Positions 1 to 64,000 of a stretch of DNA of 64,000 bases are shown here, piece by piece. This DNA is from Heptranchias perlo (Eukaryota). The translations under genes and the position numbers were made by a program. Where the stretch lies: positions 41,540,001 to 41,604,000 of the forward strand of contig NC_090333.1 of NCBI RefSeq assembly GCF_035084215.1, in the 5' to 3' direction. Position 1 is the stretch's first letter; the number at the start of each line of letters is the position of its first letter. The notes under the pieces are model-generated. The model did no database searches. It was not told where the DNA came from and saw nothing but the letters and a program-made list of their open reading frames with translations.

Positions 1-639
1 TGGCGCCTGGGTTGGCAGTTCCCCACTGAATTTCCCTCCTCTGGAACTCCATCTGTGGCTATCCAAAGGCATCCTTGCCCCTTTCACCCAATCTCCTCGC
101 TTTTGCTGCTAGAAACCCATTGCATCATAATAATTGGTACATCTTAACAATCTACAATTTAAAGCTGCCTGTTCCAGATTATATTGCCCAAATCACACCC
201 CGCTGCTCTGACATTCACCTGGATGCTGTTTACACTGTCAGGATACCACCTTCATTTATCTTCTGAAGTCCTCTACAGGACTCTACTCTCCTATTGGACC
301 ACCTCGGACTTGTCTGCTTCTAGGATTTAGCTCTACTGCTGGACCACCAAGGGGTCTTCTGCTTCACCACCCTAATCTTTCTTACCTTGCACTTTGCCCT
401 CTCTCTATTCCTCACCCTACTGACCTTCGTCTTTGTCTCATACTGCCCTCTGACCTTCCCCAACTTACTACCTTAATACCATCTTGCTCTCTGGCTCACT
501 CACTGCCACCTCACCACCAAAGACCTTGCCCTCCACTGCTACAGATTCTCCTCCTTTCTAGACAGATTGACGGACTCCTTCTGCTTCAACCTATGCATTA
601 TTCGCAGCCTCCACCACAGATCTTACTGACTGACATCCA

Positions 640-720
640 AGATTCCATGGCATTAATTGAAGAAGAGCAGGGGTGTCCTGGCCAATTTTTATCCCTCAAC
701 CAACATCACTAAAACAGATT
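640..720 (+). mobile_element. Deu-domain SINE fragment
   Basis: gattccatggca..gaagaagagcagggg..tgtcctggccaatttttatccctcaaccaacatcactaaaacagatt resembles the Deu core as I recall it. Confidence 0.55.
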
Positions 721-2388
721 GGGGGAGAAATTGCATAGCGCAGGTCTGCTGAACTAGGCGCAAGGAATGATTCCTGCGCTGGAACAGGTAGGCCCGAAGT
801 CCGATCGAAATTGGACCTAATTTAAATTAGACCGTGAGCTGCGGGCACCCCCAGGCAGCTCACCGGCGCAACGGACATCAATTTTGGGCTGCTGCAATGC
901 TGGCAGCAGCCCTCAGATAAGTCATGGGAGGGATATCTGCCATTGGAGACAAAGCACTGCCACTGAGCAGGTCTGTGGCCAGAAACCCCTGACTTTTGAG
1001 CAACTGATCATGTAATCAACTAAGCTATGGTGGAGGGAGGGAACATACAAATACCTAGAAAAGTACAGTAGTCAAGCTTTTGCACATTTCATATAAAGGA
1101 AATCAGAATGTTTTGGTGAATTTTTGTGCCCTTCAAAGTGAGGGATCAATTTCTGGTATCCAGTGTTGGCTCAGGTATAGCACAGGACAGATGCAGAATA
1201 AAGCTCTCTTTAGCATTATGGACTGCTTTGTGCTGCAGACTTGTGCCCGCTGGGAACTGATTTCAGACTGATCTGGCTCATTTCAGTTAGGGACACTTAC
1301 AGAGACAAGAGAAAGGAAACTTTCATTCCATCATCCTGCTCTGGGTTCTAACCAAGTTCTGAGAGGACAGATAGGTGAAAGGCAACTGTTTTAACCCAAG
1401 GCACCATCAAGCTCACAAGGGCAATCTGAATTTTCAAGATACTCCTTCATATGAATCCATCCTTACCCCCAAATAATGTGAAAAGGAAGCTAATACTCTG
1501 GAAAAAAGCAGATTTTGAGATTATCTTATTGAAGTTTCCAAGAATATAAAGGAGGTTGGCAAAATTGATCCAGGCAAATTGTTGACTATAGAGAATTCGT
1601 GAATGATTCAAATACCACGGGTACAAGTTAAACATTAGAACATTAAGAGTATGAAGTGAAGCCAGGTGGAACATTTTTACATGAAGGGTAACAGATTTGT
1701 AGAATAAGTTACCAGGGAAAGGCACTGAAGGGAGTAGGTGGGCTTAATAAGCAACTAGATGTATTTCTGGAGTCTGTATTTTTAGCTTTTAGCCTTGATG
1801 TTATTCTTAACTGAGTATTTATCCAGTTCCTTTTATAGTAATTAATGCAATTTAATTAACTACTTTTGATGGGCGTTGTAGGTTAGAATACATTTACAAA
1901 AAGTAGGGGCACAGTATCCTTCTGGTATTTTAGCCAGCTGGTGACAGTGAGCAATGGCAGACTATTCAAACGTGGGCAAGATCACACTTGAGTCTGATCC
2001 TGTCCTCACTTGCTAGCCACATCTGCAGACTTCCACCAGAAGTTACTGGATAGCGATGAGGAGGGAAATTGTGGCTGGTTTTCCCCTCCCCAACCCAGCC
2101 AGTGGAGACAAAAGTTAGGGGATGAATACTTCCTATTGGAGTGGAGTGCCCACACCCTCTCCTCCACGATCGTAGACCAGGTGATTAAGAGATCAGAGCT
2201 CCGGCCTCCGAATACGGGGCTGACATCCAGCAGGGCACTCGCATCAGATGGGGGAGTGGGGTGACGACTCCCTTTGTATCTAGCCGGTCCTCCTGGAATG
2301 GGGTTGTGAGTCAGGCTAATGACCTGCCCACATAAAAAGGGTCTTTGTTATGGAAACAGCCCAGAGCACGATGGTACAGAAGAGAAAG

Positions 2389-3925
2389 GATACAGCAAAG
2401 GCTATGGGCACTGACGACATCCTGGCTGCAGTGCTGAAGACTTGTGCTCCAGAACTAGCTGCGCCTCTAGCCAAGCTGTTCCAGTACAGCTACAACACTG
2501 GCATTTACCCGACAATGTGGAAAATTGCCCAGGTATGTCCTGTCCACAAAAAGCAGGACAAATCCAATCCGGCCAATTACCGCCCCATCAGTCTAGTCTC
2601 AATTGTCAGCAAAGTGATGAAAGGTGTTGTCGACAGTGCTATCAAGCAGCACTTACTCACCAATAACCTGCTCACTGATGCTCAGTTTGGGTTCCGCCAG
2701 GACCACTCGGCTCCAGACCTCATTACAGCCTAAGTCCAAACAAAGACAAAAGAGCTGAATTCCAGAGGTGAGGTGAGAGTGACTGCCCTTGACAACAAGG
2801 CAGCATTTGACCGAGTGTGGCACCGAGGAGCCTGAGTAAAATTGAAGTCAATGGGAATCGGGGAAAACTCTCCAATGGCTGGAGTCATATCTAGCACAAA
2901 GGAAGATGGTAGTAGTTGTTGCAGGCCAATTATCTCAGCCCCAGGACATTGCTGCAGGCGTTCCTCAGGGCAGTGTCCTCGGCCCAACCATCTTCAGCTG
3001 CTTCATTAATGACCTTACCTCCATCATAAGGTCAGAAATGGGGATGTTCGCTGATGATTGCACAGTGTTCAGTTTCATTCGCAACCCCTCAGATAATGAA
3101 GCAGTCCGTGCCCGCATGCAGCAAGACCTGGACAACATCCAGGCTTAGGCTGATAAATGGCAAGTAACATTCATGCCAGACAAGTGCCAGGCAACGATCA
3201 TCTCCAACGAGAGAGTCTAACCACCTCCCCTTGACATCCCCCACCATCAACATCCTGGGGGTCACCATTGACCAGAAACTTAACTGGACCAGCCGTATAA
3301 ATACAGTGGCTACAAGAGCAGATCAGAGACTGGGTATTCTGCGGTGAGTGACTCACCTCCTGACTCCCCAAAGCCTTTCCACCATCTACAAGGCACAAGT
3401 CAGGAGTGTGATTGAATACTCTCCACTTGCCTGGATGAGTGCAGCTCCAACAACACTCAAGAAGCTCGACACCATCCAGGACAAAGCAGCCCGCTTGATT
3501 GGCACACCATCCACCACCCTAAACATTCACTCCCTTCACCACCGGTGCACCGTGGCTGCAGTGCGTACCATCCACAGGATGCACTGCAGCAACTCGCCAA
3601 GGCTTCTTCAACAGCACCTCCCAAACCCGCGACCTCTACCACCTAGAAGGACAAGAGCAGCAGGTACATGGGATCAACACCGCCTGCACGTTCCCCTCCA
3701 AGTCACACACCATCCCGACTTGGAAATATATCGCCGTTCCTTCATCGTCGCTGGGTCAAAATCCTGGAACTCCCTTCCTAACAGCACTGTAGGAGAACCT
3801 TCACCACACGGACTGCAGCGGTTCAAGAAGGCGGCTCACCACCACCTTCTCAAGGGCAATTAGGGATGGTCTATAAATGCTGGCCTCGCCAGTGACACCC
3901 ACATCCCATGAACAAATAAACAAAA
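2389..3925 (+). mobile_element. 5'-truncated non-LTR LINE (CR1/L2-group RT, here 'family B'), frameshifted
   Basis: RT motifs NYRPISL, QFGFR, GVPQGSVLGP and FADD across ORFs 2350, 2906 and 3348. 3' tail ...ctcaagggcaattagggatgg...cacatcccatgaacaaataaacaaaa. Confidence 0.9.
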
Positions 3926-5589
3926 TCCTAGGGTTCGTAAGGAAAATGTAGAACTTACTGCTGCTCCATCAAGATTAGCGAATGCAGCATAGACCAAGCA
4001 ATGGACTTGGGAGTTTCTGAGCCTATATGACTCTCAGCTACTTACTAGACTTTGGTATGCTCACCAATAATCTTAACATACCCAATGCACTTATATAGTT
4101 TTCTTTTTCTGTGAATTTGGATGAATCAGTCATCCAGGAAAGAAACAATTCTGGATTATATAGTCTGAGGTTAACAAGCCTGCCACAACTTTCATATCTA
4201 CCAAATGTAGCCAGTTTTTTTTATTCTCTGGTGCTTAGTTGCAGTCCCTACCAGTTCTTTTACACACAAAAAGTTTTGGTTAATAGGGTAAGTGATTTAG
4301 CACGGCCCTGCAACTAATGACAAATAATGCAAATTTGTTCTGTGTAGTGCGATTTGCTGCCAAAGTTGCATAACAAGTCGCAGAGGCAGTGCAAATATTA
4401 GGAATAACAAATTACATAAAACTATAATGACCAGCCTGGCAAACTATTAATTTCCATTCAGAGGGTGCTTGGCAAATGAGACTAAGCCCACACAAGTTTA
4501 GTTTTTTATATTCTCAGGCAGATCATTTGGTTTAAATAAACTAGGCTGCACAAACTTGCTCATTTTAGAATCAATAACTGTGACCAAATTTAATTCTCCT
4601 AAATAGATCCTAAAGCCTGTAATGTCTGGGTAGGCCAGTTCCCATTTTGTTCGGCCATCTAATTTTGCAATGTCACTTCCACCTGATGCTGGAATGGGCA
4701 GACATATTTAAATGAAGCAGTAATGCTATGATGACACCTTATGTTGCATTTTACATTATTACTGCCTCATTAATACTAGACACAAATCACACCCGTTTAA
4801 AACACATTGCTAGACAGCAAGTGAAAGGGCCCAGCTGTTTTTATAAAAGGATTCATTCTCATTGGATTTTGATTTATTTTTGTTTTTGCTGATGATAACT
4901 GTTTCACCATCTACCTTCATACTGCTGTGGGGCTCCTATTTCTCATCCCCTCACCTGATCTTAAAGAGGCCTACTGGGAATATCCTTTGTATTTTGGAGG
5001 AAGAAGAGGAAGAATAATGGAAGGAGAACAGGCTGGTAGTACTTCATGCTTATGGCACCCACCTACTGGTACCCGCACTCCAGACTATACAGACCAAGGT
5101 GCATCTATCACTAGCTGACCCAGAAGCAGTGCTTGCAGAGGCTGCAACTCACAAGGGAAGCCATCAATGAGATACAATCTGCAGACCAGGTCATTTCCTC
5201 GTTCTCTGATCTAAGCATCTGGGGAACTGGACATTCCCCAGAGACAAGGGTCAGGAAAATTGGCTTTCATATCTTATAGTAACGACACAGAGCCGAGCTG
5301 CTTATGCATATCAGACAGCCAACTTAGTATCACGAGACCATTAGAGGAATGTTGCCATTAGCCATCTCATGTACTCCTGCCACTTGGATTGCATCATGGA
5401 AAAGCAAGAGACTAGGTATAAGAGTTCACACATCACACACTAGCACCAAGGGTAAGCAGACACATGTACATACATCATGAGTTTTGATTAACATTATGAT
5501 TGTACTACAGTTGATGTGCATACCAACATTGTTTTTGGCAAGGTTTGGAAGTGGCTCTGATGAGATCCTCAGTATCTCACCGTTAAAAT

Positions 5590-5915
5590 TCTCATTCGTA
5601 TGTTTAAATCCCTCCATATCTCTGTGACCTCTCCAGCTCTACATCAAGCACTCCCCAATACTTTCCGTTCCTCTGATTCTCGCCTCTAGTTAATTTCCCT
5701 TCTCCCATCACCCCACCATTGGAACATGCCTCCAGATCCCACTCTCTCAGATTCCCTCCCTTAACTCCTCTGCCTCCCTCTGATCCTTTAAGACACTCCT
5801 TTAAAAACCCATCTCTTCAACCAAGCTTTTGGTCACCTCTCTTAATCTCGCTATCTTTAGCTCAGTGTCCATTTTCCTCACACCAGTGTGAGGTGCTATA
5901 TACATTTAAGTTGTT
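5590..5915 (+). mobile_element. L2-type LINE 3' fragment, degenerate
   Basis: tcctttaagacactcctttaaaaacccatctcttcaaccaagcttttggtcacc...gctatatacatttaagttgttg. The same family occurs at 20510, 40085 and 52490. Confidence 0.6.
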
Positions 5916-7120
5916 GGTCCACCCTGGAGCATGTGGCAGCTGCAGGATGATTACAGCAAAGGCCCCACGACTTTTGCCATGGATTCTCAGACTGCTGCCA
6001 TAGAAACCTGACATTCCAGAGTGGGGAGTGCTGTCTCTTCTAGCTTCAAAAGACTTGGTAACTGATTACAGAGAACCATCTGTCAGGGCTAACTTGATAC
6101 CATTAGGTCTGCTTTCTCACAGATCAGCAGCATGGCAGCAATGCACTTACACCATGCTTTCCGTTCCTCTGATTCTTTAAAGAAATGATTGTAACAGTCT
6201 CCAAGAATATGTAGCAGCACATACACGCCCTCCTGTCAGCCCCCTTAGATTTTCCTGCACTTCCTCCTTCCCGCCCCAGCACTGGACAGAAGCACTTTAC
6301 TCCATTACAGCATTACTCCTGTTCAGGCCCACGAGCACTGGGATCTTCTGTTGTGGGCCATTTATACAAGTGAGGGTGATGATTCCTCAGGGGAGTGCAG
6401 TCAGGAGCAAATCCACGGCACCGTGGGTGACTCGGCTGCACAGGGGGACACAAGAAAGTATAGAAATTCAGTTGTTATAGGGGATTCGATAGTCGGGGGA
6501 TAGACAGATGTTACTGCAATCGCAGATGTGAGTCCCGAATGGTATGTTGCCTCCCTGATGCCAGGTTAAAGGATATCGCTGAACATTCTACAAGAGGAAG
6601 GGGAACCGCCCGAAGTCGTGGTGCATGTTGGAACCAATGACGTAGGGAGGTAAAGGGTTGAGGTACTACAGGCAGAGTTTCAGGAACTAGGAAAAAGATC
6701 AAAGAACAGGACCTCAAAGGTGGTAATCTCTGGATTACTCCCAGTGCTACGTGCGAGTGAGTATAGAAACAGGAAGATAGTGCAGGTGAAGCCGTGGTGT
6801 AGGAGGGAGGGCTTCAGATTCTTGAGGCATTGGGACCAGTTCTTGGGCAGGAGGGACCTGTACAAGCCAGACGAGTTGCACCAGAACAGGGCTGGGGCCA
6901 ATGTCCTTGTGGGGAGGTTAACAGGTGCTGTGGGGGAGTGTTTAAACTAATTAGAAAACTAGGAGGGACAAACAGCAACATGATAAAGGATAGTGTAGAA
7001 AAAGCAGAAATGAGATGGAGGAAAAAAGCGAAGCAGATTAGCATGATGTTAATGCTAATCTGGTAACAAATAAGGTTGACGAGCTGCAGGCACAATTTTG
7101 CTATATGGGGTTATGGTATA

Positions 7121-7707
7121 GTTATGCTAAACCTTTATAAAACACTGGTTAGGCCTCAGCTGGGGTATTGTGTCCAATTCTGGGCACCACACTTTAGAAA
7201 GGATGTCCAGGCCTTAGAGAGGGTGCAGAAGAGATTTACTGGAATGATACCAGGGATGAGGGACTTCAGTTATGTGGGGAGACTGGAGATGCTGGGATTG
7301 TTCTCCTTAGAACAGAGAAGGTTAAGGGGTGATTTGCTAGAGGTGTTCAAAATCATGAATGGTTTTGATAGAGTAAATACGGAGAAACTTGTTTCCAGTG
7401 GCAGAAGGATCGGTAAGCAGAGGACGTCAATTTAAGGTGATCGGCAAAAGAGCCAGAGGCGACATGAGGAAACATTTTTTTTACGCAGTGAGTTGTAATG
7501 ATCTGGAATGGACTGCCTGAAAAGGTGGTGGAAGCAGATTCAATAGTAACTTTCAAAAGGGAATTGGATAAATACTTGAAGGGAAATAATTTACAGGGCT
7601 ATGGGGAAAGAGCAAGGGAATAGGACTAATTGGATAGCTCTTTCAAAGAGTCAACAAAGGCATGATGAGCCAAATGGCCACCTGCTGTGCTTTACCCACT
7701 ATATGAT
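7121..7707 (+). mobile_element. CR1 3' fragment nested in the endonuclease region of the larger CR1
   Basis: ORF2 C-terminus (MLNLYKTLVRPQL...) plus tail. The host sequence (tatggggttatg...|...gtggctataacggagac) resumes after it. Confidence 0.8.
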
Positions 7708-8379
7708 AGTGGCTATAACGGAGACCTAGCCTAAACATGGGCAGTAATGGGAGCTAAACATTCCTGGCTACAATGTATTCAGGAGGGATAGGGAAGGAAA
7801 AATGAAAGGAAGGAAGGAGGGGGGTGGCAGTGTTGATCAAGGATAATATCACAGTTCTACAGAGGGAGGATATACGAGAGGGTTCAAAGACTGAATCTAT
7901 TTGGTTAGAGTTAAGGATCAGAAATGAGCTGTTACATTGCTGGGTGTTTACTATAGACCCCCAAATAGTGAGAAGGAGGTGGAGGAGTAAATCTGTCGGC
8001 AAATTTCAGAGAAATGTAAAGATAATAGAGCAGTAATAGTGGGGAACTTCAATTACCCTAATATAGACTGGGGAAGAAACAGCGTAAAGGGTAAGGAGGC
8101 TGAAGAATTCCTAAAATGTGTACAGGAGAACTTCCTTCATCAGGATGTTTCTAGCCCAAAAAGGAAGGAAGCAGTGCTGGATCTGGTTCTAGGGATTGAA
8201 GTAGGCCAAGTGGAATGTGTTTGTGGGAGAACATCTGGGTAATAGTGATCATAATATTATTAAGTTTAAAGTAGTTACGGTAAGGGACAAAGAAAAATTG
8301 AAGGTGAAAATACCTAACTGGAAGAGATACGATTTCAGTGATTTGAGAAGGGATCTAGCACAGGTGGACTGGAAACAAA

Positions 8380-8622
8380 GCGGGTGATTTTAAACCCTAA
8401 GAACGGGTGGGTTAGGGGTGGGTGAGAGTTGAAAATAGTTGTTTCTTGGGTCGCGACCGCAATCCGGCTTTATTTCCGGGTTTAACATCAGCGCGGAAAA
8501 GTACAGACTTCCCACTGGGAATGCAAAGTCCAAAAATGTTGAGATTGAGACCCAAAAAAATACTATTTTCAACTCCCACCAGCCCCCAAACCCACCTGTT
8601 TTTGGGGTTTAAAATCACCCCC
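8380..8622. mobile_element. ~240-bp MITE (Harbinger/Tourist-like) inserted in CR1
   Basis: TIR gcgggtgattttaaacc / ggtttaaaatcaccccc with a 3-bp AAA duplication. Second copy at 40218-40445. Confidence 0.85.
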
Positions 8623-10203
8623 AAAGACTGGGCGAAGAAAACAGTAAATGAGCAATGGCAGGCCTTCAAAGTGGAGATAGTTCGGTTACAAACCAAATAT
8701 ATTCCCATAAGAAGGAAAGATGGGGCATCCAAAGCTAGAGCTCTGTGGATGACAAAGGAAATAGAGGTTCAAATAAAACAGAAAAAGGAGGTTTATGACA
8801 AATGTCAGGTACAGAAAGCAGTTGAAAACCAGGCAGAATACAGAGTGCAGGGGGAAATTGAAAAAGGAATGTAAGAAGGGCAAAGAGAAAATATGAGAAA
8901 AGATTAGCAGGTAACCTAAATAGGAACCCAAAAATCTTTTTATAAACATATAAAAAGTAAAATGATAATTAACAGAATAGTGGGGCCCATTAGGGACAAA
9001 AATTGAATTATTCTTGTCAATGCAGAGAGCATGACTGAAGTATTAATAAGTACTTTGCATCTGTCTTCATAAAAGAGGATGAAGTTAATGTTGCAGTAGA
9101 GGAGGGTGTATAAATATTGGATAGGATAAAAATAGATAGAAAGGAGGTGCTAAATAGGTTGGCATCACTCAAAGTTAACAAGTCACCTGGTCCAGATGGG
9201 ATGCATCCTAGGTTGCTAAGGGAAGCAAGGATGGAGATAGCAGAAGCTCTGACCACAATCTTTCAATTCTCCTTAGGTATGGGAGTGGTGCCAGAGGACT
9301 GGAGGATTGCAAATGTTACATCCCGATTCAAAAAAGGGGAGGGATAAACCTGGCAACTACAGGCCAGTCAGTTTAACGTCAGTGGTGGGAAAACTACAAG
9401 AGACCATTGTCAAGAACAAAATTAATTCTCACTTGGAGAAGCATGGGTTAATAAAGGGACAGCCAAGGGGGTGCAAGAGCAGAGGGACCTGGGGATGCAT
9501 ATTCATAAATCTTTGAAGGTGGCAGGGCAAGTTGATATGGTGGTTAAGAAAGCGTATGGGATAAATGGTTTTGTAAATAGGGGCATTGAATACAAAAACA
9601 AGGAAGTCATGCTAAACCTTTCTAAATCATTGGTTAGGCCTCAGCTGGAGCATTATGTACATGTCTGGGCATCACACTTTAGGAAGGATGTCAAGGCCTA
9701 GGAGATGGTACAGAGGAGGTTTACCAGGATGATACCAGGGATGAGGGACTTCAATTATATGGAGAATGGAGAAATTGGGATTGTTCTCCTTAGAGCAGAG
9801 AAGGTTAAGGGGAGACCTAATGGTGTTATTTAAAATTATGAAGGATTTTGATAAAGCAAATAGGGAGAAACTGTTTCCTCTGGCAAGTGGGTTGGTAAGC
9901 ACAGGTCATAGATTTAAAATAATTGGCAAAAGAACTAGAGGGGAAATTAGGAGAATTTTTTTCACAAAGAGGGTTGTTAAGATCTGGAACGCACTACCTG
10001 AAAGGGTGGTGGAAGCAGATTCCATAGCAACTTTCCGTAGCAACTTTCAAAAGGCAACTGGACAGGTAGTTGAAGAGACTAATTTGCAGGAATATGGGGA
10101 AAAAGCTGGGATGTGGGACTAAATTGGACAGCTCTTTCAAAGAGCTGGCACAGGCATGACAGGCCGAATGGCCTCCTTCTGTGCTGGAAGATTCTATGTG
10201 TGA

Positions 10204-10687
10204 TTAAGTGTTGGCAGAGAGACCTGGTTGATCATCTTCTTCCTTCCCTGCTGCTTCTTGCTGTGTCATATATAGAGGAGGAGAAGGGAGATTAGAATGG
10301 GTTGCTAAGGAGCGGAGTTCACATGTCCCAAACAATGCCTCCCTCCTCTTCCTTATTTGGACCAGCAGTATTCCCACTGTAGCCTCTGAAAACTTGGGGG
10401 CTCTGTGCCCGGCAGCTGACCTCTCAAACATTCTGCAAATCGTTGCAATTTTCGTCCCAAAAAAACCCCGTTATGATGTCTAGTCCTTTAAACTGTTGCA
10501 GGTGTGTAAATCCCGCCCCAAAATAAGTAAACTTCCTCTCAGCGATTTTGTCAATGCAGGAACGTGCCCAGAATATTCAAATTAGATTGACCGCAGAAGC
10601 TTTGGCCGGGTCAGAGAGGTTGGGCAGGCGGTGGTCCTGCCCTGTCACACTTCCCCAGGCGATCGCACCAAAGAGAAAAATCCAGGC
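10204..10687 (-). mobile_element. Harbinger remnant: terminal end plus Myb/SANT N-terminus
   Basis: ORF RAPKFSEATVGILLVQIRKRREALFG is Myb/SANT-like. The end gcctggattttt is flanked by TAA. Confidence 0.6.
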
Positions 10688-11249
10688 TAACGTGTCTATG
10701 TGAAAAAACAGATCAGTTTATTGAATTAAGCAATTCTGTTTTGTTTTCACTTTCAATAAATTCCCCACTTTTAGGAGCTTCTGGAGTGTTGAATTTCTCA
10801 GAATTTTTAACAGAATTCACATTTCCCAGGATAGGATTAGGCAGGAAATTATTAGAAACATTCAGTGCCTTAGGCGGACTGTCTAGGAACTGGCTGAACA
10901 GTGCCTTGTGGTCCAGCATATTGATGCATTTCTGACAATCTTTCAAATCAGGGTCTTCCTTGAAAGGAGATATCATCTGCTTAATAAAAGTACTTTGCTC
11001 AAAAGGCAAGAACTTCATTGCTTTTCTCTTGGCTGTATATGACCCTTCCTCATCTCTGGAGGTTAAAGGGCAGAACTTCAGAACAGGTTTCTGATGCAGT
11101 GTGTCATTACGATCTTAAAAGCGTCTGATTTTTAAGTGAAAATACTACACATGGCACCTATTGTGCTGTCCATCAGTGAGTAGATAGCTAGTTCACTGCA
11201 GTAAAGATGGATGAGAGATACACACTGACAGAAAACTTATCCTGTTCAG

Positions 11250-14200
11250 ATTTTATTATTTCTAGTGAAAGCCAAGTAAACATTATTGTTGTAGTGTATG
11301 CAAACACCTTACTGCTCTGGAGTTGTTATTTTTTGTATTACACAGGCATATTTTTAGCATTTTGAGGTGCTTACTTTGGTCAGATACATTTACAATGACT
11401 CATAGCAGGATTTTGTAAATAGCATTACAATGCGCTAAAGAATCCTCAGCATATGTCAACATACTTTCCATAAAGTTCCTGTTTACTTAACAGGGTAAAG
11501 CTTAGCAAAAAAATAGAAATCAGCTTAGAAACATTTGGCAAATAAAGAACTAACTCCTCTTTTGAGTTCTACATAGTTACCAAAAGAAAAGCAATAAGAG
11601 TTACCTGATCTCAGTCAGCGGAGGTGCTACAATACGTAAACACTGGGTGAGCACAGGTTTGGGTCAAACCCTGATGCCCCCTCATTGAATAACCTGCTAA
11701 TACTCATTGTCTAACCTCACATGTGAAGAATAACTCAGGGGAGATACCCGAGATCTGCCCATGGAATCACAACCTAGTTAGCAGCTTGTGGAGAGGAGGG
11801 GACAAAGTTAGAGTGGGCAGAAAATAATAGAAAACCCTTGCACTATTAATAATAATCTTAAAACATTCTGAATTGAAGAAATGGCATTTTAATTTATGTT
11901 CAGAATCTTAACTCACATACATACAAATTTCCTTAGCTTTCCACAACAAAGTAATTCATATAATTTACATTGATACAAAATAAAACAAATTACAGCTCAT
12001 CAGAAACAATCACTGCATTAAGTAAATTGATCTGACAAACTATTTTTGCAGTATTATATATCTCTCTCATGGATCTTTTCATCATGTTTCCTCAAAGTTC
12101 TATAATTAAACATTTGAGTGTATATGCAAAATATTTTCAAGCAAATACTCTTCTTTGAGTAGAAAGAGAACAAAAAGCTGCTGTTCACCACCACAAATAA
12201 ACATGTAAACACACAGGAAATTTAGCTTTATTTTTGCTATTTTTAATGAAAAAGAAAGCAGCATACACACAGCAACACTGTAAGGCCCGTATCGTAACAG
12301 AATGACTGGTAGTGATAAATTTAATGTCACTTTATTTTTTATATCGCTGATTTAAAGCATAAAAGAGTGACTTACATATATGACAAAATATGGCACTAGT
12401 CTGTGCTGTTGTGGTTTGAATGAATGTTACTAACTTTTTATCCCAGCCTCTTGCTTGAAGTCCACTCTCAGAAATGCTGGACCTGTGATTCCTGCACAGT
12501 GAGCTCCTAATTTCAATCATTTCATTGTGAATTTCATAAATTGAGACCCAAAGGCACAAGGCAGCAAATCTGCCAAAGGACACAGGTGAGGCGCAAATGG
12601 GCCCAGGCCATATTACACTGGAACATTTAACATGGCCCCAGGTATAAACTGTTTATTTTTAAACAAAATATTTCATACATGCCAACCTGGAAAACAAGCA
12701 GAAGCTGACCAACAGCTTCTATAATGCTGACACAGCTCTGAAAAAACTGACAGCTCAACAACAGCTGCGACATGTGAAGACAAAGAGTTAGACAGAGTCC
12801 AACGGGCCATGGGACTGTCATAACCTAAGCAACATTCAATTACTTTTACTGCAGTACACAAAAGCACAATTAGCAGCAGTGGTGATTTAGAAATTCATGA
12901 GGGGGATGTGAGTGCTGAAGGCATGAGAATTATTTTCTATGGGGGCATGCTCACCAGAACATTTTGATTTTTGACAACTGATTTGGTGCATTTATTGGAA
13001 GCTCTGTGCTTACTGCAATTTTGACTATGAATCTCAGTATAATTTTTTTAATTAAGTAAAACGCATTATCATACTAACCCCACTCCCAATCTTATTTTCA
13101 AACCCTGGCAATTCCACAAGTGCAGTGACAATAATTATCAAATAAAGCCAGTTAATGTATTCACATCAGGGAATATTCAACTTATACCAAAAAAGCAGCT
13201 GCAACCAATATTGAAAAAAATAAACTTCACATAAGACATTTTAGCAACTTATTTGTAACTTCCGTGGAGGCAAACACTAGATAAACAGACCTCTAGCTGG
13301 GACTCTAAGAAACCAAAGGGGAATTTTAACTCCCATGCCCGGCAGGAACGGTGCAGGCAGGGGGTTAAGATGGTGGGGCTATTCACGCCGCGTTCCCGCA
13401 CCCCCCACCCCCTATATTTTTAATTAGCCTGAAATAAGGCAGGGACGATCGCCTGCCCCAAAGGATTGGGGGCCTAATTTAAGAGGCAAAGTCTCGTCCC
13501 AATGTGTCATCGCGACGTGCACGCCATTCTAACTATGGGACTGACTAAGGGCAAAACCGTCTCAAACCTACCGGCCAGAATCGTGGGGGCCCGGGTAAGT
13601 GTAACTTTTTAAAAAACTTCTAAAGGTTGCTTGTGGGCCAGGAGGAGCAGGGATACTCTTCCTGGCCCCACAAGGATACCTTGGACCTCCTCTTCCCCAA
13701 GCTTCCTGCTTATCCTCTATTTCGGACTTCCCTCATTCCTTACTCACCTTGCTGGCGACTGTTTCTGTCGGTCCCTGTTGGTGCCCTGACCCCCCCCACG
13801 AATTTTGACTCCCGCCCAGTGGCGGTGATGTAATTCCCGCTGGCTTCAGGAATTGTTAGTGAAGACAAAACTCCCGGGACTTGAGCTCTGTGGGGGCCAG
13901 ATGGTACGCTTCTCGCTTTGGCCCCCGCACCGACGATTCCTGCCCCAAGTTAAAATCAGGGCTTAAGAGTTCATTTTAACTTTTTCTGACTGAAGTTTGT
14001 GGACAACAAATAATGGGAGAAAGTAAAATCTGACTGGTTCCAGCTCCGCCTTCCATCTATTTGGTTCTGAAAGGCTCCAGTCTCACCTTCTGAATTGTCT
14101 GATTGGTTCATACTGCCAATCTCCAATGCCTGTGAAAAAAGTTGATTTTCTTGTAAAGACTGACAAGTTGACAGATGAGTCAAAAAGCTGCTGTCTGCTT

Positions 14201-14942
14201 TAAAAACTGATGATTGGCATGTACAATATTTTCTCTAAGCATTGATAAGTGTTTTACTAGGACCCATAATTTTTTTGTTGTGTGAGACTAAGGAAGCTTT
14301 CATATATATCTATATAGTGCAAATTGGACAATCACTTTAAATATATGCAATTGTTTATTGTTACAAACAATTAAAAAAATTAGATCTAAAAAACTCAAAC
14401 ACAAGTTGTAAACAGAAGCAGAACAGATCAGTGAAATAAATTGTTCAACACACAAAATATCAAAAAGACAGAATAAAATCAATGGAATGAAAATCGGACG
14501 GATTCTATAAAGGGTGAGTGATTTGCTCCGCCAGATTACTGGCCCAGTGACAAAGGCTAAAATTCACCCCGATGTATCCAAAGTCAGACTCAGGCACTCC
14601 AGAACCAGAAAGATTACTGTAGCTACATGGTTATGCTTAAATATGAGAGTACTTAGTGAGTAAAGATTTGTTAAGAAGCTGCAGCAAAGATCAATAGGCA
14701 GTTTTTTACAAGTCAAAGCACAGTGATTGGCACACAGTAATTTTGTTTATCCTCCCCTTAACGTACCAATATTGACTATTAATAATGAGTTAGTGCCTCA
14801 TTATGCAATAAAAGAAAAAATCCTCGGGTCCAAAATCAGACAATCTTGGTTAAATGACATTCCTGCTTTTGGCAATGTGACATCATTTCCTGGCAGAATT
14901 TAAACAGAGATACCAGTATTATTCATGGCTACATTGTTATAT
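11250..14942 (-). other. Candidate PATJ 3' UTR region with several possible poly(A) signals
   Basis: AT-rich sequence after the stop codon. Minus-strand AATAAA at 14354-14359, 12652-12657, 12331-12336 and 11252-11257. The true 3' end cannot be determined without RNA data. Confidence 0.4.
13318..13962. mobile_element. GC-rich non-autonomous TIR element (Harbinger-like)
   Basis: Imperfect termini ggggaattttaac / gttaaaatcagggc. GC-rich island in an AT-rich background. Confidence 0.5.
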
Positions 14943-15089
14943 TCATGACAGCACTGTTAATGTTACAGTTCCTTTTTGCTGTTTCAGGATAGCGACAGCC
15001 TGTTCGTGAGTGACACCTTCCAAACTTTCTCCATTTACAGCTAAAATCTGATCTCCTCGTTTCAACCTGTTGTCATCTGCTGCTGCTCC
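14943..15089 (-). CDS. PATJ: PATJ last coding exon (147 nt): GAAADDNRLKRGDQILAVNGESLEGVTHEQAVAILKQQKGTVTLTVLS*
   Basis: Acceptor tttgcag|, TGA at 14945-14943. C-terminal half of the final PDZ domain. Lies within ORF-track entry 14943..15128. Confidence 0.95.
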   Translation of the reverse strand, partial: GAAADDNRLKRGDQILAVNGESLEGVTHEQAVAILKQQKGTVTLTVLS

Positions 15090-15469
15090 CTGCAAAAGGA
15101 CAACAATAACCAATTCAGTTGGATCCAAGTTCTTGGTAGTTTAGAACAGATTATTCTTTTTTTGTATATTTTAGTTTGCATCTCTGAACCAGCACATTTC
15201 AATCCTTTCAAAGGCCGTACTAAAATACAGCTCAGCATTCTGCAGTTGGTGTAACCCAATTACTTTGGGAGTGCCTCTTGCCAGCTGGCACGATTTGATC
15301 TCTTCTGCTGACGACTTCATGAGCACCCCCTGGTGGCTTACCATCCTTGTTTGAGATGATTTTTCGGTCATTTGTTTTTATGAACTTATTCAACAAATGC
15401 TATGATTCTTTATCGAAGATTACGAGATGCCACATAGCCAAAATGATTTTCATTTAAAAAAAACATGAG

Positions 15470-15870
15470 CTCTGCTGCTCTGATGATTTAATGGGTAAAT
15501 GTACTGCCCAGTTTGTTACTGAGCTGTAAAGACCAGGGAAGTTCCCCAGTACAAACCATGATCTACGCAGAGCTAGCTGATCTAGGGTAGCAATTGAGGT
15601 GTTACAGTTGGACTCATAATCCCTAGATTAAACAGAGAAAAAAAGAATCAACTTTTGATTTCTACCCACTGACTCCATCCTCACTGACAACCAGTGTTGG
15701 TAAAGTTAGGACTTGAGTTCAGCTACATCCTGTCCACGATCAAATAGTTTTCTGACACTTGCTATCTACGCTTACACTTGAAAAATGACATATGGATCAG
15801 GTACTGGACAGTGTCCGTGGAACTACACCCCAGCAAGTGTAACATAGTCATGAGAACAGAGAAGAAAATT
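15470..15870 (+). mobile_element. Degenerate SINE-like repeat (related pieces near 27870-28190 +, 41690-41890 -, 11600-11820, 1930-2110)
   Basis: Shared blocks gagttagctgatct..gggtggcag..ggtgttataattggcctcagtg recur across the window. Confidence 0.5.
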
Positions 15871-16535
15871 AGGAAAGGTCACGTGCATGCCTTTGTATGC
15901 AGCAAAATAATGTTCAATTTAATTTTATAGTCATTACATTCTCATGTGAAATATTTATTTAATTCACCACTGATGGCTTCTACTTGTTTCACATTTGTAT
16001 CCGGTGTCATTACACCGGATTAGTGATACTAGATTTTCAGTATTATCTCCATTAGTGAAACACTTTGAAATGTTCTCGTAATCTAAAATGAAACCTCCTT
16101 TTAGGATTTTTTTTTTCTAAAAACAAAAATCTGTCTCCACCATTGAAATCAGAAGTTATTAAAAAAAAGCTATTGTACTAGGAACTGGATTTATCAAGCC
16201 TAAACTGACAAGAAAAAAGCCTCTTTTTGATGGCTATGTGAAGTAAGTTTAGGTAACCTCACCCAGTTTCTAGTAGTAATTGGCCCCTTGCAAAACAATT
16301 TCAGACTCAATTAGTGGTTTTGGTTAAAGAACACAAAAGGAGAGATGGCTTGAGAAGTCTCATAGTAACAATATTTTCACAGATCAGGTCACCCTGCAAA
16401 AATATTTTTATTGCGAATATAAACTATTCTGTAGTATTTTTTAAATAAGAACCTAACAACAAAGATAACTATTGCTGCCTTCTGATTCAATGTTTGAATA
16501 CCAGCAAGGAAATTTATGAAGAATTACACAATTAC

Positions 16536-16659
16536 CTTGGCAAACACTGTTTTAACATAGATTGGCAGATCTCCATGGGGGCTTCCATGTCCTCCAACAA
16601 TACTGAACCCTAGTCCCTCTGGTCCTTTCTCCAAAGTTATGATTATATTCTGTGGAGGT
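16536..16659 (-). CDS. PATJ: PATJ coding exon (124 nt): PPQNIIITLEKGPEGLGFSIVGGHGSPHGDLPIYVKTVFAK
   Basis: Bounded by ttcag| and |gtaatt, phase 2-0. GLGF loop of the final PDZ domain. Confidence 0.95.
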
Positions 16660-17689
16660 CTGAATGATAAAAGTACATCTTATTCATAATGTTTATGCAC
16701 ACTGTACAACTTTTTATTGTTAGAGTGCTATGCACAGACTGAGAAATTACACATATGTTAACAAATTTAAAACAGGATCAAAACCTGGAAAATAATACAT
16801 TATATTCACCACCAATTGAAAGCAAAATCTCAAAAATAGCCACTGGTAGATCTCCTGTGACATTGCTCAAAGTGAGTTGGAAGACATACTGTTTGAGAAG
16901 GAGGGGTATACCCTTCAATGTATAATATGTTATGTAATACAAGGGGACACTCTTGATAATCCAGCTTTTTTATGTATCATTTTGTGCCTTTCTTATTTTG
17001 GTTTTAATTTTAATATCACATTTTTTTGGATTATTTTTATGTTCAGATTTTGTTTCACAAGTTTTTGGCATTCAGATGAATTCAATTTACTTTTTAACTT
17101 CAAACTTTATCTCACTTGAGATTTTGCTGTTTGTATTACAAGCCATTTGACTTTTTAATGAAAAGTCTTTTAAAATTATTTTATTTTGCATATCTTTTAT
17201 ATCTCTGTTCCTTTTCTTATTATTGCTCTTACTATTTCACGACTATTTCCTGCTCTTATTCACTCACTGTTCCACTTGCAACACATTTTCCTGAATCCAC
17301 ATTTCACTCGCTCACTATCTCTTTCTCTCACACAAGCACACTCACACACACGATGTGGTAAGTAAGAGAACTGCACATATTCACCACCTTCAGCAAATAC
17401 TTCTCATATTTCTTAATCAAAGTACCAGTTGCTCAAAAAAGCTTAGAATGGCCCTAATGGATACATAGGAAAGTAGGAGGTTAAACTATTGCATTAATAA
17501 AGCTTTCCATGCATCAAAAAACTTTAACTTTGATATATAATTCTTTAATGGAACAACATATTTTCATAGGATATGATTTGCGGAAGACAGAATTTTTGCA
17601 TGCATGCAAAGCCATACCTAACTCCTATTTCTTAAGCATAGAATGTCAGACATACTTACAAGGCCTGAGATGGTTTGCCTCATACTTAC

Positions 17690-17793
17690 TCAGGGTCTTC
17701 TGGCCGAATGTCGGATGGTGAGTTCAAGTTGGAACCAGTTGACATAGTTTCAAGCTGGCTTGCGATAGCAGTGATATTTGTGTCAGCTATAAC
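17690..17793 (-). CDS. PATJ: PATJ coding exon (104 nt): VIADTNITAIASQLETMSTGSNLNSPSDIRPEDP(E)
   Basis: Bounded by ttcag| and |gtaagt, phase 0-2. The V-ADTNI-AIA-QLE-MS linker distinguishes PATJ from MPDZ. Confidence 0.93.
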
Positions 17794-19164
17794 CTGAAGA
17801 CAAAGCAAAAAGGACTCGGGTTAGTTAAAAACAGGAAAAGATAAATGACTAGAAAGATGAGTGCATAGTGCCATCTATAGGAAACGTTCTATAGCTTAAA
17901 ATAGGCCATCCTGGGCAACCAAACTAAAGTGGTAAGACACCTGACTCCGCGTCAGAAAATCATGACCTGGAGACCCAGGGCTACCTGCCACTGCTTGCTG
18001 TGAAAGAAGTTAAGAAAGACTTGAATTTATGAGCACCTTATCACGTATCTCAGTAACACTCAAAGTGCTTCACGTTTAATGATTACTTTGAAATGTATTG
18101 ACAATTCTTAAATAGGAAAACGTGGCAGCTATTATACACACCGCAAGATCTCACAAGGAGTAATGAAATGAATGACAATTTAATCTGTTTTTGGTGGTGT
18201 TGATTATTTCATTTAAATGCTCTTGTATAATTATTAAGAATCTTAATTTAACAAAATGCCAATCCTATAGATGTAATAGGATGGAAAATCTCTTCATGTA
18301 TACCGCAAGATGAAAAATAATTCAATACTCAAAGGCATTGTTCATACAATAAAATCGGTCACATTGTTGATAGATTGTTCCATTAAATTAAGTAACTGAC
18401 ATATATAAAACATTAGTGCAGGATTGAGCACCATGAATAGTGAACTCTTTCTAAGATGATTCCTTGGCAATTTATTTATGGGTAGACCAGCTCTTCTGTA
18501 CAGCCCTGTACAATCCTGTTTAGCTTCTAAAGATGCTTTTACATTTATGGGTAGACTTTGAGTTTCCATTCCTGGCATAGAACTTTGCGCAACAGCAATG
18601 CATATCAGGAATTCAGGCATGGAAGTCAGGATGTCCTGCATGATCATCCATCTGTTAAAATTAATGAACAGAAAACTGTGCGGGGCACTTTGATCTCCAT
18701 GTCTAAATTCCTGTCACTTGAAAATCTACACCAAAAGTATGAATTCATAAACTCTACCCTGTAGCATTTCTGCAGTTCTAATCACGGAACTCTGACATCT
18801 GTGCACAGGCTCTCCATGTTTAAATTGCCAAAATCGGCTCTCTTATTCTGACTACACAATCTTTGACCCAAGAAAATGTGGGTCTATGATTCTGTTGTCA
18901 CGATAAGGGAGTCAATGTTGTCAATATGGATACAGGGAGCCAGCACGCTAACATTAGTTTTCTGTGAGCTGAACTACAGAATCAATACATGAGAAATGTC
19001 TTAAATTCCTCCTTGAAGCACATTTGCTTCTTCACATTGTGGCCAGTGACTGGCCTGTTTACACACTGATTGAAACCAGCCTCGTCATCTCTCCTGAGTA
19101 CTTGTATTTTACAGCCCTATGTTACCCCAGTATCTCCCCAAATAGTTCAGCAAATGCTCTTTTC

Positions 19165-19472
19165 TAGCAGCAGAAGGGTCAGTAACCAGAGGGCACAGAT
19201 TTAAGGTGATTGGCAAAAGAACCAGAGGCGACATGAGGAAACATTTTTTTTTTACGCAGAGTGTTGTTATGATCTGGAATGTACTGCCTGAAAGGGTGGT
19301 AGAAGCAGATGTAATAATAACTTTCAAAAGGGAATTGGATAAATACTTGGAGGGAAAAAATCTGCAGGGCTATGGGGAAAGAGCAGGGGAGTGGGGCTAA
19401 TCGGATAGTTCTTTCAAAGAGCCGGCAAAGGCATAATGGGCCAAATGGCCTCCTGTGCTGTAACATACTATG
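19165..19472 (+). mobile_element. CR1 3' fragment
   Basis: IGKRTRGDMRKHFFFTQSVVMIWN followed by the tail cctcctgtgctgtaacatactatga. Confidence 0.85.
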
Positions 19473-20509
19473 ATAACTAAAATGAATTTACCAGGAACTC
19501 TTTAATTTGGATTATTTTATTTAAGAGATGATCCCAAATTCCTAAAAAAATAAACTAACAACCTTGCTATTTCTAGTACTCAGATCTACACTAAAGTTCT
19601 CCTTTAAACAAAGATTTAAAAAGACTACAGATCTATCCAACTCTTCCATCAAGCTTTTAGTCACCCGTCCTAATATCTCTTTCTTTGGTTTGGTGTAGAT
19701 TTTTGTTGGATTACACTTCTGTGAATTTTTTCCAAGTTAAAGGCCCTATGTAAATACAAGCCGCAGTTTTTGTTGTTGAATGAAACAGCTCATAATGCCA
19801 ATGATATAGTCAAGGGGAAGTGATTTATTAGTTACCCAGATCCACTCAGAAATCAACACTTTCACTGCCTCCAGGACCTTTTATGTAAAATTGCAGAAAC
19901 CGGGCAAGCAAATTGCATTGCATGCAATAAGTGTAGACGTTTGCGGTATTTGTTGTGGGGTTTCACCATACCAAATCACTTGTCCTACTTACAGCTAACA
20001 GGTTCCATGGTTATTTGATGAGGTAAGCATATATTAATTATGGAAATATTTGCTAACACCTATTAGCTGTTTCATCAATATCCTTTATTCTTATGCCTGC
20101 ACCTACTACATTAGCATAATACATGCCCATTCCCCTCACACACCATATTTGTAACCTATCTAAATAAAACTGGAACTAATATCATATTTGGGGCAGCTTC
20201 ACCCACGACTGCTGTCCAATGATAACTGGGCTGAAGCTACTAGAACATTTTAAACAGTGATTTTTAATGGCGTTGTGTGAGTGAGATTGTCACAATCTCT
20301 AAACGGTGAGTTTTAAAACCCTGAGCAAGAGAGATATTCCAACTCTGATCTCCATATTTGGCTTCAAACCAGTCTCAGATGTTGTGTATTTAATCATGAA
20401 TGAGTGAAAATTTCCTCAAACTGAACATCAGGAAGACCAAAGCCATAATTGTTTGCTCCCTTGCCACTAACTCCATCTCCCTCCTCAGCCACTTGCTCAG
20501 GCACAAGCA

Positions 20510-21220
20510 TTTATATAGCATCTTAGAGGCACAAAATGCCTTAAGGTGCTTTACAGAGGGGTAAAAGAAATTAAATAAAAAGAACAGAAGCTGAGCCATG
20601 GTGGGAGAGTTGGAGAGGTGATCAAATGGTAGGTCAAAAAGAATGACTTTAAAGGTGGAGAGAGAAATGGAGAGGTGGAAGGGTTTAGGAGGAATCTCCA
20701 AATAGGACTGAGGTAGCTGAAGGCTCATCCACTAATGAGGTGAAGGAAGGACAGGATGACAAAAGGCCAGAGTTGGACCAAAGGGTGCAGGAGGGGATAT
20801 ATGGCTGGAGGAAGTTGCAGAGATCGGCTGGGACAAGGATGTGGAGGGAATTTAAATTCAACAGACAGGTGATGGATGAGTGGGATTTAATGCCGGTCAG
20901 GGTATGTGTTGATTTTTGGACAAGTTGAAGTTTATGGAGCATTGAGAATTGGAGGAAGGCAAGCAGAGCATTGGAGAAATTGAGTTTAGAGGTTACCAAA
21001 ATGTGGATAAGGGTTTCAGTGGCGGTGGGGCTAAGATGAGGGCAAAAGTGGGCAATTTTGCAAGATGGCACTAAGCTGTTTTGGTGATGGATAAGTTGTG
21101 GGGTTTGAACACGACATCAAAGTTTTGCCCTGTCTAGTTCAGGCTGAGCAAGTGGAGGAGGGAACGAGTCAGAAGCAGAGTTTATAGCAAGTACTGAAAA
21201 CAATGGCTTTGGTCTTCCTG
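20510..21220 (-). mobile_element. L2-type LINE 3' fragment
   Basis: ORF TATETLIHILVTSKLNFSNALL...KLQLVQ resembles the L2 ORF2 C-terminus. Confidence 0.7.
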
Positions 21221-22499
21221 AATTAATATCAGCTTTTTCGCAGGATTCATGTACTATATCTTGTGCAGTTTTTAAAAATTACAAAATTATACCACAGTAT
21301 TTGCAAAATATGAAAATCAAATATTAACACAAATTTGATACTGTGACAGAATCAAGTAAATGCAATTAACATTGAAGGGGTTAACTGAGAAATTTTGATT
21401 TTTTTTTTTGCTTTCTTTAGTTTTGCTTTCTGAAATATGAATCTCAAGGGACTGGCTATGCAATAGACAGCAGAGAAAAAATTAGTATGTAAAGGGTAAA
21501 AATGCATCCCAATGTGTGAAGCAGTCCCTATTAGCAGATTTGTTGTGGTTTGTACACAACAGTCAACAAACACCACCAGCCTTTCCTTATCTCATTACTA
21601 CACCTGCTATACAAACAGATTAAATCATGCAATGAGCAAGCAATCCTGCAGACACTGGGTTTAGAGGGTGGTAATTGCTCCCTAGAGACCCTAATCTTTA
21701 GTTAACAAACAGCATTTTTAAACTCTTTTAACATCCTATTGAAGACAGGCAGATAATCAACCTACATTCTTGTCATTTGCATGAATGAATGCAATTATCT
21801 GACCCTCTGGTTTAGGATATGGCTAAAAAGCTGATAACAAATACATGTCGTTAACTAATGACAAGCTACTGTGGATTATCTATGCAATACATACACTTCA
21901 GAACAATTGTAGAAAATGTTTAAATGCTGCATAAACACTCCTGATTAAAGTCCTGTAAAACATAAGACTAGCTTTGCACTAAAGACCTGCAAAAACATTA
22001 CATTTAGGTTTCTCTGCAGCTTTGTTCATGTAACCTTATAGTAGTACTCTGACATCACTGGGCTCCTTCTTCACCAGGAGTTTCAGTAATGTGCTAAATA
22101 TATGTTTTTCCCACTACACTTTTTCTTCCTCATTAAGCAATGTTAAGGGTGTTACACTGTGGATATCAGTTTGAAACTAGTCCCAGCTTAGAGCAACGTG
22201 AAGCTGGCAAACCACTCGGTAGCAAGGGAAAAGAAAGTTTTATGCATGTATGATTACACATAAACGTAAAAGCTCTGCTTAGTGCTGTCAAAATACTGGC
22301 TGAAGTTTAATGCCAGTTGGCTCTTTGGTAACAGTGGCAGTGTTCGGCTGGGTGATACACTGGTAGTACTGAGGAGAACAACATAGAAGCAGTGGAAAGG
22401 AGATGTTCTTCACAAAGAGTGATCAAAATATAAATGACCTTGTGATGGGAGGTATACAGACTTTTTGGATGAGATGAGCTGAATACCATTTCCCATCTG

Positions 22500-22720
22500 C
22501 ATCTATCTTCCACCTCTCCCTCCACTTCCTCTCTCCTACCCTTTCCCTCTCCTCCTATTCCCTTTCCGACCTCCTCCACCCTGGCCCCCTCCTCTTTCCG
22601 CCTCCTCCATCTCCATCTTCCTCCACTCCATCTCCCTCTCCTCTCCTCTCTCCCTTTACCATTCCTCGCGCTCTCTTTCCTCTCCCTTTCCTCGTCCCTT
22701 CCTCTCCATCTTCCCTCTCT
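22500..22720. repeat. CT-rich low-complexity tract
   Basis: Almost pure polypyrimidine run. Confidence 0.8.
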
Positions 22721-22724
22721 CCAT

Positions 22725-25700
22725 AGCAGGTGCTTTAGAGAGGGTGGATCTTTTTGGAACAGAGGAGTATTCTCTAGTCAATGCTACTACAGCAGCCTGG
22801 AGGGAGGTGACAGAGAGTTATTACTGTCCAAGCTGTGGCCCGAACCTGGGAGCAGGTGAGGGAAGAACTTTTCTGAGCTATGCAAGGTTGCCAAGATAAG
22901 TATGCTCAATTTGCATAATGTAACTCTGTTAATTTATAAGGAACCTTAATAGCTCTTCAATGGAAGCTAGATGCAACATCACAAAGAGGCAATGCCCTGC
23001 TCTCCAGCAACTGCTCATCTGCTTTTCCAATGTACAGGCATACCCGTGGTTTATCAGAGCACTCTGCATCGCTGTCACTAAAATACATTTCCTTTGTGGC
23101 CCATGAAATATAGCAAATAACAAACACCAAGTAGCTGCTCACACAAGGTATCTGCACGCTGACACACTCATCATAAAGTGGCTGCTTGTTTGGGCATTTG
23201 GGTTAAACACATCTCTCATAATTCTTATTCCAACATCTGTCCCTGTTCTATCTGCTCACAGGAGAATGGCACATCTTGATTGCTTCAAAGAAAGTTGTGG
23301 TCCTGGACTCCTTATGAGGAGAGGGTCCTGAAGATTCTGGGTATGGAGGCAATAGAAGGAATAAGGGAGGGTGAGGTTACAGGCCTTCCCTGAGCTCATG
23401 GCTAGTATCATTTTTACCGTTATTATTTCTCTCTTTAATTGTTCACTCATGTACTCCCTCACACAAACACACACCGCAGCATTCCAGTCAAACACATTAT
23501 AATGTTTTGCCATGTGAAGCTCTGTTTCAAGGGCATCTTAATGTAAACATAATCAAATATGTTGTATTTAAGAGGAAGCAGTGTCAGAACTCAATGTGCA
23601 GTCTCACAGTGCTTAGTGTCACTCAGTCCTACAGTGAAAGCACCATCCCAGATACAGTCACTCCCCATTTTGGAGGGGGGAGAGGTAGTCAATTAGTTAT
23701 TTTCAGAAGACTAGGTAAAACATACAGCACACATGGGGAGGAACAAGTACAGGTGGAATTGCAAGAGAAGCAACCTGGTAGCTGGAGGATCAGCTTGATG
23801 CAGCAGTTGTTGAGCCCAAGGATTCAGGCTTCACATGGCTTGTGCAGTTTGACAGCTCACATGCAGTCATTGGAGAGCCTGTCTCGTGCTTTGGGGCATC
23901 TATGGGGCTGCCCACAATCCACACTTGTGCAGTGCTGTAATGCACTGTACCAAACTGCAATGGGCTTCTCCTTGGCTGAATCCAAAGCTCAGGCATAGTT
24001 TTGATCACAAATTTTATGATTAAGGCTCTGCAGACCTTGGATTCCAACCCACAGCAGTTCATTTTGTCTGGATTCACTATGCTGGCGAATCAGATTGATA
24101 CAGCCATAATGCAGGGCTTTAACAACCTCATTGCTCCCATGCAGATTTTTGGAATTGCTGAATGAGTGCACAGCCCTGTACTCGCTGGAACTTGCACCGA
24201 TGAAGATGGCGTCTCTAACTGTGATGCTGTATCTGAAACAGCCAGCAGTCCCACTCAAATGTGCCATAGGCCCAGGCAGCCACTGCATCAATATTCATGG
24301 TGCATTTCCTTGCAGGGCCATTTGCACTCGCAGCACAAGGAAGTACTGGGCCAGCTCCAATCTTGCAAGCAGACATCGACACACAAATAGTCAACCAACA
24401 CACTTCTTCCTCCCATTGTAGCAGTAGAAGACACACAACATACAATGTTACAAAAGGGAAGCACTGGAGTTAAATACACTGAACACTCCTGTACTATACA
24501 TAGTTTGTATAAATGGGATTTGGGATTATTCATACTCTACTGTGTCCTGAGAATTCTTTTGTCATGAGGTAGATTCAGATTGTTAGTGAGGAATGTTGTG
24601 TTCAGATGTCTTGCTTTATGCTCAGGGCAATGGGGGAATACTTTAAGTGGCTAGGGCACTGACCACATGTGGAACTGACTGTTCATGCAGTTAGGTGAAA
24701 ATATCTGCTATGAGACACAACCTTATCACTGGGGCTGATCAGCTGCTTGTTTGGGCAGACATGTCTTCTGGCTCTTGGTTGGGGTTATCTTCTATAAATG
24801 GTTGCTCCTGCATTTTTTCTGCAGCCTGCTCCATGGTAAAGCCCCATTAGATGGTGAAGTTGTGTATAAAGCAGGCGGCTACAATAATTTTGGATCTTTT
24901 TGTCAGGCTCTACTGCAGCACCCCCTTTGATCAATTTAAGCATCTAAACCTCTGTTTCAAGATGCTTGACTCAGACCCTGGTGTTTCATTGCATTGCTCT
25001 TCCCATCTTGTTTTAAAGTGCCTCAATTTGTTGAGCTGCCACTACTGCAGTGGGTAGCCTTGGTGCCTAGCAACCATCCATCCAGTCTCTCTAGTCCTTC
25101 AAATAATGGTGGAACCATGGATTACATAAAATAAAGGAATCATTGTAACTGCCAGGGTAAGCAGTATTAATGGGCATGATTCAGTACCTATGGTCAGAAA
25201 CAATGTGCACACTGATGGAATGGAACTTCTTTCTATTCATGAAAGGGTTGACATTGTGGGTAGGAACCCATACGGCCACATGAATGCCATTGATAATGTC
25301 CTGCAGTTTGAGGTATCCAGCCAGACGAAGTGTAGAACTCTATCCTGTCAATTCATCAACTTTTCCATGAAGAAGTTGATGAATTGAGATACCTGGGAAA
25401 ACAAAGCAGCTGTGGCCTTCAGATTGGGTGATTTGACAGATGTCTCCCACTGTTGCTTGGAACAATCCCGTTGCATAAAAATACATGGTTATTGTTACCT
25501 TGACTGCATCTGCAAAGCCGTTCCTGTTGTTGAAGGTTGCAGGTTTGGCTGCAGGAACATGTCATGTTCTGTGGCAGCCTCTTTGCTGTTCAGACACTGT
25601 GGGCTCGATGTTAGCAGGGCTGCGGGTTTGCGGCGGGGGGGCTATTGGGCACGTGGGTAACACGCCCGGTGAAATTAGTCAGCCCCGCACGCGATCGCAG

Positions 25701-27660
25701 CCTAATTGGATCCATTTACGTGATCTTCCGGGTTCCCCACTGCTGATCTGCGCGTCGGGCGGGCTGCGCATGCACAGTAAGCTCTGTCAGCTGGAGGAGC
25801 TCTATTTAAAGGGGCAGTCCTCCACTGACAGATGCTGCAACAAATAGAAAAAATTACAGCATGGAGCAGCCCAAGGGGAAGGCTGCTCCCAGTTTAATGA
25901 TGCCTCACTCCAAGTATCATTAGATGGGGTGAGGAGGAGGGGGAGGACAGAGATCTTCCCCCCGGCGGGCGGGAGGAAGCGGCCTGCCTCTGCCACCAGG
26001 AAGGCCTGGCTCGAGGTGGCAGAGGAGGTCACCAGCACCACCAACATATTGCCCACCTGCCAACAGTGCAGGAGGCGCTCCAATGACCTCAGTAGGTCAG
26101 CCAAAGTGAGTACACTTACTCATTCCCCTACACTCCATCTGCCACATCACCGCCCCCACCCCACACCTCCTTCTGCACTGCCAACACTACTCTGTCACAT
26201 CACCCCTTATACCCACTCAAACCTCATCCTCATCTTACCTGAACTTACTCACCTCGCCAGTACTCATCCCGCCACTACCACTCAACCCAATCCTCATACA
26301 ATCTCATGGCTCTATCTCATACTCACCCTCTCGTGCATCTCTTTCACGGTCAGCCTCACTCAACCTGCCACTACCTGTGCTGCAGCCACAGGGCATGCAT
26401 CACATATGTGCAGTAGGCAGCGTAAGGCAAACGTGTCGTGAGCATGAAGGGGATGCACAAGGGTGTTTGAGGGTTTGTCATGGTTTTTACTTAAATTGAA
26501 TTTCTGACCAACTCACATTACATATTATATTGGCACCACTACTGCCACGTCTTTGCGAATCTTGTCTGGTTTGTGCAATAATGCCCTTTCCTGAGGATCA
26601 CTATGAAGACCCATAACTGATGCCACTCATTGTGTCACTGCAGAGTGGGTGTAGGTGTATTTGCAGGGCTCTTTTGTGCAGACGACTGAGAGACGTCGGC
26701 GATGTCCCCGGTGGCACCCTGGAAGGATGCGGATGAGAAGTTGTTGAGGGCAGTGGTGACTTTGACAGCGACAGGTAAGAAGATGGTGCTCGGGCCAACC
26801 GGGAGCAGCTCGGCATGAAGGAGGCTGCAGATGTCCACGACTACATGTCGAGTGACTCTGAGCCTCCGTGTGCACTGCTGCTCAGAGAGGTCCAGGAAGC
26901 TGAGCCTCGGTCTGTGGACCCTGTGGCGAGGGTAGTGCCCTCTGCGACGCATCTCTCTCTGCGGTTGCCCTCCCTCCTGCTGTACAGGTGGATGTGTCAC
27001 AGCACTCTGTTGTGGAGCTCCACGTGTCAGAGGTGGACGGCGAGACTGGTGATGCTGTTCGCCCTCCGAGGAGGTCATGACTGCAGCTACGGCGGCCCCC
27101 ATCCGGAAGATGTACATCTGAGGGGGTCCGCAAGGTAGGTAAGTATGTCCTCACACCGGGGTTGCGGTTCCAGGTTGGTGAATTTTCTTGTTAGGAGGAG
27201 GGTGATGGAGGCCAAACTTTGTCCAATGTGACGGAGTGGCCACCTGTCGAATGCACCTTTGCAGCTGCCACAGGCTGCTGGCTGCAACACCTCCGTTTGA
27301 ACTGGGAGTGTTTCCCCCAGTATGGGAAACAGTCTCAGTTCAGTGTAAAATCCCACCCCTCCTAATAAAACAGCTCAATCAGGTCTGTAAACGACCTGAA
27401 CGAGCAACATAAATACTTTCAAGTGGCATCCCGCTGGCTTTAATTGCCTGCGGGATTCCCACCTGCGGGGGCTGCGTGCGCACGCCGGCGCGTCAGTGGG
27501 GAACCCAGAAGTGGGCGGTTTGGAGCCGGGCTCCGGTCCCGCTCCGGGATTCCCCGATTTTCAGAGCCCCCCCGCCAGGAACGCACCCGATAGCGGGTGC
27601 TAAAATGATGCCCTTTAAATGCATTAGGGATGTCCCCTAATTAACATAAAATTCCAGGCC
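22725..27660. mobile_element. Old degenerate autonomous-type Harbinger: Myb/SANT gene on + (from ~22740) and HARBI1-like DDE transposase on - (~24845-25600)
   Basis: Plus strand: RVDLFG..AWREVTE..ARTWEQVR/KNFSEL. Minus strand: INGIHVAV..FMNRKKFHSISVHIVSD..YPGSYNDSFIL..LKQRFRCL..KIIVAACFIHNF, with in-frame stops. A candidate right end aaaattccaggcc|TAA lies at 27648-27660. The left end was not found. Confidence 0.7.
25601..27613. mobile_element. Younger non-autonomous Harbinger (2.0 kb), copy 1
   Basis: Imperfect TIR gggctcgatgttagca / tgctaaaatgatgccc. Myb/SANT exon from ATG 25861 (KAWLEVAEEV..CRRRSNDL). HARBI1 N-terminus on minus (LPVAVKVTTALNNFSSASFQGATGDIADVSQ), truncated before the DDE core. 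Confidence 0.88.
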
Positions 27661-29215
27661 TAATAAGCCTAATGCAGAACAGGTGCACAAGATATAAACT
27701 TCTGGGTCATATTATCATGTGCACTGTGCATCGAACACTGAGAAAGCCTCAGTGCCCAAAAAAGCAGAGAACCAGTGCCTGATGCGAAGCAGCGCTACAG
27801 ATGCAGAAGGTTGCATTATGCACACCTAAGGAGTCTCCAACAATTAGAAAGAGAAAGTGTAGTGCCGACCATACATACCAGCAAGGCACAGATTCGATCC
27901 CTGGTTAGTATTGAGTTAGCTGATCTTAACCAGGGTGGCAGTATTGGTGTTATAATTGGCCTCAGTGATCCTGGGCTAGAAAGGGATGAATAAAATCAGC
28001 CACTGTTGTCATTTTACAAGTGGTCTTCCAGTAACTCCTACTAAAAGTGCACGTGTCAGAAAATTTGAGTGAAAACAGAGCCAGGCACAATCTAATGCTT
28101 CTCTTGAAAGATAGCCCACTAACACTCACTGTTAAAGTTCACAAATGAAGAATACATGGATGAGATCCTGGAAGGTACCCAGAAGCTATGGAACCAGTAA
28201 ACTACTAAAAAAAAGTGTCTTCATTACAGAAAGGCAAAATTTGGATGGATGAGGGTGGGAAGGAATCGAAAGTCCATCATATGTGAAATCCCATGTATGG
28301 TTGTAAAGACACTCAGTCAATGGCACTTTCCATAATCTCAATTTACTTGGTGTAGGCTTTACTGGGAGGACACAAACATTAAAACGCAGATTTAAGTGGC
28401 AGTATAATTTGTTTGTTTTTGTAGGAGCTCCATAATTGCATTTGCCATTGTTTCCGCTACAAAATCGCATATGCACCAGAAAAATGTCCGGTGGACAGTA
28501 ACATTAATTTATATTACAAAGTTAATAAATTTAACCCAATATATGTTTGTATTGCCTATACAATATTATAACAGGTAATATTACAATACTACCTGTTGTG
28601 ATATATATGGTTATTAGAACTTTAACGAAAATAAAATTGCAACTAATGGAGCTGAAATGTGATTTGTGGTATTTTGAAGTGCAGTTATCTGCACAGCTTT
28701 GACAAGCAAACAATAAGGAAGCAACACCAATAATGGATTTTATAGAGATTCCAAGGGAAATTTTTTGCATTTCTAATCTATTTTATTATAAGATGTACTA
28801 TGTACATTAAAATCTAGACAACACAACTATAATTGTCATCTTTGCTGTGCCTTTTGTTTCAATCATTAAAGCAAGATCTCAGCTGCTATTGTGTTGACTT
28901 TTTGATGGAAAGTGCAAGATATCATTGAAAAGCAAGAAAAACACATCTTAGGAGCAAAAGGCATTATTGTCCAAGTGTCATGGTTACACTTGTTAGAATT
29001 CACATAAGTGTGCACATGATCATTAGAATTGCCATGTGGGTGGCATTGAAATATCTAGATACCAACAGATCTAAACATTGCCAAATCCTGTGTCATTCAT
29101 ACAGACTAGAATCTTTATCCCCTCTTTGACGTAGTAATGTTTGCCAGCAATACTCTACTGCTTTTGAATGGGAGTTATCTGCTGCATGCAGCTGCTGGTG
29201 CCATTATCTCAGTAC

Positions 29216-29320
29216 CTGAAGGATAATGCTTCCGTAGGCATTCTTCAACAGATTAACTGCTTCTGCATGAGACAGTCCGTCCAGGGGCTGGCCATTAATG
29301 CTGACAATCCGATCCCCAAC
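29216..29320 (-). CDS. PATJ: PATJ coding exon (105 nt): [35 protein letters not shown]
   Basis: Bounded by attag| and |gtactg, phase 0-0. PDZ C-terminal half, very close to the PATJ sequence as I recall it. Confidence 0.95.
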
Positions 29321-29814
29321 CTAATATTAAAAAAAAGCTAATTAATTGCAAGGGAAATTAATTTCAAATGGGAAGTTAACACTTACAGTACTGGAAAACA
29401 GCACATTGGACATTTTTATTTGGATAAAATTACCAATTTGTTGAAGAGTTTTGTTGTAATTATTCATCAACATTAAGGGGATGATTTTTTGAATGTAGCT
29501 CATGGCACAGGGTGTTGTGGTCACAAGCGCAAATCAGGAAATCATGGGGGAGTGGCACACTCATAATTTCCCAAAGTGTACTCCCAGCAGGCAAGGCTTC
29601 ATGTTGGGGAGTGTGCATTGGGAAAACTGGCCCCTAAAGTCTCAATTTAAAAGAAATTGCTCTGAACATAGGATTCTATCAGCCGTGAAATCTAATGAAT
29701 CACTTTAATCCATGAAGATCATTGTAGTTGTGTAAGAATTGGTCAGTGTGATCGCATGACTCACAACTTTAGCAAATCACAACTTTAGCAAAAGGGCACA
29801 ACAGTAGGATTCTA

Positions 29815-29955
29815 TAGGGATCAAGGGATATGGGGAAAAAGCGGGAACAGGGTACTGAGTTAGCCGATCAGCCATGATCATTTTGAATGGCGGAGCAGGC
29901 TTGAAGGGCCGAATGGCCTACTCTTGCTCCTATTTTCTATGTTTCTATGTTTCTA
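29815..29955 (+). mobile_element. CR1/HE1-type 3' tail
   Basis: gaatggcggagcaggcttgaagggccgaatggcctactcttgctcctattttctatgtttctatgtttcta. Confidence 0.8.
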
Positions 29956-32900
29956 ATGAGGTATGGCAGGCTCCATAATTGTACAATTTATGTCACTGCT
30001 GAAGCTCCACAGAAGCAAATACCCACAGTTGAATATATTTTTAACAATATTTAAAAACAAAGGAGAGATATTCCTCTTCATTGCGCTCGGGAATTGAGCA
30101 ATCAACGAAAAGAAAATGGGTGGCAGCGACCCAGTGCATCAGGTCCCTGCCCCCACTACACTGTCATGGGATTTCCAGGGATTACCTTTCTGGGCGATAC
30201 TGGGCTGGAGCCTGCAATATGTGCAGGTCCAGGGTAACCATTGTAATGAGGCAGGAGGGGGCATTTCTGGCCTCCTGCCTCACTTTCCTCCTCGTCAGCC
30301 TATTAGGCGCCAAAGCCTGGCAATGGGGCTTAAACTGGGACTCGCTGCAGATCCAGTCTGTGAAGGTTCCTGGGGAAGTCTGAGGATGAATTGGAACTAA
30401 GAACTATTGCCAGTTTTTAGCATATTTAGTATATTTCCCTGCCCCGGAGGATCTTTATTCCTCAGGCCCTACTGGCTGCTGCATTTCAGGAGTGCAGTTG
30501 CAGGCCTCTTAGGCTTGCAGCTACTCTCCTGTTTCTGCCCTGCCTCCCCATCCCAGTGCAAGGCTGTGGCAGGGGGGGCAAGCCTGTCCTAGGAAAGTGG
30601 CTGGTCCATACAAATGACCTGGGCCAGGCAAACAGTGGGCATCTCCCTCCTCAAAGGCACAGTGCATCCCAGGTATGCTGCACCGATTGGATTGCCAGCA
30701 GGGGCCAAAGAGGAAAATCGTCCCTCAAAACATTTGTATAACAAAATTCTGATATTTTCCCACTGTCACTGTATAAACAGGATACCAAATAGTTTTTTGT
30801 ATGACATTAGATTCACAAAATTTATAGACTCAACTATACATAACACAGAGCATTTTGAGAACGGTGGGTATTAGTCTGTTTGACCATTTGAAGGACACAA
30901 CAATTATACAGCAAACCACTTCTCTGAAATATTTTGAATGTATTTATATTATGTTTTAAAAACAATAGCTACAATCAGGAATATAATGTAACTTTTTTTT
31001 AACAACAACCATCAGCTGCCTCTTCCTGAAAATAGTTGGTAGATTTGAACTCTTAACATCTACGTGTAGACCCTGCCCACTCCACTCCCCCCCACTCTTT
31101 CTTGGTCATGCCCAGACTTGTCCTTTTTGTTCTACTGGTGGAGCTGTCTAGCCTAAAAGGACCAGTCCTGATGAAGAGTCACACCCAAAACATAGTTCAG
31201 GAATTTCCCCGGAGCTGCTCCAGCTCTGCCACCATAACTTCACTCAAAGTGTGGCGGAAACCCTATATGGGCGTGACATGTGTTGACAGATTTTCATCTT
31301 CTGGTATGACAACTACTGTCACAAGGTGCTCCATTGAGAACTGGCAAGGTTGCCAAATGTGAGATTTGAAGCTGCCAAAGACTTGAGATTGGTTTCTCAA
31401 GAAAGGAGTCCAATGCTGTCCTGCTGCAGCTAAGGGTCTTTGTTTGGCTTCATAATATTCAGCACTAGATGATTACATGTTATCTGTGTTAAGTAATGGA
31501 AAACATGGTCTTAAAATTTAATAAAATTTCTGATTCAGCTTACGTGGACTTTCAAGCTAAATATCTGATCTGTTCAGCTTGGCAGTAAAGAATCTGCTAT
31601 TTCAACCATACAGAGACACTGAGCTGTGGCTAGGCACTTCCCCACAGGGAGGTAGAGAAAATAAGAGCGAGAATCATCCTATGGCACCTCTCTGCGACTG
31701 TTTCAGTATGGCATTGTGAGGGGTCTGGGAATGGTCGCCTGCAAGCCCTTTTGACTGCAGATGGTGCATGGTAAAGGTGGAGAAAATACCCTAAAAAACT
31801 TTAGGGTATTTCACCCTCACAAATGAAAATTCAGTTAAATTTGAATTTTTGTTATAATAGGCAGGTGCACGTAACATTTTTTCAAAAACCTACTGCCAGG
31901 CTAATTGGATAGAAGGTAAATAACAACTAAAGAATGGGTAACTAGATTAATGTTGGACTGCGCATAAAAGATGATTAATTAGGGCCAATTGTGTTATTAT
32001 TCATCACTGAAAAAAACTGCAACAATTTTTAAATGGATCAAACACAGTACTTTTATTTTAATTAACAAAATGCACAGATGTGTTGATTTCTGTGATGTGA
32101 TTTAATACCAGGTCAAGGACGCCACCTGTTGACTGTTGATGTCCATATCCCAAACTATTTAATTGTATCCTGTATCAGTTCTTTATGCCTGTTCCTTTCT
32201 TACACTCATAAGTCTATTCTCATCTACATTGATAGCATTGTAACAGACTAGCACATTAGAGTCAAAGCAATAGTTAGATTTTGTCAGCCGAAGTTTTTTT
32301 CTTTTCTGATCTCACTGTAATGCTGTCTAGGTCAAAGAGATATTACTTTACTGCTTCAAGTGTAGTACAGTGCTACCTGCAAAATAAACATGGCAGCTTA
32401 CTGTTTAAATTACTGTTTAAATTCCTTGCCTCTGAAGGTAAGACACAGGCGATGGCCATGGTAAAATACTAACTTTGAGGAAGGTTCACAGCCATAATCA
32501 AAAAGTTGTGAGCAATTTTTCAGCAATTGTATCTTTCCCATGTTCCTAAATGCTCTGTCCAGGGCTGATGTGTATGCTGGTATCAGTCTTCCTTGATTTA
32601 TAACCTAAGATGATCATTTAAGAACAGAAGCTTGCATTCATCGTCAATGTGTGTTTCCTTTTTTGTGTTGGAAGAAACCAAGAAAAAACCAAGCCCACAA
32701 TGTTAGTGCCTAATGTCTGAATAGGATGTCCTGACAGACATTACAAGACAAAAGTGAACCAGGAGACTGACAATCACAGAGAATATTTTGTGGGCTAGCT
32801 GTGAGTTTAACTAGCTTGCAGTTTGTTTCTCTCTAAGTGTTGCAGAAACAGAAGGGGTTTGTACAATCCCACCTGAAGAATAAGAGAATAACAGGTCATC

Positions 32901-33439
32901 TAGGAGTGGCTTAGATGTATAGTGACATAGCATGTTGTAGTGATTGCGATAGCCAGTTGATGTCTATTTGTAGATTAATAACTTTGGGAGGCGATGGAAT
33001 GGATTTCAACTTGAGAAATACTATGTGGAATCTGAAAGCTAATGTGTGTACCAGAGGACCTGAATGAGAGTGAAGAGGGGAGAACACAAGCTGGGGAGAG
33101 GGAGAGAGAGAGAGAGAGACCAGTATTCAAAACTGATTTGGACTTTATAGAGAGTTAAAAATTGCTTGGGGGAGGGAAGAAAGTGCAGGTATAAAAGAGA
33201 AAATTTGGAAAAGTTTCTTGCAGCAGTTTTATCTGTGGAGGAGTTTCACATGTTCCAATTGAGGGTTAGGAGAGATAATGAGGCCAAGAAAGTCAATAGA
33301 CAAAGGGCCAAAAGTGGAGCCATCAAAGCTAAAAGATGATAGTTGTTGGTTGAGAGACACATGAAAAAACAGTCTTTTGAAAAATTAAAGAAACAAGATT
33401 TTCAATGTTCCGTCAAAGGGCATGGGGGAGACTGAAATG

Positions 33440-34090
33440 TAATCATTTAACCTTTGCATTATAAAAGGAATTGTGGTTGTATGCACTGAGGATACACAAT
33501 TTGAAGGAAGTTGATGAAGCTAGTGGAGTCATCAGCAAAAGAATGGATAGGGTTGGATGATGAGTGGAGGAAATCACTAGCGGACAGAAGAACTATTCTA
33601 TTAACAGAAATAAAGTTAGAGGATGAGCCATTGATTAAAGCACAGATAGAAGAATGCATAAGGAAACTAGATAGCAATAAACATAACTTTGGGGGGAAAC
33701 TGTATGACTGCAACTTGCTCACAAGTGCACAATGCTGGATACTGCTGGAGCCTTTGGAGATGTCCAAATGATTCACCAAGTGTTTAAGAACTTATGCATC
33801 AACATCACCATTGGAACAAGCATGCTGAAAACCAGACAGCCAATCATGGATAGACCAAAACTTTTAAGGTGATGGAAAATCTGAGTTAACAACAGCATTC
33901 ATATCTTTAGAAAGAATTGATGTAGGGATAATTAGACAGTAGTTGCGAGGGTAAAAGCAATTACCTTTCTTGACTTTGTTTAAACTGGAAAAATCAGAGG
34001 GGAACTGTGAAATTTCATGCTGGGATTTGCCTGATTGCCCTGAAATTGAGGCCACCAGGCATTTGTCCATACATCTTCCCTAAAGTGATT
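33440..34090 (-). mobile_element. Old LINE RT fragment
   Basis: Degenerate RT motifs LDISK, LVSKLQSY and IHSFADDST. Confidence 0.6.
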
Positions 34091-34145
34091 TTTGCATTTA
34101 TCCTGTGTTTTGCTGCACTATTTGACAATTAACTTTTCAAAATAG

Positions 34146-35488
34146 TTTTTTTTTTGTTCGTTCATGGGATGTGGGCGTCGCTGGTGAGGCCGGCATTTAT
34201 TGCCCATCCCTAATTGCCCTTGAGAAGGTGATGGTGAGCCACCTTCTTGAACCGCTGCAGTCTGTGTGGTGAAGGTTCTCCCACAGTGCTGTTAGGGAGT
34301 TCCAGGATTTTGACCCAGCGACCATGAAGGAACGGCGATATATTTCCAAGTTGGGATGGTGTGTGACTTGGAGGGGAACGTTCAGGTGGTGCTGTTCCCA
34401 TGTACCTGCTGCTCTTGTCCTTCTAGGTGGTGGAGGTCGCGGGTTTGGGAGGTGCTGTTGAAGAAGCCTTGGCGAGTTGCTGCAGTGCATCCTGTGGATG
34501 GTACACACTGCAGCCACTGTGCGCCGGTGGTGAAGGGAGTGAATGTTTAGGGTGGTTGATGGGGTGCCAATCAAGCGGGCTGCTTTGTCTTGGATGGTGT
34601 CGAGCTTCTTGAGTGTTGTTGGAGCTGCACTCATCCAGGCAAGAGGAGAGTATTCCATCACACTCCTGACTTGTGCCTTGTGGATGGTGGAAAGGCTTTG
34701 GGGAGTCAGGAGGTGAGTCACTCGCCACAGAATACCCAGCCTCTGACCTGCTCTTGTAGCCACAATATTTATATGGCTGGTCCAGTTAAGTTTCTGGTCA
34801 ATGGTGACCCCCAGGATGTTGATGGTGGGAGGATTCAGCGAAGGTAATGCCGTTGAATGTCAAGGGGAGGTGGTTAAACACTCTCTTGTTGGAGATGGTC
34901 ATTGCCTGGCACATGTCTGGCGCGAATGTTACTTGCCTGGTGCGAATGTTACTTGCCACTTATCAGCCCAAGCTTGGGTGTTGTCCAGGTCTTGCTGCAT
35001 GCGGGCTCGGACTGCTTCATTATTTGAGGGGTTGCGAATGCAACTGAACACTATGCAATCATCAGCGAACATCCCCATTTCTGACCTTATGATGAGGGAA
35101 GGTCATTGATGAAGCAGCTGAAGATGGTTGGGCCTAGGACACTGCCCTGAGGAACTCCTGCAGCAATGCCCTGGGGCTGAGATGATTGGCCTCCAACAAA
35201 CACTACCATCTTCCTTTGTGCTAGCTATGACTCCAGCCACTGGAGAGTTTTCCCCCTGATTCCCATTGACTTCAATTTTACTAGGGCCCCTTGGTGCCAC
35301 ACTCGGTCAAATGCTGCCTTGATGTCAAGGGCAGTCACTCTCACCTCACCTCTGGAATTCAGCTCTTTTGTCCATGTTTGGACCAAGGCTGTAATGAGGT
35401 CAGGAGCCGAGTGGTCCTGGCGGAACCCAAACTGAGCATCGGTGAGCAGGTTATTGATGAGTAAGTGCCACTTGATAGCACTGTCGAC
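34146..35488 (-). mobile_element. 5'-truncated LINE, family B (same family as 2389-3925)
   Basis: ORFs 34197, 35103 and 35225 (QFGFRQDH, LDIKAAFDRV, KAQVRSVMEYS). A-rich tail appears as a T-run at 34146-34155. Confidence 0.9.
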
Positions 35489-36443
35489 GTGTGGCACGAA
35501 CACACTGTGGCGGGATGTGTGTCTGTGCCCATGATCCCCACGCACTGATCTTTGCTACTCAGCAGTGGGAAGACAAAAATGGAAACCAGACATTTTTTTT
35601 TACAGGGAGGGAGGGAAAAAGTAAAGGAAGAGCTATCCCCTGGCATTCTCATACACTTCCCAACAGCTGGTTTCTAATGGCATTAGCAGCAACACTGGTT
35701 GCAAATGAAACCAACTTTTTAATCCAAGGACTGCCTTTAAGTTTCTAATGTTCTATTAGTAATATTCTTACATTAGAAATTTCACAAGCAGAGAAGAGCT
35801 CTGTGCATGTGTTTGAGTATGTATGTGCGAGTGGGGAAGCACAAATCGGTTCTTCAGCAGCAAGATGATTTCTCTTGTGAATGATAGAGGAGAATAAATA
35901 ATTACTAAATCCACAAATGACTACAACTTTGAATATTTTTCTGATGAGATAGCTATCCGATATTTACTTCATTACTTTGGACTGTGAGGTAAAAAAATTG
36001 TAACTTTGTGGAAATTTTACCTGTGGTTGATTAACCTTCTTAGAGAACTAAATAAATCTGAAGAATCTTTCACAGACCAAACTGTTCATGGTATGTTGGA
36101 AGGAACTGAATTAATGGGCTGAATAGACATTTCTCATTCCATACTTTTCTATACTTCTAATTGGGCATGATAAGAGAGTTTGGACAGCACACTAATTATT
36201 ACCAAAACTACAATATAACTGAAAGTCTAATAAACACAAAAATAGAGTCAATGCAGTTAATTTATGTATTGAATGTAGGTGTTTCGCTTCCAGAAGCAAT
36301 TGGTGTTCCACAATGATAGCTGAGGGTAAACATTTTAGCACTGAAGCATACTACAGTAAACATATCTATCACCTGGAATGGATATTTACTTGCAATAAGT
36401 ACTGCAGATTTACAATGAGACATATGCTACTTTGTTGTCCCAC

Positions 36444-36566
36444 CTTTAGCTTGTGTGTTCGTGCTGCCACTCCACTGGCTTGGATCATGGCGATGAAGAT
36501 AGGCACATCACCGAGAGGGCTCCCCTTGCCTCCTGCTATGCTAATTCCCAGTGCATCATTTGGTCC
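36444..36566 (-). CDS. PATJ: PATJ coding exon (123 nt): [41 protein letters not shown]
   Basis: Bounded by cacag| and |gtggga, phase 0-0. PDZ carboxylate-binding loop ALGISIAGG. Confidence 0.95.
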
Positions 36567-36865
36567 CTGTGATAAACATGAATAATCTTGTCAGTAATTT
36601 GACAAAAAAATATTTTTAACAGAAAAAAAAATCAACTAGTACTTCTTTTCCCAAAAGTATTGGATCCTGGGCTATTTTGTCTAAAATCCTGCTTAGTACC
36701 CAGAGTTACTCCGCAGGAGCTCATATCATATACTGGGTTCAGTCGAAGATGGGAGCTATCCTGTATTACAACAGGGTAGCTCTGCAAAACAATTCCAAAC
36801 TCATCCTGCCTGTATCATGTTAAAAACAAAAACATCTATATAATGCTAGATAGTATCCACACCAT

Positions 36866-38905
36866 GGGCTCGATTTTACCAGGCCTGCTGGTTTCGTTTC
36901 GGGAGCGTGGTCAACACGCTCGGTGAAATTAGTGGGTTGCCCGCGCGATCGTAGCAGGCAACCCACTAATTGGAGCCACTTACCTGCTCCTCCGGGGTCC
37001 ACGCTGCTGGTCTGCGCGTCGGGCGGGCTGCGCATGCGCAGTACGATCTGTCAGCTGGAGGCTCTCTAGTTAAAGGGGCAGTCCTCCACTGACAGATGCT
37101 GCAACCAATGGAACAAATTTCAGCATGGAGCAGCCCAGGGGGAAGGCTGCTCCCAGTTTAATGATGCCTCACCCCAGGTATCATCAGATGGGGTGAGGAG
37201 GAGGGCGAAGACAAAGATCTTCCACCCGGCGGGCGGGAGGAAGCGGCCAGCCTCTGCCACCAAGAAGGCCTGGCTCGAGGTGGCAGAGGGGGTCACCTGC
37301 GCAACCAACATATCGCCCACCTGCATACAGTGCAGGAGGCGCTGCAATGACCTCAGTAGGTCAGCCACAGTGAGAACACAAAGTCTTTCCCCTACACTCC
37401 ATCTGCCACAACACTGCCCCAACCCCACATCTCCTTCGGCACCGCCAACACTACTCTGTCACATCACCCCTCATACCCACTCAAACCCCATCCTCATCTT
37501 ACCTCCACCTACTCACCTCGCCAGTACTCATCCTGCCACTAACACGCAACCCAATCCTCATACAATCTCATGGCTCTATCCCATACTCACCCTCTCGTGC
37601 ATCTCCCTCACGGCCAGCCTCACTCAACCTGCCACCACCTGTGCTGCAGCCACAGGGCATGCATCACATATGTGCAGTAGGCAGCGTAAGGCAAATGTTT
37701 CGTGAGCATGAAGGGGGTGCACAAGGGTGTCGGAGGGTTTGCCATGGGTGGTACCTATATTGAATTTCAGAGCAACAAACAGCACACATTATATTGGCAC
37801 CACCACTGCCATGTCTCCGCGAATACTGTCTGTTGTGTCCAATAATGCCCGCTCCTGGGTATCACTATGAGGACCCACCACTGATGCCACCCATCGTGTT
37901 ACTGCAGAGTAGGTGCAGGTGTATTTGCAGGGCTCTTCCGCGCAGACCACTGAGAGACATCGGCGGTGTAGCCGGCTGCACCCTGGAAGGATGCGGAGGA
38001 GAAGTTGCGGAGGGCAGTGGTGACTTTGGCAGCGACAGGTAAGCACTTGTTGCTGGGACCAGGCAGGAGCAGCTCGGCATGAAAGAGCCTGCAGATCTCC
38101 ACGACTACATGTCGAGCGAATCTGCGCCTCCCTGTGCACTGCTGCTCGGAGAGGTCCGGGGAGATTCGCCTCGGTCTGTGGACCATGTGGCGAGGGTAGT
38201 GCCCTCTGCGATGCGTCTCTCTCTGCTGTAGCCCTCCCTCCTGCTGTGCAGGTGGGCGTGCAACAACCCCGTGTTGGGGGGCTCCACGTCTCTGCGGCGG
38301 ACGGCGTGGACTGCGAGGCTGCTGGGGCTGGTCATTCTGTTCGTCCTCCAAGGGTGTCCACGCACCACCCATCTGGCCGTTGTTGGTCTGAGGGGTTGTG
38401 CAGGGTAGGTGGGTGGTTCCTCAGACTGGGGCTGCAGTTTCGTGTCGGTCTGTCCTCTGGCTTGGCGGGGGGTGGTGGGGGGCAGGGGTTGCCCTATGTG
38501 ACGCGGTGGCCTCCTGTGTGGGTGAGGACTCTCCCCCGTGGGGTGCACCTTGGCACCTGCCACAGGCTGCTGGCTGCAACACGCCTGGTTGGAGAGAGAC
38601 TGTTTCCCCCAGTGTGGGAAACACGCTGCGATGCAGGTGAAATCCCACACTTCCTCTTTTGACAGCTGATTCAGCTCATTAACTGACCTCAACAAGCAAG
38701 GTAAGTACACTCAAGTGGAACCCCGCTGGCTTTAATTGCCTGCGGGATTCCCACCAGCGGGGGCCACGCACGCAGCCCCGCACGTCATCGGGGAACCCGG
38801 AAGTGGTCGGGATCACGGCGCGATCCGGTCACGTGACCTCAGATCAGGATTTTCGGGGCCCCCCCGCTGGAAACCCGCAGGAAACCCGACCCTAAAATCG
38901 AGCCC
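36866..38905. mobile_element. Younger non-autonomous Harbinger (2.04 kb), copy 2
   Basis: Perfect 13-bp TIR gggctcgatttta / taaaatcgagccc with a 3-bp TSD (CAT). Colinear with copy 1: Myb/SANT on +, truncated HARBI1 on -. Confidence 0.92.
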
Positions 38906-39645
38906 CATCTCTCGTGTTGATATTGCCTCCTTTGTGGCCATATGAGTCTTGCTTCAGAAAATGGTTTACGCTGCTCGAAACTTGGGAGAGACACTGGTAC
39001 AAACCTCACTTGTGACACAATTTTTGTTTCATACTTAATCTACCTGGTGTAAATGAAAAATAATAATAAAACTATCCAATTAAAGAAATCCACATTTGGA
39101 ATTGCGGTGCGAGAGGCCACTGAACTATATTATGAGTGAAGACAACTACTCTCCCATCCTTTTTAAGGGTTAATCTAATATTGTTTCTTAACTACTCTCC
39201 AACGCAAATCCATTTTCTAGTGACATTGATTTTAAAACTTGCCACATCTGGGTACTTCAAAAATGAGTATCCAGTTTCAAAGCAATAATTCTTTATGCAA
39301 ACTTCTGACGTTTGCTTCAGTGTTTTCTCTGCTGACCACAGTTATAAACAGGGTTGTCAACTTGAACAGATTTTCAGTCATGAGACACATTCTTGACCTG
39401 TACACTCGTGCCAAAAACAACAACTTGCATTTATATAGTGCCTTTGACTAAAAACAGCAAACTAAGTCTGCCACATGGCTGCAGGAACAGCTAAGTGGCA
39501 GTAATGTACCCTTTGCATCTTTTCTCTTTTACCCTGCTTTGCTTTGAACTCTGGCTATCCCTGGATTCACAGTGGCAGTGAAAGCCCACTATTAAAACAA
39601 TAAGCCCTCCAGTTTAAATATATGAATTCCAGGGTAGTTCACCTC

Positions 39646-39775
39646 TAGGAACATAGGAACAGGAGTAGGCCATTCAGCCCCTCGTGCCTGCTCCGCCATT
39701 TGATAAGATCATGACTGATCTGTGATCTAACTCCATATACCTGCCTTTGGCCCATATCCCTTAATTCCTTTGGTA
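39646..39775 (-). mobile_element. CR1 3' tail
   Basis: taggaacataggaacaggagtaggccattcagcccctcgtgcctgctccgccatt. Confidence 0.8.
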
Positions 39776-39803
39776 GCGAGAGAAAACAATGGAAAATGTG
39801 AAG

Positions 39804-39898
39804 AAAAACAGAAAATATTGATAATACATAGCAGGTCAGTCAGCATCTTATAAAGAGAAAAGATAGGATACATTTCAGCCATAACCCTTCATCAGAAG
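39804..39898 (-). mobile_element. Penelope-like terminal repeat with a degenerate hammerhead motif
   Basis: Minus strand reads ttCTGATGAagggttatggctGAAAtgt...agatgctgactgacctgct...ttttctgttttt. Confidence 0.6.
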
Positions 39899-40084
39899 TG
39901 GCAACTGAAAAGCCAAATGTGACAACTGGAAGATAAACAATCCCTTTAGTAGGATCAAAGGAAAAAAAGGGAGTAGCAGAAAAAAGCAGCAGATGCTTCA
40001 ACCAGAGAGAGGAAGTGAATGACGTACCAGTACAGGCCACCTCTGTAATATTACCTGCTTTTCCCCACTTCACCATATCAGCTG

Positions 40085-40880
40085 CTTAAACCTTTACACA
40101 TGCCTTTGTTGCCTCCAGACTTATTTACTCCAATGTTCTCCTTGGAGGCCTCCCATCCTCCACTCCACAATCTCCAGCTCATTCAAAATTCTGCTGCCTG
40201 CATCCTATCCCACACAGGGGGGTGATTTTAAACCCCAAGAACGGGTGGGTTGGGGTCAGGTGGGAGTTGAAAATAGTTGTTTTTTGGGTCACAACCGCAA
40301 CCCGGCTTTATTTCTGGGTTTAACGTCGGCACGGAAAAGTACAGGCTTCCCACTGGGAATGCAAAGTCCGAAAATTTTGCGGTTGCGACCCAAAAAACCA
40401 ACTATTTTCAACTCCCACCCGCTCTTGTGGTTTAAAATCACCCCCCAAGTCTCCCTTGCCCATCAATCACCCTTTTCACTAACCTTCCTGTTCCCAATGC
40501 CTCAAATTTAAGATTTGTGCCCTTGTCTTTAAATCTCTCCATGGTCCTGCCCCTCCCTATCTTCATAACCTTCTCCAGCCCTACAACCCCTCCCACCCAC
40601 CATACCCCCATGAATCTCCGTTCCTCTGATTCCTACCTCTTGTGCAATTCCCCTTCACTTCGCCTCACCATTGGCGGCCGTGCCTTCAGCTGCCTATATC
40701 CCACTCTCTGCCATTCCCTCTCTAATCCACCATCTCAACACCTCGTCTCCTCCTTTAAAATCCCCCCTTAAAACCCACCTCTTTGGCTACTCTTGCTAAT
40801 CTCTCCTTTGGTTCAGTCCTTCTTTTCCTCTGTGAAGCACCTTTTTTCTATGTTAAAAGCACTATATAAATGCAAGTTGT
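40085..40880 (+). mobile_element. L2-type LINE 3' fragment interrupted by a MITE
   Basis: catgcctttgttgcctccagactt..ctccagctcattcaaaattctgctgcc..ggcggccgtgccttcagctgcct..ctatataaatgcaagttgtt. Confidence 0.7.
40218..40445. mobile_element. MITE, second copy of the 8380-8622 family
   Basis: TIR gggggtgattttaaacc / ggtttaaaatcaccccc. Interior nearly identical to copy 1. Confidence 0.85.
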
Positions 40881-41155
40881 TTTACAAATTATCATGTTCC
40901 TCAGGTGGGAGATAGTGATCCCATGTGAAATTGTCCTTGAATGCAGGAGCACTGATAATTCTGATTTGTAAGACCTATTGTAATACCCAACTTCATGGTG
41001 AAACTTCATCGTAACTCTACCACTGCACCAAATGGCTGGTAAGTATTTTTAAGTGTTGTTTTGCATAAGCTATTTTATATCCAAAGGAAAATTTTACTTT
41101 TTATGACAATTAATCATTGCTTGCATACTTTAAGTAATTAATAAACAACACTCAC

Positions 41156-41193
41156 CCTTGTTATTTCCACAGTTCTCAGTCCTGTATCTGAAC
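41156..41193 (-). CDS. PATJ: PATJ coding exon (38 nt): (G)SDTGLRTVEITR
   Basis: Bounded by ttttag| and |gtgagt, phase 1-0. RTVEI-R marks the start of a PDZ domain. Confidence 0.88.
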
Positions 41194-42421
41194 CTAAAAG
41201 ATTCAAAGTGGTACAAACCTCTTTATTAGGAAGCCAGATGGCCTTAGTCAAATTTTATGAATGACAGACACTGATACAGTCACCTGCAATTAAATCAAAT
41301 TAACTTTTGCCAAATGTTGAGAATCTACAAAATAGCACTACAAACTGTGTTGAACAAAAAAGTTATTATTCAAAACTTGCATATTATAATGCCTAGATAT
41401 TATTGTTGTGCAACACTTTATGCAAAGTGCAATCACATCATCTTTCTTACAGACATTAAAGCATAATCTGAGTTACTGCAGTGCAGAGAATAAGTAGACC
41501 TTATATACATTCATGATATTTTCAGTGTTGAAGCAATCCAGTACTTAAAAAAATATATATCTTTCGTCACCAGCTTTCTTCCTCCTCCCTCTTCTTTTGA
41601 AGGTCGTTATTAATGTGAGTAGGCAGACTATTCAACCACTGCAGGAGAGCCCCATCCTGCCCATCCATAGGTATATAAGCAAGGGATTGTTGGATAGCTA
41701 TGAATGAGAATGGGTGATTTTCCCCTCCCCAACCTTGGTGAACTAGATGCAATGAGGCAATTATAGCACTCGTACTGATCCCAGTTGATCAGTACATTAG
41801 CACAGATGAGGATTGAATCTGGGACCTTCCTGCTATGTATGGCTCTACTACTCAATGGATAAACTCACTGAGTCACTGGAGGAGCCTAATACTTTCATTG
41901 TTGCAGCTTACTTGAACTATGGAGTGCATTGCATTTGGTTTAGCTGATCCACACTAAATCTGATTGACTGTTGGATTGTTGCCTATGGAAGGCAGCAAGC
42001 TAGAGTTCAATAGTGAAGATGGATGTTTATTGTGGAGCTTTGCCAGATTATGTTGAGGGATATTTATGCAGAACTTAGCCTCAGAAGATCAATTAAGTGG
42101 GATAGAGTGCATGATGAAATAGATAATAGATATTCTGTGGAAGGATTGTGGGCTGAATGGCCTTTACTCATTTATGCTTTATGTTTAAATAGTTCTTTTC
42201 AATTTGGCTGCATTTGCACAAACAATTACATTTATAACTGCACTGTTGAAGTGAATTAATTTCCACATTCCTTATGAGTGTTCGTGGAAATCAGTTACTG
42301 TTTAAGAATCAAATATCAGTATACAAACAGCCAAGTAATAGCAAAGAAGAGGGCAAGGTTTTGGAATCTATACTTTCTACTGGAGGTTTAATTTGATAGT
42401 GGAAGATACAGAAGAACCAAT

Positions 42422-42509
42422 GGGGTAATTTTCACCTTCACCGTCTGGGCGGAGTGGATGACCCACCTATTGTAGAACCCGCCCAGGTGGTGAGGGTGAA
42501 AATTACCCC
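42422..42509. mobile_element. ~90-bp palindromic MITE
   Basis: ggggtaattttcaccttcacc...ggtgagggtgaaaattacccc. A decayed relative lies at ~14483-14570. Confidence 0.7.
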
Positions 42510-42592
42510 AACGTGGCCGGAGACTTAAGTTTGGAAAGGGTACAGGTAAGGATTTTCAAGCACATATCATTCATCTATTTCTGATATTTTAC

Positions 42593-42707
42593 CTGAGTTC
42601 CTTTGTGAGGCATCAGCTGAACTCTTCTTGTTGCCAAAAACATTTTGTGAAATGGTTACAGCAGCTCCAAAAGGTGGAGGATTAGTGGTAGCACTTGCTT
42701 GGCTCAT
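42593..42707 (-). CDS. PATJ: PATJ coding exon (115 nt), linker: MSQASATTNPPPFGAAVTISQNVFGNKKSSADASQRNS(G)
   Basis: Bounded by actag| and |gtaaaa, phase 0-1, which is the phase needed to join the next exon. Resembles the PATJ inter-PDZ linker. Confidence 0.85.
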
Positions 42708-42847
42708 CTAGTTTAGAATCAAAAGAAACTGTACTTAATCAGAGTTATCCAATTTTGAAGGGGGAGAAGGCAATTAGATATGAAGGCAAAAGGCTGTGCC
42801 AATTGAGATCAAATGTATACCTGACTCAGTCTACGTTTCCTGTTTCA

Positions 42848-43337
42848 GGATCCCATATGCTTTTTTAATCGCTTTCTCAACCTGCCCTGCCACCTTCAAC
42901 GACCTGTGCTCATATACCCTCAGGTCCCTCTGTTCCTGCACCCCTTTTAGAATTGTACACATTAGTTTACATTGCCTCTCCTCGTTCTTCTACCAAAATG
43001 TATCACTTCGCATTTCTCTGCGTTAAATTTCATCTATGTGTCCGCCCATTCCACCAGCCTGTCTATATCCTCTTGAAGTCTATCACTATCCTCCTCACTG
43101 TTCACTAAACTTCCAAGTTCTATGTCATCTGCAAATTTTGAAATTGTGTCCTGTACACCCAAGTCCAAGTCATTAATATAAACCAAGAAAAGCAGTGGTC
43201 CTAGTACCGACCCCTGGGGAGTACTACTGTATTCCTTCATCCTGTCCGAAAAATAACCATTCACCACTACTCTCTGTTTCCTGTCTCTTAGTCAATTTTG
43301 TATCCATGCTGTCACTACCCCTTTTATTCCATGGGCT
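42848..43337 (-). mobile_element. CR1 RT fragment
   Basis: PQGSVLGPLLFLVYINDLD..KFADD. Confidence 0.85.
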
Positions 43338-44481
43338 TCACTTACCTTCCTCTTTCAGATGTAGATTGACTTGCTGCATTTTCTTTTTACAGCGCAACTG
43401 TCAACTGTATGTAGAAACTATCCAACAGAACATGTGATAATTAAGGATTTATGTTACAATAAGAAAAATCACTCCAATTATTATTTTCCAATTGGAAAAT
43501 AAATGATTTTTTTACTTCCAATTGGAAAATAATAATCAGTGATGATTTTTTTTTGACACCAATCACTTTACAGTGACTTTATCAAGGTGCTGAGAGTAAT
43601 TTAAGCCTTGCAGTTCTATTAAGTAGCTCATCACTTTTGACTGTCCTTTGATGACCTACCAATGTAATATTTAGAAGCCACAGATAATCGTTGCTTTTTA
43701 ACAATTTTTTGATATTTAATGCTTTCTTAGTTCACAAAATGAACATTTTAATCAAACACACCTGGTTGTCTGTTGCTGCCTTTTACATACATTAACAGAA
43801 AAAAACTATTGCTTTTAAAATACAAAGCATCCTGTTAATTAATGAACAGAATCTAAAAGTTTAGATACAAAATTATATGGAGCTTTGGGAATGTGCAATA
43901 AGGCTATTGTCTCCTTGAGAAGTTCAGATGTCAGCATAAACATTAAGACCAAAGCTTGAGTGGTTTAAAGTTATCACCTGACCCCCAAGATGACAATACA
44001 ACCCTGATTTTGCAATCCTGGGTAAATTGGGGTTGCATACACTAATGGTGAAGAGGCACCACATTGGCCAAGATGCACGGAACGAGGTGGTGAATGGAAG
44101 GAGGTGGTGAGGCATATCAACGTGGTCTTCCAGGTCTAGAGGATGTTGGAACAGACGTAGATCATTATAAGTGAAGTTGAAGCTTTGTGTATTACATCAC
44201 TTCCAAATATCCCCCAGCTATGTGTGCAGACAATTGACCTGCTTCCAAACCTGATTATATGTGGCTTGCTATAAGGGGGTACATAAGACTGGCTCAGATA
44301 AACAATAACTCTTTTTATACCATGTCATTGCATTGAATTTTGGTATTCCAATGAACTGCACGAATGTTGTCTGACAGACAGACATTTCAATTAAAATATT
44401 ATTGGCGTTATATAAAGTTAGGAAATCATGAATAACTTCCAGGAAATGGACTATGGTGTTTATAGCACAAAAAGTCCTCAC

Positions 44482-44568
44482 CTGACTGCCTTGTGATGTT
44501 CTCCTTGATGGAATCCATGACCCTGCCTTCAGGCGGCCAACCTCCAACTGAACCAATCCTTGGGCACA
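44482..44568 (-). CDS. PATJ: PATJ coding exon (87 nt): [29 protein letters not shown]
   Basis: Bounded by ctttag| and |gtgagg, phase 0-0. Overlaps ORF-track entry 44269..44556. CAQGLVQLE is PATJ-type. Confidence 0.93.
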
Positions 44569-44603
44569 CTAAAGAAAAAAATAAAAGTGCTTGGAATAAG
44601 AAA

Positions 44604-45781
44604 GTCCAAAGTAATTAAACTATTAGCTATAAATTCAATTGGAAGAAAATATTTAAGGGTTAATGTTCTAACTTCAGGCTTTCAGTGGGTTGTCTTGTGC
44701 ACTAAGAGCACATATTGGAAATTCTGGCACGTAGCTGATTTTCCATGGCCCTGAATGGTCAGAAAATGGCGCAGTGTGCACGAGTATTTCCAATATATGC
44801 TTTCAGTGCTCGAGGCTCCCCACTAGCAATGCAACGGCAGAACATTACCCGTTGAGCCTATATCAGCCCTCTATTTTTCAGGGCAAATTTCACTCCTGCT
44901 CTATTTTTGGTCTTTTCTTTTACAATTTACTGACCAAAAGGATGAGCAGGAAAACTATGATGTTTTTGAGCCGTTTACTAGGAACTGAGCACATGGTATT
45001 TGGGGAGGAGAGGAAAGAAAGTAAGTGAGAACTTGAAAAATCTGGTTTCAATGCGGTTACTCCAAGTTTACCTTTAGTATTGTTGCCACAGTCTCCTGAG
45101 AAGCATTCCGCACATCCTCTCCATTTACTGACAAGATTTGGTCTCCTTGCATGAGTCTCCCATCGAGTTCAGCAGCTCCACCTTTAACAATATCCGAGAT
45201 AAATACTCCTGTTCCATTCCTGTTAAAGTATTTACAATTCAGTTCAAGTTATTCTTGTGATTTCATAGGATATGCTGATAAAGAACATGGAGGTGAAAAT
45301 CCATATAGTTTACAAATTAACAGTATTATATCAGTATTCCAAGGTCTTAAAACTAATATGAGCTATACATGTAATTGCAAGAAAACATTTAAGGGTTAAT
45401 GTTCTAACTTCACACTTTCAGTGGGTTGTCCTTTGCACTAAGAGCACATATTAGAAATTTGAATTTCTAATAGGTGATTTCCCATGGTCCTGAATGGTCA
45501 GAAAATGGTGCAGTGTGAACGAGTATTTCCAATATGTACTCTTGGAGGCCAAAGCTCCCACCAGGAATGCAAAGTCGGAACATTACCCCTTGAGATTATA
45601 TCTGCCCCCTATTTTTCAGGTTAGCTTTTACCCCTGACTCAATTTTATTTTATTTTCCTTTACAATTTCATGACCAAGAGGGAGGGCAGGAAAACTACTT
45701 CGAATGCTGCTTTTGGGCTGTTTACTAGGAACTGAGCAGATGGTATTTGGTTATGGGAGGAAGGAAAAGAAGAGAGAACTT
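44604..45781. repeat. Diverged ~420-bp direct repeat pair (about 44604-45034 and 45338-45781) flanking a PATJ exon
   Basis: Colinear shared blocks atttaagggttaatgttctaacttca, cactaagagcacatatt, ctgaatggtcagaaaatgg, cgagtatttccaatat and tttactaggaactgagca. Confidence 0.9.
45072..45219 (-). CDS. PATJ: PATJ coding exon (148 nt): (R)[49 protein letters not shown]
   Basis: Bounded by aacag| and |gtaaac, phase 2-0. PDZ body. Confidence 0.95.
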
Positions 45782-46770
45782 CATGTTCAACTTTTCCAAC
45801 AGGGAAGTGCCTGGACTCCACTCAGCACCTATTCCAATGGCACATGAAACCTACCATGTAGCCACAACCCTGAATCTCATCACTCTATGCACAGTCTATT
45901 AGAGCACCTATGGGTCTAAACCAATGTCCTGATCCTTTCCAACACTTTTTTTTTCAAATACAATTTTGTGGTGTTATTTTACTGATTGGGATATAGAAAT
46001 CCTAACAACTTACATTCAACTCCCTCAAAACAGTCCACAGCAAACAATATTTAAAACTTAAATATCATACTGAATAAAAGCCCCTCTCCTGCAGAACAGA
46101 AATGCAAAGCCAGTTCCTAAAAGGTTACTGAAATAAATATCCGGGGCGGGGGGTGGGGGGGTGCAACCTCTAGTTCACTTCCTTATTTATTCATGCAATA
46201 CATGCAATTCTTATAGGGTTAAGAAAAACAGAACTATTTCCTGCTATACTACACCCCAATTATAATAGTCTTGGAGGAAGCCGTGAAAAATCTGTTAAAT
46301 AATGGGGTACGTTTCTAATGGGTATTTTAATACAAGTTCTTTACTAGCAAAGAAGCTAAAAACAATGCAACAAAGGGGTCTGCTATATTTAAACCTTCTA
46401 ATAGACAGTACTTCTGCACAATGCTGATCAGCTGCTCCGTGCTACTGGAAAAGCTTATGGACAGATTGAATCTGCTGTTACTTTTTAAAAAAAATGTAAT
46501 TTTGAATGAATCTTCATTTGGACATGATGATTACATTACCAAAAGGATTCAAAATTATGTTCATTGTAAAATTTCACCTACAGTACTTTTACTAAACACA
46601 TCACTACATCAGCAGGGATCTACTATTTAGAAGTACTGTCAACAGGGAGTTCCTTGTTCATAGTAAGAACCTCCTAACACATGGTCCTGAAGAAAATTAT
46701 GCATTCTATCAGCACTGTGCAAAATTAATTTTTAACAATGGATGTGAAAGAAGCCAATCATCTTACTTAC

Positions 46771-46964
46771 CTTTTTCCTACAATACTCAGGCCCAATCCC
46801 CTACCGACTTTCTTCTGAAGGTCCGCAAAAAACACATCTAAATTCTCCTCATCCTTGTACTGTGTTTCATCCCTGAAGATAGTGAGTCGCACCTTCTGTG
46901 GTGTCTGTCTCAATGCATTGATTGCTTCTTCGTGAGTTGCATTCCTTAAATCAATTCCGTTTAC
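46771..46964 (-). CDS. PATJ: PATJ coding exon (194 nt): [64 protein letters not shown]
   Basis: Bounded by ttag| and |gtaagt, phase 0-2. Contains the end of one PDZ domain and the GLGL loop of the next. Confidence 0.95.
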
Positions 46965-49159
46965 CTAACAAAAAGCAAAGTGAATCTCTCCAAGCTTTCC
47001 TCACAGATCAAGGTTTAAAAAGATAAATAAATTGAGCGGTCAAGGGGAGCTGCTGATGCCTCACATTTAGTATTGTATAATTAGCTCTTTTAAAATCTTT
47101 CCTTGTTTTTTCCACCTCTTTCACTACTCTTTCCTCCTCCCTACTATTTTCTGGCTTCTACTCTTCTCTTGATCCCCTCTTTAGGTTTTTTTCTTTTCTC
47201 CCTCCCTATTTTTATTTGTTCTCCTTTTGATTTGTATTTTACCATGCATAAACTGAAACTCGGAAAAGATAATGATCGCATATGCGTCCCAGTATAAAAA
47301 TGCAACACTGAAGGTGAAAAAACAGCAGCGAGGACGATAAGCTCTCAGGGCACACATACGAAGAGGCACACAAAATATTCAACCGAAGGCAAAACTGAAG
47401 GTTTGGGAATAGAGCAGAAGGAAAGCTCAAGGCCCTATGAGAGGGGATATCCATGCAGGCAAAATATATTTTAAGTACTGGAAAATGGGACAAGTGAGTT
47501 TATTGATAATTTTTGAGATTGATTTTTCATAATTGTTGAATTTTATTTTTAGGAATGTGTTGTGATGACCAAGATTTAGGGAAAAATAACTTTCAAAGGA
47601 ATGTGATTGATTTATCTTTTTATTAATGGAAATTTCTTGACTAATAGTAAAATAAGTGTTGAAATGTTTTTTGAAGGCTAGCCTTTTGAATGTGAAATTT
47701 GAACAAATCAGCATGGTTTATGCTCTACTGACATTTCGTGATGCATACAAGCAAGGCACAAACTTTTTTAATTATATAGATTAAGTTAGATCAAAGTGTG
47801 GTTAAACTGCATAATCACATATTATTTCTCTCTCTCTTTAGGTCTCCTTGCATTGTGAACCACTTAATGACGCAAGTTGATGTCTCTTTTCTATCTGCCA
47901 ATGTTGCTGTGTAACTGGCCACAAAGAGCTGAGTGTAAGTGGATGAGGTTCAATCACTTTCTGATTTTTCATCTGTCCACTGAAGAAGTGCCTCACTTTT
48001 GCACCATACCTCACTCCATACGTGACTGAACTCCGAACTCTCTGCAGGGAATCCTGAGCACAAACCACTCCACTACAGCAATGCACATTTATTTTTGATG
48101 AATAATTCAAAGGTGCAAGTGTGAATCTGGGTCATCGTGTTCTGTTGCCCAAATGTGGAAAAGGTTTAGATCTTTCCTGCTATTCAAATTTAAAACAAAG
48201 TGATTAAGTATCACTGTATACACCATAATTTTTTTAAGTATATAGTTGAAATATTCAGTCAGATAGCTGTTATTTTGCTATTTATTTAATAATTCCATTA
48301 AATTAGAGCACAAAATTGAAGTTTGTGTTTTCAGGTTATTTTTACCATCTTTGGTTCAATGGGTTGTGTGTTAAATATTGTATCTACACAGGCTAATCAA
48401 ATGTCCTCAGAATAGCTGAGTACAAATCAACAGGATTCCAATAGATGGCACACTTGACCAACATAAAATTTGTTGACAATGCCAGTTTCAGGAATTCAAA
48501 TAATTTAGTGCTGGCTGTCAGGAACCAAACATCCTTTTACAGCTTTCAAAATTCACACTCTCCTCAAAACAAGGCTTGTAAATTGCTACTAGGGATTAAA
48601 AACTGTAATGGAGCAATTGTACAGAAGATCAGTCATTCACAGTGGTCTAAAATACATCTGAAACCCTTTGATTTTGGAGTTGAACTCTATTTGCATCAAA
48701 AGGGTTAAACAGCATATGGACTAAAATGCCATGATGGCATATTTACTTTTTTAGCTATTTAACTCCTCATGGACTGATGTAAAATCTATTGGTCAGGAAT
48801 TCCCTCGCAATTTTCGGCACAACAATGGCATAAGAGCCATGTTGCGCCAGGTTTTTCTGATGAAATTGGTGTGCAAGTGACTTATGCTAGTTTTACACCA
48901 GATCCTCATTACGCACAAATTTCCTCGAGCATTTGCTTCGCTCCTGAGTTACGTCGGCCAAAACCCCACTCAGCTCATTAACATAGCTCCGCCCCATGCA
49001 AAAGAACGCGAGTTTCCTGTATTTACGCCAGTTCTGAACATTCGTAGTAATTTAAGGCCCAAATTTTAGACACAGCAGGTCTCGAAGTCACTATTTTTGG
49101 AGTTTAATAGTGATTGTTCTTCTGCTGAAGTTACACCAGTTTCCTGGTGAGTAAAGACC

Positions 49160-49640
49160 CCCCCTCCCCACTCCTTCCCTGACTCCTCCAACACCCTCCC
49201 CTCTCTTTCCCCCTTCCTCTCCTCCCTTGCTCTCTGTTCACCCTTTCCCCACCTTTCTCTCCTCTTTCCCAGTGAGCTACAGCTCACCAGGCTTACCATG
49301 CTGTGTCCCTACTTGTAGAAGTATAGATGATTCCCCTGAACTCCTGCAACACTCCAGTGTCCATCAATTCTTTCCCCACTCTTTGCTAGGTCTCTAACTC
49401 TCCTCTGGTTTCTTACTGTGCTTATTTTTCCTCTATCCTTTACCACCAGCCCCTAACTCAGCTCTCTTCCCCACTCTCCTTGGCTTCCATACGTTCTCCC
49501 CATCCCTCCCCACCTCCTCCCAGCCTCTAACCCTGGTCTACCTTCCCCACTCTTCTTGGCCTCTAATCATCCTCTCCATTCTCCCTCCAGCTTCTAACCC
49601 CATTTTACTTTCCTCCTGTGGTCTCTTCTAGCCTCTAACA
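49160..49640. repeat. CT-rich low-complexity tract
   Basis: Pyrimidine-rich, with loosely recurring cctctaac and ttccccactct units. Confidence 0.7.
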
Positions 49641-50775
49641 TCACAGTGCTTCGATGGCCCTGGTCCAATTATCTGCTGCCCTCTAGCCCAGATTGACGAA
49701 GACTGCACTTGATCAGTGAGGTTCACTTTTTTGTATTAGATATCTCTCTCACATTCTGAGGCTAATTGTTTCTTTGTTCATTGGGAGCTGCTTGTAAATA
49801 CCTTTCCTCAAAGTCAGAAAAACTGAGAGGAAGTGATTGGCTTTCTTTTGCTGTTTTTGTATTTTACACCTGTAACAAAGAGGGGTACTTTTAAGTGTGA
49901 CAGGCACACACTAGAAACATCCTCCTATAATAGCAGAAGCTGCATATATATCCTGATTGTCTGTCACAGTTCCAGTGTTACACTTTGGCATCTCACTGTT
50001 TTACTCATGCAATTTCTGTGTTATATACTTGCATTGATTGACTGAAGATTCATAAAACAGTGACATGCCAAGCAACAAATTAGCAGTCAATAATAGCTGC
50101 CAAAAGCAAGGAGCAGAAGGGGAGACAATCAAATCACTCTGAATTTTGTAAAATTGGTGTCCATGTTGATTTTTCCCCAAGCTGAAAATTTACAGGTAAA
50201 AGTGTCATTAGTAACCTAACCCCCCAAAAAGCAGGCAATTCTCAATAAAAAGCTTGCATTGCCTATATGGTGTTACAAATCTTTGATATGTTTATTTATA
50301 TTTTGCTTTTTTCAGTTGTAATTCGGTATTTTTGCAGTTTTAAAGATTGAATGATTAATAATTTTCTTTGTGACAAATTCAACAGGAGATTAGCTGTACC
50401 ATGTTATAATATACGTCATATTGTGTAACACAACTGTCGTTATAACACAGCATACCCTGTGACACATTGTGGGCAACTTCATAGGGGTCCACCAGTACAC
50501 ATAAATGCATCTAGTATGCATCCATTACACTTCCAAATGTCACAAGTATTAAAAAACAAAGAAAGACAGTCTTCTAGCTATCAGTTTTTTCAACCTTGAT
50601 AACTTAGCTTCTTTCCAGAGTAGGAGCTAGAGATTTACTAGCAGTTTTAATCAGTCTCTAATTAATCTTAAGATGTGCCCATATGGACCACTTCCCCATA
50701 GAAAGTGCCTTAGTACTGTGCTCCATGAACAACACCACAGGAAACCAGCTAGTATTTATCTAAAAATAGTATGTC

Positions 50776-52200
50776 ATAGGGACATAGGAACAGGAGTAGG
50801 CCATTCAGCCCTTTGAGCCTGTTCCATCATTCAATTAGACCATGGCTGATCTGTACCTCATCTCCATTTATCCACCTTTGCTCCATATCCCTTGGTATAT
50901 TTACCTAAATAAAATTTATCGATCTCAGTCATGAAGATTTCAACTGTCCAGCATTTGGGGACAGAGTTCCAGATTTCTACCACACTTTGCGTGAAAAATG
51001 GTTCCTGATTTCAGTCCTAAATGGCCTAGCTCTAATTTTAAGCTTATACCCTCTTGTTCTGGATTTCCCCACCAGAGGAAATAGTTTCTCTGTATCTACC
51101 CTATTGAATCCCTTTATCATTTTGAACACCTTGATTAGATCACCCATCGACCTTCTAAACTCAAGGGAATACAAGCCAAGTTTATGCAACCTGTCATCAT
51201 AATTTAACTACTTAAGCCCTGGTATCTCATTCAGGTGAATCTGTGCTGTACCCCTTCCAAGGCCAATATATCTTTCCTGAGGTTTGGTGCCCAAAATTGA
51301 ACGCAGTTCTCTGAATGGGATCTGACCAAGGCTCTGTACAACTGAAGGATCACTTTCTCACTTTTGAATTCCAACCCTCTTGAGATAAAGGCCAACATTC
51401 CATTATCCTTCTTGATTACTTTTTGTACTCATGCGTTAGCGTTTAGTGATTTGTCTACATTGACACCTAAATCCTTTTGTTCCTCCATGGCTCCTAGTCT
51501 CTCACTATTAAGAAAATATTAAGATTTGTCTTTCACAGATCCAAGTGGATGACCTCACACTTCCCCACATTGAACTCCATCTGCCTTAGTTTTGCTCACT
51601 CACTTACTGTCTATGCCACCTAGTAACTTCATGCTCCCATCCACACAACTTACTGTGCCTCCTAACTTAGTGTCATCTGCAAACTTCGATATACAACTCT
51701 CTATTCCTTCATCCAAGTTACATATATGGTGAAAAGCTCAGACCTCAGTAATGATCCATAGGAACACCACATGTCACATCGCACCAATCAGAACAAATCC
51801 TTTATCCCTACTCTCTGTCTTCTACCTCCCAATTACCGACCCATGTCACAAGGTTACCTCTAATTCCATGCGCTTTCATTTTTGCCAATAATCTCTTGTG
51901 CGGAACCTTATCAAATGCCTTCTGGAAGACAATACCCATAGACACTCCCCTATTCACCATGTAGTGACCTCCTCAAAATATTCAACTAGATTAGTCAGAC
52001 GTGACCTATCCTTCACAAATCCATGCTGACTCTCTTTGATCAGCTAATATTTCTCCTAGTGCTCAGTCAATCTGTCTCTGATGATAGATTCCGGTAACTT
52101 CCCCACAATTGATGTTAAGCTGACAGATCTGTAATTACCTGGTTTCTCCCTCCCTCTGTTCTTAAATAATGGAGCATCATTTGCAATTTTCCAATCCAAA
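50776..52200 (-). mobile_element. CR1 LINE ORF2 3' portion, degenerate
   Basis: LGLYSLEFRR..GDLIKVFKMIKG. Tail taggaacaggagtaggccattcagcc. Confidence 0.85.
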
Positions 52201-52489
52201 GGCACCTGCCACCCTTTCTTTCAAAAGTCCTATGCTAACAGTGCCTATGAATTTTTCCAGGTTAATTGTGTCTGTACCTGGTGGTACCAGCCCGATCATG
52301 CTTTTAGTAGGATTTCCCCATTAACATGATGACCTGTGACGCTGAAATTCCATGATCTGTCCACTAGGTGTGTCTGCAATTTCAGGTCTCTCAAACTCCT
52401 CTGGTTCCCATCTTACTACAGGTAAGTAGGTGAGTTTTAAAACAATTTTTTAAAAAACATTTTTAAAAAATCCTCCAGGAGACCAAAAC

Positions 52490-53190
52490 CATTGTATTTT
52501 CCCCCACCTCCACAAACTCCACTCTCTTGCCACTAATTCCATTGTCTGCCCAGCTACTCTCAGGCTGAACCAGAGTGTTCATGATCACAGTATCCTGTTT
52601 GAGCCTTGGTTGACCTTCAGACCCCATCACAAAGATGCCTTTCTTCCATCTCTACAACATCACCTCAGCTCCTCTGTCACTAAAAATCCTTATACATGTC
52701 TGCGTCACTTCCAGACTCTAATCTAATGGCATCCTGTCCCGCATTAAGCCCAACTTGCCCCTCATTGCGGTTCTTGCTGACCTACATTAGGTCCCTGCTC
52801 CCCAATGCATCAAGTTTAAAATCCATGTCGTTGTCTTTAAATCCCTCCTTGGCCTTGCCCCACCTCATCTCCTCAAGCCCTATGACCACCCCCGAACTTT
52901 CAGTTCCTCTGACTCCAGCCTCTAGTACATCCCCTTCCCTTTGGCCAAGCAATGGGAGCAGAGCCTTCGGTTGCCTCAGATTTCCCTCTGGAATTCCTTC
53001 CTAAATCCCTCCATCTCTTCACCTCTCTCCTTTAGAAACCTTCTCAAAACCCATCTCTTCTGTCAAGATTTTGGTCACTCCCAATTAATTTCTCCTTTCT
53101 TGACTCTGCATCTGTTTTCAATGTGCCTCCTGTGAAGTACTTTGGTTTTTTAAAAAAATGTTAATGGTGCCATATAAATGGAAGTTACAG
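52490..53190 (+). mobile_element. L2-type LINE 3' fragment
   Basis: cttgctgacctacatt..ctttaaatccctcc..cttctcaaaacccatctcttc..ttttggtcac. Confidence 0.6.
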
Positions 53191-54610
53191 TTGTGACATT
53201 GGTAAACATGGTGTGACAAGGATTAAGACACTGGTATTCATGCTGAGACAGGGCTATGGTGACATAAGTAAGGTGAGGAAGGAATTGTGAGGAAGGTTTT
53301 TTGGTTGCTAACAAAAAGTAAGACAAATAATGAGAGAGAGGAAGTTGAGATAAAATGAATAAATTGTTTTTAGGCCAACCTACTAGAGTGAAAAATAAGT
53401 TAGTTTCCTAAATGATATTAATCCTGGTGCTATTAATGGAGCATTTATAAATTGCAAATAAATACCTGCAATATAAAGCAAAACAGATTAAAGGGTAAGT
53501 AAAAGCCCTTAAGGTCTGAATAATGCTGATGCTGAACACTAGTTGATAATGCTGAACATTATCTGTTAATGCTGATTCTGCCTGCCTGTGACAGCTGAGT
53601 GGTTTGGTATGCACGTACAGGCACATATACAGCTTCTGATATGTCCATTTTTCAATGTCTGATGCCAGGAAGTCACTTGTCTAATCTGCTAATTAGTGGG
53701 CACTTCAGTGTTTACAGATGATTGAACAGAACAGATGGATTTGTCCTGGCATTCACATTTTAAAAAATAAATAATTTTTTGGTAATAATGGGCCACTTAT
53801 TAAATCTGTTCATAATCTGATTAACATTTCTTAAAGTAACTGACATAGCAGGTAGTTGGACAGATATACAATGGACAAGCATGTAACATAATGTCAGCAC
53901 GTCCAGCGGCTGTACTGTGATGCTAACTGCTTGAACATGTACAGATCAGTAATAGATTATTTTATATTCTCCAGCCACCTTTCATTTTTCATTAAAAAAT
54001 ATTATGAAAAAACACTAAGCTGTTCAAATTCGACAGTCATTTCTCTTCATGCACAATTTTTCTACCATTAAATCTTGGTAAAAGAAATATTCTTCACAGA
54101 CAGATATAGTACTTTTTTTTCTATTAATGACAAAGAACAGCACAGAAATCACAGGTAAACACATACTTCTCTTTGTACACAAGTTGAACAACTGTTTTCA
54201 GGTAAAGGCAACGACAGCAAGGACGGATGCCTCAGAAATTTGACTCTGGTGTTTGCTAGGGCACACAAAGCTGGAGTAATTACATTTGTGTACTAACAGA
54301 CAAGATAGCAGTTTCTCACAACCTAATGCACACTCCAGCAATATATACAACCCGCGATGTTCTATTTGCATTACTTCTTGACTTAGCAGTTGCAACCTAA
54401 CTGATTCAGATCTAAGTCAAGTATTTTTGATCAACCTAACTATACTCCCAGTTTTATAAACATAATTCCTAACTTTATCAAGTAATGGGCCGGAACTTGC
54501 TCCGACCGGCGTCGCGAGGCTCTCTGCACACCATGCGGATAAAAAATATGAATATATTCACTGCATAGGCCACAACGTCCATTTGCTTAATTTTGAAATC
54601 TTCTCCAGTA

Positions 54611-55292
54611 GCGCACTCCAAGATCAGCGCAGGCCGTGTGCGCTCCGAGATCAGCGCAGACCGTGTGCGTTCCTAGATCAGCGCAGGCCGTGTGCGTTCC
54701 GAGATCAGCGCAGGCCGTGTGCGTTCCGAGATCAGCGCAGGCCGTGTACGTTCCGAGATCAGCGCAGGCCGTGTGCGTTCCGAGATCAGCGCAGGCCGTG
54801 TGCGTTCCGAGATCAGCGCAGGCCGTGTGCGTTCCGAGATCAGCGCAGGCCGTGTGCGTTCCGAGATCAGCGCAGGCCGTGTGCGTTCCGAGATCAGCGC
54901 AGGCCGTGTGCGTTCCTAGATCAGCGCAGCCCGTGTGCGTTCCGAGATCAGCGCAGGCCGTGTGCGTTCCTAGATCAGCGCAGCCCGTGTGCGTTCCGAG
55001 ATCAGCGCAGGCCGTGTGCATTCCGAGATCAGCGCAGGCCGCGAGCGCCCCGAGATCAGCGCAGGCCGTGTGCGCTCCGAGATCAGCGCAGACCGTGTGC
55101 GTTCCTAGATCAGCGCAGGCAGTGTGCGTTCCGAGATCAGCGCAGGCCGTGTGCGTTCCGAGATCAGCGCAGGCCGTGTGCGTTCCGAGATCAGCGCAGG
55201 CCGTGTGCGCTCCGAGATCAGCGCAGGCCGTGTGCGTTCCTAGATCAGCGCAGGCCGTGTGCGCTCCGAGATCAGCGCAGGCCGTGTGCACG
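54611..55292. repeat. Minisatellite, 27-bp unit GATCAGCGCAGGCCGTGTGCGTTCCGA, ~25 copies
   Basis: Directly visible. Head-to-tail units with no spacers. Confidence 0.97.
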
Positions 55293-55831
55293 TGCAAAGA
55301 CTGTGAGAATGGAAGCCCCGCCCAGAAACAGGCAAGTAATACTCATTCATTTAAAGTGACATTCCCTATGTTAGTCTAAATAAAAAATTAACATCACAAC
55401 ATACCTTATTATAAAAAGGCAAGGAAATTATTTATAATGTACTGAAACATACAGAAATTAAAAGTTACATTTTAAAAAATGTTTTAATAATTTTAATGAT
55501 CAAAAAATATTAAAATAGAAATAATTAGACAGTCCACATTTTTAAAATTTAATTTTTTGTTGTTTTGCAGTCATTATAAGTTTCCGTGCTTTTAAAAAGT
55601 AGTGTAGGGCTATTATTTTCAAGCATACCTTCTCATGGCATTAGTATCTTCGTTCCAGCTGGACAGATGGGTAAATTAATGATTGTTTGGTGATTGTGTT
55701 TGATTGTATTGATTGTGGCATGGTTGGCCCTTTAATTTGGGATTGTCAAAATGCTGTTGAACCTATCAGAGCAAGTTCGCGATTTCTGGCTTTTAATGCG
55801 CATGTGCGCATTCGTGAACTTGCTCCGATAG

Positions 55832-56061
55832 CCATGATGTGGAGATGCCGGTGATGGACTGGGGTTGACAATTGTAAACAATTTTACAACACCAAGTTAT
55901 AGTCCAACAATTTTATTTTAAAATTCACAAGCTTTCGGAGGCTTCCTCCTTCCTCAGGTGTACATTCACCTGAGGAAGGAGGAAGCCTCCGAAAGCTTGT
56001 GAATTTTAAAATAGAATTGTTGGACTATAATCTATCGGAGCAATTGTAAAATTGTTTACAA
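55832..56061. mobile_element. Penelope-like terminal (pLTR) inverted repeat
   Basis: Arms ~55897-55960 and 55967-56030 are near-perfect reverse complements. Flanked by the direct repeat TTGCTCCGATAG at 55820-55831 and 56062-56073. Confidence 0.8.
55964..56004 (+). ncRNA. Minimal type I hammerhead ribozyme motif (mirror copy on the - strand at ~55923-55963)
   Basis: Stem I ATTCAC/GTGAAT, core CTGAGGA, stem II GGAGG-aag-CCTCC, GAAA, palindromic AAGCTT in place of stem III, cleavage triplet CUU. Confidence 0.7.
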
Positions 56062-56699
56062 TTGCTCCGATAGATTCGACGGCGGTTGGAATGGACGCCA
56101 TTAAGGAGCGGCGTCCACGGTAAGTAAGTTCTGGGCCAATGTAACAGTTGGATTTTTATCCTTAGTCTAGTTGTGCAGTTATACTGTTACTTCCCCCGCT
56201 GTCCACCAAAACATTGTTGTCATTTATTATTCCAGTAAAATAATAAAATCATTTATCCAGGGTTATCTTTAAAGGAAAAAAATAATCACTCTCTGTTATT
56301 GTAGCAGAAGTTTCAGTTTCATTGATGTCTTATAAACAATGCATTCAGGGGAACAGTCATTTATTAGGATGAAAGGAAACTCTACATCTAAATCTTTCTT
56401 CAATACAATAGCATGACTAGAAGCTCAAATGGCAGTTCTGTGGATGAATATGTTCTGGAAAGATATGAAAGGTGATGGTTCAAACTGTAATTGTAAACTG
56501 AAACATTTGTGGCTCAGACGTATGCTGACGAAAATTGTGAACTGAATGAGAACTATAAAGAGCCAAATTATCCCATACTAACCTGAACTAAATAGTTATG
56601 ATACTCAGCAGGGTTACAAAATGCTAACCATATGAGATTTACAGTAATATTTTCTGCAGCATTTATAAAGCGATTTTTTTTGAATGCCGAGAACACAGC

Positions 56700-59600
56700 A
56701 AATTGTTGCATGGTTGTCTTTTAAAATTAGGAACATAAGAATTTACAGGTCTAGAATAGACATTGGAAAGGAGAAACAAGGTGAACAGAAGACTGGGAGA
56801 GACAAATAGCACTAGAGTAAAGAATAGTTCAGAAATAGGAAGAATCAAACGGGGAGCAAATGAGAGGTAGTCTAAGATGAGTTTGGAGTGCATGTGTGTA
56901 ACTGCACATAGCGTGGTGAATAAAGTTGGTGAGCTGCAGGCACAAGTCGCCACATGGGACCATGATATAGAGGCAATAACAGAGATCCGGCTCGAAGAAG
57001 GGGAGGAATGGGTACTTAATCGTCCAGGAATGATAGGGGAGGAAAAAAAGGAGGGGGGTTAGCAGTATTGATCAAAGAAACTATTATAGCACTGGAAAGG
57101 GATGATGTAGTTGAGGGGTCAAAGACAGAATCTATTTGTCTTACAATTAAGGAACTTCTGAGGAGCTATTATGCTACTGGGTGTATACAATAGGCCACCA
57201 AATAGTGGGAAGGAGCTAGAGGAACAAATTTGCAGGCAAATTACAGGAAGATGTCAGAACTATAGAGTAGTGATAATAGGGTTCTTCTATTATACAAACA
57301 TAGACTGGGACAGTAACAGTATAAAGGGCATAGAGGGGGAAGAATTCCTGAAATGTACCTGAGAACTTTCTTGATCAGTGTGTTTCCAGCCCAACCAGGA
57401 AGGAAGCAGTGTTAGATCTAGGTCTGGGGAATGAAGTGGGGCAAGCAGAGCATGTTTCAGTGGGGGAGCATTTGGGGAACAGTGATCACAATATCAATAG
57501 GTTTAGAGTAGTTATGGAAAATGACAAAAAACAATCAAATGTGAAAATACTAAACGGGAGAAGGGGCAATTTCAGTGAGTTAAGAAGGGATCTTGCTCTG
57601 GTGGATTGGAATCAAAAATTGGTAGGCAAAATTGTAATTGAACAAGGAGGTAATGGTTCAGGTACAGAGTAGGCACATTCCCACAAGGGGGGAAAGGAAG
57701 GACATCTCAAGCTAGAACTCCCTGGATGACTAAAGATGTAGATATTAAAATGAAACAGAAAAGGAAGGCTTATGGCAAGATTCATAATACAGTAGAGAAC
57801 CAAACTAAATACAGAAAGTATAGAGGAGATCAAAAAAGACAATAAAAGGGGCAAAGAGAGAGCATGAGACTAGATTAGAGGCTAACATAAAACGGAACCC
57901 AAAAATCTTTTCTAAATATATAAATAGTAAAAGGGTAGTCAAAGGAAGGGTGGGGCTGATTAGGGACGAAAAAGATAATCTTGTAGAGGCAGAGGGTACA
58001 GCTAAGGTACTAAATGAATACTTCGCATCAATCTTCACTAGAAAAGAGAATGCTGCCAATGTAACAGTAAAGGAGGTAGGAGTGATATTGGATAGGATAA
58101 AAATAGATAAAAAGGAGGTACTTAAAAGGATGGCAGGACTCAAAGTAGAAAAGTCACCCAGTCCAGATGGAATGCATCCTAGGTTACTGAGGGAAGAAAT
58201 TGTGGAGGCTCTGGCCACAATTTTCCAATCCTCCTTAGATATGGGGGCAGTGCCAGAGGACTGGAGGATTGCAAATGTTACACAGCCTTGTTCAAAAAGG
58301 GGAGAGGGATAAGCCCGGCAAATACAGGCCAGTCAGCCTAATGACGGTAGTGGGGAAACCTTTGGAGACAATAATCCGGGACAAAATTAATTGGAACTTG
58401 GAAAAGTATGGGCTTATAAATGAAAGTCAGCATGGATTCATTAAAGGAAAATCGTATTTGACTAACTTGAGTTCTTTGATGAAGTAACAGAGAGGGTTGA
58501 TGAGGGTAGTGTGGTTGATGTTGTGTATATGGACTTTCAAAAGGCATTTGATAAAATACCACATAATAAACTTGTAAGCAAAATTAAAGCCCATGGAATT
58601 AAAGGGACAGTGGCAGTGTGGATACAAAATTGGCTAAGGGACAGAAAGCAGAGACTAGTGGTGAACGGTTGTTTTTCAGACTGGAGGGACGTATACAATG
58701 GTGTTCCACAGGGGTCGGTATTAGGACCATCGCTCTTTTTGATACATATTAACGACCTGGACTTGGGTATAAAGGGTATAATTTCCAAGTTTGCAGATGA
58801 CATGAAACTCGGGAATGTAGTAAACAACGTGGAGGATAGTAACAGACTTCAGGAAGACATAGACAGACTGGTGAAATGGGCAAAAACATGGCAGATGAAA
58901 TGTATCTCAGAGAAATGTGATGTGATACATTTTGGTAGGAAGATCAGGAGGAGCAATATAAACTAAACGGTACAATTTTGAAGGGGTACAGGAACAGAGA
59001 GACCTGGGGGTGTATGTAAACAAATCTTTGAAGGTGGCAGAACAAGTTGAGAAGGCTGTTTAAAAAGCATATGGAATCCTGGGCTTTATTAATAGAGGCA
59101 TAGAATACAAAAGCAAGGAAGTTATGCTAAACCTTTATAAAACACTGGTGAGACCCCAGCTGGAATATTGTTTCCAATTCTGGGTACCACATTTTAGGAT
59201 GGTTGTCAAGACCTTAGAGAGGGTAGGGAGGAGATTTACTAGAATGGTACCAGGGATGAAAGACTTGTCATGTGGAGAGACTAGAGAATCTGGGGTTGTT
59301 CTCCTTAGAGCAGAAAAGGTTAAGGGGAGATTTGATAGCGGTGTTCAAAATCATGAGCGGTTTTGATAGAATAAATAAGGAGAAACTGGTTCCAGTGGCA
59401 GAAGGGTCGGTAACCAGAGGACACAGATTTAAAGTGATTGACAAAAGAGCCAGAGGTGACATAAGGAAACATTTTTTTTTATGCAGATGTGTTATGATCT
59501 GGAATGCATTGCCTGAAAGGGTGGTGGAAGCAGATTCAATAATAACTTTCAAAAGTGAATTGGACAAATATTTGAAGGGAAAAATTTACAGTGTTATGGG

Positions 59601-59790
59601 GAAAGAGGAGGGGATTAGGACTATAGTTTAATAGAATGTAGGTGATTGCTGGCATTGGAAGGTTAAATAGAATCTACAGCACAGAAACAGGCCATTCGGC
59701 CCAAGTGGTCCAATTGGATAGCACTTTCAAAGAGCTGGCACAGGCACGATGGGCCGGATGGCCTCCTTCGGTGCTGTAACATACTATGAT
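56700..59790 (+). mobile_element. CR1 LINE with near-complete but frameshifted ORF2 (EN + RT)
   Basis: GVYNRPPNS, SDHN, YRPVSL, YMDFQKAFDKIPH, GVPQGSVLGP, KFADD and a 3' tail. Confidence 0.92.
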
Positions 59791-60534
59791 AATGGTCCAT
59801 CTAGCTGATCCCAAAGTTTGAAAAATGGAGTACTCTAACCATACATGGCAACCTTGAAATCTAGCAAAAACTGACCGATAATGCCAAAAAAGTCAACACA
59901 GTTACAGAAAAGCTGATGACTTTAAAGCACATAATCAATTTATAGGAAGAAAAATAACTGAAATACATGAAAATGTATTTTGCAGCAATTGTGGATTCAA
60001 AAATTTCTGAAGAGGGAACCAAGTGCGAATGACAAAATATATTTTCTATTCTCTGGGGAAGCACCTGTTAATGAGTCAACATCCTCACTCCAATCGTGCC
60101 TGCTAAACTAGGGAGTATGACACACGTTAAAAATGAGCTACAGGCATTTGTGGTGGAGCTTGCTGCAGGAAGTTTTAAATGGGGCGTTGCTAGCTCTGCT
60201 GATTTTTCACATCAAACACAAATTGTTGGCAAGTATGATTGTCTCGCATAACACTCAATCCTTTATTTATAGGAACAAATTCTTAGATTAAAAGTTCAAC
60301 CCTATTGTACGGAAACTGATGTATAAAAATCACATGAAGTAACTTTTTTTTTAAAAACTATCAATTTTCCAGAAGGAGTGGGGTAAAAATGTTTTTCCAT
60401 AGTTTAAAAAAAAGTTCTGTGTTTCAGTAATATGTGAGCTAAATTATTGTAACCTATCAATTTAGTTAATTAAATTGAAGTAATAATCAGCCGCATTAGA
60501 TGGGTGAATGGTCGTAGAATAACCAGAAACACAG

Positions 60535-60985
60535 TAGTGTGATGGTTATAGCACTGGATTAGCAACTGAGGAGTCCTGATTTCAAATCATGAAGTTATGA
60601 AATTGAACTTAATAAATCTGGGAATCTGATGGCTAATACCAGAAAACTAACCATTAAAACTGCTATTTTGTTGTAAAAACTCATTTGGTTCATAAATATC
60701 CTTCACTAAATATAGCCAGCCACCCCAACCCAGTTCGGCCTACACATTACTCTAGTCCCATATTACATGCCCTCTGGAGTGGCCCAGGAACACACTCGGT
60801 TGTAAAGTGTCAGCCTTGGCTCAGGGTTACCACTCTTGCCTCTAGGATTAGAAGTTTGTACATTCAGGCCCCACTGCAGGACTTAAGCATATCATCTAGT
60901 CTAACACTTCAGTCCAGTATTGAGGGAGTGCCGCACTGTTGGAGGTGCCATCCTTTGGATGAGATGTTAAACCGAGGCCCCCACT
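60535..60985 (+). mobile_element. tRNA-derived SINE fragments, including a Deu-domain SINE at ~60810-60983
   Basis: tgagggagtgccgcactgttggaggtgccatcctttggatgagatgttaaaccgaggcccc matches the Deu domain as I recall it. Confidence 0.65.
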
Positions 60986-61620
60986 AACAACATCTTGGGG
61001 GCGTCACATTGACTAGAAGATTAACTGCATAAGCCATATCAACACTGTGGCTACGAGAGCAGGGCAGAGACTAGGTACGTTTTGATGAGTGGTTCACCTC
61101 TTGATCCCACAAAGCCTCTACAGGGCTCAAGTCAGGAGTGTTTATGGAATACTCACCATTCATCTGGATGGGTGTAGCTGCAACAACAATCAAGAAGGTC
61201 AGCACCATCCAGGATAAAGCAGGTTGCTTGATTAGCGCCCCATAGATTCAATATCCTCCCCCTGCATAAATAACACACTGTATGCTCTATCTACAGGGTG
61301 CGGTGTAGCAACTCAACAAGGTTACTTTAACAGCACCTCCCTGATATGCGACCTCCATCACCAGAGAAGGATAAGAATAGCAATGTTGTGGGGAACACCA
61401 TCACCTCTAAGTTCCCTTCCAAGTCACATGCTAGCCTGACTTAGACATATATTGTCATTCCTTCATATCCTGCAACTCCCTACCTAATACCATTGTGGGT
61501 GCACCATCAGAACAAGGACTGCAGCAGTTAGAAAAGAAGGCCCACCAGCACCTTCTTAGGGCAACTAAGGATGGGCAATAAATGCAGGTTTGTTAGCATC
61601 ATCCAAAATCCAAGAACAAT
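60986..61620 (+). mobile_element. Older, decayed LINE family B 3' fragment
   Basis: Colinear with 3240-3920. Tail gggcaactaaggatgggcaataaatgc. Confidence 0.8.
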
Positions 61621-62266
61621 TTTTTAAAAATACTGCTGTGCACACTGGTGAATGAGTAGCTATGCATATCACTTCCACTTAAATGCTAAAAATGGCTTAC
61701 ATGCATAACATCCACAGACAGTTGTTGACTATTATGGCACAATTTTAGTAGCTAATGGCAAACATAAAATGACAACTGGTGAGAAAAATGACAATTGTAG
61801 GCATCAGGTATTTAACTTGTGTGGAACATCCAGGAGGTTCGACTTGATTTCTTTGGAAAAGAGTTAACTTTGAGGTGATCTGATTGTTTTCAAGATTATG
61901 AATAGAATTGACCAAATTGATCCAGACAATCTGTTCAATGTGGTGATTAGGTTCAAATACTGGATATGCACGTTAAAAATTAGGAATTTAGAAATAAGAG
62001 GGAATTAGGTGAAAGAAATCTCACCCAAAGCGTAATGGACTTTTGAAATTAGTTATCATGGAAAGTCATTCAAACAGTCAGTATCAACAGATTCAAGAAG
62101 AAAATGGATGTATTTCTGGAGAGAAAACGGGTCGAGTGATGTGGTGAGAAGGTGAGTAGGTGAGGTCTATCTCTGAAAAAGGAACCCGTTTCTTAGATTT
62201 AATTGCCTTTAACTATAATTTTTTGGTCTTAGGCATTGCATGAGCAAAAAATAATGCAACACTCAC

Positions 62267-62350
62267 CTCCAAGATTTGGTCCCCAGCCCAGAGCCTGCTG
62301 TCTTTAGCAGCTGCACCCTCTTCATACACTTCATGAATAACTATTGCGTC
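62267..62350 (-). CDS. PATJ: PATJ coding exon (84 nt): [28 protein letters not shown]
   Basis: Manual translation of the minus strand. Bounded by tttcag| and |gtgagt, phase 0-0. PDZ core motif matches PATJ/MPDZ as I recall them. The gene continues upstream beyond the window. Confidence 0.93.
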
Positions 62351-62360
62351 CTGAAATAAA

Positions 62361-64000
62361 TCGTAGAATCATAGAAAGGTTACAGCACGGAAGGACGTAT
62401 TCGGCCCATCGAGTCCGCGCCACTCCCCTGCCCTTTCCCCGTGGCCCTGCAATTTTTTTTACTTTCAAGTACTTATCCAGTTCCCTTTTGAAGGCCATGA
62501 TTGAATCTGCCTCCACCGCCCTCTCGGGCAGTACATTCCAGATCCTAACCACTTGCTGTGTAAAAAAGTTTCTCCTCGTGTCATCTTTGGTTCTTTTGCC
62601 AATCACTGTAAATCTATGCCCTCTGGTTCTTGACCCTTCTGCCAATGGGAACAGTTTCTCTCTCTCTATTCTGTCTAGACCTTTCATGATTTTGAATACC
62701 TCTATCAAATCTCCTCGCAACCATCTCTGTTCCAAGGGGAACAACCCCAGCTTCTCCAGTCTATCCACGTAACTAAAGTCCCTCATCCCTGGAATCATTC
62801 TAGTAAATCTCTTCTGCACCCTCTCTAAGGCCTTCTCATCTTTCCTAAAGTGCGGTGCCCAGAACTGGACACAATACTCCAGTTGTGGCCGTACCAGTGT
62901 TTTATAAAGGTTCATCATGACTTCCATACTTTAGTACTCTATGCCTCTATTTATAAAGCCCAGGATCCCATATTCTTTAACTGCTTTCTCAACCTGCCCT
63001 GCCACCTTCAACGATTTGTGCAAATATACCCCCAGATTTCTCTGTTCCTGTACCCCTTGTGGAATTGTGCCCTTTAGTTTATATTGCCTCTCCTTGTTCT
63101 TCCTACCCAAATGTATCACTTCGCATTTTTCTGCGTTAAATTTCATCTGCCACGTGTCTGCTTCGTCCACCGGCCTGTCTATATCCTTTTGAAGTCTATC
63201 ACTATCCTCCTCACTGTTTACTACCCTTCTAAGTTTTGTGTCATCTGCAAATTTTGAAATTATGCTCTGTACACCGAAGTCCAAGTCATTAATATATATA
63301 AAGAAAAGCAGTGGTCCCAGCACTGACCCCTGGGGAACACCACTGTACACCTCCCTCCAGTCCGAAAAACAACCGTTCACCACTACTCTCTGTTTCCTGT
63401 TACTTAGCCAATTCTGTATCCATGTTGCTACTGCCCCCTTTATTCCATGGGCTGCAATCTTGATGATAAGCCAACTGTGCGGCACTTTATCAAACGCCTT
63501 TTGAAAGTCCATACACACCACATCAACTGCATTGCCCTCATCTACCCTCTTTGTCACCTCATCAAAACACTATCAGGTTAGTTAACACGATTTGCCTTTA
63601 ACAAATCTGTGCTGGCTTGCCCTAATCAATCCACACCCTTCCAAGTGACTGTTAATTCTGTCCCGGATTATCGTTTCTAAACGTTTCCCCACCATTGAGG
63701 TTAAACTGACTGGCCTATAGTTGCTGGGTTTATCCTTACACCCTTTTTTGAACAAGGTGTAACATTTGCAATTCTCCAGTCCTCTGGCACCACCCCCGTA
63801 TCTATGGATGTTTAGAAGATTATGGCCAGTACCTCCACAATTTCCACCCTTACTTCCCTCAGCAACCGAGGATGCATCCCATCTGGTCCGGGTGACTTAC
63901 TACTTTAAGTACTGCTAGCCTTTCAAGTAGCTCCTCTTTATCAATTTTGAGCCTATCCATTATCTCAACTATATCTTCCTTTACTGAGACTCTGGCAGCA
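62361..64000 (-). mobile_element. CR1 LINE ORF2 (RT and 3' end), running off the window edge
   Basis: ORFs 62931..63557 (DFQKAFDKVPH, GVPQGSVLGP, KFADD) and 62331..62927. Tail ctgtaacctttctatgattctacga. Confidence 0.93.

What the first reader, a model, noticed from the sequence alone, without database searches (positions are those of the whole stretch)
55820..56076. Fold-back pair of hammerhead-ribozyme motifs (Penelope terminus) inside a PATJ intron
Seen: a ~64-bp-arm inverted repeat with a 6-nt loop. Each arm carries CTGAGGA-a-GGAGG/aag/CCTCC-GAAA-GCTT-GTGAAT. The + copy has a perfect 6-bp stem I (ATTCAC/GTGAAT). The - copy, which is sense to the PATJ pre-mRNA, keeps only CAC/GTG. Known: Penelope-like elements carry minimal type I hammerheads whose palindromic stem III (here AAGCTT) is completed by dimerisation, and they often leave inverted pLTRs. 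Inference: a transcript from either strand contains one ribozyme plus its own antisense. The long hairpin should compete with the catalytic fold, which may be why the motif is tolerated in a host intron.
Basis: partly seen in the sequence, partly recalled or inferred. Interest (0 to 1): 0.7.

Follow-up and report, generated by a model that had tools for sequence, protein, structure and literature searches.

The report
Mirror-image stub of shark Penelope retrotransposon
This hairpin in a PATJ intron is one of thousands of short mirror-image insertions left by a very abundant Penelope-type jumping gene, so the site itself is ordinary, although the family's copies suggest the mirror image is likely made by copying the element's RNA from both cut DNA strands at once.

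Summary
In detail: a 64-nt inverted repeat (98%, 6-nt loop), two minimal hammerhead motifs, inside a 15.3-kb PATJ intron. It is a 230-bp head-to-head insertion of the terminal repeat (pLTR) of a Penelope-like element (RT, CxxxxCxxC, GIY-YIG; probably Neptune), flanked by a 12-bp target duplication inside an older repeat whose empty sites were found. The genome holds 29,300 exact copies of the element end and 2,754 exact back-to-back hammerhead junctions. In 39 of 44 such loci one arm ends near +85 and the other near +122 (the start codon). Arm 5' ends peak 29 nt after a TATA box, not at the cleavage site. Best mechanism (inferred): two cDNAs, primed on the two strands of a 12-13-nt staggered cut from uncleaved RNA, joined head to head. 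The hammerhead covaries across subfamilies, and here the hairpin is predicted to bury it by about 60 kcal/mol. The 'hairpin explains tolerance' idea is weakened: PATJ also holds sense hammerheads without a covering antisense arm. The architecture is published (PMC3846280, PMC8557442, PMC4209133). This scan noted the same pattern before (294 notes, at least 26 genomes).

The parts
55820..55831 (.). Left copy of the 12-bp target-site duplication
   Evidence: Duplicated at 56062-56073; present once in 10 of 11 other copies of the host repeat, the eleventh being interrupted there
55832..55960 (-). Long arm: pLTR from -3 (relative to hammerhead C3) through the tail to just past the ORF start codon (about +122); sense to PATJ pre-mRNA
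   Evidence: 97-98% identical to family copies; ATG at +121 in full-length copy L133
55923..55960 (-). Minimal hammerhead motif, - copy; stem I cut to 3 contiguous bp; predicted cut after 55929
55961..55966 (.). Hairpin loop at the head-to-head junction: arms meet at -3 and -8 with one extra base, or a -8/-8 join that later lost 4 nt
   Evidence: the two readings are inferred from the sequence
55962..56061 (+). Short arm: pLTR from -8 to about +85, lacking the tail
55964..56004 (+). Minimal hammerhead motif, + copy: stem I 55964-69/55999-56004, core 55970-76, stem II 55978-90, GAAA 55991-94, cut after 55998
56029..56043 (+). Templated patch: reverse complement of target DNA 56062-56076 replacing about 7 nt of the arm; makes the 22-bp second hairpin
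   Evidence: (I2)
56062..56073 (.). Right copy of the target-site duplication; its first 3 nt are shared with the arm end
54483..56143 (.). Older dispersed host repeat into which the stub inserted
   Evidence: 758 candidates, 40 scored; extents
46965..62266 (-). PATJ intron inside a PDZ domain

Best explanation
The feature is a 230-bp head-to-head insertion of two truncated terminal-repeat copies of an abundant Penelope-like retrotransposon, flanked by a 12-bp target duplication, and it was likely written by two separate reverse-transcription starts, one on each strand of the cut DNA. Shown: identity, TSD, empty sites, one long (+122) and one short (+85) arm, and the same design in thousands of copies. 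Inferred: the element's protein, probably as a dimer, nicks both strands 12-13 nt apart; one 3' end primes at +122 and the other at +85; both cDNAs run through the intact hammerhead to the RNA 5' end, predicted at an initiator 29 nt after a TATA box; the two cDNA ends are trimmed and joined, often through 1-3 nt of microhomology. The hammerhead is a selected part of the active element, but at this locus it is a passenger: on either strand the antisense arm is transcribed first and is predicted to bury it.
For: Family size: 29,300 exact 3'-end matches, 12,412 exact hammerhead matches, 2,754 back-to-back junctions. Full-length copy L133: 902-aa ORF, RVT_1 E 2.5e-10, YIDD, DKG, CHGNLCKTC and GIY-YIG-type motifs; its 5' pLTR runs into the ATG and its 3' pLTR stops at +85. 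In a sample picked by the 3' end only, 45 of 76 copies carry an inverted arm and 40 of those 45 arms end at +76 to +94. In 44 loci picked by the junction only: 39 long+short, 1 short+short, 0 long+long, 4 with a broken arm (re-binned by eye; 39 of 40, p 7e-11); TSD 12-13 bp in 26 of 44. Arm 5' ends: 20 of 88 exactly 29 nt from the TATA box, 37 of 88 at 27-30, 3 of 88 at 25 or less; 1-3-nt overlaps in 25 of 44 junctions. The tail-less arm reaches further 5' in 19 loci, the long arm in 13, equal in 12. About 5 of 44 loci have arms that look like different subfamilies (by eye). The anole PLE cuts and extends both strands, has two start sites bounding the tail, is predicted to be a dimer and uses uncleaved RNA (PMC11167929). 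Hairpin -110 to -116 kcal/mol against -47 to -51 with the hammerhead forced.
Against: No RNA 5'-end data: the start site rests on motif spacing and on where junctions end. The peak is weaker in the 3'-end sample: 13 of 32 short main arms start 27-30 nt from the TATA box, 6 of 32 at 23 or less, and 19 of 76 arms run past the TATA box, which needs read-through templates. The junction pattern capped the gap at 30 nt, which favours short arms. 31 of 76 copies show no inverted arm by my threshold. All sampled loci come from the start of one contig. Mixed-subfamily arms could be later gene conversion. The two-strand biochemistry comes from a different clade (Poseidon).
Confidence: 0.8

Rival explanations
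1. Snap-back: one cDNA primed at +122 runs off the RNA, folds back on itself and copies itself to +85, where it is resolved.
For: Arms of one locus are identical in 22 of 41 loci against 468 of 1640 cross-locus pairs; small overlaps at junctions; a stem-loop lies just before +85. Craig 2021 ascribes the tail to endonuclease resolution (PMC8557442).
Against: It requires the long arm to reach at least as far 5' as the short arm, but the short arm reaches further in 19 of 44 loci. Some loci have arms of different subfamilies.
Confidence: 0.1
2. Self-priming on an antisense transcript, as proposed for Adineta Penelopes, makes the head-to-head palindrome.
For: Proposed in PMC3846280 from palindromes at inverted junctions; palindromic centres are common here too.
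Against: It does not predict arm ends at a sense-strand initiator 29 nt after the TATA box or the strict +85/+122 pairing. Later biochemistry shows target-primed copying from two sites (PMC11167929).
Confidence: 0.05
3. The PATJ copy is a retained regulatory switch: the hairpin silences a ribozyme that would otherwise cut the pre-mRNA, or yields small RNAs.
For: The hairpin is strongly favoured. Inverted Penelope copies give siRNAs in Drosophila (PMC3681739).
Against: One of 2,754 such junctions; 14 hammerheads in the PATJ region alone, two of them sense without a covering arm; the sense copy here has lost half of stem I; it sits inside another repeat about 6 kb from the nearest exon; no test of conservation in other species was possible.
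Confidence: 0.04

Closest known systems
Endonuclease-positive Penelope-like insertions with inverted pLTR, one-sided tail and TSD (Adineta Pen2a_Av, PMC3846280; scheme in PMC8557442 Fig. 2 legend)
   Same: Head-to-head inverted pLTR, 30-40-bp tail on one end, TSD, TATA and initiator motifs in the pLTR, pLTR reaching the ORF start
   Different: Here both arms are stubs of about 95-130 bp with no ORF between them, the TSD mode is 12-13 bp (8-10 bp in the Adineta examples), and the form is the majority product of a family with tens of thousands of copies
Minimal hammerheads of metazoan PLEs (PMC4209133)
   Same: Type I core, extra nucleotide between 9 and 10.1, G10.1-C11.1, palindromic 15.2-16.2, no stem III in the monomer; the paper also notes pairs on opposite strands about 100-700 bp apart
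   Different: Stem II of 5 bp and stem I of 6 bp; the two cores here are only 12 nt apart; activity untested
Anole Poseidon PAc (PMC11167929)
   Same: Two end positions about 37 nt apart bounding the tail; copies pass through the hammerhead uncut
   Different: PAc is Poseidon, its ORF starts inside the hammerhead and its start sites lie 111-118 nt into the ORF; here the ATG is at +121, at the outer site. The parts I read do not link the two sites to inverted arms
Non-LTR retrozymes (10.64898/2026.07.22.740005)
   Same: Short pLTR-derived, hammerhead-bearing, ORF-less units
   Different: Retrozymes are head-to-tail monomers or arrays; this is a head-to-head product with a locus-specific junction

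Membership tests
EN+ Penelope-like element | Single ORF with RT and C-terminal GIY-YIG endonuclease in the family | tested here: met
   902-aa ORF in L133; RVT_1; GIY-YIG seen as a motif by regex, with no Pfam hit at E 0.001
EN+ Penelope-like element | pLTRs flanking the ORF, direct or inverted, with one-sided tail | tested here: met
EN+ Penelope-like element | Target-site duplication, single at the empty site | tested here: met
   12 bp
Neptune clade | CX2-5CxxC linker between RT and endonuclease (shared with Nematis; PMC8557442) | tested here: met
   C-x4-C-x2-C at residue 753
Neptune clade | RT phylogeny groups with Neptune references | not tested
   No reference set fetched, no tree built
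Minimal type I hammerhead | Core CUGANGA, GAAA, NUH with stems I and II and palindromic 15-16 | tested here: met
   N7 varies G/C across subfamilies
Minimal type I hammerhead | Compensatory changes in stems I and II | tested here: met
   93.5% of cells paired, 5 of 11 pairs with two-sided changes, 0 of 500 shuffles reach the covariation score; 32 of 83 variants, picked by me, related sequences, so indicative only
Minimal type I hammerhead | Mg2+-dependent self-cleavage | not testable with these tools
   Needs in vitro assay; no genomic pile-up of arm starts at the cut
Rfam hammerhead families | Covariance-model score | tested here: not met
   No hammerhead family up to E 10
Non-LTR retrozyme | Head-to-tail tandem units | tested here: not met
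   Head-to-head arms with one TSD
miRNA precursor | Rfam gathering score | tested here: not met
   All matches below threshold

The most novel reading that the evidence does not exclude
Each Penelope integration is a coordinated two-strand event in which one enzyme subunit primes at the outer start site and the other at the inner one, sometimes on different RNAs, and both copy uncleaved RNA to its capped 5' end. The thousands of fold-back stubs are then a genomic record of the transposition intermediate and of the element's transcription start.
Probability: 0.6. Interest if true: 0.5.

Novelty: new member of a known kind. Interest (0 to 1): 0.22.

Why it matters
The locus itself carries no sign of a PATJ-specific role. 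The family matters modestly: how Penelope-like elements make inverted repeats and one-sided tails is still described as unresolved, and the strict +85/+122 pairing, the 12-13-bp stagger and the arm ends at a predicted initiator give predictions that an existing in vitro system can test. Thousands of perfect intronic hairpins are also a likely source of double-stranded RNA in this genome.

Tried and rejected
Rfam: no hammerhead hit. RNA evidence: the one run search gave contigs only; the four best holders are one sample whose RNA status is a guess. They hold the family at high depth but not the locus flanks, and cannot show starts, ends or strand: no verdict on expression or cleavage. Cleavage-site pile-up (lead from e1-9162017 and e1-9022233): 591 fold-backs are centred near the cut, but 0 of the 50 listed have both arms starting at G1.1, while 8 centre on the AAGCTT palindrome and 7 on AAATTT (counted by eye); no main arm of 76 starts at +29. 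Not supported here, not excluded for single loci. A spliced-intron end as the cause of the 5' pile-up (as in D. virilis, PMC4209133): rejected by eye, no AG at that position in the subfamilies. The -8 peak is partly an artefact of a single reference and was redone with subfamily references. The edit-distance figures were wrong (free end gaps) and were replaced. Nearest-neighbour energy does not favour the double hammerhead (-24.1 against -32.9 for the best dimer), but it ignores tertiary contacts. Six literature searches listed no paper whose title or opening abstract text quantifies paired use of the two start sites; subscription papers are not covered and supplements were not read.

Full report
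Observation. The inverted repeat is real: 55897-55960 pairs with 55967-56030 over 64 nt at 98%, with 6 nt between. Both arms carry a minimal type I hammerhead. The + copy has a 6-bp stem I and a predicted cut after 55998; the - copy has 3 contiguous bp. Rfam finds no hammerhead family, only sub-threshold hairpin matches. My descriptor found 14 motifs in the 244 kb around PATJ and 0 in each of 10 shuffles. The host gene is PATJ: an exon matches InaD-like protein at E 2.4e-36. The flanking exons end at 62267 and begin at 46964 on the - strand. The genome is 3.25 Gb; 'shark' is my inference from the repeats and PATJ, and earlier scan notes use the same label.

What it is. The arms are the terminal repeat of a Penelope-like element. 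Copies that reach further upstream run into RT and GIY-YIG-type coding sequence. A full-length copy (L133) has a 902-aa ORF with RVT_1 and YIDD, DKG, C-x4-C-x2-C and GIY-YIG-type motifs. The zinc-finger-like linker marks Neptune or Nematis (PMC8557442, passages); no tree was built. Numbering from hammerhead C3, the ATG is at +121. The family has 29,300 exact matches to a 34-nt end motif, 12,412 to the hammerhead core and 2,754 back-to-back junctions against 2 controls.

Anatomy at this locus. The insert spans 55832-56061 between 12-bp duplications at 55820-55831 and 56062-56073. Ten of 11 other copies of the host repeat read straight through with one copy of the 12-mer. The long arm runs on - from -3 to just past the ATG. 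The short arm runs on + from -8 to about +85, with a patch (56029-56043) copied from the adjacent target.

Family pattern. Of the first 100 listed end-motif places I fetched about 90; 76 distinct copies passed the script's motif. Of these, 45 have an inverted arm, and 40 of the 45 end at +76 to +94. Separately I took 44 of the first 50 listed junctions (one near-duplicate and the last five left out). The script's bins gave 30 long+short. Counting arms of +129 to +139 as long and +93 as short gives 39 long+short, 1 short+short, 0 long+long and 4 with a broken arm; 39 of 40 against one half gives p 7e-11. TSDs are 12-13 bp in 26 of 44. Arm 5' ends lie 29 nt from the TATA box in 20 of 88 arms, 27-30 nt in 37, and 25 nt or less in 3; 25 of 44 junctions overlap by 1-3 nt (two loci lacked a matching reference). 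Position 29 is the A of an initiator-like motif in the commonest subfamily (consensus recalled). The peak is softer in the end-picked sample: 13 of 32 short main arms at 27-30, 6 at 23 or less, and 19 of 76 arms pass the TATA box. No main arm starts at the cleavage site, and 0 of 50 listed fold-backs near it have both arms starting there (by eye).

Mechanism. Shown: the paired +85/+122 ends, the TSD length and the 5' edge. Inferred: two cDNAs are primed on the two strands of a staggered cut, one at each start site; they copy uncleaved RNA to its 5' end and are joined by end-joining. This fits the anole element, which cuts and extends both strands, starts at two sites bounding the tail, is predicted to be a dimer and does not need hammerhead cleavage (PMC11167929, parts 1-2 of 4 read). 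Snap-back of one cDNA is disfavoured because the tail-less arm reaches further 5' in 19 of 44 loci (long arm 13, equal 12). About five loci also have arms resembling different subfamilies. Arms are nonetheless usually alike (identical in 22 of 41 loci against 468 of 1640 cross pairs), as expected from one donor.

The ribozyme. Among 227 motif copies there are 83 variants (the core was required by the search, so its invariance is by construction). At this locus the hairpin (-115.5 and -110.1 kcal/mol) beats the best fold with a hammerhead (-51.4 and -47.4), and the antisense arm is transcribed first on either strand. But of six sense hammerheads in the PATJ span, two lack a covering antisense arm, so the hairpin is not needed for tolerance. 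Metazoan minimal hammerheads cleave poorly in vitro (PMC4209133, parts 1-2 of 4 read). RNA runs gave contigs only and no verdict.

Comparison. Inverted pLTR, one-sided tail, TSD and TATA plus initiator are described in PMC3846280 (passages), the scheme in PMC8557442 (passages), and opposite-strand hammerhead pairs in PMC4209133. Retrozymes (10.64898/2026.07.22.740005; outline and first part of Results) are tandem and differ. siRNAs from inverted Penelope copies are reported in PMC3681739 (passages). Supplements were not read; those of PMC4209133 may already list similar fish motifs. A sequence look-up of earlier scan notes found nothing. A word look-up found 294 similar notes in at least 26 genomes; they agree with the reading I had logged before and pointed me to PMC3846280 and to the cleavage-site test. 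They are not independent support.

Verdict. Real and correctly identified, but an ordinary member of a known kind. Interest 0.22 for the locus. The family-level mechanism, if confirmed, would deserve about 0.5.

Noticed in passing
window 54483-56143: Older dispersed repeat hosting the insertion; its ends look like short terminal inverted repeats (MITE-like, by eye), with an internal 20-bp inverted repeat at 55763-55831.
   Followed up: partly
window about 54600-55300: 27-nt minisatellite of about 24 units expanded inside the host repeat; other copies of the repeat hold about one unit.
   Followed up: partly
L149 (about 211700-213900 in window-continued numbering): Two sense-oriented hammerheads with 6-bp stem I lie 205 nt apart in the PATJ span, a dimer-competent arrangement; one has an inverted partner 1.7 kb away, the other only an inverted tail.
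   Followed up: partly
window 56029-56043: Templated inversion of target DNA inside the short arm, perfecting a natural stem-loop into a 22-bp hairpin; looks like a template switch during or after integration.
   Followed up: partly
L133:154-156, run X6: Contigs of a related organism show extra letters within stem II, hinting at a longer stem II in its family.
   Followed up: no
L014 and L015; L048 and L105: Duplicated copies with identical flanks, probably carried by segmental duplication or by another repeat.
   Followed up: no
window 25800-27200 and 37070-38700: Two related decayed repeats with open frames, and many CR1-like LINE fragments across the window (labels recalled, not searched).
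   Followed up: no
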